A stretch of DNA of 64,000 bases from contig NC_090356.1 of NCBI RefSeq assembly GCF_035084215.1, forward strand, positions 26,226,001-26,290,000, written 5' to 3'. The notes under the pieces were generated by a model, which was not told where the DNA came from, ran no database searches, and worked only from the letters and a program-made list of their open reading frames with translations. Positions within the stretch are counted from its first letter, which is position 1; each line of letters starts with the position of its first letter. This document shows, in pieces, positions 1 through 64,000 of this stretch. This DNA is from Heptranchias perlo (lineage: Eukaryota). The translations under genes and the position numbers were made by a program.

Positions 1-110
1 CTAAGCTCGGGAATTCCCTCCCCAAACTTCTTCACCTCTCCACCTCTCTCTCCTCCTTTAAGATGCTCCCTAAAACCTACGTCTTTGACCAAGCTTTTGG
101 TCACCTGTCC
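1..110 (+). mobile_element. L2 LINE 3' end fragment
   Basis: Matches the L2-type tail seen at 43548-44015 and 56350-56745 (ctctggaattccctccc...ctttgaccaagcttttggtcacctgtcc). Confidence 0.75.
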
Positions 111-139
111 TTCTTCTTCTTCTTCTTCTTCTTCTTCTT
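111..139. repeat. (TTC)n microsatellite
   Basis: Direct tandem TTC run. Confidence 0.9.
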
Positions 140-519
140 GTTCCCTTCAGAGGTGAGAATCCCATGGTTGTAAATGCATTCACTGAGACTTACTCTCTAT
201 GGTATTTCCAGTGAAATTGTAAACAGGCCACAGTGAGCTGCAGGTTTCAAACAGGCCAAACAGGGCCATTGCTGAGTGCACCTTTTCACTTGCACTGTGG
301 ATGTTTGGAAAGTTTCTCCCTTCTAATAGCAGCCCTTCATTCCCCTCACTGGAGAGTGAAGGGGCCTCATCCCGGTTTCAGTGACATTGCAAAGTTGAGC
401 ACTCTGTGAACCAAAGCCCAGAGAAGTGGTGCCACAATGCATGACTTATATACGTTATTAATTCTACCAAACTGCACAAGTGAACATATCTGGTAACTGC
501 TTCTACCTTAGTTATCCAT

Positions 520-925
520 TTAAGAGGGAATTGACCACTCTGAATTCCCCCCCACTCCGCCCCCTTGCAGTGATACAGTTCCACAGGCATCTATCACCCT
601 CCAGTCCCTAATCAAATGACCATTTTCCATGGGTGAGTCCAGATAGTGAGTATCTGGAGGCTGTTTGACTGCAGCAAGCACCACCACCAGGTCCAGCCTG
701 ACCACCTCCTACACACACACATACACACTTCCATAATGGTCAATAGCTAGGGATCAGGAACAGAAACTGTTGCTATTTTGCCCTCTTTAACCCAAGGACA
801 GTGCCCCCACTGCTCAACCAGGTGAGATGTGATAACTCAGCACTGTCCACGGATCGAAGTTAGGACCTGCCTGTTCTGTACAGCTCAACTACTCACTGCC
901 TGGACCTCCTGAGCTATCGAGGGAG
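520..925 (-). mobile_element. Old tRNA-derived SINE-like element
   Basis: tRNA-like head on minus strand near 850-920. Diverged relatives appear near 31700-31975 and 60080-60400. Confidence 0.4.
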
Positions 926-1521
926 TCTACCTATAAAGACTTTTCAACTCCAATTTTTCTTGCGAGGCACCATCTGCATTTCTTATGCTATCGGGGCTAT
1001 CAAACCACCATTTTCCTTTTGACAATTATGGCTTAATGATGTGACAGGATTCTCACTGCCCTTTCAGAACTCATAGTCACTTCATCTCCAGTATCTTGCA
1101 GGAAATGTAAGTTCCCAGTGACATCATTTACCCACAATGAAGTGAAAATGGGGTGAGATTGGAACAAATTAATAAGTAATAAATAGTGAACGGAACTGTG
1201 CTTAAATATTTATTTGATAAGTTATAGAGAACAGAGAAAACTATTTCAGTCTTCAAATAAAATGATCTTTTAATCGTTTGATGTTTCCACAGGGCGAGCA
1301 CCTGACCACAGTCATTAGAACAAATTTACTCCGTTATCAAGTAGAATTAAAGTTCTGCAACCATCATAAAATTAAACACAATGAAAATGAGTACAGACAG
1401 AACAAAAAAAAAGCTAAAATAAAAGCAAAAACAATGCCATGAATGCATAGAAGATTAGTCAGCAACTCAGAAAGACAGGGTCCTGTTTTCTGTACTGTGA
1501 CAAAAGGTTACCTTTTAAATA

Positions 1522-1730
1522 AAAAAGAAAGACTTGCATTTATATAGCACCTTTCACAACCTCAGGATGTCCCACAGCGCTTTACAGCCAATGCAGTACT
1601 TTTGAAGTGTAGTCACTGTTGTAATGTAGGAAATACGGCAGCCAATTTGCACACAGCAAGGTCCTACAAACAGCAATGTGATAATGAGCCAATAACCTAT
1701 TTTTAGTGAAGTTAGTTGAGGGACAAATAT
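1522..1730 (-). mobile_element. Deu-domain SINE (SacSINE1/AmnSINE1-like), 3' part
   Basis: aaagacttgcatttatatagcacctttcac...gcagccaatttgcacacagcaag, same family as 27058-27510. Confidence 0.75.
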
Positions 1731-3009
1731 TAATTGGACTTTCTTAGCCTCATTACATGTTTATATGGATAATGTCTTATCGTTGGCAAACGCATGGCAC
1801 TCCCACCACTGAAGGCATAGCACCAATGTCAAGGAGGTCAGCTCCACACCTGGAGTCCAGGATCTGACTTTCCCTGGATGCTCAGAGCCTCCTATTGGAC
1901 TAGACCCATGTTTTGTGGTGGGCCATGTGTCACAACTCAGGATCGATAAAAAGTCAGTCCCTAGATTCTGTTACCTCTGATGAGCCTAATAAGGACTGGG
2001 AGAAGGCTCATAGGAAAACGGGGAAAGCAGTGCCTGTGAGTCTCCTCTTGAGACCGTCTCTCCCAGCACTGTACAGTAAATATAAAAGGGGTTTTCGGGC
2101 GCTGTGCATTTCCAACGCTCTCAGTTGGAATGTTTTCTCAATGTTTTATTTACATTTTTTTCCTTTAACTTGTGTTTATCCAGAGCAGAAGCAGAGCAAT
2201 GGCCCTTCTCCCAAGAGTGGGAGGGCAATAACAGATGTGCAACAGATGTTCAACAATATGTAGCATAAGGATCTTGCTGCTACCTGCAAATAATGGCTGT
2301 CAATTCTGCTAACACCGTGACTGCTGTTCAGATTACATCTCGATTTTGCTCTCCCAGTAAGCACTAGATCATTCTTATCCATTCACTTACTTGAAGGAGC
2401 GCACAGCAGAGTTGAAGAATGGACTACTTATAGCTCGGAGACTCCACCAATGTGCATATTACTCTTGTAATTCTTTAAGGTATTTCTGACAAGATTTCTC
2501 TCCAAGAGTAGGTATAAATGGGTGTACTTGTCAAGTGAAATAACAGGACTAAAAAAAGCAAACCGCTCACCACCCTATAAATCGGTGACTCTCGCGACAC
2601 AACCCAGGAGATATTTGGGGCCCTCCTCACCTCCATCTGTGGCCCTCAGCAGACTTGACACTCACAGGCCTTTGACGGACGTCTAGTCCCAGACTGACGG
2701 CCGTGGTATGCTCTCTTATCTGGGATTAAGTTCTTTTCTTCCTCTTTACCTCATTTCCTAGCAGAAGAAGATAAGGCAATATTAGGAGACAAGCTTATCC
2801 CAGCTTCCAGGCAGGATGTGAAAGGTCATTATTAAAATACTGCTGTTTAGTAGAAATGTTGGTCCTTCAATTTTTCTCTCTTCTGGTTGACACCTGCCTG
2901 ACCTTCGCTGGGCAACTCCCAACAGTGGTACAACTGGAAGAGATTTAGTGTGTGTGAAGTTGCAGGTACAGCCTGGGTCCTGTCACACTGCAGCCATCAA
3001 GTAAGTTTC

Positions 3010-3352
3010 AAAGAAAGAACTTGTATTTACATACAACAACAGCTTGCATTTATATAGCGCTTTTAATGTAGTAAAATGCTTATCAGTTCTCTCGGGAAAT
3101 TCAAAGTGTTTTATATTCAATGGATGACTTTCGAAGTACACTCGCTGCTTTGCAGGCAAACATGCCAGTCGATTCGCACACAGCGAGGTCCTATAAACAG
3201 CAAATGAGATGAGTCACCAGTTAACCTGTTTTTGCTGGTGTTCGTTGAGAGCTGAATATTGGGGAGAACACTGGAAGAAACCCCTGCTCGTCTCAGAATA
3301 GGGCCGTGGATCTTTAATATCCACCTGAACAGGAGTCCTCGGTTTAGTGTCC
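3010..3352 (-). mobile_element. Deu-domain SINE, diverged
   Basis: Same tail and body motifs as the other copies. Confidence 0.6.
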
Positions 3353-3379
3353 CAAGGCGTTGGTCAGGTTTGTGGCCTG

Positions 3380-3497
3380 GGAAATGTCCCCACTGACTCA
3401 GGCTATAGGCAGAGATGGCCACAGCCTTATCACTTGTTGTTATTATCTGGCCAGGCCTAGCTCTTCAACAGTTGTTCTATGTTGTGACTTGTCCTGT
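3380..3497 (-). pseudogene. Harbinger (HARBI1-type) transposase fossil, C-terminal piece
   Basis: Minus strand reads RTSHNIEQLLKS, resembling the TR..IE...GLLK motif. It continues the KIH at 6296 across the direct repeat tcctgt. Confidence 0.4.
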
Positions 3498-3634
3498 CAC
3501 ACACACAAAAATTATTACAAGACAAATATGAAAATGATAAACCAGGCGTCAACAAAACAAGAGAGAAGCAAGAGCACAGAAAATCAGACAGAGACAAACT
3601 AACTTTACAAACAATTTACAGAAGAGGGCACACC

Positions 3635-6070
3635 GGAATAAAATTAAGCTGCCAATTATCCCTCTCTTTCAGCCAGGTTTCCATTATAGCAATGATATCA
3701 TGCTGCCATGTGTCTATCTGTGCCCTTAGCTCATCTGCTTTGTTTGTAATACTCCTTGCATTGAAGTATATACCCTTTAACCCCATCAAATTCCTGTGCT
3801 GAACACTATTTAACCTTTGCTTCTTTTGCCTTTCTGAGTCACTAACTACGTCACTAACTGCTTTTCTACTTCCCGTTTTCTGATTTGAATTTGTCCTATT
3901 GCCCTTTAGTTCCCACCCCCCTGCCATACTCGTTTAAACCGACCCAACAGAACTAGCAAATGCCCCCGCGAGGATATTGGTCACGGTTCTGCTTGGGTGC
4001 AACCCGTCCATCTTGTACAGATCCCGCCTTTCCCAGAATCGGTCCCAATGCCTCAGGAATTTAAACCCCTCCCTCCTACACTATCTCTCAAGCCACGCAT
4101 TCATCCGGTCTATTCTCCTATTTCTGCTCTCGCTAGCACCTGGCACTGGGAGGTTTTTTTTATTCGTTCATGGGATGTGGGCATTGCTGGCAAAGCCAGC
4201 ATTTATTGCCCATCCCTAATTGCCCTTGAGAAGGTGGTGGTGAGCCGCCTTCTTGAACTGCTGTAGTCCGTGAGGTGAAGGTTCTCCCACAGTGCTGTTA
4301 GGAAGGGAGTTCCAGGATTTTGACCCAGCGACGATGAAGGAACGGCGATATATTTCCAAGTCAGGATGGTGTGTGACTTGGAGGGGAACGTGCAGGCAGT
4401 GTTGTTCCCATGTGCCTGCTGCGCTTGTCCTTCTAGGTGGTAGAGGTCGCGGGTTTGGGAGGTGCTGTCGAAGAAGCCTTGGCGAGTTGCTGCAGTGCAT
4501 CCTGTGGATGGTGCACACTGCAGCCACGGTGCACCGGTGGTGAAGGGAGTGAATGTTTAGGGTGGTGGATGGGGTGCCAATCAAGTGGGCTACTTTGTCC
4601 TGGATGGTGTCGAGCTTCTTGAGTGTTGTTGGAGCTGCACTCATCCAGGCAAGTGGAGAGTATTCCATCACACTCCTGATTTGTGCCTTGCAGATGGTGG
4701 AAAGGCTTTGGGGAGTCAGGAGGAGAGTCACTCGGCGCAGAATTCCCAGCCTCTGACCTGCTCTTGTAGTCACAGTATTTATATGGCTGGTCCAGTTAAG
4801 TTTCTGGTCAATGGTGACCCCCAGGATGTTGATGGTGGGGGTTTCCGTGAAAGTAATGCCGTTGAATGTCAAGGGGAGGTGGTTAGACTCTCTCTTGTTG
4901 GAGATGGTCATTGCCTGGCACTTGTCTGGCGTGAATGTTACTTGCCACTTATCAGCCCAAGCCTGGATGTTGTCCAGGTCTTGCTGCATGCGGGCATGGA
5001 CTGCTTCATTGTTTGAGGGGTTGCGAATGGAACTGAACACTGCGCAATCTTTAGCGAACATCCCCATTTCTGACCTTATGATGGAGGGAAGGTCATTGAT
5101 GAAGCAGCTGAAGATGGTTGGGCCTAGGACTCTGCCCTGAGGAACTCCTGCAGCAATGTCCTGGGGCTGAGATGATTGGCCTCCAACAACCACTACCATC
5201 TTCCTTTGTGCTAGGTATGACTCCAGCCACTGGAGAGTTTTCCCCCTGATTCCCATTGACTTCAATTTTACTAGGGTTCCTTGGTGCCACACTCGGTCAA
5301 ATGCTGCCTTGATGTCAAGGGCAGTCACTCTAACCTGAGACTACTACCTTAGAGGTCCTGCTTTTTAATTTATTTCCCAACTCTCTATAGTCTGCTTGCA
5401 GGACCTCACCCTTTTTTTTACCGATGTCGTTGGTACCGAAATGGACCACGACCACTGGCTGTTCACCCTCCCCCTTCAGAATGTCTTGCAGCCGCTCCGT
5501 GACATCCTTGACCCTAGCACCAGGGAGGCAACATACCATCCTGGAGTCATGTCTGCGGCCGTAGAAGCGCCTATCTGCTCCCCTTACGATGGAATCCCCT
5601 ATCACTATTGCTCTCCCATTCTTTTTCATCCCCTCCTGTGCAGCTGAGTCACTTGTGGTGCCACGGTCTTGGCTCTTGCTGCATTCCCCTGATAAGCCAT
5701 CTCCCCCAACAATATCCAAGGCGAAATATCTGTTTGAGAGGGAGATGGCCCCAGGGGACTCCTGCTCTACCTGCCTAGTCTTTTTACTCTACCTGGCAGT
5801 CACCCATTTCCTTTCTTCCTGCGTATTCTTTACCTGCGGTGTGACCACCTCACTGAATGTGCTATTCACGATAATCTCAGCATCGCCGATGCTCCACGGT
5901 GAATCCACCCGCAGCTCCAGGTCCAAAATGCGGTTAGCCAGTAGCTGCAGCTGGACACACTTTCTGCACACATGGTCGCCAGGGACTCCGGTAGTGTCCA
6001 TGACTTCCCACATTGCGCAGGAGGAGCGTATCACAGTTGCGAGCTCTGCTGCCATGACTTGCCTTAGGTT
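3635..6070 (-). mobile_element. CR1 LINE 5' portion: ORF1 (zinc-finger plus SGNH esterase) and start of ORF2 APE, degenerate, interrupted by another LINE
   Basis: ORFs 5789-6178 (CAMWE..HVCRKC) and 5330-5719 (IVIGDSIVRG..CCLPGARVKD..VHFGTND). Esterase continues below 4152 (DGLHP). ORF2 start YFNARSITNKADEL..ETWL in ORF 3616-3927. Confidence 0.85.
4154..5330 (-). mobile_element. 5'-truncated copy of the ORF1-less CR1-group LINE (RT C-terminal part and tail)
   Basis: ORF 4216-5328 (ALDIKAAFDRVWH, GVPQG, FAKDC). Near-identical to 11908-15142. Confidence 0.9.
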
Positions 6071-6074
6071 AAAT

Positions 6075-6291
6075 CTCGAACTCTCTCCCCAAAAAGCTGT
6101 GGATGATAAGTCAATTGAAAATTTCAAAACTGAGATTGATAGATTTTTGAGTAAGGATATTAAGGGATATGGAACCAAGGCAGGTAAATGGAGTTAAGAT
6201 ACAGATCAGCCATGATCTAAATGAATGGTGGAACAGGCTCGAGGGGCTGAATGGCCTACTCCTGTTCCTATGGTCCAATGTTTCCGATGTT
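6075..6291 (+). mobile_element. CR1 LINE 3' tail
   Basis: FKTEIDRFL-coding end, ggctcgaggggctgaatggcctactcctgttcc tail. Confidence 0.85.
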
Positions 6292-6295
6292 CCTG

Positions 6296-6619
6296 TGTAT
6301 CTTATGGTATTTATGTTTCACTGCTGTCTGGGAGTTTCTTAGTGGAGTCAGCAGCCATGGCTCCAGAGGATAGCAGGGTCTCCAGGCATTCATTGTCCTG
6401 TCTCAGTGAGCCTTAAACGAAAGCAGGCAAATGGGCCAGTGTATAATGAAGGTATCACAGGCACTTTATGGGCAGATAACGGGGGTTCACTTGCATTAGG
6501 ATGTTTCTGTGGTCAGACACAACCTGATCAGCAACTGAATGGAAGCCCTTCCGTGTTCGCTCAGTCTATGGGGTTGATGTGAGGTGTCCTGGAGCCCTGG
6601 TGCCATCCATTAAACTTTG
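6296..6619 (-). pseudogene. Harbinger (HARBI1-type) transposase fossil, DDE catalytic part
   Basis: Frameshifted minus-strand translation QSLMDGT / RKGFHSVADQVVSDHRNILMQVNPRY / YPLEPWLLTPLRNSQT matches the HARBI1 motifs IDCTH, NRKGFHSINVQ and GYPL.PWLLTP. Confidence 0.75.
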
Positions 6620-6620
6620 T

Positions 6621-8275
6621 AGGCTAGAAACTCGGCTGTGTTGCGCCCGTTGTATAGGCGCTACGTGGCCTCTTGAAGTTCCAAAATAGCATCTGGAATG
6701 CTGCCCACACTTCTAGCGTGATGTGCGCCTGATGCCATCTTGGTAAAAGGGCTCGGGGAGGTGCAGATAATGAACGCCGGCTACATGTAAATTAAGAATA
6801 ATATGCGTTAGATCAGTGTGCAATGCTGATTTAAAGGGATTGACACCATTTTGATGCAGCCATCACACTGTCTTAACCATGACTAGCTAAACATGTTGTA
6901 AACAGCCTGGAGGTCCCCCCCACCAGCACTATTTAAAGGGGCCATGCAGGATTTACAGGTTAGTTGCTGGATCATTGCTTCTGGCTGCTGATGCATTTGT
7001 ACCTGTTTTTGGAGGGCTCCTAGACTTGAATACTGGGATGAGGGGACATAGCCTAACATTTAGAGCCAGGATTTGCAGGAGTGAAGTTTGGAAACGCTTC
7101 TACACGCAAAGGGTGGGAGATATTTGGAACGCTCTTCCGCAAACGGTACTCGGTGCTAGCTCAATTGTTAATTTTAAGACTGAGATTGATAGATTTCTGT
7201 GAACCAAGGTTATTAAGGGATATGGGGCTAAGGCGGGTATATGGGGTTAGGTCACAGGTCCACCATGATTTCATTGAATGGCGGAACAGGCTCGAGGGGC
7301 TAAATGCCACTGCCACTCGCTGCCTCCTGTTATGCGCCACCTTCTCCTGCAAGAAAGTGGGACGTGTGTCAGTGAGTGTCCTGCAGGATGTCTGGGTAAT
7401 GTGCCTGTCATGGTTGAATAGCTGGCAGTGCGTGTGACCTGTGAGTTCTGGGTGTGCGGCTTGAAACAGTGGCAATGTGTGAAGGTGAGAGGAAGCATCT
7501 GATTGGAAGAGTTGAGTACTGGTGGAAAGAGTTTGTTTGGGTGATGGGGGGTGTAGTGTGTGGAGCAGTGGATGCGGCTAGTGGTGCAGTTGGTAGAAGA
7601 CGCCATTTGACAGTTGACCTCACTCACATTGACCACTCGTGTCAAAGCATTGAACTTCTGCCTGCACTGCATCCATGTTCGTGGTGCTATGCTCCTGGCA
7701 TTCACTTCGTCCCCTACTGCCTCCCACTGCCTCTTGAGCATATATCTGGAGGGCCTCTTGCCCCCTGAAGTAATATGTTGCCCCTCCTTCTGTCCACCTC
7801 TTGCACCAAGGTCTCCAGTGCATCAGCAGATAACCTTGGTGCACACTGTCTCGGAGGCCTGTTACAAACCCAGATCGGCAGATTGGTGAAGTCTGGCGGC
7901 AGATTGGAGGATGTGGGACTAAGTAGTGTACAACCTTTATTCAATGTTTTAACATAACTCAACAGTTTTTAAACAGAGGGATGGGACCCGCATCTGTGTT
8001 TTACATGTGCGATGTCTCTGTATGGACCCGTATGGTGCGGGCTGCCTTTAAGAGGAGCAGGCTGACTTTAAGAGGTGCGAGTAACTCACGTGAGATTTGG
8101 GCCCCCTGCTGGTGAGACGTGCTGAAGCTGGAGAGAACGTCGCAGCTCGGCCTCGATGCTGCGCAACTGTCAGGTAAATGAGTCTAACGTGCTGCCTGCG
8201 TCAGAGCCACCGGTCGCAGGCTAATTGCGCACTGCGATGCTTGTGCCTGGATTCGGGGGTTAACCAATTTAACAC
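6621..8275 (-). mobile_element. PIF/Harbinger element carrying a degenerate Myb/SANT-like gene
   Basis: APRLSADALETLVQEV..RQWEAVGDEVNARSIAPRTWMQCRQKFNALTRVV (about 7628-7850), GTGAGT donor at 7627, acceptor at 7347, then EKVAHNRR. One frameshift. Ends approximate. Confidence 0.75.
7018..7305 (+). mobile_element. CR1 3' fragment inserted in the Harbinger element
   Basis: RGHSL..FYTQRV..WNALP..FKTEIDRFL followed by the tail. Confidence 0.8.
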
Positions 8276-8279
8276 TTCT

Positions 8280-8670
8280 TCAGGACACTGCCACCTGGTG
8301 AAAGTTCTCTGGCCTTTGCGGATGATGCCCCTTTTCAACAGGGGAAAGTGGTGAAGATGTCGCCCGTTGCATCTGCGGCTTGTTTGATAAATCAGAACGC
8401 TGTAGACTGGCTCCTCTGGCAGATGTTCCCTTCGATGGCTTGGAAGGATCCAATGGCATAAAAGCTTAATTCTGCGGCAGCCTTGACAACTACAGGAAGA
8501 GCTGCCCCTGTTCTATATGTTGTCTGCCGGTCAGCTTGGAAGAGATGGCATTGGCCTTTGATGGCCTCTTTTACTAAGTGGAGGCGGTGAGGACAGTTCA
8601 GTGGAAGGACATGCCCAGTGGGAGTCCTGGAGAACTGGCAAGTGTGGAGATATATCTCAGGTGTCATTGC
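8280..8670 (-). pseudogene. Harbinger (HARBI1-type) transposase fossil, N-terminal HTH part
   Basis: ORF 8392-8667: RLHLVKEAI..CHL..ALPVVVKAAAELSFYAIGSFQAIEGNICQRSQS, resembling ALPVAVKVTAALNFYASGSFQ...GDICHISQ. Confidence 0.8.
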
Positions 8671-9000
8671 ACCTGTCTTTGGTGTCCCCTCATGAATATA
8701 TCTTCCTTATCTAAAATGTGCAGTGCTGCAGGAACTCAGATCCTCAGCACTTTGTTCGCTACAAGATGAATTTGCAGCAGCAACTGACAGGAAAAGTATT
8801 GTAAAAAAAAATGAACTGAATATGCTCCATGACAACAGAAACCTGGCTTTAAAAATCCACCTACAGCAGACCAGGCCAGTACAAGAGTCACGCGCCCTTT
8901 TACATGGTGAGGTGAGAACTAGGAATAGAGCTAGCAACAAAATACAGGGAATATGGCAAGAGACCAATTAACATGAAGGGCAAGGTTGAAAAAAGACCTT

Positions 9001-9127
9001 AGCTCCGGTTGTAACCTAATCCGCCTGGCAGGTTCAGGTGGGACGCCCGAGGTCGATGGCGAGTAAAATTGGACCGGGTCTGAATCCACCAAGTTCCCAC
9101 CAGGCGGGTTAGGTTAAAATTGGGGCT
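9001..9127. mobile_element. MITE with ~30-bp imperfect terminal inverted repeats
   Basis: Left agctccggttgtaacctaatccgcctgg versus reverse complement of right agccccaattttaacctaacccgcctgg. Confidence 0.6.
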
Positions 9128-9134
9128 CTAGACC

Positions 9135-9750
9135 CTAAGTAGACTCAATGCTCAACATGTCCAACCAATGTAGAGCAGCAATCAACAAATTCACTAGAAG
9201 GTGGAACTGCATGGCCAAATCAGTCAAATAAAAGTCAGAAGAAGTCATGATCAAACTGCATGGTGCTCTGATCAGACCTTGAGCTCTGCACCTTGTTCTG
9301 GTCACCGAGACACAAAGGAGACACTCAAGCTCTTGGAGGCAGTGCAGAGAAAAACCATGAGGCTGGTCCCTAGCGTCAAAGGTCTGAGTCATAAGGAAAG
9401 GTAAGAGCAATTCGGGCTTTTCGGCCTTGAAAGTTGACCTCTGAGAGATGAACAGACAGAGAGATGTGCAGGGCAGTTAACAATGTGAAATTACCTTAAC
9501 TTAAATTGCAAGAGTACGACAAGAGACCACACATTCAAGGCAAATTTAGGATGTCTATCATGGAGGTTCTTCACAAAAGAGTGATCAATTTGTGCAATGG
9601 ACTCCTGGAGAGAGTAATGGAGACAAAAAAATCTGGATTCATTTAAGAACCAATTGAATGTTGCAATGGGAGAACTTCAGGGTTTTTCTGAATGGATGGA
9701 CTAAGATGGGCCGAAGGGCCTTCCTCCCTTGTAAATATCTCGTGAACATA
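9135..9750 (+). mobile_element. Old degenerate CR1 3' region
   Basis: LEAVQRKTMRLVPSVKGLSHKER-like translation and CR1-type tail. Confidence 0.65.
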
Positions 9751-11029
9751 ATATTTGAGGCTGTAATGAGGCTTGTCTTCACTTCAGGTACAGCCACCTG
9801 AAGGTTGGCCAGTTTCTATCACGACAAGAAATGGAAAACAGCCCTTGGAGTCTGATGTCACAAACTGCGCTCACCCCCAGCGAGATTCTGCATCAACAGT
9901 GGTTATTGTATAAATATGAGACAGGCAAAGCATTAGACAAACAACAAAGTAAAGTGAGACATTTATTGTTGAGACAACTCACCGAGTCCTGTGAGGGCAC
10001 AGTGCAGGTGTTGGGCTTGCTTCATATCATTAACACGCTCAACTACAATGCATTTAACTCAGTGCAGTCTTTATTGAGCATGACAGTATTTTCACGCCTG
10101 ATGCGAGGCAAACACTCTTCGGAACTAAGATATGTGACAGGTTATAATTACAAAAATAGTCTTTAGCAAACACCTTGACATCCTTAATTAGTGGATTCAA
10201 TCATTTTATATTGCCAGTTTAAATATTAGTTTGAAAGCACATTAGTATTGAATTCTTCTCAAGAAAATGTCCCAACCAACAGCCTTAAACATCCATCTGC
10301 TGATGTTAGTCACATAATGAGGAAAACGTCATGTTATGTGAGACTATGATAAGCAAAAACAGAGATGATGCCTCCTCTGTCCTCTCTGTAACACAATCAT
10401 CCTGTTATCTGTAACTTTATTGATATTATTATCGTCATCCTTCTTCTGACTGTTCCGCTCTTATTCCTCCGAGGCCCCCACTATATCGTCGCTAACTCTG
10501 TTTCTTTCTCCATAGATGCTGCCTGACTTGCTGAATATTTCCAGCATTTTCTGTTTTTATATCGTCCTAAATGCTCTGCCTCCTCCCTACTGTGTTTAAA
10601 TTGGACTGTCCCCTACACTAATTCATTGGCCTTGATAGTCCTTCCTCTGAATGCTCAGGAGAAGGAAAAGGTCTGTGCCCTCTGTACATTGTTTCGGGAG
10701 CTTTGGGGCTTCTCCTGAAGAGGGAAAGGCAGACTAACTACACCTACAACAGGTGCAGGCATTGTAATGGCTTGGAAATGAGGTGCGAGGGGCTATATTT
10801 TCTTCTGGGAAGGCAGGTTGTGCACCCAACTGGGGCTGGCCTGAGAAGGAACGTGTCCCCTTGTCCCCACAGGGGCCCGCTGAATCCTTGGGCTGGAGGC
10901 CTGACAGCAGCCAGAAGGCCCCATAGCCGAAAGGCCATTGTCTCTACTGCAACCCTGTACTGAGACCAGGCCAATAACCTGAACCCACTAATCCAGGCAG
11001 CTTCAGGTCATGTCAGGCGCAGCGATTAA

Positions 11030-11672
11030 AATAATGAAAAAGGCTAATGGAATCTTAGGCTTCATCTCAAGAGGGCTGAAATACAAAGGGGTGCAAGTCA
11101 TGCTACAATTGTATAAAGCTCTGGTTAGACCCCATCTGGAGTACTGCGTTCAGTTCTGGGCACTGCACCTCAGGAAGGATATATTAGCTTTGATGGGGAT
11201 GCACTGCAGATTCACCAGAATGAGACCGGAGCTAAAAGGGTTAAATTATGGACAGGTTGCATAAACTAGGCTTGTATTCCCTTGAGTATAGAAGATTACA
11301 GGGTGATCTAATTGTGCTGTTTAAAATGATAAAAGGATTTGGTCGGGTAGACTCTATTTCCTCTGGTGGGGGAATCCAGAACAAGGGGGCATAATCTTAA
11401 AATTAGACCTAGGCCATTCAGGGGTGATGTCAGGAAGCACTTCTTCACACAAAGGGTAGTGGAAATCTGGAACTCTCTCCTCCAAAAAGCTATTGAGGCT
11501 GGGGATCAATTGAAAATTTTAAAACTGAGATTGACAGATTTTTGTTAGGCAAGGGTGTTAAGGGATATGGAACCAAGGCGGGTAGATGGAGTTAAGATAC
11601 AAATCAACCATGATCTAATTGAATGGCGGAACAGGCTCGCGGGGCTGAATGGCCTACTCCTGGTCCTATGTT
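11030..11672 (+). mobile_element. CR1 LINE 3' fragment
   Basis: KKANGILGFI..LYKALVRPHLEYCVQFW..RTRGHNLK..FFTQRVV plus tail. Confidence 0.9.
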
Positions 11673-11907
11673 CAAGTGCACTTCAGGTGCACTCTGGCCA
11701 ACTAGTGCTCCAGCTCAGCTATATGCCTCTATGTCCAAATAGCCCACCAATGCTCACTGTGAAGGCTCATGTATGGGTAATGGCCACTTTGATAGCAAGG
11801 ACAATTGTGCCACAGAGAGGACAGAGGAAGCATATCTTTCCTATCAGACTGCCACATAACATGACGTTTTCCTGCAGTCTCATTATGTGACTAACATCAG
11901 CCGATAC

Positions 11908-14900
11908 GGGTACGGTAGCATGGTGGTTATGTTACAGGACTAGTAATCCAGTAGGCCTGGACTAATAATCTGGAGTCCTAAATTCAAATCCCGCCATAGC
12001 AGCTGGGGAATTTAAATTCAATTAAATAAAAATCTGGAATTAAAATACTAGTATCAGTAATGGTGGACATGAAACTACCAGATTGTTGTAAAAACCCATC
12101 TGGTTCACTAATGTCCTTTAGGGAAGGAAAGCAGCTGTCCTTACCCGGTCTGGCCTACATGTGACTCCAGACCCACAGCAATGTGGTTGATTCTTAATTG
12201 CCCTCTGAAATGGCCTAGCAAGCCACTCACTTATAAAATCTCGCTTAAAAAAAGTCACAATAAGAATAAAACCGGATCGACCACTAGGCACCGGACACGA
12301 CAAAGGCAAACCAAGCCCAGTCGACCCTGCAAAGTCATCCTCACTAACATCTGGGGACTTGTGCCAAAATTGGGAGAGCTGTCCCACAGACTAGTCAAGC
12401 AACAGCCTGACATAGCCATACTCACAGAATCATACCTTTCAGCCAACATCCCAGATTCTTCCATCGCCATCTCTGGGTATGTCCTGTCCTACTGGCAGGA
12501 CAGACCGACCAGAGGTGGTGGTACAGTGATATACAGTCAGTAGGGAGTGTCCCTGGGTGTCCTCAACATTGACTCCGGACCCCATGAAATCTCATGGCAT
12601 CAGGGCAAACATGGGCAAGGAAACCTCCTGCTGATTACCACCTACCGCCCTCCCTCCTCCATGTTGAGCACCACTTGGAGGAAGCACTGAGGGTAGCAAG
12701 GGCACAGAATGCACTCTGGGTGGGAGACTTCAATATCCATCACCAAGACTGGCTCGGTAGCACCACAGCTGGCCGAGTCCTGAAGGATACAGCTGTCAGG
12801 CTGGGCCTGCGGCAGGTGGTGAGCGAACTAACACGAGGGAAAAACTTACTTGACCTCGTCCTCACCAATCTACCTGTCGCAGACAGTATCCATGACAGTA
12901 GTGGAAGGAGTGACCAACGCACAGTCCTCGTGGAGATGAAGTCTCGTCTTTGCACTGAGGACACCATCCAACATGTTGTGTGGCACTACCACCGTGCTAA
13001 ATGGGATAGATTCAAAACAGATCGAGCAGCTCCAAACTGGGCTTCCATGAGGCGCTGTGTGCCATCAGCAGCAGCAGAATTGTATTCCAGCACAATTTGT
13101 AACCTCATGGCCTGGCATTATCCTCACTCTACCATTACCAACAAGCCAGGGGATCAACCCTGATTCAATGAGGAGTGTAGAAGAGCATGCCAGGAGCAGC
13201 ACCAGGCATACCGAAAAATGAGGTGCCAACCTGGTGAAGCTACAACTCAGGACTACATGCATGCTAAACAGCGGAAGCAACATGCTATAGACAGAGCTAA
13301 GCGATTCCACAACCAATGGATCAGATCAAAGCTCTGCAGTCCTACCACATCCAGTCGTGAATGGTGGTGGACAATTAAACAACTAACGGGAGGAGGAGGC
13401 TCTGCAAACATCCCCATCCTCAATGGTGCAAAAGACAAGGCTGAAGCGTTTGCAACCATCTTCAGCCAGAATTGCCGAGAGGACGATTCATCTCAGCGTC
13501 CTCCCGATATCCTCACCATCACAGAAGCCAGTCTTCAGCCAATTCGATTCACTCCACATGATATCAAGAAACGGCTGAGTGCACTGGATACAGCAAAGGC
13601 TATGGGCCCCGACAACATCCCAGCTGTAGTGCTGAAGACTTGTGCTCCAGAACTAGCTGCGCCTCTAGCCAAGCTGTTCCAGTACAGCTACAACACTGGC
13701 ATCTATCGGGCAATGTGGAAAATTGCCCAGGTACGTCCTGTCCACAAAAAACTGGACAAATCCAATCCGGCCAATTATCGCCCCATCAGCCTACTCTCAA
13801 TCATCAGCAAAGTGATGGAAGGTGTCGTCGATAGTGCTATCAAGTGGCACTTACTCACCAATAACCTGCTCACCGATGCTCAATTTGGGTTCCGCCAGGA
13901 CCACTCGGCTCCAGACCTCATTACATCCTTGGTCCAAACATGGACAAAAGAGCTGAATTCCAGAGGTGAGGTGAGAGTGACTGCCCTTGACATCAAGGCA
14001 GCATTTGACCGAGTGTGGCACCAAGGAGCCCTAATAAAATTGATGTCAATGGGAATCAGGGGGAAAACTCTCCAGTGGCTGGAGTCATACCTTGCACAAA
14101 GGAAGTTGGTAGTGGTTGTTGGAGGCTAATCATCTCTGCCCAAGGGAATTGCTGCAGGAGTTCCTCGGGGCAGTGTCCTAGGTACAACCATCTTCAGCTG
14201 CTTCATCAATGACCTTCCCTCCATCATAAGGTCAGAAATGGGGATGTTCGCTGATGACTGCACAGTGTTCAGTTCCATTCGCAATCCCTCAAATAATGAA
14301 GTAGTCCGAGCCCGCATGCAGCAAGACCTGGACAACATCCAGGCTTGGGCTGATAAGTGGCAAGTAACATTCGCGCCAGACAAGTGCCAGGCAATGACCA
14401 TCTCCAACAAGAGAGAGTCTAACCACCTCCCCTTGACATTCAACAGCATTGCCATCACCGAATCCCCCACCATCAACATCCTGGGGGTCACCATTGACCA
14501 GAAACTTAACTGGACCAGCCATATAAATACTGTGGCTACAAGAGCAGGTCAGAGGCTGGGTATTCTGTGGCGAGTGACTCACCTCCTGACTCCCCAGAGC
14601 CTTTCCACCATCTGCAAGGCACAAGTCAGGAGTGTGATGGAATACTCTCCACTTGCCTGGATGAGTGCAGCTCCAACAACACTCAAGAAGCTCGACACCA
14701 TCCAGGACAAAGCAGCCTGCTTGATTGGCACCCCATCCACCACCCTAAACATTCACTCCCTTCACCACCAGTGCACTGTGGCTGCAGTGTGTACCATCCA
14801 CAGGATGCACTGCAGCAAGGCTTCTTCGACAGCATCTCCCAAACCCACGACCCCTACCACCTAGAAGGACAAGAGCATCAGGTACATGGGAACAACACCA

Positions 14901-15142
14901 CCTGCACGTTCCCCTCCAAGTCAAACACCATCCTGACTTGGAAGTATATCGCCGTTCCTTCATCGTCGCTGGGTCAAAATCCTGGAACTCCCTCCCGAAC
15001 ATCACTGTGGGAGAACCTTCACCACACGGACTACAGCGGTTCAAGAAGACGGCTCACCACCACCTTCTCAAGGGCAATTAGGGATGGGCAATAAATGCCG
15101 GCCTCGCCAGTGACGCCCACATCCCATGAATGAATAAAAAAA
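11908..15142 (+). mobile_element. Near full-length ORF1-less CR1-group LINE (APE plus RT) with tRNA-like 5' head; stops and frameshifts
   Basis: APE (NIWGL..LTESYL, VGDFN, LDLVLTN, SDQ) in ORFs 12181-13163. RT (YRPISLLS, QFGFR, FADDC) in ORFs 13218-14864. 5' tagcatggtgg A-box and attcaaatcc B-box-like motifs. A-rich end at 15142. Confidence 0.9.
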
Positions 15143-15822
15143 TGATGGACTTCTAAGGCTGTTGATTGGGACACAGGTCGTCATCTTGTTGACAAGTAAT
15201 CAATACTGATGTGTTTTCAACTAATATTAATCCGGAAATGGAAAAATATTGAATCCACTAAGTAAGAGACCCCCAGAACTTCAAGGTGTCTGCTAAAAAG
15301 TATCTTTTTAATTAGAACGTCATAGTTCGAAAAGAATAATCAACGTCGAGTAAGGAGAGGAAGAAAGGGGGAAAACTGACAAGAAAAAATGCTAAATCTC
15401 TACTATTTTCACCACGTTACGCTGACAACTGTTACACTTAATTAGCATTTAGAGAACACTGAGGCACTTTAAAGTCCATACTGGCAGCTGACGGTGCTCA
15501 CTGCATGTACTCCGAATATTACCTCAATATTGTAATTCCGTAACTGTTTTATCCTGTCACCCTTAACACAAGGGTCAGAGCTATAATCGTAGCACTATCA
15601 GCCAGGGCCCCTGCTCCTGAATGCTATCCAGATAATGGGCTTTTCCACTTTTGAATGGAGGAGTCTGAGAGGTGAGGTTATAGAGGAATGTAAGATTGTA
15701 AACAATATGGAAAAGGTAAGTCCCCCAAAATTACTTCAAACTAAATTGCAAGAGTAGGACAAGGTTCAAACCTGTAAATGGTAAGTTTTGAACTGGTATC
15801 TGTGAGATCTTCTTCACTCAAA

Positions 15823-18132
15823 GGGCTCAATTTTGAAATGGTGGCAGGTTGGCAGCGGTGGTGGGGTGGTGGTGAAGGTGCGCATGGCAAACCCGAATAA
15901 AAAACACTTATCATTCTGACGCGATCGCATCAAAATTGATGGTGATTAATGTTCTCTCCGGGTTTCGTGCCTGGCACCCAGCCTGATTGACAGGGGGAGA
16001 GAAAGAGAGAGAGAGCAAGACATCAACCGTGCTGGAACGGAAGATCGGGGAGGGTGGGAAGAGGGGAAGATCGGGGGGGGGGGGGGGGGGGAGGGGAAGA
16101 TTGGGGGGAGGGGAAGATCGGGGCGAGATGGGAAGATCGGGGTAGAGTGGAAGATCGGGGAGACATATGGGGGTGAAGAAGGGGAGATCGGGGGAAAATC
16201 AGGGGGGGTGAAGAGGGGGAGATTAGAGAGGGAGACATCGGACATCGGAGCAGGTTGGAAAGCAAGGTTGATTTTGTGTTTTAACTTCGTGCAATGGTTT
16301 TTTATGTAATTTATTTTGTTTCTTTTTGCCTGATCCGGCCCTTCACGCCTGGAAACAGAAGCTGTGAGAAAGCCGCCCAGGTAAGTTAAAAATCGTTCTA
16401 ACTACCTAATATGTCACAAGTAAAGTGCTTTAAGTACCTCAATGAGGTACATTTGGTTCTTTAACTATTTTGCGGGACTTCCGGATTCGCACACACACAG
16501 GTGCATCCGTGAGGAACTCAGAAGTCTTAAGAACATAAGAAATAGGAGCAGGAGTAGGCCATCCGGCCCCTCGAGCCTGTTCCTCCATTCAACAAGATCA
16601 TGGCTGATCTTCGACCTCAACGCCATTTTCCTGCACCATCCCCATATCCCTTGATGCCTTTAGTATCTAGAAATCTATCGATCTTGGTTTTGAATGTACT
16701 CAATGACTGAGCCTCCACAGCCCTCTGGGGTAAAGAATTCCAAAGTTCCACCACCCTTTGAGTGAAGAAATTTCTCCTCTTCTCAGTCCTAAATGGCCTA
16801 CCCTTTATTCTGAGATTGTGACCCCTGGTTCTAGATTCCCCAGCCAGGGGAAACATCCTCCCTGCATCTACCCTGTCGATCCCTGTAAGAATTTTGCATG
16901 TTTCAATGAGATCACCTCTCATTCTTCTAAACTCTTAAGAATACAGGCCTAGTCTACTCAATCTCTCCTTATACGACAATCCCGCCATCCCAGGCATCAG
17001 ACTGGTGAACCTTCGTTGCACTCCCTCTATGGCAAGTATATCCTTTCTTAGGTAAGGAGACCAAAATTGTACACAATACTCCAGGTGTGGTCTCACCAAG
17101 GCCCTATATAATGGCAGGAAGATATCCTTACTCCTGTACTCAAATTCTCTTGTAATAAAGGCCAACACACCATTTGCCTTCCTTATTTCTTGCTGCACCT
17201 GCATGTTAGCTCTCAGTGACTCATGTACAAGGACTCCCAGGTCCCTTTGAACATCAACATTTCCCAATCTCTCACCATTTAAAAAATACTCTGAATTTCT
17301 GTTTTTCCTACCAAAGTGGATAACTTCACATTTTTCCACATTATATCCCATCTGCCATGTTCTTGCCCACTCACTTAGCCTGTTTCTATCCCCTTGAAAC
17401 CTCTTTGCATCCTCCTCACAACTCACATTTTCACCCAGTTTTGTGTTAGCAGCAAACTTGGAAATATTACATTTGGTTCCCTCATCCAAATCATTGATAT
17501 GGATTGTGAATAGCTGGGGCCCAAGCACCGATCCCTGCGGTACCCCACGAGTCACAGTCTGCCAACCTGAAAAAGACCCGTTTATTCCTACTCTCTGTTT
17601 TCTATCTGTTAACCAATTCTCAATCCATGCCAGTATATTACCCTCAGTTCCATGTGCTCTAACTTTGTTCACCAACCTCCTGTGTGGGACCTTATCAAAA
17701 GCCTTCTGAAAATCCAAATACACCACATCCACTGGTTCCCCCTTATCTATTCTACTAGTTACATCCTCAAAGAACTCCAATAGGTTTGTCAAACATGATT
17801 TCCCTTTCATAAATCCATGTTGACTCTGCCAAATCCTATTATTATTTTCTAAGTGTCCTGTTACCACATCCTTTATAATAGATTCTAGCATTTTCCCTAT
17901 TACTGATATCAGGCTAACAGGTCTGTAGTTCCCTGTTTTCTCTCTCCCTCCTTTCTTAAATAGTGGGGTTACATTTGCTACCCTCCAATCTGCAGGAACT
18001 GTTCCAGAATCTATAGAATTTTGGAAGTCGTCGGGTTGGAGCCGGGCTCCGCACCCGAATGGGATTTCCCCGATTTTCGGAGCCCCCCCCCCACCCCCAA
18101 AGCACCCGCAATTTCCCGGGAAAATCGAGCGC
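15823..18132. mobile_element. Non-autonomous Harbinger-like DNA element
   Basis: TIRs gggctcaatttt / aaaatcgagcgc, 3-bp TSD AAA, internal gaagatcggg repeats shared with 38640-39483. Confidence 0.65.
16527..18023 (-). mobile_element. Young 5'-truncated CR1 LINE (RT domain and tail)
   Basis: ORF 16935-18134 (NYRPVSL, SQHGF, YLDFQKAFDKVPH, GVPQGSVLGP). Candidate TSD gaagtc at 16521-16526 and 18024-18029. Same subfamily as 52510-55680. Confidence 0.92.
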
Positions 18133-19231
18133 AAAGAGTGATTAACACACAGAATAGACTCCCAAATAAGGTAATGGAGGCAGAAACCCTGCAGTAATTT
18201 AAGAATTGTATAGGTACGCTAAGATGGGCTGAATGGCCTCTCTCATCTGTAATTATCATGATCTTGTGCCTCCTGCAGCAAAGTGTACATGCAGACACCG
18301 GGTGAGGACAGGGTCGGGCTAGCGTGTAAGGCACTCCACAGTCAAATAGCTTGCCGCTAATATCTCAACTCACAAATCAACAACGGTCACTTGGATGCGA
18401 ACCAGCTGCCAGTGGAATTGGACTCCAGGAACAGTCGGAGGTTTGAGGAAAGAAAGGCAGAAAATTGGAATCCAAACATTTGGGCATAGCAGCAATCCCA
18501 TTAAGTTGCTTGGATGTATGTGTTAAGAACATGAACTGACAATTCAAAAGAAATTATTTATTATTCTGACAAGATAAGTTTTAGTGTTCAGCATTAAATA
18601 TTAACTGAATTCATCAATGTTGCTGGGAATTGAGCTGAATTTTAAAGAACGTCATACATTATAAGGTGTGAAGTGTAGTTTGCTTGTCATAGGTTACAAT
18701 GCAAGATAATCAGTGACTCCATCACTGTATCAAAGCAGTATTAAACCTTCCCTTCAATTGGACCTCCTAAAATGGAATCTGTAGATATGGACGTTGATTG
18801 TGAGATACGTTGGCTCTGTGGGGTAATTTTCTGGGCTCTGTACTACTGACAGGAGCCTCGAACGTAGGTCACACATACCGGGAATCCGTAGGCAGCGCGC
18901 ACGCGATATGTGCGGCCGAAGATCAAGGCTCCCGACTGGCAGCGGGAATTCAGAAAGTTGACCCCTAGCTCTGCTACAATGGTGTGACAAGAAAAGTGCG
19001 ATGAAGAGGGTGTTTTGTTCCACAGTACACGCTGTCACCATTATTGATAGGGTCTGCCACATTGCAACCCCAAAGGGCTACAAACTCGGATCCTGGCACC
19101 AAATTTAAAATTGCTGAATCTTGGCCACATTCTCGATTTGGTGCAATGTTCATCTGATTTATTTTAATTTCTACATTTTAGATTTTATGAAGTTACCCTC
19201 CCGGGGAAGTGCTTCCTGTAATGGGAGCAGG

Positions 19232-19829
19232 TGGCGGGTGTTCAGGCTCGGAGCGGGTGTTTGGGAGTGGAGGGGGTGTTCGGGAGTGGAGGGGGTGTTC
19301 AGGATTAGAGGGGGTGTTCAGGAGTGGAGGGGGTGTTCAGGCTCGGAGGGGGTGTTCAGGAGTGGAGGGGGTGTTCAGGATTAGAGGGGGTGTTCAGGAG
19401 TGGAGGGGGTGTTCAGGCTCGGAGGGGGTGTTCAGGAGTGGAGGGGGTGTTCAGGCTCGGAGCGGGTGTTTGGGAGTGGAGGGGGTGTTCAGGATTGGAG
19501 GGGGTGTTCAGGAGTGGAGGGGGTGTTTGGGAGTGGAGGGGGTGTTTGGGAGTGGAGGGGGTGTTCAGGAGTGGAGGGGGTGTCCAGGCTCGGAGCGGGT
19601 GTTTGGGAGTGGAGGGGGTGTTTGGGAGTGGAGGGGGTGTCCAGGCTCGGAACGGGTGTTTGGGAGTGGAGGGGGTGTTCAGGATTGGAGGGGGTGTTCA
19701 GGAGTGGAGGGGGTGTTCAGGCACGGAGGGGGTGTTTGGGAGTGGAGGGGGTGTTCAGGCACGGAGGGGGTGTTTGGGAGTGGAGGGGGTGTTCAGGCAC
19801 GGAGGGGGTGTTCAGGAGTGGAGGGGGTG
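19232..19829. repeat. G-rich minisatellite, 19-bp unit (gggggtgttcaggagtgga variants), about 31 copies
   Basis: Direct tandem periodicity of 19 nt with variants gctcgg, attaga/attgga, gcacgg and tttggg. Confidence 0.95.
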
Positions 19830-21442
19830 ATAAGTGGGTGATATGGCCATATTCGTAAAGGCAGAAAAAGACGCATCCAGGGCCTGTGCCTGAAACAGGC
19901 ATTCAGCCCTTTGGATGTGCAAATTAGGGGCTTAATGCCTGTTTAAGGACCTCTTTGCAAAACTGGTTTGTTCTGAACATAGCCGGCGCTGGTCTGGCTG
20001 CGTTAGGAAAACTTGGTCTGAGTGTGGCCTCACCAGCGGTCCTTAAAGAGACAACTGGAGACTGCCAGTAAAATGGTAAATTTGTTAAACAATACTTCAC
20101 TGAGTGTGGAGCCTGGAGGTTCAGGCCTGCTCCTCTTGGCTCCACTGCAGTGTCAAAGACTGTTGCTGGCTCCCACTTGGCCTCTTCCCTCCCGATCGCC
20201 TACACCCCTCTCCTGATCACCCCCCACCCCTGCTTTCCCTATCACCCCCCATATCCCTCCTGACAGCCCCCCTCTCTCTCTCGATTGCCTCTCCCCTCTC
20301 AGGACCTACCTGAGGGCCACTACCGGCGACACAGCGGCCTGAAAGCCGATGTTGATTTGCCAGCGAGCTGCCTGGAGACACCAAGCAGGCTCATTTAATA
20401 AGGCCGGAGGCCCAATATCGGGTGTGCCTCGGGCCTACCCGTTCCGGCCAAGGGATCGTTCCCTGCACCCAGTTTGCGACGACCTGCTGGCGTGAACCAA
20501 TTTTTAAGCCGTATACTTTCCAGGAAGGGTCACTTCCCCTCCCTAACCCAGAATGATGCAGCAAGCCAACTCCTACCTCAGCAGAGAAAAACAATCTCAA
20601 TACAAAGCAGGGAATGCCCCCAGGGACCTTCCTTGATCTACCTTTCTTTCTTTTCTTTTATTCTTTCTCTCTTTCTTTCAAATTTCCAAGCTGCTGGAGG
20701 TTTTCACCACACATGTCTGCTGATACCTTTTTACTCGTTAATTAACGGTGTGACTTTTCCAAAACGGCACCAAGAGTATTTAAATTAATCTGCGATATTG
20801 GTAAACATTCAAAAACCCAAATGATAAATTACACTTTCCTTCGCACACAGGTGGCAGAGAGCACATTGGATCAAATGAGGTTGTAAACTCTCGGTACAAT
20901 GTGTTGTTTAAGCTATTAAAAGCAGTAAATATTCATTGATATTGGTAGCATGGTCAACAGCTATGGGAGTATACTGAATGATTCTCTCTATTGAAGACTG
21001 GAATTCCATTGTGAGCCAAGTAATGGGAGTTGCCAAGATCATTATCAGCTCTGTGTAGAATTACAATTTAATTTCTCCCTGTAGGCATAGTTTTTAACCT
21101 GCTCATGGCATGTTACATGCAGTTGATTTGCTTCATCTCCCATCACTGCTGCCCTGGTCTCTCCATCTTCTTCCCCTGCCAAGAGTTTTTATGATGGCCA
21201 AATCTGCAACCAAATCCTTCCCTCTCTCTCGCTCTCTATCTGCCTGAAGAAGACAGGGCAGGTTCTCCCGTTCCTGCCCCTGGGACTATTGGATCACCAG
21301 TGAATGCGTGGAAATCGGGTGGAGAGGCACACAATCCAAGAGGGAGCCCATCCAAAGGTCCTCCCCCCATTTAAATTAATGGGTGGAAAATCGGGCGGGC
21401 TCCATTAAAGCTGTGTTGCTCCCCCACTACAACAGTGACCAT

Positions 21443-22046
21443 GGGGTCGATTTTAACCCCAGTTCGCTCAGCGTGGCGGGGGGTGAAGATCAGGCCAAGT
21501 CCACTTACCAGTCCGAGCCAGTTCTGTTCCCGCCCGGCGACAACTTACCTTCACCGACTTTGAAGTCGGCCGAGGCTCTTGCTGCAGGCGGCAGGCGGGG
21601 GCCTAATTTAAACCTTAAAGTCGCGGGCCAATGATGTCATCGGCGCCACGACGGCATTTTAACTTCCGCACGTGGAAGACCTGCACAAGGCCGACCACCG
21701 ATATCTGAACCATGGCGGAAGTCTACCAAGTGGCCAAGAAGAGACCAAGGTAACTTTCACACGGAATCCTTCTGGGCCGGGAGGAGCAGGAGTGCTCCGC
21801 CGGGCCCTGTGAGGATACCTTGGGCGTCCCCGGCAACGGCCTGATCCTCCGCCACTTTCTGCTCTTGCCCACTGGTGTTGACGTCATTCCCGATGATTTC
21901 AGGCAGCAATCAGTTTCGGGGTAATTCCAAATGAGGCCCGAGAGTTAAAATCTTCCGGACCTCACAATCGGGGCGGCCAGACAGTTCACGGCCCGCTTTG
22001 GCACTCGCACCTCCCGATTCACGCCCCCCAAATTAAAATTGACCCC
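21443..22046. mobile_element. Harbinger-like MITE
   Basis: 14-bp TIRs ggggtcgattttaa / ttaaaattgacccc (1 mismatch), GC/CpG-rich interior. Confidence 0.75.
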
Positions 22047-22406
22047 TATGTTTCAAGAAGTAATTCAATGACTGTGAAGTACCCTGGAACCATCCCGAGG
22101 ATGTGACAGATACTGTATATTCGTCAATTGTCTTCTTTTTCAAAACGCCAGACACTTTCACATTGAAGAGTACTGTGCAGTGCAAAGGCCCTTAAATACA
22201 ACGGGCCTGGGAGAATGGCTCACACTGTGTTTACACTCCCACTTTCATTCTGAGCCAATTGCAAAATGTCTGGCATGTGAGTAGAGCCCACCGCTGGACC
22301 AGAGGCACCAAGATCCAGTGACCGGGTGGCTGCTGCTGGTCTCATGAAATCAAGCAGCTATAAAGCTTCAGTTGGCTTCGAGTTGCGGGAAACCGGAGCT
22401 GTGGAG

Positions 22407-22489
22407 TCATGGAATCATAGAAAGGTTACAGCATGGAAGGAGGCCATTTGGCCCATCGAGTCCCGCTGGCTCTATGCAAGCTCTATCCA
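22407..22489 (-). mobile_element. Very short CR1 tail insertion
   Basis: gaatcatagaa tail repeats, flanked by direct repeat agctgtgga. Confidence 0.65.
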
Positions 22490-22565
22490 AGCTGTGGAAG
22501 GCGGTGACCATAGATCAAAATAAAAGGGCTTTTGTGAAGGAAACAAACTGGGTAGTGTAAGTGAA

Positions 22566-24060
22566 GGAACATAGGAACAGGAGTAGGCCATTCAGCCCCT
22601 CGAGCCTGCTCCGTCATTTAGTTAGATCATGGCTGATCTGCACCTCAACTCCATTTACCCACCTTTGCTTCTTATCCCTTGACACGCTAACCTAACTTTA
22701 TCTATATCAGTCTTGAAAGCTCCAATTGTCCCAGCATCCACAGCCTGTTGGGGGAGAGAATTCCAGATTTTCACTGCCCTTTGTGTGAAAAAGTGTTACC
22801 TGATTTCCTTCCTAAATGGCCTAGTTCTAATTTCAAGATTATGTCCCCTTGTTCTTGATTCCCCCACCAGAGGAAATAGTTTCTCTGTATCTACCCTAAC
22901 AAATCCTTTTAATATTTTAAATACCTCAATCAGATCACCCCTCAATCTTCTATCCTCACAGTGGTACAAGCCAGGGTTATGAGACCTGTCCTTATAATTT
23001 AACCCTCTAAGCCCGGTATCATTCTGGTGAATCTGCACTGTACCCCCTCCAAGGCCAATATAAGGCCATGGCTGATAAGTGATGCCCAGAACTGAATGCA
23101 ATACCCCAGATGGGGTCTGACCAAGGATCTTTAAAATTGAAGCATAACTTCCTCCCCTTTGTATTCCAGCCTCCTTGAGATAAAGGCCAACATTCCATTA
23201 GCCTTCTTGATTGCTTTTTGTACCTGTCCACTAGCTTTAAATGATTTATGCACTTGAATTCCCAAAAACTCTCTGCTCCTCCACAGATCCTGGTTTCTCA
23301 CTAATTAGAAAATACTCTGATTTATGTTTCTTAGATCCTCACACTTGCCCATATTAAACTCCATCTCCCATCGTTTTGCCCACTCACTTAATCTATCTAT
23401 GTCCCTTTGCAACTTTCTGCTCCAATCTGCACTACTGACTGTCCCTGCTAATTTAGTAGGATCTGCAAACCCTCTATTCCTTCACCCAAGTCATTAATAA
23501 TATGATGAAAAGTTCAGGCCCCAGAACAGATCCCTGGGGAACACCATTTGTCACATTCCACCAACCAGAGTGCTTACCTTTTATGCCCAGTCTGTCTCCT
23601 ACCTCCCAAACAATTTCCAACCCAAGTCAAAAGGCCCCCAATTCGGTGTGTTCGCTTCTTTGCCAATAATCTTTTGTGGGGAACCTGATCGAATACTTTC
23701 TGGAAGTCTATATAGATAGCATCCATAGACACTCATTTGTCTATCTTATTAGTGCTCTCCTTAAAAAATTCAACCGGATTAATCAGACGTGACACCTTTA
23801 ACAAATCCATGCTGGTTCTCTCTGATCAGTTCAAGTGCTCAGTCACTCTGTCCTTAATGACAGATTCTAGTAGCTACCTCACAACTGACGTAAATCTGAC
23901 AGGCCTGTAGTTACCTGGTTTCTCTCTCCCACCTTTCTTAAATAATGGAGTGGCATTAGCAAATTTTCAGTTTAAGGGCACACAACCCAAATAAAGAGAG
24001 CTTTGAAAGATTATAACTAACGCGTCTGCAATTTCCTCACCTACTTCTTTTAATACTCTG
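22566..24060 (-). mobile_element. Degenerate CR1 LINE (RT to tail)
   Basis: Fragments RVLKEVGEEIADALVIIFQSS and RLRGDLIEVFKI..RTRGHNL; tail at 22566. Confidence 0.85.
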
Positions 24061-24837
24061 GAAAGGAAACTAGGTAGAGTGAGTAAAACAAGTTGGGTAG
24101 TCACAAAATCATAACATTTCACAGCACAGAATTTGTCCCATGAAGTGTCTACTGGTGATTTTCCCCACATGTGTCTAGTCCCATTCTTTAGCTCACTCCC
24201 CCTACCCAGTAGTAGTAGTGGCCTATAAGGGGAATTAGGATCCAGGCCCTAATTTTCAGAAAGCGGAAGTAAGATTGAGTACCAAGAATCACGGCAATAA
24301 GAAATGGAAGAAACAGTGAGGATTAAGGGTATTGAGGGTTACAGAACCAAGTTGGATAGATGGAGTTAAGATACAGATCAGCCATGATTTAATTGAATGG
24401 CAGTACAGGCTCGAGGGGCTGAAAGGCCTTCTCCGGTTCCTATGTTCCGAGGATGAATTAAGATCCTGATAAGGACACACCTGGGCCGGAGAAAACATCT
24501 GTCTGAAGATGTATTTGCTCTAACTCTTTGTTGCTTGCTGATAAATGTTTCACTGCGTTCCCTAAGGAAAAACCCACATCAAACATGAGATTGTGATGGA
24601 AAGAGATTATTTCTCTGATATATGGGATATACCAAGACTAGGCTGAGTTCAGTTGTCAATTCCTGAAAGGGTTTTAATGCACTACTCCTCCTGCCACCCT
24701 CTCAGTCTTTAATCAATAATTCACACTTTGACTATGAGATTTTCAGTACACAACCTCTCACTCTTTGTTCATCCAGTCAGGGACCCTTTCTCACTGGTTG
24801 TCCAAAGTGCCTTGTTTGAAAAGGCAAGTTCCACATT

Positions 24838-25576
24838 GGGCCAGAAATCACTCGGAGCAGCGAGGCAACACTCACCGCCGCTCCTGCGAACTAAATTAAC
24901 GAAAATACTTACTGTGGGCTCGACGACGTCGAATTGCTTGAATTTGAACTTTAAAAAAATTGTGCGCTATCAATCCAGCCTCTGAACAGCGGGAGTTGCC
25001 GTGGCCGGAAAAGTCTGAGAGAGGAGAAGACACGCCCACAAAATTGCTCAATCAGGCAAGCAGACTTCATTCATTTAAAGTTAGTATTCTGTATGTCATT
25101 GTAAATAAAAAAAATAATTTTGTTTATAAAAGGCCAAAGAAATAGTTGAATTAAATAAAAGAGACAGAGGGGAAAAATAAAAAGGAAACATTTAACTTTT
25201 TAATTTAAATTTTTTTATTAACATCCAAAATCTCTTAAAATAAGACTCCACATTTTTAAAAGTTAATTTTTAGTTTTTTGGCATTCATTAATATTTACCG
25301 CGCTGTTAAAACTTAGTTTAGGCCTGGTATTTTTAAGCGTACCTGTTTGGTGGTGTGATTAGTTACTTTCCAGCTGGGCAGATAAGCACGTTTGCACTTT
25401 TTCAATGGTTTCTCTGATTGCAGCGTGTGATGTCCCTTTAATTCGAAGCTGCCATAGGAGCAAGTTCCACGTTTCACTACACATGTGCAAACTCTGGAAC
25501 TTTCTCCTCCATTTCGCCACTGACAACAGAGAGTGCTGTTGAGCTCTACCTTTATTTCGGGAGTGATTTCTGCCCC
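24838..25576. mobile_element. Harbinger-like MITE
   Basis: 16-bp TIRs gggccagaaatcactc / gagtgatttctgcccc, 3-bp TSD ATT on both sides. Confidence 0.75.
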
Positions 25577-26510
25577 ATTGTATCCACATCAACTGAATAA
25601 TAGGGATCCATTGAGTTAATTATTTTCAAAGAACAAATAGTTCCCCATGCTCTGTATTAAACATTTTGTTTGTCCTTTAGGTACGCAATCGTTAATTTAT
25701 TCCAAGCAAATCCTGAATGTAGTAGAAATCTTCTGTTACAGGGACAAAGACAGTTATCAAAAAGGTTAGGTACAATATATACGATATATGTACAATATAT
25801 ACATATCGCATGGTTTCGGGTGGGCTGGGGAGGGTATATATTGTGATGCACAAGGTCTCACAATTGTGTGGGACAGGCTGGATAGGTCAGAGGGTCTTTC
25901 CTTGTCCGCCATTATTTGTATGTTCATATACCACAGCCAGCCTGGAAAAATGATAATGATGGGTCTTATGATATGGCCTGGTCCCATTTGCCCCTACTGC
26001 TCTTCAGCTGTGGCCCAGGGCACGTTCGTTGCTCGGGGCACCTCTGGATTTTGTGACCTGTTCGGCCGTGGGACGTTGAATGTTCTGCTCTCTCTCTCCC
26101 CCTTGAATGGCAGCAGAGAAAGCGGAATGCTGTTAGGAACACCATCCCAGTTCCACACAGAAAGCGAGAAGGCCCCAATAAAAGAGAACTACTTAACACA
26201 ACTATCGATCTGAGAAAAAATAAAATTTAAAAACTATTGTGTACAAAGTCTTGTTTTTTTTAATCATTGGTTGCTGCCTTACTGCTTGTGGCTGGAAAGC
26301 TTTTATAGTTTGGCTGGAAACCTTTTGGTTAAATTATTTCTAAAGCACTTTAATCCATATAGGTTGGTTTGATTACTATAAAGAACGCCTTTGAACAAAA
26401 GCACTTTTATCTGTTTTTATTCAATTGATCAAGAAGATCGTAACTTGAACATTTATTAATTCTGAATTATAGCCGAAGTACACCAAGTTAAGAAGCTCTG
26501 CCTGATAATT

Positions 26511-26958
26511 TTAGTATGGTGTCCATTGGGATGAGCAAATAAACACTTGGACCAGAGCCTGGTTGCATGTTTCTCCAGAATCAAGGTCTGATGTGCTTTC
26601 CAAAGTTGCGCGACTCACTTCTTTGATCTCCACAAACTGGCGTCTTCTTGACATTTGCTCTTTCTTTAAAATGGCTGCTTGGAATGTGTTCTCTCTACTG
26701 GCAGAAGTTCTGCAGCGACCTAAAACAAGAATGGTGGGCCTCAAGAAAGCTCTCACGGGTTGGCTAGAAAGACAATGTGCAAAGAAATCAGACGCTGACT
26801 CTAAGAACAACAGAATATGAATGATATCCTCCTGAGAGAAAACCTGGTCCATGTATTTGTTCAAACCCGGCCAAGATTTATCAAGCAAGCTGCTCCAGCA
26901 AACTACTGTCGAATCAGCAAGGTTTGATAAACTGGTCACAAATCCTTCCCAATTCAAT
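26511..26958 (-). CDS. Candidate terminal coding exon (exon 3) of an unidentified ~197-aa protein
   Basis: T-rich acceptor ttgctttttatattgttttaatgttAG directly before the 148-codon ORF. Stop at 26511. AATAAA on minus strand near 26452-26457 and 26416-26421. Not repeat-like. Confidence 0.6.
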
Positions 26959-27006
26959 CTAACATTAAAACAATATAAAAAGCAAATTATTCCACATTTT
27001 CTTTGA

Positions 27007-27900
27007 TATGTACACTGACGATACCCAGCTCTACCTCTCCACCCCCTCTCTTATCAGCAATGGCTCATTGGGTAGCACTCCTGCCTCTGGGTCAGAAAGG
27101 TTGTGGGTTCAAGTTCCACTCCAGAGACTTTGAGCACAAAATCTAGGCTGACACTCCAGTGCAGTACTGAGGGAGTGCTACACTGTTGGAGGTGCCATGA
27201 GATGTTAAACTGAGGCCCTGTCTGCCCTTTCAGGTGGCTGTAAAAGATCCATTGGTACTATTTTGAAGAAGAGCAGGGGAGTTCTCCCCAGTGTCCAGGC
27301 CAATTTTTATCCCTCAACCAACACCTCAAAACAGATTATCTGGTTATTATCACATTGCTGTTTGTGGGGCCTTGCTGTGTGCAAATTGGCTGCTGTGTTT
27401 CCTACATTACAAAAGTGACTACACTTCAATAGTAATTCATTGGCCGTGAAGCACTTTGGGATGTCCTGAGGACATGAAAGGCACAATATTAGCACAAGTC
27501 TTTCTTTCTCTCTTGACCCCTCCACTGTCTCTGTATTGTCAGATTTCTTGTCCAACATCCAGTCATGGATGGGCTTCAATTTTCTCCGCATAAAGATTGG
27601 GAACATTGAATTCATCATCTTCCCGCCCCCATAACTTTGCCACTGATTCCATCCTTCTCTCTGGCCACTGTGTTTGGCTGAACCAAACAGTTCGCAACCT
27701 CAGCATCCTATTCGACCCTGGGCTGAGCTTCTGACTCCACATCCTCTCCATCACAAAGATCACCTACTTCAACCTTTGCAACATTGCCTGCCTGCCCCCT
27801 CCCCATCTCAGCTCAGCTGCTGCTGAAACCCTCATCCATGCCTTTCTCACCTCCAGATCTGACTAATCCAATGCTCTTCTGACTGACTTCCCATTCTCCA
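27007..27900 (+). mobile_element. L2 LINE RT fragment interrupted by a SINE
   Basis: YTDDTQLYLS-coding start at about 27010; resumes after 27510 with L2-like sequence. Confidence 0.7.
27058..27510 (+). mobile_element. Full-length Deu-domain tRNA SINE (SacSINE1-like)
   Basis: A-box tggctcattgg, B-box ggttcaagttcc, conserved central body, (cttt)n tail, candidate TSD ctctctt. Confidence 0.8.
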
Positions 27901-28026
27901 CAAACCTGATAATTTGGCTTGTCATTGGGATATAAAATAAACTATAGCATGACCACTAATTTATTCATGTCTAGGGAATGCTTTCCCACTAGATACAATT
28001 GATGGCCTACCAAAGAGTTAGGTTAC

Positions 28027-28085
28027 CTCAATGGAATAGTCTCTATGACCTGAGCACAGTAATATGCAAAAAGCTTTCTCCTCTG
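28027..28085 (-). CDS. Candidate internal coding exon (exon 2, 59 nt)
   Basis: Acceptor cttactcatctctcaatctcaaatAG, donor AG|GTAACC. Reads QRRKLFAYYCAQVIETIPL(R), phase 0 in and phase 2 out, matching both neighbours. Confidence 0.55.
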
Positions 28086-28847
28086 CTATTTGAGATTGAG
28101 AGATGAGTAAGTTTGGCAAGCCTCGCTGGTACCCGTGTGAGGCGGAGGAGAGATTATTAAGATGAATGTCTTTTCAATAACTCCCCTCACAGTTCCGGAC
28201 TTGGCAAGAGATGTGATTCCATATTAAATTGACCAGAATGCGTTTGTTTAGAAAGTGCTTTCAAACCGAAAGCAATAGCCCAGAGTCTGCAAATTTCAAT
28301 CCCTGCTTTGCTGGCTATAACTCAGAGGATTATATTCGGCTATTAATTGGCTAGAAGTTGAACACAACTTAATATAGAAATAGACCTACACTCCATCTTC
28401 ACCTAAAATTACTAATCAAAGCTCTGGCAATTCTGTCCTACAGACGACCTACTGTGCTTTTAAAGCTCTCCCTCTGTTTTGACGTGCTTATTTCTATCTG
28501 CTTTAAGGTTCAAACAGGAGGATAAACACAGACTGATCCATTTGGTAAATGAAACACTTCAATCCCTGGAGACACCAATGCTCCAACACAGAGTTTAACC
28601 AATGAAACAGTTTATTTCCTAGAAAAAAAAACCAAGAAAAACATCTACACTTTAAAGGGAATTCCAATAAATTCTTGGGAGGGTGGGATGAATTTCCGGG
28701 GGGGGGTGGGGGAGAAGGTTCACGTCATTTATACCGTTTTTCTGGGTTTTCCACGATACTTCGGTTAAAGTTCACTCCCACAGTATTTAATGCCTAAAAA
28801 TTATTCACCTGGATTTATAACTCATACATATATGGGAAAATATAAGA

Positions 28848-29088
28848 GTGGGGGAGTTATCCCTGGTGTCCTGGCCAATATTTATCCCTTGAATAACACC
28901 TAAAAGAAAATTATCTGGTCAATAACGCATTGCTGTTTGTGGGAGCTTGCTGTGCACAATTTTGGCTGCCACATTTCCTACATTACAACAGTGACTACAC
29001 TTCAATAGTACTTCATTGGCTGAAAAGCGCTTTCGGACATCCTGAAGTTGTGAAAGGCGCTATAGAAATGCAATTCCTTTCTTTCTTT
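28848..29088 (+). mobile_element. Deu-domain SINE 3' part
   Basis: Matches the 3' half of 27058-27510. Confidence 0.75.
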
Positions 29089-29291
29089 AAATGATTTAAA
29101 TCCTTCATCGTCCCATATTCAGGTTGATAGATTCATAGAGCTTCTGCTAACTGCTGCTCTGATCCCACCTTTCTCCAGACTTTAGGAGGCAGTATTTCTT
29201 GGGTTACTGTGAATTCCTGGCTGAAGCTGGTTCAAATTAAAATGCTGAGTCGCGTAAACCGTACAATGGCAAACAAACACAGGGTGCCCAC

Positions 29292-29378
29292 CTCAATTGC
29301 CTTTTCTAAAGTTGTGACCAGCTCCGTAAAAAGGTTCAGTGTGTTCTCTTGACATTCTTCTGTCCACTGTTTTATCAT
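29292..29378 (-). CDS. Candidate first coding exon (exon 1, 29 codons)
   Basis: ATG with A at -3 and an upstream in-frame stop; MIKQWTEECQENTLNLFTELVTTLEKAIE; donor GAG|GTGGGC (weak). Confidence 0.45.
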
Positions 29379-29419
29379 AATAAATAGGTTGACATCCCGG
29401 TTAAAATAGCAGACGGGAG

Positions 29420-29530
29420 AGTGTCATGTGATCGTGCTCAGCATTGCGCTGCCTACATCACAGGCGGTAATGTCATTTCCCCCTAAAGGTCATGTGATTT
29501 AGGCCTAAAGTTACCACAGCGCGTCTTAGG
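29420..29530. promoter_or_regulatory. Possible promoter with two GTCATGTGAT (M-box/E-box) motifs
   Basis: gtcatgtgat near 29423 and 29489, local CpGs, just upstream of the candidate ATG. Confidence 0.3.
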
Positions 29531-30249
29531 AAATCCTACAGATGTGCAGTGTGCAAATGGCCAAACTAGATTAATCCCCTGTGGAATTGGCTGTGGAATG
29601 TGAAATTATCCCCACCTCCAAATCACAGATACAAGTTTGGAGGCTTATTTAGAAACACAGGTAGGTTAGAAGGTCACATTAATATTCTGGAGTTTTGTTC
29701 AATTTCCTTTGGGAGGCAGGGAGAAACATTGCAGGACGACGTTTGAAGAGATTAAATAATAAAACGCAAATCGATAATAAGACAAATTGTGTAGAGCTTG
29801 TAGAAGGAATGGGCTTGGAGGACTGACTGGCCTTTTCATTTGTTCTTATGTAGTGAAAGAATCAGCCACAAGAAAAACGTGCGGACAAATATTTAGAAAC
29901 AGCTTTCCACAGCCGAACAATGTTTGAGGCATTAGCACTGAGGAGATACGGGACACAGAAAATACAGTGGTGATCTCTTACTCCCCTCCTCCCTTGCACT
30001 TAAGACTTTGAAGATCACTGTGCATCGCTAATCCAACCTACGACACATGTGGTCCACAAACATCTGTTAACTAAGTTATCATGCACCAACACCAGATTGT
30101 TTCTTCGCTTCTCATCTTTTCCCTTCTTTCTCCCTCTCTTTTTTTTGTCCCCTCGCTAACTTTAGGTTGAAGTTATGAAATAGATAAATGGTACAATAAA
30201 TATTAAACCATGTGCCTACATGAAGGGTATCGTGCTCCTACATTTATTA

Positions 30250-30583
30250 CATTATAAAATGATAAAAGGAATCGATAGAATAGATACAGAGAAGCTATTT
30301 TCTCCGGCGGGGGAATCCAGAGCGTGAGGGCACAATCTTAAAATTAGAGCTAGGCCATTTAGGACGGAAAACAAGAAGTATCGTTTCACACAAAAAGTAG
30401 TGGAAATGTAGAATTCTGTTCCCCAATGTTGGGTCAATTGAAGCTTTCAAGACTGAGATTGATAGATTTTTATTAGGTAAGAGTATCAAGGAATCTGGAG
30501 CTAAGGCAGGTAAATGGAACTGAGGTCTAATTAATGGTGGAACAGGCTCGAGGGACTGAATGGCCTACTCCTGTTCCTATGTT
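30250..30583 (+). mobile_element. CR1 3' fragment
   Basis: Same C-terminal and tail motifs as the other CR1 copies. Confidence 0.8.
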
Positions 30584-32375
30584 GCACTGTAAGTTTGAAA
30601 AGAGCTGAACAAAAGCTATTTAAAAGGTAAGTATTGTTTTTATGGAATCTGCCGAAAAGGTGAGAGGCCTTAGTGAGAATAGAATTGAGGGTTAAAAGCT
30701 TTGGACACCCTGTAAAATGAGAATAATGAGGAGAGAAGAGGGTGCAAGTAGTTTTGCTGGGAGGTAAAAGGTTATTTCAAATTGCTAAAGGCAAGGAATG
30801 GGAAAGAAATTTTATGAAAATGGAAGCTGACAGGAAGAAAATAGCCTGCACAGTTTCTTCACAAATGAGAAGCTTAAATTTCAAAGCATCAGCAGGAAAC
30901 AGATCAATGTACTGAAAGAAATTAATAGAAATACATTGAATGACATCTAAGAGAGGACAGTTAGATGGTAGTAGCATGCTCAACTATGAACTGGAAGTCA
31001 CTTATACTCTCTTCAATCTCTTGCCTATTAGCCTGACCCTGGTAAATGATGGAATCTGCTCCGAGCAGTGGAAGGTACGAAGGATGGAAGGAAAGAAAGA
31101 CAGAAAGAAATATTGCCATGGGATCTTTTATGTCCACCTGAGAGATCACACAGATGCAATTGAACTTATTTTACCAGATTCAGCTCTTCACTCTCTCCTC
31201 ATTTTTCAAACAATCCACTGATGAAGTGGTGTGTGATTATTCATTCTGTATTGTCAGTCAATGGACTGCGCTGAAACACTCAGACATATTGGACTGAAAC
31301 ACACAATTCATCTCAATGAGGCAGCAGACAGTCAATCGTCATACTATTTATAAGGCTGGTGCTGTTGTCATTACAGCACGGACTGATTGCTTTACTCACT
31401 GTTGGATACATGAACCCAGGTTTTACGATTGGCATTATTTAAATGCCAGCAATTAAATATTGACAGTTGGAAAATCTCGGCGATTAAGCGTGAATCACAT
31501 TGATGTGATCCCCAACAGTTTTGGTATTGGTTCATTTTCCAATGTGATTTCATTGTTCCAAAAAGCTTATTCGAGTAAGTTTTATTTAAGATGCAAAAAA
31601 ATACAATTAATTGGGAATCTTTGACCTTTTTGTTCCAATTATCTCCTGTCCCAATCTTATGGTGTTGACTAATGATGAGGGACATAGCTCCACTGGCACC
31701 AACTGCCCTTAAGTACCTCACCCAAGTGTCTATTATCCATGTTAGCCCAGCAGTACGCGCTGGAGGCCTACTTGACTTGCTGGGGGAGGAGGAGCAGCAC
31801 AATTGAGTCCGATCCAGTCCGCACCTGGCGGGGACACTTCCTGATTTTTCTTCCCTCCCTAATCCGCCTGAAATCAACTAACTCAACAAAGACTGAGGAC
31901 CAAGTTGGGATCTTCCTGATCTGTATGGCTCAGAACAACAGCAGATTCTGCACTTGCCTAACTGAGCTATGAGGAGAACGGCTATTAAATGAACTTTTGA
32001 TTAAGTGGCTTGCAATTAAATTGAATAGACTACATGATGCTCAAACAATAAAATAGGATTTTTCTGCTGAGCACTATACACTGTGGCCTAGAGATTCTGG
32101 CCCAGAGGGGGAGGGGGGAAGAACTCTGGCAGAGTTGTAGTGAGAGGGGATGCAGAATTTGTTAAGGAGCCCAGATCCAATGGGATTCTGCCCCTTTAAA
32201 GTTATGTCTGAGATTTTGACCCAGGAAAGGCGGACACATCTTGTACCCATCACCCCTATGTCCCAGGGGCATTTTGGGGATCTTTCTGGCGGGGCTACTC
32301 TGGGGATTCCGCTCAGCATCCCACTGTATTCTCTAGTTGTCGGCAGTCTTGGGTTCTGTTCTGGGTCTACACTGG

Positions 32376-33049
32376 TGTAAGGAAATATTGGTTTTAGGTT
32401 TTAAAAGGTATTATGGGGAACTAGGTTCAAAAAGGGTTAATTAGTTAAAGCTTTAGTTGAAGGTACTGTACTATAACATAGACTGCTTTTAAATTAACTT
32501 ACTGCAGCTGCAGGCAATAAAAGCCATTGGAATCTTGTTGTTACAAACTAAGGCAAGAACATGTGGGTAATTCCCCACTGCATCAGACACCTTGGAATGC
32601 CGAAACTAGGTAAGTCTTGTCGCTTTCGGATCCAATAGAGTGATTTATCAAAGGTTTCCAATGTAGAAGGAGGGAACCCTTGGGTATGTGAACGTCAACA
32701 GCCCAGGGCACATTGTTGGCAGGCCCCCATTGGCCCATTGAGTAATGCCTGTCAATCATCAGGCATCATTTCATATAAAGAAGAGCACAAAACTCATGCT
32801 TGTTGTAGAGGACAGAAAAGAAGGTACCTAGTGGGTAAACGAGAACGAGAGGACGTGTATGAGGGAACGTGGAAAGGAGTCACGGCCTCTACCCAAAGAA
32901 CAATGGGGTAATATAATTCTCAACTGTGCTTTGCAAACTACTGCTTAAATACTGTAAGGTATTAATTCTTGTGCTAAATAAAGTCATGTGGCTATCAACC
33001 ATTATGGTGTCAGTCTCGAACATTGAATAGAGAGTCAAAATTGACTACA
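32376..33049 (+). mobile_element. Solo LTR (674 bp)
   Basis: TG...CA ends (tgtaagg / gactaca), 4-bp direct repeat ctgg on both sides, TATA-like catataaag near 32773, AATAAA near 32977. Confidence 0.65.
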
Positions 33050-33521
33050 CTGGGGCCTTCAAACCTGAAGGCAAATGACAATCAGTCCTGCTAAGATTGA
33101 TTGCCGTTGGAAGAAGGGCCAAGGAGTGCTCCCGTTAAAAGACTAACTTTGCACCTCCTTTTTCTTCAGCCCCAATGTGCGTTGCTAGTTGAAGCTCCAG
33201 TGGCGCATTGGGGCATGTGCCTCTTTTCCCCCAAAAGGCATGTGTCACCTGCCCACATTATTCTAATGACCCCCGTCCCTGTGATTTGCGAGCCCAAATA
33301 GCAGAGGGAAGTCCAGCTCCACTGCACTTCATCCAACACGAACTGTTCATGGAATTTCTTGCCTCATCACTTTACTGTGATTACGTGGGTGATGCAGAGG
33401 CTTGACTGTAGAAAGGAATGGCTTAGCTGTGGAGAGAAGGCAAGAAGCTAGGTAAAATCAGCCCCTGAGAGGGGTTAAATTCAGCACAGGAGGAAGGGCC
33501 GAGTGGCCTCCTTCTATACTA

Positions 33522-33990
33522 AAAGAAAGAAAGAACTTGCATTTATATAGTGCCTTTCACAATCTCAAGACATCCCAAAGTTCTTTACAGCCAATTAAGT
33601 ACTTGTGAAGAGTAGTCACCATTGTCATGTAGGAAATGCAGCAGCCAATTTGCGCACAGCAAGGTCCCACAAACAGTAATGTGGTAATGACCCGATTATC
33701 ACTGATTGTGTTTTTCACTGATGTTGGTTGAGGGATAAATATTGGCCAGGACACCAGGGAGAACTCCCCTGCTCTTCTTTGAATAGTGCCATACGAACTT
33801 TTAAATCCACCTGAGAGGGCAGATGGGGCTTCGGTATAACGTTTCATCCAAAAGACAGCACCTCCGACAGTGCAGCACTCCCTCAGTACTGGAGTGTTAG
33901 CCCAGATTACGTGCTCGAGTCACAGGAGTGGGACTTAAACCCACAAGCCTCTGACTCAGAGGCGAGAGTGTTACCCACTGAGCCACAGCT
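33522..33990 (-). mobile_element. Full-length Deu-domain tRNA SINE
   Basis: Reverse complement of the 27058-27510 family. Confidence 0.85.
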
Positions 33991-34304
33991 GCACAAAACA
34001 GACACATCGACATGTATAAATACTCTTTTCTAAATTAGCTTTGGACCTGTCAATCCCGTTGCCAAGTTTATTTTTTTAATAGCCTGGCTTGGTCAGACTT
34101 CAGCTGTTGGTCTCTGAATTGAAACTCAATAATATTTAATCACAATTTGAAACCCTCAGCCTTTCAAAATGGAATATTTTTGATTTTCTTCTCAGGTTTT
34201 TCATTTTACTGAGTTGCAATTAGAGAAAAGAGCGCGTGGGCACATAGGTTTCAAGAGTGTCGTCACTGTCCCGCAGAGCTTCTGGATGAGAGAATCAGCT
34301 TTTT

Positions 34305-35495
34305 TTGATATATATTAATGACTTGGACATGAGTGAACAGGGCACAATTTCAAAATTTGCAGATGACACAAAACTTGGAAGTGTAGTAAACAGTGAGGAG
34401 GATAATAATAGACTTCAAGAGGACATAGACAGGCTGGTGGAATGGGTGGACACATGGCAGATGAAATTTAATGCAGAGAAGTGCAAAGTGATATTTTTTG
34501 GCAGGAAGAATGAGGAGAGGCAATATAAACTAAATGGTGCAATTCTAAAGGGGGTACAGGAACAGAGAGACCTGGGGGTATATATGCACAAATCTTTGAA
34601 GGTGGCAGGATAGGTTGAGAAAGCGGTTAAAAAAGCATACGGGATCCTGGGCTTTATAAATAGAGGAATAGATTACAAAAGTAAGGAGGTTATGTTGAAC
34701 CTTTATAAAACACTGGTTGGGCCACAACTGGAGTATTGTGTCCAATTCTGGGCATCGCACTTTAGGAAGGATGTGAAGGCCTTAGGGAGGGTGCAGAAAA
34801 GATTTACTAGAATGGTTCCAGGGATGAGGGACTTCAGTTACGTGGATATACTGGAGAAGCTGGGGTTGTTCTCTTTAGAGCAGAGAAGGTTGAGAGGAGA
34901 TTTGATAGAAGTGTTCAAAATCATGACAGGTTTAGATAAAGTTTTTCCTCACGTCGCCTTTGGTTCTTTTGCCAATCACCTTAAATCTTTATCAGCGGCC
35001 AATGTTCCTCCAGATCTGACTCTCTTTTTCGAGTAAGCTGCACTGTTTTGAAGTCTCCAACTCGAACTCATGGACCTCAAAGCTCTGGAGCTTTTTATAA
35101 TCCTCAGGCTTCCCTTCCTCCATGAGTCCGAGACGGAGACTTCAAAATGGTGCAGCTTACTCGAAAAAGAGAGTCAGATCTGGAGGAACATTGGCCACTG
35201 ATAAAGATTTAGGGTGATTGGCAAAAGAACCAAAGGCGACTTGAGGAAAAACTTTTTTACGCAGCGAGTAGTTATGATCTGGAATGCGCTGCCTGAAAGG
35301 GTGGTGGAGGCAGATTCAATCGTGGCTTTCATAAAGGAATTGGATAAGTATTTGAAGGGAAAAAATTTGCAGGGCTACGGGGAGAGAGCGGGGGAACGGG
35401 ACTAACTGGATTGCTCTTACAAAGAGCTGGCACAGGCTCGATGGGCCGAATGGCCTCCTTCTGTGCTGGAACGATTCTATGATTCTATGATTCTA
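34305..35495 (+). mobile_element. CR1 3' fragment containing a templated inverted insertion
   Basis: YINDLD..SKFADDTKLG, LEYCVQFW, FFTQRVV; (attctatg)n tail. Confidence 0.9.
34938..35255. repeat. Inverted repeat, 137-bp arms, 44-bp spacer
   Basis: 34938-35074 is the reverse complement of 35119-35255 with about 8 mismatches. Confidence 0.9.
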
Positions 35496-36569
35496 GGTTA
35501 GTCCCTGCCTCTGTTACAAATGTTGAAACAAGCTGGAATACAGTAGGTTTTCTTCCTGACACAGCACCTTCTTCAGCTTAAGAGCAGCAAGTTCAGCTCA
35601 GTGAATATTTTAAGTAATAACATTGAAGTATAAGGTCAGCGATCATTTTGTGTTGCTGAGAAACCAAGGGGAATGGCAGAGGCCCACAGTGCAAGACACA
35701 ACCGAGGATGAAAAGAGCAGGAGAGAGGGCGCAGCAAATCGAGAAATGGTGATTAAGGGATGGCAAGACAAAAAGTGGATTGCAGGAAGAAGGGAAGTCT
35801 GAGGATTATAAGGAGTTCCGGAGCTTTGAGATCCATGAGTTCGAGTCGGAGACTTCAAAACAGTGCAGCTTACTCGAGAAAGAGAGTCAGATCCGGAGGA
35901 ACATTGGCCATTGCAGTATTGGTAAATAGAAAGAGAGAAGACATTTTGTAATGGAGATAGAGGATGGTGGGTAGGTGTGACATAGAAACTTTTTCTTGTA
36001 TCCAGTCCAGGAGTGCGAGAGAAGTGTTGAAAGAGTCTCCTCAGGTATAACACCAGGATTCAAGCCTTCGGTGGACTTGAGAACGTTGAGAATTGATGTT
36101 GAGTTCTCTTGCAAATTCATCCAGGCTCTTTAACTCATAACTAGGGGGGGTGAATTTAACCCTTTCTGACTGGTGGAAACCATGTGTAGGAATATAGAAT
36201 CGCCCAGGTTAGCCTGGAGCTGCTGGCTGTGTATGTTAACATGATCTTCTGAGCAGGTGGTAAGGACACCCACCCAAAACCAGCAGGGTCCTTTTTAACA
36301 TATGCATGACGGATCCCGGTGATGTCATCGGAACCTGACTGTAATTATTACCAGGAGACCTGAGTGGGAAACAGTACTGAGTTTCCTGCCGGGCCGACCA
36401 GAGTGGGAGTGGATCGGGGCCAGAAGCAGCACATAAGGGTATCTTTTTTTTTAAAAATGTAATTTCCTTGTAGGACTCAGGGGAGCAGGAGTGCTCTTCT
36501 GGGCCCCACAAAGAAATCTGAGGCTTCCCTTGAATTCCTGTGGGGCCCAGAAGAGCACTCCCCTATCTT

Positions 36570-37035
36570 ACATAAAATTACATAGAATTTACAGCACTAA
36601 ACCTGTCCATTTGGCCCAACTGGTCTGTGCTGGTATTTATGCTCCACACGAGCTTCCTCCCACTCTACTTCATCTAACCTCATCAAGATATCCTTCTATT
36701 CCTTTCTCCCTCATGTGTATATCTAGCATCCCCTTAAATGCATCTATGCTATTCACCTCAACTACTCCTTTTGGTAGTGAGTTCCACATTCTCACCACTC
36801 TCTGGGTAAAAAAGTTTCTCCTGAATTCCTTATTGAATTTATTGGTGATTATCTTATATTTATGGCCCCTCGTTCTGGTCTCCCCCACAAATGGAAACAT
36901 TTTCTCTACATCTACCCTATCGAACCCCTTGATATTTTTAAAGACCTCTATTAGGTCACCCCTCAGCCTTCTCTTTTCTAGAGAAAAAAGCTCCAGTCTG
37001 TTCAATCTTTCCTTAAGTTATAACCTCTCAGTTCT
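36570..37035 (-). mobile_element. CR1 3' fragment, apparently nested in a Harbinger-like MITE (~36143-37300)
   Basis: ORF 36670-37005 LFSLEKRRLRGDLIE..TRGHKYK..FFTQRVVRMWNSLP. Flanks resemble the MITE at 21443. Confidence 0.8.
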
Positions 37036-37644
37036 GATCTTGTTCTCCCCCTCCTCCCAATTGCGGGGACCCCATGGGACGGCTCGGCAGCAGATCCCGC
37101 GCACTTACTTCCTCAGTGGGCGACCTTCGGGCTGCGTGAATTTGCACCGCTTCCTGCCGACCCATCGCCCAGAACAGGTGGGAGGTCGGCCGTTGGCAGA
37201 TAACAGGCCCAGGGGTTAAATCACTCCTTTTCCTGCAGCGGCTGAGTTTAGAATTGACACCAAAACCCACCCTCCGAAAACTGGCCCTCAGTTAAAATCG
37301 GTAACTAGAAGTCGTATGAGGACTGAGTCCTCTGTTAGTTCTTTTTACACAAGGAAAAAAGATGAAATATGGTATTGATCATTTCTGGGGTCTAATGGAA
37401 CTTAAATGGTGGCCATGAAAGATGGGCTAATGGGTTCTGTGTAATAGAAAAGCCTCAGATGCTTTTAACTGTGGCAAGAGTCACCTTGGGAAAGAATTTT
37501 TAAAAAGCAAAGTGAATGTGCCTTGTGCTCCTCTTACATGTAGTGAGAGAGAGTGAGCTGGTTCAGAAAAGGCCACCAGGAGGCCTGAGTACTCTGTGTT
37601 TTGTGTACTTATTTTTGTTGAAAGTGGGCTTATCTTCGGTCGAG

Positions 37645-38100
37645 AATCATAGAATCATAGAAGTTTACAACACGGAAACAGGCCCTTCAGCCCAACATGT
37701 CCATGTCGCCCAGTTTATACCACTAAGCTAGTCCCAATTTCCTGCACTTGGCCCATATCCCTCTATACCCATCTTACCCATGTAACTGTCCAAATGCTTT
37801 TTAAAAGACAAAATTGTACCCGCCTCCACTACTGCCTCTGGCAGCTCGTTCCAGACACTCACCATCCTTTGAGTGAAAAAATTGCCCCTCTGGACCCTTT
37901 TGTATCTCTCCCCTCTCACCTTAAATCTATGTCCCCTCGTCATAGACTCCCCTACCTTTGGGAAAAGATTTTGACTATCTACCTTATCTATGCCCCTCAT
38001 TATTTTATAGACTTCTATAAGATCACCCCTTAACCTCCTACTCTCCAGGGAAAAAAGTCTCAGTCTATCCAACCTAACCCTATAAGTCAAACCATCAAGA
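37645..38100 (-). mobile_element. CR1 3' fragment, same young subfamily as 60980-62870
   Basis: ORF 37728-38090 is nearly identical to the C-terminus of ORF 61065-62900. Confidence 0.9.
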
Positions 38101-38254
38101 GAAGAGTGGACTTTGAGAAGATCTATTTGAGACTGCCAAGATTCTGAAGGGGACTGACCGCGTTAATCGAGGGAAATTATTCGCTATAGTTAAGAGCTCA
38201 AAAGAAAAAGTGATTAGAAGTTAATCGTGAGGAATTGGGGGGAGCCCTTTATGG

Positions 38255-38440
38255 TGCAGTAAGTTAGGCACTGGTCTTTCATCAGTGGGTTCAAATCCAG
38301 CCTCAGACAAATGGGATGAATATGTTGATAAAAGACTTATGTAAATAAGTTCAACCTAGATTCAGTGGCGTTCTGCATGGGCATATTTTTATAGTGCAAA
38401 ACTAATTGGCAATCACTTGCAAGGGCATAGTAGAGGCTGC
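38255..38440 (+). mobile_element. Ancient LF-SINE-like fragment
   Basis: gggttcaaatccagcc B-box, then actaattggca. Similar fragment near 43090-43330. Resemblance is from memory. Confidence 0.35.
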
Positions 38441-38639
38441 CCTTCTGAAGTCGGGACTTGACACATGTGTTACTTGCATATTGTTAACTGAACGCTAGAT
38501 GAGAATAAGCACATTGTAGTGATTACACTCCGATTATTTCTCTTGTATTGTTTAGCTAATCTTTGATGGGAATATTCTAGAGGATCTGGGAATAAGAGCA
38601 ACTAGTTATTACCACACTAATTTGAGTGGCTATTCAGAC

Positions 38640-39483
38640 AGAATTCTCATTTCAAGCCAGGAAGGGAGCCGGAGCGGGGGGGGTGGGGGAAGATTTTTGG
38701 GTGTTAACCCCAGAAGGTAAGTTGGCGGATTGCAATCTGCGATCGCAACCTTAATGAGGTCAATTAATTTTACTTCTGGTTTTCGGGCCCGGCTGGCTTG
38801 AAATGAGAATTCTCTCCGTTATGATGACAGGATGGCTGTCAGGCAGGAAGACCTCCTGCAGCAGGCCGCAGCTGGGGATCGGAGGGAGGGGTTGATCACG
38901 GGCCAGGGAAGAAGATCGGGGGGCCGGGAAGAAGATCGGGGGGGGGGGCGGGGAGGGGATTGGATGGGCCGGGACTCGGAAATCGGAGGTCGCTGGAGGT
39001 CGGGTGAAGAGTCGGAGGTAGGTGGGGATCCACCAAGGCGGGGGGTGGGGGGAGGGTCGGCCAGGTGAGCTTGTTGGGCCTGGATGAAGGATTCCTGCTT
39101 CTCCAGCCCAATAAAGCCACTCACTGCCCACAAGCAGTGCAATAAAGGCCCTCATCTCATGGATCCGGCCCTTCCCGCCTGCTTTCACCTGACGTGAATC
39201 GGAAGCGATGGGAAACCCAAATAGGTAAGGTTTCATTTTAATTTTCCAATACACAAAATATTAAATACCTCAATTATCTCAATGAAGTACATTGCCCTTT
39301 TAAATATTGGCCCGTTGCCTTTATGTGGGGGCGGGACTTCCTGGTGTCTGCTGTCCACACGCAGACAAACCTGCCTGGGTTAAACCCAGAAGTGGGCGAG
39401 TCGGAGCCGGGATGCGGTCCTACTCCAAAAAGCTGTTATTTTAACCTCCCACCCACCCGTTCTTGGGGGTTAAAATTTACCCC
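38640..39483. mobile_element. Non-autonomous Harbinger-like element
   Basis: gaagatcggg repeats and an internal block shared with 15823-16526; right terminus gggttaaaatttaccc. Confidence 0.55.
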
Positions 39484-40047
39484 AAAGGGACTGAGCCACA
39501 TTGTAAGGCAGAGTACAGAAAACTTTGCTCTGCCTGCAGGCATGTTAAACGATCTGGGAACTGCTTGATGCTTACCCTCGATACACAAATTAGGAAGTGC
39601 TGCATTCCCCAGCATTAATATTCTTAGAGACACCATTAAAATCTTTTCTTATCAATCTCCACCCATAAATTCTCTGATTTTTCTGGGTTGGTGGATCAGT
39701 AAAAAACACTTTTTTTTTGCTCAATTTTTACTTTTCAAATACCTGAACTCTTCTCCGCCTTGTGTACCCGAGATGCACACACATCGCACTGGTGATGTTA
39801 TCATGTATGTGAGGCAATGGCATGTGCAGTGAACATACGCAATACTGTCATTAGCATGACGTGCGTGCAACATGGCTCCAAAACCTGGAGGTAAAGCCGA
39901 CTTAGTTAGGTTCACTTGTTGGTACCGCTAGTCATATTACTTAAAGTTTGCTTTAACCAGTTCCTCTCTTACTGCTCGTGCTGGAGAAAAGCAGCTGAGA
40001 GCAGAAGCAAAGTGACCTTGAGGTCACCATCAGTGTATGATGAGAAA

Positions 40048-40498
40048 GGAAAGAAAGAACTTGCATTTATATAGCACCTGTCTCGACATCAGGACGTCCC
40101 AAAGCGCTTTACAGCCAATTAAGTACTTTTGAAGTTAGTCTCTGTTGTAATGTAGGAAATGTGGCAGCCAATTTGCACACAGCAAGATCCCACAAACAGC
40201 AATGTGATAATGACCAGATAATCTGTATTTTTTATGTTAGTTGAGGAATAAATATTGGTCAGGACTCCTTGGCTCTTCTTCTAAAGAGTGCCATGGGATC
40301 TTTTACGTCCACCTGAGAGGGCAGATGGGATCTTGGTTTATCATCTCATCCAAAAAACGGCACCTCCGACAGTGCAGCACTCCCTCAGTACTGCACTGGA
40401 TGGTCAGTTTAGATTTTGTGCTCAAATCTCTGGAGTGAGGTTTAACCCACAGCCTTCTGATTCAGAGACCAGAGTTCTGCCAACTGAGCCATGGCTGA
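40048..40498 (-). mobile_element. Full-length Deu-domain tRNA SINE
   Basis: Same family as 33522-33990. Confidence 0.85.
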
Positions 40499-42139
40499 CA
40501 TCTAAGAGGTTTCTTGAACATTAGGGGATCAAAAGAAGAGGAGCAAATACCTTAAAAACAGGATGAACATTTAAAGAAAATGTTTGTACAACCTCGGGCA
40601 TGTGAGCTGTGGCGCCCAGAGAGACTGTTCCATGGAGACCTCGGTTCTTTAGACTGGTAATTGCCCCGTTTCTGTTTGAGGAGTGCTCTATCCTCCTGCA
40701 GACAGTGAAAGGATTATTAACGTCAGTCAGACACAGCAAACATTATCCGATTTCACTGTTGCTACTGCCTAGGCTCAGGGGGAATCTGGCAGGGCCCAGA
40801 TTCATTGTGAAGAGGAACAGTGAAATGCCAGCTCAGTGAGGGAACTAATTGGGTTGAAAAAATATATATGTTCAACAACTTTTTTGTCCCATTTCCGATC
40901 TGAGAGCTTTTCGTTCCTCACACTCTGTGCTCCTGCCCGAAAATACTGTATGGCGGTCCTTTTGAATTTGGACGATACTGTAAAACAGGCAATATCGGAT
41001 CCCTGTGAATGGGACCCCTGAGGCGATAGAAGAATGCAGCCCAAGATCAACTGCTGCTGCAGTTTAGCCCCTGCCACCTCTCAGTGATCGCACAATCTCT
41101 CTGGAATCGTCATTGGAGACTTGACTACTTGTGGCAGTGTTGCGTGGTTTTTGGGTGGTGCACCCTTACACTGCTCGAACTGTTCTGGATTGTGACATCT
41201 CAAGCTTCCGTCCTATTTAAATAATTTTGAACATTTCCTTTGAGATCCCCAGTGGTTCCTTACTTGGCACCAGGCTGTCTAATAATGGGCAGAAACCACA
41301 GAACTGTAGCAGATTAGGTGTCAGAAAACAGGGTAGTGGGTCCGCAAAAGCCACGGTCCGCAGAGGGTCCTGAGTGGGATGTCGACGCTGCAGGCTTTGT
41401 TGCGTTGAAGTGGTTGCTCGTCCAGACCGCGTATTAGTGAAGCTGGACAGCAAGGTGCAGGCAAGGCTCACAGCAGGGCATGAATCCAGGAGCACAAATT
41501 CTTGAAATGTAGCATTCACAGGCAGTAAATTCCGAAACAGCATTGCGAGAGAATTCGGCCTCTCCGATGGTCCACTTGTTGATTCTTGTAAGGTCTTCCT
41601 GTCCGGCAGCAAAAAACATCCCAGTGCCACCAACCTCCCCAGGACCTATTTGTGTGAGAATGATGAGGCTCTGAATGCCAAAGTACGGACCAGTTGTTTG
41701 GTCCGAACCAGGCAGTGATGGTGTGCCAAGAATGTAAAGGCCCGAGGACTGAAGCAAATGCATCCTCAAGCCTCATCAGAATAAATCAAGCGCCCCGTCG
41801 CAGCTCGCCTGTCAAGGCCTTAAGAATTTCGGTCCGCGCTGAGGCCCAGATGTAAGATGGGGTGGGAGGGTGATTGGAGGGGGCCAATGGTGGGCCGGTA
41901 GTGGCCCACAGTTGTTTTGTGAAGCCAGGAGGGGCTCCTTCCCACTCCATAAAATACTGAACATCTTCCAAGTTTTTGGGCCTTACTTGAGCGGCCTCCA
42001 GCGGTCCCCTTTAGGACACTGGTTACGCTACTCAAGTCTTAGAATGATATTTAGAGTTTGTGCACCGCAAGCTCTGACTAGGGCAAATAAATATAGGAAT
42101 CTAGGTCTAAATTGAGTACAGAAGTTTCATTTGAATGTG

Positions 42140-42590
42140 GTTTCCTTTAATACCATAGGGTGGAAACTATCAGGTCTTGGAGATTTGTCTATCTTAAGTC
42201 ACATTATTTTCTCCATTACCATTTTAAAAATTATATCAAATCCAATAACTTTCTCCCCTTGACTTATTTTTAGGTTCCCTTGTACCGCTGGTATTTTGTC
42301 CTCTTCCTTTACTGTGAAAATGGATGTAAAGTACTCATTTAACAAGTCTGCTATTTCATTATTATCCAATATAGTATCACCAATATCTGTCTTTAATGGG
42401 CCCATATTCCCCCTAACCACTATCTTTGCCAATATATTTATAAAAACCTTTACTGTTAGCTTTGATAATCCTTGCGAGTTTTTATTCATACTCTTTTATT
42501 GCACCTTTTATTACTTTATTTCTATCCCTTTGTTGCTTTTTATAGCTTTCCTAGTCTGCTGAATTTCCATTTTTACTTTCTAATAGTCTT
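42140..42590 (-). mobile_element. Old CR1 internal fragment
   Basis: ORF 42199-42489 MGPLK..EIADLLNEYFTSIFT. Confidence 0.65.
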
Positions 42591-43547
42591 ACCAACTGTG
42601 GGAGCTAAATATCCTGATCAATCTCTCCAAAAGTTTCAAACCAACCCAATGATTTGAACTGTCCCTGCTCTTAAATACTTAACCAATAATTATGTTTTTG
42701 AATATTTGTCAGCTAAATTCAAAAAGACCTGTCAGTCATACGTATAACTGAGCCAATCACGCAACATTGCTTATGTTTGAATTATGTGGCTTGGTTCCTC
42801 TCTCAAGCCTGTAGCCTTAGAGACAACTGAATAAATCTTTGCAACATTTTTATTGATCTGTACTTGGGTTAATTTTGAAAGTAGATTGTTTTTAAACTTA
42901 TTAGTACTGAGACTGAATTAAAGGGACCACAACCAAACTACAACCAGACAAAAATCATATCCCTTTAAAGTTGACTTGTGTTCTTCTACACTATAGTCCA
43001 CTTTTATCTTTATAGGTAACTTGAAGAATAAAATTTCTTCACAAATTTAGGAATGAAATATTGTAACTCTGGATGGGCTGGTTGTTGTCTCAGTGAGAGA
43101 CCTTGGTTAAAATCCAATCCAGACTGACAACACAAAAGTCTTTCCTGACTGTAATGGCTCTGTGTAAAATGAGTTTGGAGAGTCTCAAGTTTGCTCCTAA
43201 TGGGCAATAAATTGGCAATCTTGCTCAGAGAGGTCACAAGCTAGCTAGTGTGGAAAATCTAAATTGTTGGGAAGAGTAGAAGGAGCTTTCATTTATGTTC
43301 AGATGTGCTCTATCTCATCAGGGAGTGCTTGAAGCTGACGTCATTGAGTTAACGTATGTTTGTAGTACTATTCCACCTCACAGGGGTCAGAAGTGGAAAA
43401 GTTTTGGTATCCCTCACTTTAATAAGTGTGAAACAATCCTACCAGTACATGGGTTAAACCTTAAAACCTCAAAATGAATCAGGTTATTTTTATGTGTCTT
43501 GGCCTCATATTTAGCTTTCATTGTAAATTTGTTACTTATTAGGTACC

Positions 43548-44015
43548 AAGACCCGTTCACCCATCACCCCTGTGCTCGCTGACCTACACTGGCTCCCAGT
43601 CCCCGAACGCCTCGATTTTAAGCTTCTCATCCTTGTGTTCAAATCCCTCCACGGCCTCGCCCCTCCTAATCTCTGTATCCTCCTCCAGCCCTACAACCCG
43701 CCAAGATCTCTGCGCTCTTCCAATTCTGGCCTCTTGCACACCCCCAATTTTCACCGCTCCACTATTGGCGGTCATGCCTTCAGCTGCCTAGGTGCTAAGC
43801 TCTGGAATTCCCTCCCGAAACCTCTCTGGCTCTCTACCTCTCCTCCTTTAGGTCGGTCCTTAAAACCTACCTCTTTGACCAAGCTTTTGGTCACCTGTCC
43901 TAATATTTCTTTATGTTGCTTGATGTCAAATTTTGTCTGATAACGCTCCTGTGAAGCGCCTTGGGACATTTTTACTATGTTAAAGGCGCCATATAAATGC
44001 AAGTTGCTGTTGTTG
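43548..44015 (+). mobile_element. L2 LINE 3' fragment
   Basis: LADLHWLPVPERLDFKLLILVFKSLHGLAP..AFS..KLWNSLP; tail ending (gtt)n. Confidence 0.85.
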
Positions 44016-44269
44016 TTTATTTTTTTTTCTGTTTGGAATATTACAGTTCTGTTTATTTATTAATTCCCTTCTCTCTCTCCCCCCTCCCCCATACAAAAAT
44101 AGTTTTTTATAGTGAAGATAACAGAGACCAATAACTGGCACAAACCACTTCTGTGTCTTTTGGTTTCAACATTTGAAAGAATCCATGCATGGGTGTTTGA
44201 TCACTGTTGTCACTGACAGCCTGATTAAGAAGATTGTTTGGAAAACTGAAATTTTCCGGCCTTACTAAA

Positions 44270-44655
44270 AGAAAGAACTTGCATTTATATCGCACCTTCG
44301 ATGACCTCAGGATGTCTCAAAGTGCTTTACAGCCAATGAAGTATTTTTGAAGTGTAGTCACTGTTGTGATGTAGGGAAATGCAGCAGCCAATTTGCGCAC
44401 AGCAAGGTCCCACAAACAGCAATGAGATAATAACCAGATAATCTGTTCTTCTTTTAGTGATATTGGTTGAGGGATAAATATTGGCCAGGGCACCAGGGAG
44501 ATATCCCCTGTTCTTCTTCAAAATAGTGCCATGGGATTTATTACGTCCACATGAGAGAGCTGACAGAGCCTTGGTTTAACATCCCAGCTGAAATACAGCA
44601 CCTCTGACAGTGCAGCGCTCCCTCAGTATTGCACTGGAGTGTCAGCTTAGATTAT
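44270..44655 (-). mobile_element. Deu-domain SINE, 5'-truncated
   Basis: Same family body and tail. Confidence 0.8.
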
Positions 44656-45099
44656 GTCAAAAGTATTTCTAATAAAAACATAATCAATAAATCTCTAATC
44701 AAAAAACATACAAGGAGGAAGTTACAAGGAAATAGAGAGTTTTGATCATTCCTCTCTCAGGGTTCTTAAACATTCAGAACCCCAAGTGAAGGGCCAAGAC
44801 CCATGTTGCAGGACAGAGAGAGATACATCACGCAGCATTGAGTGGGTGAGGAAAGGGAGAATGGAGGGTGTAGTTTTAATAACAAGTTAGGTAGTCTGAT
44901 GGTATAAAATACCTCTCTGCATTATGTTAAAGGTATGAACTCCTTTAAACTAAATGAGTTAGTACATTTGTTGTCCAAAACAGTCCATAGCAACACATCA
45001 GCTAACATTACTGCATAGCCCCTGAGCTAAGGAACTACACAGTTCTGAGATCTTGGGTAAGATTTGATTGAAGTAGTAGACGATGCACCAAGTCAGGAC

Positions 45100-45496
45100 T
45101 TTTTAAAAAATTCATTGGATGTAGACACCACTGGCAAGGCCAACATTTATTGCCTATCCCTAATTGCCCTTGAGAAGGTGGTGATGAGCCATCTTCTTGA
45201 AGTGGTTTGGTAGGTCATTTTGGAGGGCAGTTAAGAATCAACCACATTGCTGTGGGTCCAGAGTTACATGGAGGCCAGACCAGGTAAGCACAGCAGGTTT
45301 CTTTCTCTAAAGGACATTAGTGAACCAAATGGGCTTTTACAACAATCCAGTACTGGTCACCATTACTGATAGTAGCTTTTTATTCCAGATTTTATCTAAG
45401 TAACTCAATTTAAATTCCTCAGCTACCATGGGAAAATTTGAATTCATGTCTCATCGGATTACTAGGCTAGTAACATAACCACTATGCTACCGTACC
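45100..45496 (-). mobile_element. tRNA-headed SINE composed of the 5' head and 3' tail of the LINE at 11908-15142
   Basis: Minus strand starts ggtacggtagcatagtggttatg, follows LINE 11909-12229, then jumps near 45200 to the LINE terminal ttcaagaag...agggcaattagggat. Confidence 0.8.
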
Positions 45497-46849
45497 AGCT
45501 AATATTTTAATAGTGAATGTACTGGGAGGAGGAAGAGTGTGTAGCATTTCGTAAAAGAAATGGAAAGTTCAGGGGAGGAGTGACTATAGTAATATTGATA
45601 AAATAGAGAAAGATACCAAATAATCAAATGGCTACTGCTGCACATAATAAGAGTTTGATGGACATTTCAAAAGCTGAATCTATATGTAATGTGAATGTGT
45701 AGTTCTTGGCCAGAAACAGAGCATGAACTACACATTCATCAACTCACAAGACCTGCATTACTTCTGCTTACAGTAAACATAATCTTCAGAAAGCAGAGGT
45801 AAATCCAGTCAGCATCCTTAAGTGATGTTTGATATCAGTGCAGTGAATTGTGCAAATGCCTTTTGTCGTGGTAACATTTCTGGTTAATATGTTATTCCTG
45901 AACAGCTGTAATATGGTTTCAATCTCATTACAGTCTCTGGCATGGCAAGCAACTTACCGTGATTGCTTCCAATAGCGGCACTTACAGTCTCCCCTTCTCC
46001 CAGCTACTGACTAACACCAAGTGAAATGTGGATGTTGTTAATGCTGATGGTGAGAGTCATGTTCTATAAGATTGTGTTCCTCACTATGCTTGAAAGAAAA
46101 ATAGGATTGCGATGGTCTAATTTACAGCATATTAAGCAGTAAAACTGTTGTGATACAAGGTGCTTACAGGGCTGATAGGAGACATTGTTTATGTAGACTG
46201 ATCACTCATTATATTCCAGCCTGGATTTTCTTTGTCAGCACGAATGTCGCTGGAAGTGTGGCAGAGTGGGAATTCGGCCCATCCTGACGCTTTGGGGGTC
46301 AGTCTCGGCCTGTTTGTGGTTGGGAAATAGTACACTGAGGCAACATTAAAGCAGCTTAAAGAGACAGGCATCTCGCAATATTTTTGTCTGCATGGAAAAA
46401 ATATCTTCCTGTAATGATGCCTGAAAGGTCTGCTGGGGGGGCATGGACCTAAAATCACTTCCCCCCCCTCCCCCTCCAAACCTGCCTTTGCAGTTTCCAT
46501 GTACCCTTCCAGGAGATTGGGGGCAGGAGGGAGGCAACTATAGGCGAAGGCCCAAGGAATATAGCTCAGGGCCAGTGGAGGGACGTAACCAGGGCAGTCA
46601 GTGCCAACTCAATCATTGCATGCAATGTTTAATGATCTTACCAGGTCAAGCAAGATACAAGGAATCAACTGCACCTTCTAAGAATTTCAAATATGCCACC
46701 CCACCCACTGCAGTGTTGAAGAGCTTGACTAGTTTATCATCAGTGCCCATTAGGTAGTTTAAACCCCCAGCTTTCACCTGCTGTGAACCAAGTGCTCCAT
46801 CCCTCACATCCTTATGTGCTTTCACCAAACAAAAAGCCTCACATTTTAT

Positions 46850-47195
46850 GTTATTGCTTGTTGCAGAAATCGAAGAGACTTCAGGAGGACATCAACAGAT
46901 TAGTTTAGTAGACTGGGAAGATAGAGATTGAATGAAATTGAATGCAAAGAAATGTGAGATGGTACATTTTAGGAGGAAGAATGAGGAGAGGAAATATACA
47001 GGAAATGATAAAGGGGGTCGAGGAGCAGAGAGATTCGGGGTCCACTTACACAAAGTTTTAAAAGTAGGAGGAACCAAAGCTGTAAAAGAAAAGCTAGGCT
47101 TTGTAAATAGAGGCATCAAGTACAAAAGCAAAGAGGTAATGCTAAACCTATGCAAATCATTGGTTGGGCTGTAGTTAGAATATTGCCCTGGATTT
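46850..47195 (+). mobile_element. Degenerate CR1 RT fragment
   Basis: MKLNAKKCEMVHF..LGFVNRGIKYKSKEVMLNL. Confidence 0.75.
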
Positions 47196-47494
47196 CCCAA
47201 TGGGCACATTACACCAGGAGAAGTCAGGTGGCCGGAAACTTCCGTCGTGCTGGCGTTTGTGTCGTTGACCCTGCCGCAAAGGTAAGCTCATTCCAATATT
47301 TTGAGGTAGGCTCCAGCTGCCTTTGTGCTCCTGATTGGTCTTCTCAATGGGGGTGGGGAGGGGACAAGTCAGAAAGTTCTATGCGGCCAGATTCAAATTC
47401 CTGCAGTGGTTTAAAGGGACAGGCATCTGAAGAGAGTTGGAAAAGTTATGATGTTATGATGGCAGCCAGGGTCCATTCACAGTGAAAGGAAATG

Positions 47495-48059
47495 AATCCC
47501 GTTTTCCCATCACCCCTGTGCTCGCTGATAGTCATTGGCTCCCGGTCCCCGAACGTCTCGATTTTAAAATTGTCATCTTCTTGTTCAAATCCCTCCATGG
47601 CCTCGCCCCTCCCTATCTCTGTAGCTTCCTCCAGCCCTACAACCCTCCGAGAACTCTGCATTCTTCCAACTCTGGCCTCTTGTCCATCCCCCACTTCCTT
47701 AACCCCACCATTGGCGGACGTGCCTACAGCTATGCAGGCCCTAAGCTCTTGAATTACCTCCCTAAGCCTCTCCGCCTCTCCACCTATCTCTACTTCTTTA
47801 AGACGCTCCTTAAAACCTACCTCTTTGATCAAGCCTTTGGTCACCTGTCCTCATGTCTCATTTTTTGGCTTGGTGTCAATTTTTGTCTGATTGCGCTCCT
47901 GTGCGCTCCTTCTAATTCCTTGCCGAAAGACCTTCAGTTCACCCTTAGAGAAATTTGCTTTCAACAACAACTTGCATTCATATAGCATTTTTAACGTAGT
48001 GAAATGTCTTGGGACATTTCACTACGTTAAAAATGCTATATGAATGCAAGTTGTTGTTG
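47495..48059 (+). mobile_element. L2 LINE 3' fragment whose tail is interrupted by an inverted duplication
   Basis: ITPVLADSHWLPVPERLDFKI..; the tail resumes at cttgggacatttcactacg. Confidence 0.8.
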
Positions 48060-48115
48060 AAAGCAAATTTCTCAAAGGGTGAACTGAAGGTCTTTCGGCA
48101 AGGAATTAGAAGGAG
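47906..48115. repeat. Near-perfect palindrome, 103-bp arms, 4-nt loop
   Basis: 47906-48008 is the reverse complement of 48013-48115 with one mismatch seen. Confidence 0.92.
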
Positions 48116-48554
48116 GAGGAAAGGGCATTTTGATTTGCTGAAACAGGGCCAACCTGAGGAATGAAGGCAGCCAGGTGGAGGAAGGTGGCTTTGGCTGTTG
48201 GTGCCATCTCCATCACCTCACCTAATGCAGAAAAAAGAACAATGACCTGACAAGAATGAGTAAAGTAAGAGGAATGAGTAAAGTAAGAGGACTCACTTTA
48301 AGCTCCCTGGAAGCCGTTGTATTATCATGTTATCCATAACCTTACTAGTCAGTTTTATGGTGCAGCAACCCTCCGTACTATGCCACAGTGTTTGCCCCCT
48401 CCACCTGCAAACTTAGCACTCCCATAGACCTCCAACACATGGCAATGGCCTCATACCCAACCCTGTATGTTTCCCCCTAGAAAGTATGATACTGTTTTCA
48501 GGAAAGATGGGGAGATTATCAAGGAAAAAAATTCTTTCATTCAATGATTAGTTA

Positions 48555-51500
48555 TTTTTTTTTATTTGTTCATGGGATGTGGGCGATGCTAGCAAGGCCA
48601 ATATTTATTGCCCATCCCTAATTGCCCCTGAGAAGGTGGTGGTGAGCTGCCTTCTTGAACCGCTGACGTCCGTGTGGTGAAGGTTCTCCCACAGTGCTGT
48701 TAGGAAGGGAGTTCCAGGATTTTGACCCAGCGACGATGAAGGAACGGCGATATATTTCCAAGTCGGGATGGTATGTGACTTGGAGGGGAACGTGCAGGTA
48801 GTGGTGTTCCCATGTGCCTGCTGCCCTTGTCCTTCTAGGTGGTAGAGGTCGGGTTTGGGAGGTGCTGTCGAGGAAGCCTTGGCGAGTTGCTGCAGTTACA
48901 TCCTGTGGATAGTACACACTGCAGCCACAGTGCGCCGGTGGTGAAGGGAGTGAATGTTTAGGGCAGTAGATGGGGTGCCAATCAAGCGGGCTGCTTTGTC
49001 CTGGATGGTGTTGAGCTTCTTGAGTGTTGTTGGAGCTGCACTCATCCAGGCAAGTGGAGAGTACTCCATCACACTCCTGACCTGTGCCTTGTAGATGGTG
49101 GAAAGGCTTTGGGGAGTCAGGAGGTGAGTCACTCGCCGCAGAAAACCAAGCCTCTGACCTGCTCTTGTAGCCACGGTATTTATGTGGCTGGTCCAGTTAA
49201 GTTTCTGGTCAATGGTAACCCCCAGGATGTTGATGGTGGGGGATTCGGTGATGGCAATGCTGTTGAATGTCAAGGGGAGGTGGTTAGACTCTCTCTTGTT
49301 GGAGATGGTCATTGCCTGGCACTTGTCTGGCGCAAATGTTACTTGCCACTTATCAGCCCAAGCCTGGATGTTGTCCAGGTCTTGCTGCATGCGGGCTCGG
49401 ACTGCTTCGTTATCTGAGGGATTGCAAATGGAACTGAACACTGTGCAATCATCAGCGAACATCCCCATTTCTGAACTTAAGATGGAGGGAAGGTCATTGA
49501 TGAAGCAGCTAAAGATGGTTGGGCCCAGGACACTGCCCTGAGGAACTCCTGCAGCAATATCCTGGGGCTGAGATGATTGGCCTCCAACAACCACTACCAT
49601 CTTCCTTTGTGCTAGGTATGACTTCAGCCACTGGAGAGTTTTCCCCCTGATTCCCATTGACTTCAATTTTACTAGGGCTCCTTGGTGCCACACTCGGTCA
49701 AATGCTGCCTTGATGTCAAGGGCAATCACTCTCACCTCACCTCTGGAATCCAGCTCTTTTGTCCATGTTTGGACCAAGGCTGTAATGAGGTCTGCAGCCG
49801 AGTGGTCCTGGCAGAACCCAAACTGAGCATCGGTGAGCAGGTTATTGGTGAGTAAGTGCCGCTTGATAGCACTGTCGATGACACCTTCCATCACTTTGCT
49901 GATGATGGAGAGTAGACTGATGCGGCGATAATTGGCCGGATTGGATTTGTCCTGCTTTTTGTGGACAGGACATACCTGGGCAATTTTCCACATTGTTGGG
50001 TTGATGCCAGTGTTGTAGCTGTACTGGAACAGTTTGGCTAGAGGCACGGCTAGTTCTGGAGCACAAGTTTTCAGCACTACAGCCGGGATGTTGTCGGGGC
50101 CCTTAGCCTTTGTTGTATCCAGTGCACTCAGCCGTTTCTTGATATCACGTGGAGTGAATCGAATTGGCTGAAGATTGGCTTCTGTGATGGTGGGGATATC
50201 GGGAGGAGGCTGAGATGGATCATCCACTCGGCACTTCTGGCTGAAGATGGTTGCAAACGCTTCAGCCTTGTCTTTTGCATTCACGTGCTGGACTCCGCCA
50301 TCATTGAGGATGGGGATTTTTACAGAGCCTCCTCCTCCCGTTAGTTGTTTAATTGTCCACCACCATTCACGACTGGATGTGGCAGGACTGCAGAGCTTTG
50401 ATCTGATCTGCTGGTTGTGGAATCGCTTAGCTCTGTCTGTAGCATGTTTCTTCCACTGTTTAGCATGCATGTAGTCCTGTGTTGTAGCTTCACCAGGTTG
50501 GCACCTAATTTTTAGGTACGCCTGGTGCTGCTCCTGGCATGCTCTTCTACACCCCTCATTGAACCAGGGTTGATCCCCTGGCTTGTTGGTAATGGTAGAG
50601 TGAGGAATATGCCGGGCCATGAGGTTACAGATTGTGCTGGAATACAATTCTGCTGCTGCTGATGGCCCACAGTGCCTCATGGATGTCCAGTTTTGAGCTG
50701 CTAGATCTGTTCTGAATCTATCCCATTTAGCACGGTGGTAGTGCCACACAACACATTGGATGGGTGTCCTCAGCGTGAAGACAGGACTTCGCCTTCACGA
50801 GGACTGTGCGGTGGTCACTCCTACTAATACTGTCATGGACGGATGCATCTGCGACAGGTAGATTGATGAGGACGAAGTCAAGTAAGTTTTTCCCTCGTGT
50901 TGGTTCGCCCACCATCTGCCGCAGGCCCAATCTTGCAGCTGTGTCCTTCAGGACTAGGCCAGCTCAATCAGTCGTGGTGCTACCGAGCCAGTCTTGGTGA
51001 TGGACGTTGAAGTCCCCCACCCAGAGTAGATTTTGTGCCCTTGCTACCCTCAGTGCTTCCTCCAAGTAGTGCTCAACATGGAGGAGGACTGATTCATCAG
51101 CTGAGGGAGGACGGTAGGTGGTAATCAGCAAGAGGTTTCCTTGCCCATGTTTGACCTGATGCCATGAGATTTCATGGGGTCCGGAGTCAATGTTGAGGAC
51201 TCCCAGGGCCACTCCCTCCTGACTGTATATCACTGTACCGCCACCTCTGGAGGGTCTGTCCTGCCGGTGGGACAGGACATACCCAGGGATGGTGATGGAA
51301 GAGTCTGGGACGTTGGCTGAAAGATATGATTCTGTGAGTATGGCTATGTCAGGCTGTTGCTTGACTAGTCTGTGGGACAGCTCTCCCAATTTTGGCACAA
51401 ATCTCCAGATGTTAGTGAGGAGGACTTTGCAGGGTCGACTGGGCTTGGTTTGCCTTTGTCCTGTCTGGTGCCTAGTGGTCTGATGCCGGGTGGTCCGTCC

Positions 51501-51567
51501 AGTTTTATTCTTATTATGACTTTTCGTAGTGAGATTGTGCAACTGAGTGGCTTGCGAGGCCATTCCA
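48555..51567 (-). mobile_element. Second near full-length copy of the ORF1-less CR1-group LINE
   Basis: APE in ORF 50964-51563, 617-aa RT ORF 48896-50749 (GVPQGSVLGP, FADDC), frameshifts. 5' end truncated inside the SINE-like leader. Confidence 0.92.
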
Positions 51568-52509
51568 TATAATTAACAAAGCAACAACACTTCCTCCAAC
51601 TCAAATTGCAACCTCTAAGCACGTTTTCATACACAGAATGCTTCATTATCTATCTCTCCACACTTTCATTCTTATAATTTAATAAACACAGGGCCCATTG
51701 CATTGCCCTAATTACACAGTTCAAATTGAGCCATCCCAGCTACTTTTCCCTGATGATGTCACAAGATTAACTAAAAGAGTCAACAAGAACAGAGAGGAAA
51801 GAACAATGCAACAGATTATTTAAAGAGACAACCAATGTTGGCATTTGCTCCTGAATATATTGGCCCACCTTGCCTCTAATTCCTGTGGCTAGATAACCAA
51901 TATAACTCAATATAAACCAAAATCCTTTATTAAATCAATTACAATAGTTTTTCTAGCTGTCTAGATGCGTAATAAAGTTTGAACCGAAGAACATTTTGGA
52001 ACAAGAAAGGGTCATTCAGCTAATTAACCAATTCCATCCAATAGAACACAGACCGTTTGACGATTGTGAGCCCATTCCAGCCCAAATCCCTGAGATATGA
52101 ATCGCTAAAGAACAGAAAACACTAACATTTTTTTTTGTCAAACCCCAAGATATCAGTTTAACGTTTGCCTGCAATCTGACCAGTCCATTCAAAGATTGCT
52201 CATCCATAATGTAAGCAGGTTATGACCATTGTGCTTTATGCAGACCTCGGGTCTGTTCTGCGGTTCAGTGGCATTGCACCACTGTTGCATTGGTCTCTCC
52301 CATTAGCAGTCTGAGTGTGGGTAAACAAAATTCAAACAGTGCTCACAGGGTTTATCTCCGCACTTGACTTCCTCCCACATTCCTCACAGTGCCACAGTGT
52401 GGGAGGACGTTGCATGTCACAATTCTCAGTGCAGAGGTAGGTGTCATAAAATTGTCATGGTAAAAAAAACTTAAAGTTCTTGTCTGTGAGCAGGAAAATT
52501 AATGCATCT

Positions 52510-55500
52510 GTACAAGCCGGACGGGTTGCACCTCAACAGGGCCGGGACCAATATCCTTGCGGGAAGGTTTGCTGGTGCTGTTGGGGAGGGTTTAAACTAA
52601 CTTGGCAGAGGGATGGGAACCTGAGAGGAGATTCAGAAGGAAGAGTAACAAAGTTGGAAATGGAAGGCAGAAAACTAGTAAGTGAAATTGGAAGGCAGCG
52701 GAAACAAAGACCAGCAGCAAATAAGGTTAAAATAGGAAAAAATGTTAAAAAGGCAAAATTAAAGGCACTTTATCTGAATGCACACAGCATTCACAACAAG
52801 GTAGATTAATTCACGGCACAAATAGAAGTAAATGGATATGATCTAATTGCCATTACAGAGATGTGGCTGCAGGTTGACCAAAGCTGGGAACTGAATATTC
52901 AAGGATATTCGACATTTAGGAAGGACAGGTGAAAAGGAAAAGGAGGTGGGGTAGTGCTGTTAATAAAGGATGAGATCAGTACAATAGTAAGAAAGGATCT
53001 TGGCTCAGAAGATCAAGATATAGAATCAGTTTGGGTGCAGCTAAGAAACAGCAAGGGGCAGAAAACATTGGTGGGAGTTGTTTATAGGCCACCAAACAGT
53101 ATAGAATCATAGAAGTTACAACATGGAAACAGGCCCTTCGGCCTGGTATAAAACAGGAAATTAGAAGTACATGTAACAAGGGTAATGCAGTAATCATGGG
53201 GGACTTTAATCTACATATAGATTGGGCAAACCAAATTAGCACTAATACTGTGGAGGACGAATTCCTGGAATGTATACAAGATGGTTTTCTAGATCAGTAT
53301 GTTGAGGAACCAACTAGGGAACAGGCTAGTATTGTGCAATGAGAAAGGGTTAATTAATAATCTTGTGTAAAGGAGCCCTAAGGGAAGAGTGACCATAATA
53401 TGATAAAATTCTTCATTAAGTTTGAAGTGATGTAGTTCAATCCAAAACTATGGTCTTAAATCTAAACAAAGGAAACTATGAGGGTATGAGGCACAAGTTG
53501 GCTGTGGTTGATTGGGGAACTACATTAAAAGGTATGATGGTAGACAGGCAATGGCTAGCATTTAAAGAATTAATACATAATTTGCAACAAATATATATAT
53601 TCGTTTAGGACATAAAGACCCAACAGGAAAAGTGGTCCAACCGTGGCTAACAAGAGAAATTAGAGATAGTATTAAATCAAAGGAAGAGGCATATGAAGTT
53701 GCCAGAAAAAGCAGTAAACCTGAGGATTGGGAGCATTTTAGAATTTAGCAAAGGAGTACCAAGAAATTGATAAAGAAAGGGAAAATAGAATATGAGAGTA
53801 AACTAGCGAGAAACATAAAAATGGACTGTAAAAGCTTCTATAGGTATGTAAAAAGAAAAAGACTGGCAAAGGCAAATGTGGGTCCCTTATAGAGAGAGAC
53901 AGGAGAATTTATAATGGGGAATAAGGAAATGGCAGATAAATTAAACCAATACTTTGTGTCTGTCTTCATGAAAGAAGACACAAAAAACCTCCCAGAAATA
54001 TTAGAGAACCAAGGGTCTGGCGAGAATGAGGAACTGAAGGAAATTATTATTAGTACAAAAATAGTACTAGAGAAATTAATGGGACTGAAAGTTGATAAAT
54101 CCCAAGGACCTGATGATCTACATCCCAGGGTTTTGAAAGAGGTGGCTACAGAGATAGTGGATGCATTGGTTGTCATCTTTCAAAATTCTATAGATTCTGG
54201 AACAGTTCCTGCAGATTGGAGGGTAGCAAATGTAACCCCATTATTTAAGAAAGGAGGGAAGGGAGAAAACAGGGAATTACAGACCTGTTAGCCTGATATC
54301 AGTAATAGGGAAAATGCTAGAATCTATTATAAAGGATGTGGTAACAGGACACTTAGAAAATATTAATAGGATTTGGCAGAGTCAACATGGATTTATGAAA
54401 GGGAAATCATGTTTGATAAACCTATTGGAGTTCTTTGAGGATGTAACTAGCAGAATAGATAAGGGGGAACCAGTGGATGTGGTGTATTTGGATTTTCAGA
54501 ACGCTTTTGATAAGGTCCCACACAGGAGGTTGGTGAACAAAGTTAAAGCACATGAAATTGGGGGTAATATACTGGCATGGATTGAGAATTGGTTAACAGA
54601 CAGAAAACAGAGCGTAGGAATAAACGGGTCTTTTTCAGGTTGGCAGACTGTGACTGGTGGGGTACCGCAGGAATGGTGCTTGGGCCCAGCTATTCACAAT
54701 CTATATCAATGATTTGGATGAGGGAACCAAATGTAATATTTCCAAGTTTGCTGATGACACAATACAAGGTGGGAATGTGACTTGTGAGGAGGATGCAAAG
54801 AGGTTTCAAGGGGACATAGACAGGCTAAGTGAGTGGACAAGAACATGGCAGATGGAAAATAATGTGGAAAAATGTGAAGTTATCCACTTTGGTAGGAAAA
54901 ACAGAAATGCAGAGTATTTTTTAAATGGTGAGAGATTGGGAAATGTTGATGTTCAAAGGGACCTGGGTGTCCTTGTACATGAGTCACTGAAAGCTAACAT
55001 GCAAGTGCAGTAAGCAATTAGAAAGGCAAATGGTATATTGACCTTTATTACAAGAGGATTTGAGTACAGGAGTAAAGATGTCTTACTGCAATTATATAGG
55101 GCCTTGGTGAGACCACACCTGGAATACTGTGTACAATTTTGGTCTCCTTCCCGAAGAAAGGATATACTTGCCATAGAGGGAGTGCAACGAAGGTTCACCA
55201 GACTGATTCTTGGGATGGCGGGATTGTGGTATGAGGAGAGATTGAGTAGACTAGGCCTGTATTCTCTAGGGTTTAGAAGAATGAGAGGTGATCTCATTGA
55301 AATATACAAAATTCTTACGGAACTCGAGAGCGTAGATGCAAGGAGGATGTTTCCCCTGGCTGGGGATTCTAGAACCAGGGGTCACAGTCTCAGAATAAGG
55401 GGTAGGCCATTTAGAACTGAGGTGAGGAGAAATTTCTTCACTCAGAGGGTAGTGAATCTTTGGACTTCTTTACCCCAGAGGGCTGTGGAGGCTCAGTCAT

Positions 55501-55680
55501 TGAGTACATTCAAAACAGAGATTGATAGATTTCTAGATATTAAAGGCATCAAGGGATACGGGGATGGTGCAGGAAAATGGCATTGAGGTAGAAGATCAGC
55601 CATGATCTTGTTGAATGGTGGAGCAGGCTCAAGGGGCCTGATGGCCTACTCCTGCTCCTATTTCTTATGTTCTTATGTTC
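52510..55680 (+). mobile_element. CR1 LINE: end of ORF1 and nearly complete ORF2 (APE-RT), disrupted
   Basis: DGLHLN, LYLNAHSIHNK, MGDFN, SQHGF, FADD, LEYCVQFW; (ttcttatg)n tail. Multiple stops and frameshifts. Confidence 0.92.
53101..53142 (-). mobile_element. 42-bp CR1 tail of the 60980 subfamily nested in the CR1 at 52510
   Basis: atagaatcatagaagttacaacatggaaacaggcccttcggcc matches about 60987-61029. Confidence 0.8.
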
Positions 55681-56349
55681 TATACAGAAACTAAATGCCA
55701 ATGTTTCTCACTCTGTGGCATGGTTCCATGAGTATGATGACTGGCACAACAGGTTTTTCATGTTCCCTAATGTTTGGCCCCTTTTTCTCCTGAAGCTCGC
55801 CTCATCTGGAACACCATTCCATAGGCCTCATATACCTTACTCAAGTGGCCATTTTTCACATGCGAGCCTGGACTGTGTGTTATGCCAGACTATTCAGCGG
55901 TGTGGAGGGAGGGGGAAATCATGTTCAGTTGAACTGGCCCCTTCCTCACTGGAAACCCTGGCAGTAGCAATGAAGCCAAGTATAGCAACTCCCCATTGCT
56001 ACTTCTGAGACCAACTGAGGGTGCATTCACACTACGAGTTTAGCATTGGTGCAAAGTGGTTTTTATTTTACATCATTGCTAAACCTATGTAGTGTAAAGC
56101 AGGTGTTATGGCTCAAGGTGGCTCCCTCCTTCAGGGAGTCTCCCTCCAGTGTTAAGTCGGGCCCTGACACCGGATTCAATCAGCATTTACACTATGGGCG
56201 CACTGTGTGCAAGGCCCCACAGGTGATGCAGGGTCTCTGATAATTTGGTCCTAGAACTGCAAGACCACTTCACACCAATGCAACTGTAGTGTGAACGTGC
56301 CCTTACTCAATCAACACAGCCCGAGAATCACACTTCAAATAGGCCCGGC

Positions 56350-56745
56350 AACGCCTAGATTTTAAAACTTTCATCCTGGTTTTCAAATCCCTCCATGGGC
56401 CCTATCTCTGCAACCTCCTCCAGCCCTACAACCCTCCGAGATCTCTGCGCTCCTCCAATTCTGGCCTCTTGCGCATCCCCGATTTTCTTCGTTCCACCAT
56501 TGGCGGCCATGCCTTCAGCTACCCAGGCCCCTAAGCTCTGGAATTCCCTCCCTAAACCTCTACTCCTCTCTCTCCTCCTTTAAGACACTCCTTAAAACCT
56601 AACTGTTTGACCAAGCCTTTGGTCACCTGTCCTAATGTCTCCTTTTTTGGCTCGGTGTCAATTTTTGTCTGATTACACTCCTGGGAAGTGCCTTGGGACA
56701 TTTTACTACATTAAAGACACTATATAAATGCAAGTTTTTGTTGTA
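56350..56745 (+). mobile_element. L2 LINE 3' fragment
   Basis: Homologous to 43600-44015. Confidence 0.8.
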
Positions 56746-56784
56746 AGGATCACGAGCTGTATGGACAGTGCATTCATTCATTAA

Positions 56785-56863
56785 TGTGGAGATGCCGGTG
56801 ATGGACTGGGGTTGACAATTGTAAACAATTTTACAACACCAAGTTATAGTCCAGCAATTTTAT
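56785..56863. mobile_element. Short Penelope-like terminal fragment
   Basis: Near-identical to 58352-58432; flanked by direct repeat ttcattcattaa (56773-56784, 56864-56875). Confidence 0.7.
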
Positions 56864-57276
56864 TTCATTCATTAAGCCATTGGGGCGGCTGGAATACAAG
56901 CCTACAAGTTGTTTAAAGTGCTCAGCAATCCCTATGTACTTTTAAGACACTCTACTCCAACAAAACAGCATACTGCAGCCCAATTATCAAAATGTAACTG
57001 CACTTATGAGCATATGTTTCTATTGAAGTTATCAGCTCTTATTCACAGTCCACAATAACCATTATTTTCTTGTCGATTCTCTCTGAAATGGCCATTGACG
57101 GGGATTCCCAGTATAAAGAATGAAACTCACTTCAGAAATATTATAGCTTTCAACTGTCCGTTTCTTCCAGACTTGGTCCAAATCAATAGATGTGTTTTCT
57201 TTAAGTATTTTCTGTTGTAAACATTCTGAAAGTTCTTGGGTGTCACGCCAGCTTCCATCAGTTCTCCCCACACACG

Positions 57277-57653
57277 AAGCCCGAGGAGAAGAAAGCAGCT
57301 GCCAAGAAAGGCGCCAAGAAAACCTTGACTAAAGCGCCAGCAAAAGGTGGCAAGAAGCGGAGGAAGTTGAGGAAGGAGATTTACTCCATCTACATCCACA
57401 AAGTGACAAAGCAGGTTCGCCCCAACACCTGCATCTCCTCCAAGGCCACGAGTATCATGAACTCCTTTGCGAACGATGTTCACGGGCGCATCGCGGGTGA
57501 GGCTTCCAGTGGCCTGGCCCATTACGACAAACGCCGCACCAACATGTCCCAGGAGATTCAGACCGCCGCGCGCCTGCTGCTGCCCGGGGAGTTGGCCAAG
57601 CTTGCCATGTCAGAGGGACAAAGGCAGTGACCAAGTACACCAGCTCCAAGTAA
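57277..57653 (+). pseudogene. H2B: Histone H2B pseudogene
   Basis: [68 protein letters not shown]. Start codon reads AAG, 1-nt deletion near 57618, many substitutions at invariant residues, no 3' stem-loop. Confidence 0.93.
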
Positions 57654-57779
57654 AGCTCCACAATGTGCTGAAAAATACAATGGATTACTTCTGACGTGCA
57701 GTTACTATTATTACGCAGGCAACACAGCAGGTACCAAAAACAGCAAATACCAGTTAATTTATTTTCGGTTTAAGGAAGA

Positions 57780-58000
57780 ATGTTTGCCAGAAGATCTTTA
57801 ATATCCACCAAAAGTCCATGGGAAAAGGCTGACGGGACATTATTTTAACATCTCATCTGAAGGACCGCACCTCTGACAATGTGGCACTCCCTCAGTACTG
57901 CACTGGATTGTCAGCCTAGGATATTTGCTTGGTCTGGGACTTAAACCCACAACCTTCTAACTCAAGATGTGAGGGTGCTACCAGTTGAACCAAGCTGACC
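57780..58000 (-). mobile_element. Deu-domain SINE 5' part, diverged
   Basis: gcactccctcagtactgcactgga...gggacttaaacccacaacc. Confidence 0.65.
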
Positions 58001-58004
58001 GAGC

Positions 58005-58930
58005 ATGAGGTTACAGGACAAGTACGGGTGAGAAGGCCATTTGTCCCCTATTGGCTTATCTATCCAGCTAAACCTGCAATCCCCAATCACAGCATCCAAC
58101 TGTTTGTTAAATAATTCCAATATTTTTTGCCTTTCTTGTCTTATCCAGAATTCCATTCCAAATGTTGAGTAATGTTTTGTGAAAAAAATTCCAAAATTAA
58201 TCTTAATTTTGTCTATTTATAAGTTCGAACCTGTGGCCTCTTCCCCTACCATCATGGTTTAACATGAAGCTGTGTTCTGAATTTACTTTTTCGATACCAT
58301 CTCTGGTCTTATAGACCTCTGAGAATCCCTCTCTGTTGCCATTATTCAAGATGTGGAGATGCCGGTGATGGACTGGGGTTGACAATTGTAAACAATTTTA
58401 CAACACCAAGTTATAGTCCAACAAATTTATTTTTAATTCCACAAGCTTTCGGAGGCTTCCTCCTTCGTCAGGTGAACCGTTCACCTGACGAAGGAGGAAG
58501 CCTCCGATAGCTTGTGGAATTAAAAATAAATTTGTTGGACTATAACTTGGTGTTGTAAAATTGTTTACAATTGCCATTATTCAAGGCTGAAGAGTCCAAG
58601 TTTTACATAATTCAGTTGCCCTCATGCCAGCCTCGAGGCTCTTCTCTGCGGGGTCTCCAGGACTTGAATGTCTCTCTTGTGTCTTGGTGGCCAAAGGTGG
58701 ACACAATACTCAAGGTGCAGACTGAATGGAGCAGTATACAGTTTTAGTATGACATCCTCTGACTTGCATTCTCTTGATTTAGCTACATGGCTGATCATTG
58801 TATTTGCTCTGTTGATTGCTGCTTCACACTGACTGATTACGTTAAGTGCTGAATCCACTGACACCCATCGATCTCTTTCAGTGTCACCTTTTGCGAGTTG
58901 AATACCATTCATGAAGGTAGAATTAGTTGT
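58005..58930 (-). mobile_element. Old degenerate CR1 fragment hosting the Penelope-like insert
   Basis: LKLYTAPFSLHLEYCVHLWPP and GRGHRFEL translations. Confidence 0.65.
58351..58573. mobile_element. Penelope-like element remnant: inverted pseudo-LTR pair with minimal hammerhead ribozyme core
   Basis: 95-bp arms 58383-58477 / 58479-58573, one mismatch. CTGACGA-ggaggaagcctcc-GAAA core. Direct repeat ttgccattattcaag at 58336-58350 and 58571-58585. Confidence 0.8.
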
Positions 58931-59511
58931 TAGCAATGTTGTTATATGAATGTTTAAGGTACCAAATTCCTCTCACCAATGTAGGATGGAGGGGCGAACC
59001 CATTTGAAATAAACATGTTAACGTCTCTATTAAAACAATGTGGAGAGGAATTAGGTACCAGTGAGTTAAGCACTCAGACCACAGAATTGCCACCAATAAC
59101 TGCCACCCAATAGTGTGCATATGTTGCCCACTTTTTCATCCAGTGTGCAAAACCTCCCACTTATCCATAGTGACTTCACCGGTCGTGATTACAGGTTTTA
59201 CTCGTTTCTTTTTCTGCGTCCCTGGCTGCTTCATCACACTCAACTACTCCCCCTCCATGGCTTAGCGTTCTCTGTGAATTTGACTAATTTGTTTTGAGCT
59301 TCTAAATCCAAGTTGTTGATGATTAGAAACATTGTAAATCTCACCACTGATCCCATGGGCTTTCTTCCCCCATCCCAACATCAGTCCCCACTTTCTGTCC
59401 CTCCAATGAATTTCTTGTCCGTTTCCAGGTTTTGCTTGATTTTGTGCTGTTGTCAGTGTTTGTCGCAGTCTTTAATATGGAACTTTGTCAAACCTTCCGG
59501 AAATCTTTGTA

Positions 59512-59905
59512 AAGAAGAAAGAACTTCCATTGATATAGCACCTCTCACGACCTTGGGACAACTCAAAGCATCTCACATGTAATTAATTACTTATGGAAGT
59601 GCAATCACAGTTGTTGTGTGGGCAAAGCCAATTTGCACACAGCAAGATCCCAAAAGCAGAAAATGAGCTGACTGACCAGTTCAGTGGTGTTGGTTGGTGT
59701 TTGATGAATGTTGGCCAGGATACTGGGAGAATAGTATCATGGGAGCTTGTTAGGTCCAACTAAAGAGACAAATGGGGCATTGGTTAAATATCTCATCTGA
59801 ACACAGCAACTCCAACATTGCAGCTCTCCATTAATACTGCATTGAAGTGCCAGTCTAGATTGTGTGCTCAAGTGGGGTGGAGCATGACCCCATGACCTCT
59901 GACTC
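59512..59905 (-). mobile_element. Deu-domain SINE, strongly diverged
   Basis: gccaatttgcacacagcaagatccc and the tail motif. Confidence 0.55.
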
Positions 59906-60848
59906 ATGCCACATCACATGACTTTCTATAGTTCACTTGCAATGTCACTTGCTCCTCTTTCAGGTTGTAAGTAAATTGCCCCGGAACAAATCTCAGTAGC
60001 AAACCCCTTTGATTCCAGGAGTTAATGCACCACAAGGAGTGCTTTTGAATTGTATCATCTACATCGTCCCCACGTTCAACCCCTGGGCTGTGCTGAATCA
60101 GTTCCTCTCAGCTGAGGTGTCATTAGATGCTCTGCAATCGCTGTTGGTGTCCTTGGAAGAGGAAAATCAAGCAAGTTCCCAATCCTGATTGATATCCTGA
60201 GACCTCTGCTGGGAAGTATGCGTGAAGCACCTTGGGGCACATCTCTACATTAGAGGCGCTATGTAAATGCAAGTTGTTGTTGTATGGATATCAGGTGAAG
60301 ACAAGATGAGGCTCAGCTGTGATGCCCTCTATAGCTGAATAACCTACTGGGCTAGTTAGCCGGCACCGATGGAACTACACTCCAGTATGAGTCAGGGCCT
60401 TCAGATCAGTTTTCCTGATTTGAGACTGTAAGTACATAGAAACCTTTGCCATGGTGACCTATGGTTGAAATGGTTGCTCACAATCTTTTGCAGTGTTTTC
60501 TTCTGAAGTTTCACATTCCATGTAATCACAGTGGCACTAATGATTACAGAGTGACACTGCCCGACCCCAAATGCCACTCCTCAATCGACAGATAGTCTCT
60601 TTCAAATGCGGCTCTCAACCAGAAAGCCATCTGTTGCCATGGCAATGTTTCTTTACCTCTAACTCTTCCAAATATATCATGAAATTCAGTTTTGTGCCTA
60701 AATGTACAATGCTCTCGGCTGACAGGGAGTCTGTTTATTCTTACTATTGCTTTCAATTCTGTTAAAAATCCAGACAGCCAAGTGTGAAATGTTTGTAAAA
60801 ATGTTATTCAGAGTTACCGACCTCCAAATTCAATTTGTTTTCTCTCAG

Positions 60849-60900
60849 CGTGTTCCCGAGTATGGGAGGAAGGCTCAAGGAAGACATTCTCAATGTGAAG
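60849..60900 (+). other. Candidate isolated exon (52 nt)
   Basis: Acceptor aatttgttttctctcAG and consensus donor AAG|GTGAGT. Can read VFPSMGGRLKEDILNVK. Partner exons not identified. Confidence 0.45.
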
Positions 60901-60979
60901 GTGAGTGCCTTCAAGTGACAAAATGATATCATGCTTTAGCCGATGGTTAAAGGGAAAAGGTAGACCCTCCATTTTGTAA

Positions 60980-62870
60980 TAGAATCATAGAATCATAGAA
61001 GTTACAACATGGAAACAGGCCCTTCGGCCCAACATGTCCACGCCGCCCAGTTTATACCACTAAGCTAGTCCCAATTACTTGCACTTGGCCCATATCCCTC
61101 TATACCCATCTTACCCATGTAAATGTCCAAATGCTTTTTAAAAGACAAAATTGTACCCGCCTCTACTACTGCCTCTGGCAGCTCATTCCAGACACTCACC
61201 ATCCTTTGAGTGAAAAAATTGCCCCTCTGGACCCTTTTGTATCTCTCCCCTCTCACCTTAAATCTATGCCCCCTCGTTATAGACTCCCCTACCTTTGGGA
61301 AAAGATTTTGACTATCTACCTTATCTATGCCCCTCATTATTTTATAGACTTCTATAAGATCACCCCTAAACCTCCTACTCTCCAGGGAAAAGAGTCTCAG
61401 TCTATCCAACCTCTCCCAAAAAGTCAAACCATCAAGTCCCGGTAGCATCATAGTAAATCTTTTCTGCACTCTTTCTAGTTTAATAATATCCTTTCTATAA
61501 TAGGGTGACCAGAACTGTACACAGTATTCCAAGTGTGGCCTTACTAATGTCTTGTACAACTTCAACAAGACATCCCAACTCCTGTATTCAATGTTCTGAC
61601 CAATGAAACCAAGCATGCTGAATGCCTTCTTCACCACCCTATCCACCTGTGACTCCACTTTCAAGGAGCTATGAACCTGTACTCCTAGATCTCTTTGTTC
61701 TATAACTCTCCCCAACGCCCTACCATTAACGGAGTAGGTCCTGGCCCGATTCGATCTACCAAAATGCATCACCTCACATTTATCTAAATTAAACTCCATC
61801 TGCCATTCATCGGCCCACTGGCCCAATTTATCAAGATCCCGTTGCAATCCTAGATAACCTTCTTCACTGTCCACAATGCCACCAATCTTGGTGTCATCTG
61901 CAAACTTACTAACCATGCCTCCTAAATTCTCATCCAAATCATTAATATAAATAACAAATAACAGCGGACCCAGCACTGATCCCTGAGGCACACCGCTGGT
62001 CACAGGCCTCCAGTTTGAAAAACAACCCTCGACAACCACCCTCTGTCTTCTGTCGTCAATCCAATTTTGTATCCAATTGGCTACCTCACCTTGGATCCCG
62101 TGAGATTTAATCTTATGTAACAACCTACCATGCGGTACCTTGTCAAAGGCTTTGCTAAAGTCCATGTAGACCACGTCTACTGCACAGCCCTCATCTATCT
62201 TCTTGGTTACCCCTTCAAAAAACTCAATCAAATTTGTGAGACATGATTTTCCTCTCACAAAACCATGCTGACTGTTCCTAATCAGTCCCTGCCTCTCCAA
62301 ATGCCCGTAGATCCTGTCTCTCAGAACACCCTCTAACAACTTACCCACTACAGATGTCAGGCTCACCGGTCTGTAGTTCCCAGGCTTTTCCCTGCCGCCC
62401 TTCTTAAACAAAGGCACAACATTTGCTACCCTCCAATCTTCAGGCACCTCACCTGTAGCTGTCGATGATTCAAATATTTCTGCTAGGGGACCCGCAATTT
62501 TCTCCCTAACCTCCCATAACTTCCTGTGATATATTTCATCAGGTCCCGGAGATTTATCTACCTTGATGCGCGTTAAGACTTCCAGCACCTCCCTCTCTGT
62601 AATATGTACACTCCTCAAGACATCACTATTTATTTCCCCAAGTTCCCTAACATCCATGCCTTTCTCAACCGTAAATACCGATGTGAAATATTCATTTAGG
62701 ATCTCACCCATCTCTTGTGTTTCCGCACATAGATGACCTTGTTGATCCTTAAGAGGCCCTACTCTCTCCCTAGTTACTCTTTTGCCCTTTATGTATTTGT
62801 AGAAGCTCTTTGGATTCTCCTTTGCCTTATCTGCCAAAGCAATCTCATGTCCCCTTTTTGCCCTCCTAAT
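60980..62870 (-). mobile_element. Young 5'-truncated CR1 LINE with uninterrupted RT reading frame
   Basis: 611-aa ORF 61065-62900 (NYRPVSLTS, SQHGF, GVPQGSVLGP, FADD, LEYCVQFW). (ctatgatt)n tail. No endonuclease domain. Confidence 0.95.
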
Positions 62871-63307
62871 AAGTGCCCTTTTACCTCTCACAACCATCAT
62901 CTGTATTGTGTTTGTCAGGTCCTTCAGCTTTCTACGTCCTCAATACTCCGGTCTCTGAGTTTTTCCCCTTTCCAATTGCTTATTTTTTACTTACGTTAGT
63001 CACTGATCGTATTACAACAAAACCCTTCTTCTCAATTACATTCTACCCAAAATAACAAGCTCTGTACAATCACATTCTACCCCCCCCCAACGTTAGAAAG
63101 TAAAAGGGGGAGAAATTCTGTATGGATGATATGGATGGGGAGGGGAGGGAGGGGAAAGGACTGGTGGGAGCAGGAGGGTCGGGTAGGATTAGGCGTATCC
63201 TCCGACTTAAAATGATCAACTAATGCGTTATAAAACGTCTAGTGTTCTTACACTGCACAATACAGGGAATAACAGTTCTTGCCTGTATTGAATCATACCA
63301 TGTGTTC

Positions 63308-63465
63308 CATAGGAACAGAAGTAGGCCATTCAGCCCCTCGAGCCTGCTCTGTCATTCAATCAAATCGTGGCTGATCTACATCTTAACTCCATCTGCCATA
63401 GCTCCATATCCCTTGATACCTTTATCCAACGAAAATCTATTGATCTCAGTGTTGAAAGATCCATC
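63308..63465 (-). mobile_element. CR1 3' tail
   Basis: cataggaacagaagtaggccattcagcccctcgagcc. Confidence 0.8.
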
Positions 63466-64000
63466 CTAGTTGGTATTGAAGATTGACAGCCCCTCCCTCC
63501 CATTATTAGATACATCTTTGTAACGTTATACCTATCTATATCATAAACATTTTACATACGCTGCACTTTCCTCCAATTGGATTATAAATGTGAAACTTTT
63601 ATGTCGTAGTTACCAAGCAACTTTACGTTTCTTCCGTTGGCTGATGTGAAATTTATTATTTTATTAGTTGTCAATGAAATTTAATTCCTAATTCTTGCAC
63701 CCAGCTGACTGATATGCAAATGCTTTCATTGTGATTCAACTGTATTAAATGTAATTCAATCATATGCAAATTTCTGAGAAAGTTGAAGGCAAACAAATCA
63801 AATAACTCAAAATGCTTCTTGAAAAACAATTCCTTCTATTAATTATATTCTTTGATCATTTGCCTAACCACAGGTAAAATGCAAAATTAGCAACATATCC
63901 CAACATGTAAAAACGTACAAAGGTTACATGGTTCACAGTAATATGCTCAAAGTACCTATTTATTAATTTTGTTTGAATCGCTTCAATATTTATGTTCAGA

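Follow-up and report, generated by a model that had tools for sequence, protein, structure and literature searches.

The window, the whole 64-kb stretch of DNA analysed here, probably carries on its minus strand a small spliced gene with no detectable relatives, the last acceptor of which is corrected below. The first-pass annotation had assembled it from three minus-strand segments (29378-29292, 28085-28027 and 26958-26511) with GT/AG ends and phases 0 and then 2, giving one uninterrupted frame of 197 codons with AATAAA signals past the stop. The segments with their ends and phases, the frame and the signals (at 26457 and 26421) are all present in the sequence. Candidate exon 1 (29292..29378, minus strand; 87 nt, 29 codons) runs from an ATG to a donor GT in phase 0 and is predicted to form an amphipathic helix. 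Candidate exon 2 (28027..28085, minus strand; 59 nt) lies between AG and GT and carries the frame from phase 0 to phase 2; it could also be a first exon. The supported terminal exon (26409..26763, minus strand) begins at acceptor 26763, holds 83 open codons up to the stop at 26513-26511 and includes a 3′ UTR of about 100 nt. Upstream of it lies an in-frame extension of 65 codons (26764..26958, minus strand), which may be an alternative beginning of the last exon; its frame is open and it holds a BH3-like motif at 26816. Two AATAAA polyadenylation signals follow the stop (26457-26452 and 26421-26416, minus strand), and the longest contig ends at 26409.

Two further details concern the 5′ part of the model. 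Exon 2 starts at a tandem acceptor (TAG then CAG, 28082-28087, minus strand), with which a one-codon variant is possible. Short ATG frames are found near the proposed start, at 29443, 29395 and 29355 (minus strand): two are upstream, one of them ending on the start codon, and one of 20 codons is inside exon 1. Exon 1 could not supply the start of the long frame if transcription began past 29378.

The position of the last acceptor was examined with contigs from four public runs that contain part of the stretch. Their RNA nature is a guess; X1 to X3 derive from one sample of one study and X4 from organism B. Contigs were aligned to 24500-33500 at a likeness of 85, and repeats dominate the joints listed, among which neither a joint to exon 1 nor the upstream partner of the last exon appears. 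An X1 contig (record 3, depth 19.6) follows 26409-26765 with 0 mismatches and continues for 69 letters off the genome. Similarly, an X3 contig (record 18) follows 26482-26765 with 0 mismatches and has 28 further letters off the genome, while an X2 contig (record 10) matches 26468-26736 without mismatch. Both the X1 and the X3 contigs break at 26765-26764, a minus-strand AG behind a pyrimidine tract; read on the plus strand, the break offers no donor. The acceptor is therefore at 26763, and the exon upstream of it ends in AG. The X3 contig opens with exactly 30 upstream letters and the first exon base; we take these 30 to be the k-1 letters that a fork at a donor leaves, assuming k = 31. The X1 contig ends 7 nt past the second AATAAA (26421), although contig ends cannot show an RNA end.

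Since these mismatch-free contigs leave the genome at a canonical acceptor, a last exon of about 355 nt, spliced at 26763, is supported. Thus the proposed acceptor at 26958 gives way to 26763, and the last exon begins 195 nt (65 codons) later with the frame kept, for a product of 132 aa, provided that exons 1 and 2 belong to the transcript. Of the real gene that had been proposed, one part stands: one-sample contigs support a spliced minus-strand gene ending at the AATAAA signals, which is likely and is probably polyadenylated. Its 197-aa product is not the form seen.

Read depth elsewhere adds little, as lack of cover is no finding by itself. The three exact contigs account for all the depth in the two bins over the last exon, so nothing from X1 to X3 is aligned on 26766-26907. 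Zero depth was observed in X1 and X3 on 29316-29616, which covers most of exon 1; for X1 this makes a misfit with a direct joint from exon 1 to 26763 in its contig (51-aa product). In X2, three bins between 28413 and 29917 show faint depth (0.66-0.72), and in X4 the last exon shows none. With its terminal GAG, exon 2 fits the joint, but it is 1 of 18 such donors scoring at least 3 in 26766-33500.

Splice sites were scored with a rough weight matrix and ranked among minus-strand GT/AG sites. Acceptor 26763 scored 6.3 (95th percentile) against 1.7 (79th) for acceptor 26958, which is preceded by a T-rich tract. The donors of exon 1 (7.7, 98th percentile) and exon 2 (6.7, 96th) are strong; the acceptor of exon 2 at 28085 reached only -1.7 (58th). 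Exon 1 had been regarded as the weakest part of the model. By our scores, its donor and its composition both rank at the 98th percentile, and the weakest parts are the acceptors 28085 and 26958. Exon 2 contains no ATG, and the first ATG of the last exon, at 26654, opens a frame of 47 codons.

Immediately upstream of exon 1 lies an M-box/E-box pair, a candidate promoter or enhancer (29423..29497, read on the plus strand). It consists of two exact TCATGTGA sites at 29424 and 29490, 66 nt apart and 45-120 nt before the ATG, and accounts for 2 of the 4 TCAYRTGA sites in the 64 kb. The pair was noticed post hoc, and a repeated 10-mer occurs in 52 of 1277 150-nt windows. USF-type factors also bind M-box sites. 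In this arrangement before the ATG, the two sites resemble target promoters of MiT/TFE factors (M-box, CLEAR). According to one report, TCATGTGA is the M-box bound by MiT/TFE factors, and two M-boxes in such an arrangement drive a reporter (PMC6355916). As far as sequence goes, the pair favours a promoter or enhancer adjoining exon 1.

The surroundings are rich in repeats. Self-matches cover 38% of the window, where CR1-type and other LINE frames are present; such a repeat landscape suggests a cartilaginous fish. As the first-pass annotation had noted, SINE and L2 insertions fall inside the predicted introns: SINE copies at 27054-27509 and 28844-29088, and an L2 remnant at about 26990-27920. 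The latter, a decayed LINE in intron 2 which we take to be L2 (26990..27920, plus strand), is interrupted by the SINE at 27054-27509 and was recognised by its translation; repeat depth over it is high in the runs. The SINE fragment of intron 1 (28844..29088, minus strand) is 79-84% identical to five other copies in the window. No tandem repeats were found in 24000-34000 and no Rfam match in the window. Elsewhere, an old SINE-like element at about 31140-31960 (minus strand) shows repeat depth in all four runs, although the window has almost no further copy of it. A 161-codon frame with no Pfam match lies within it, as does the acceptor at 31779, the strongest in the region. Two LINE reverse-transcriptase frames that are long (632 and 624 aa) and little decayed (48896-50794 and 61065-62939, both minus strand) suggest two recently active families. 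A GC-skewed tandem array at 19191-19860 carries long repetitive minus-strand frames.

A transposon match had been named as what would speak against the gene. The coding parts gave no blastn, tblastn or profile match to the transposons of this window. When aligned to six window repeats, exons 1 and 2 exceeded their shuffles for none; exon 3 did so for one of the six (score 36, against a maximum of 30.5 in 40 shuffles), and the other 17 of the 18 exon-repeat alignments stayed within shuffles. A CR1 origin of exon 1 was considered and rejected. The match behind it is 35 nt long (29384-29418; 29/35, E 1e-4), is to the CR1 copy at 34610-34644 and lies directly upstream of the ATG. It is absent with the four other CR1 copies (1 of 5 only) and with the CR1 profile; we consider it chance or a small remnant outside the frame.

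A Pfam scan of 221 of the 227 non-repeat frames of at least 55 aa (six low-complexity or repeat-edge frames were excluded) revealed no recognisable intact gene in the window. With no recognisable neighbour gene there is no synteny. The only matches above or close to the notice level were an H2B-like frame and, below threshold, Myb/SANT, DUF7455, DUF5388 and BIK. The H2B-like frame (57205-57630, plus strand; Pfam Histone E 1e-13) is isolated and diverged, with many departures and no clear start, and is likely a pseudogene. The Myb/SANT-like frame (7274-7822, minus strand; Pfam E 0.003, below cut-off) is likely a remnant of a Harbinger-type transposon.

We then consider the coding capacity of the gene. 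From acceptor 26763 the three frames stay open for 22, 83 and 2 codons, and it is the 83-codon frame that joins exons 1 and 2 into 132 aa. At least 83 open codons after an acceptor were obtained in 164 of 5000 dinucleotide shuffles and after 221 of 3615 non-repeat AG sites, that is, in 3-6% of controls. Upstream of 26763 the frame remains open for another 95 codons; a 132-aa gene alone does not account for this much, a hint that acceptor 26958 is, or was, used. Measured from stop to stop, the frame has 179 codons, more than any other of its kind, but six further non-repeat frames of 135-166 codons show that long chance frames occur in this window too. A builder of three-exon models, run over 34 kb of non-repeat DNA on both strands, returned the locus as the only model of at least 190 aa. 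At 130 aa, eight other stops could be built upon, none with an AATAAA within 150 nt. The thresholds of the builder were set post hoc to the scores of the locus itself, so its support for a gene is only mild.

Composition, ranked against the non-coding frames of the window with vertebrate frequencies, placed exon 1 and the 132-aa model at the 98th percentile, the 197-aa model at the 96th and the 83 codons at the 92nd; exon 2 (71st) and the skipped 65 codons (61st) ranked lower. The helical moment was matched by 53 of 1000 shuffles for exons 1 and 2 together, 8 of 1000 for the 65 codons and 51 of 1000 for the 197-aa model. No such signal was detected in the 83 codons (649 of 1000 shuffles reach their moment) or in the 132-aa model (239 of 1000). 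Neither the 132-aa nor the 197-aa model has a signal peptide or membrane segment, as judged by top 19-residue hydropathies of 0.95 and 1.48, respectively. All coding statistics have p values of 0.02-0.06, on exons that were chosen for their open frames. The evidence for coding is modest and the coding status about even.

Homology searches, with single exons as queries, returned no homologue in the libraries searched, in line with the earlier view that the protein belongs to no assignable family. The 148-aa frame of exon 3 had no match in Pfam, in PDB sequences or in a word index of proteins of 260-2000 aa; against metagenome and viral contigs it gave 118 and 5 pattern matches, none of them confirmed. 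Its one match among 1.84 billion representatives, P0001 (E 5e-20), is a tandem repeat in which 11 weak stretches are summed, and was discarded as an artefact. The 83-aa part had no candidate among proteins of 45-146 aa and no usable ESM Atlas match; the search with the 63-aa frame over exon 1, among proteins of 112-2000 aa, was likewise empty. ESM recognition values were 1120 and 2207, under the 2300 mark, and ESM matches at 0.90 to GPCR fragments were rejected, with only 123-132 features in common. Among PDB sequences exon 1 matched designed helical repeat proteins only (best E 0.023); we attribute this, like its DUF5388 match below the Pfam cut-off, to a generic amphipathic helix. Four exact 20-mer matches extend to just 24-28 nt and are chance. 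Four peptide motifs had no match in the literature outside supplements, whose gene lists could already contain the model.

Structure prediction from single sequences gave all-helix models with pLDDT of 36.9 and 48.7, which are unreliable. Foldseek returned one match (E 9.9). In the VIA fold search Z stayed below 5; several NLR helical domains were listed at Z 3.2-4.1, and the 50 matches listed include no chain of the death-fold or Bcl-2 type. The best VIA match of the 87-aa model (six helices, pLDDT 48.7) is an unrelated bacteriocin (Z 4.4, rmsd 2.4, 50 aligned). No family profile of the death-fold domains (PYD, DED, CARD) was listed in the Pfam scan. Secreted four-helix cytokines have a signal peptide and phase-0 introns. 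These features are absent from the exon 1-2-3 model, where the 7-residue hydropathy of the first 25 residues is only 1.39 and the second intron is in phase 2. Resemblances to erythropoietin, IL-34, the W2 domain, the SOCS box, saposin, the pyrin domain and BID had no Pfam or PDB support and were set aside as helix look-alikes.

Taken together, these results lead us to favour, tentatively and at somewhat less than an even chance, a spliced and polyadenylated minus-strand Pol II gene whose product, of about 132 aa, would be lineage-restricted, soluble and helical and would work as a binding partner, not as an enzyme. Transcription would be driven from the two M-boxes 45-120 nt before the ATG, as sites for MiT/TFE- or USF-type bHLH-ZIP factors, and the RNA would be spliced as 87 + 59 + about 355 nt, then cleaved and polyadenylated after the AATAAA pair (past 26421). 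Its soluble 132-aa product could bind a partner through the amphipathic helix of exons 1 and 2. Under other conditions, the in-frame acceptor 26958 may add an amphipathic module of 65 residues, giving the 197-aa form. The donors at the 98th and 96th percentiles, the protein-like composition and the M-box pair speak for this reading; the lack of a homologue in our searches, the weak exon 2 acceptor and the 83 codons without helical signal speak against it. A coding gene of a slowly evolving vertebrate would often be expected to have annotated relatives.

Nearly as likely as the 132-aa protein, at roughly a one-third chance, is a spliced, polyadenylated lncRNA whose last exon overlaps a long frame by chance. 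Exons 1 and 2 would then be assembled by the reader of the sequence, or be non-coding, and at most the 47-codon frame from 26654 would be translated. No homologue was found in the protein libraries searched and the window is otherwise without recognisable intact genes, both as expected of such a transcript. The same holds for exon 2, with a weak acceptor, as for a first exon, and no ATG; the first ATG of the last exon is that at 26654. The six other non-repeat frames of 135-166 codons, and the 3-6% of controls with such a frame after an acceptor, also agree with chance. Nevertheless, the frame takes up about 70% of the last exon and its stop precedes the first AATAAA by 55 nt. Two upstream segments with strong donors and protein-like composition join it in phase, and 95 more codons are open upstream, 65 of them amphipathic (8 of 1000 shuffles).

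It is unlikely that the last exon is instead the 3′ end of a longer gene with upstream exons beyond 33500 or outside the window, in which either the 83-codon frame or the 22-codon frame followed by a 290-nt 3′ UTR would be used. Eighteen donors inside 26766-33500 fit the joint and any outside could too, and a 22-codon frame is below the length reach of the searches. Nevertheless, no recognisable coding exon was seen in the 221 of 227 non-repeat frames of at least 55 aa, and the searches with exon 3 and exon 1 among longer proteins gave none, which is weak evidence.

Slightly less probable still is that the 197-aa form is the main product, with acceptor 26763 serving a minor or tissue-specific alternative. 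In its favour, the additional 65 codons keep the frame open and are amphipathic, a T-rich tract is present at 26958, and this form is the only model of at least 190 aa from the three-exon builder. Both contigs that reach the site nevertheless leave the genome at 26765, acceptor 26958 scores 1.7 against 6.3, and the composition of the 65 codons is at the 61st percentile.

These skipped 65 codons, open in frame and amphipathic (8 of 1000 shuffles), also carry a motif L-x-x-x-S-D-x-F at 26816. A BH3-like pattern, written post hoc, occurs there and at one other place among the 127,996 six-frame codons of the window; the motif departs from the BH3 consensus at 2-3 positions. A match to the Pfam BIK family (E 0.07-0.16) reached 12.4-13.5 bits, about half the cut-off of 25, and no other Bcl-2 family profile was listed in the Pfam scans. 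This match falls on positions 104-144 of the BIK profile, its C-terminal part and presumably not its BH3. The size of the product is near that of BID. In contrast to BH3-only Bcl-2 proteins (BIK, BID), it has no membrane anchor and no PDB sequence match, and the motif sits in the part skipped by the contigs. With the family profile below cut-off, we do not file the gene under BH3-only proteins, and the motif is a weak lead. One report records BID, BIM and BMF in sharks and rays (PMC8998228). It is very improbable that the gene is a lineage-restricted, M-box-controlled apoptosis regulator of the BH3-only kind, in which the choice between acceptors 26958 and 26763 would switch a 197-aa killer form to a 132-aa form without BH3; this includes a divergence too great for family profiles. 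Least probable of all, and barely credible, is a DNA origin of the contigs, from a rearranged allele or a very young processed copy, with no transcription of the locus: the runs are RNA by guess only, but two of them break at the same canonical acceptor, one contig ends beside an AATAAA, and a spliced message would have to exist for a processed copy to arise.

If the 132-aa frame of our preferred reading is translated, the locus would be a compact vertebrate gene, for the exons of which 1.8 billion protein representatives contain no detectable relative. It would provide a candidate for a lineage-specific protein, together with a promoter that can be tested and an in-frame choice of acceptor that includes or skips an amphipathic module. 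A non-coding locus would be an ordinary lncRNA. The case also illustrates that modelling a gene from GT/AG sites of matching phase can locate a real gene and yet choose the wrong acceptor.

Compared with known systems, the locus resembles orphan (taxonomically restricted) small coding genes: it is compact and multi-exonic, with a polyadenylation signal, a short, predicted helical product and no homologue in the searches run. It differs from established members of that class in that its translation and conservation are putative. Its canonical acceptor, AATAAA signals, repeat-rich, gene-poor surroundings and lack of a protein homologue are equally those of vertebrate spliced, polyadenylated lncRNAs. 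In contrast to these, however, about 70% of its last exon is taken up by a frame that two upstream segments of protein-like composition can extend in phase.
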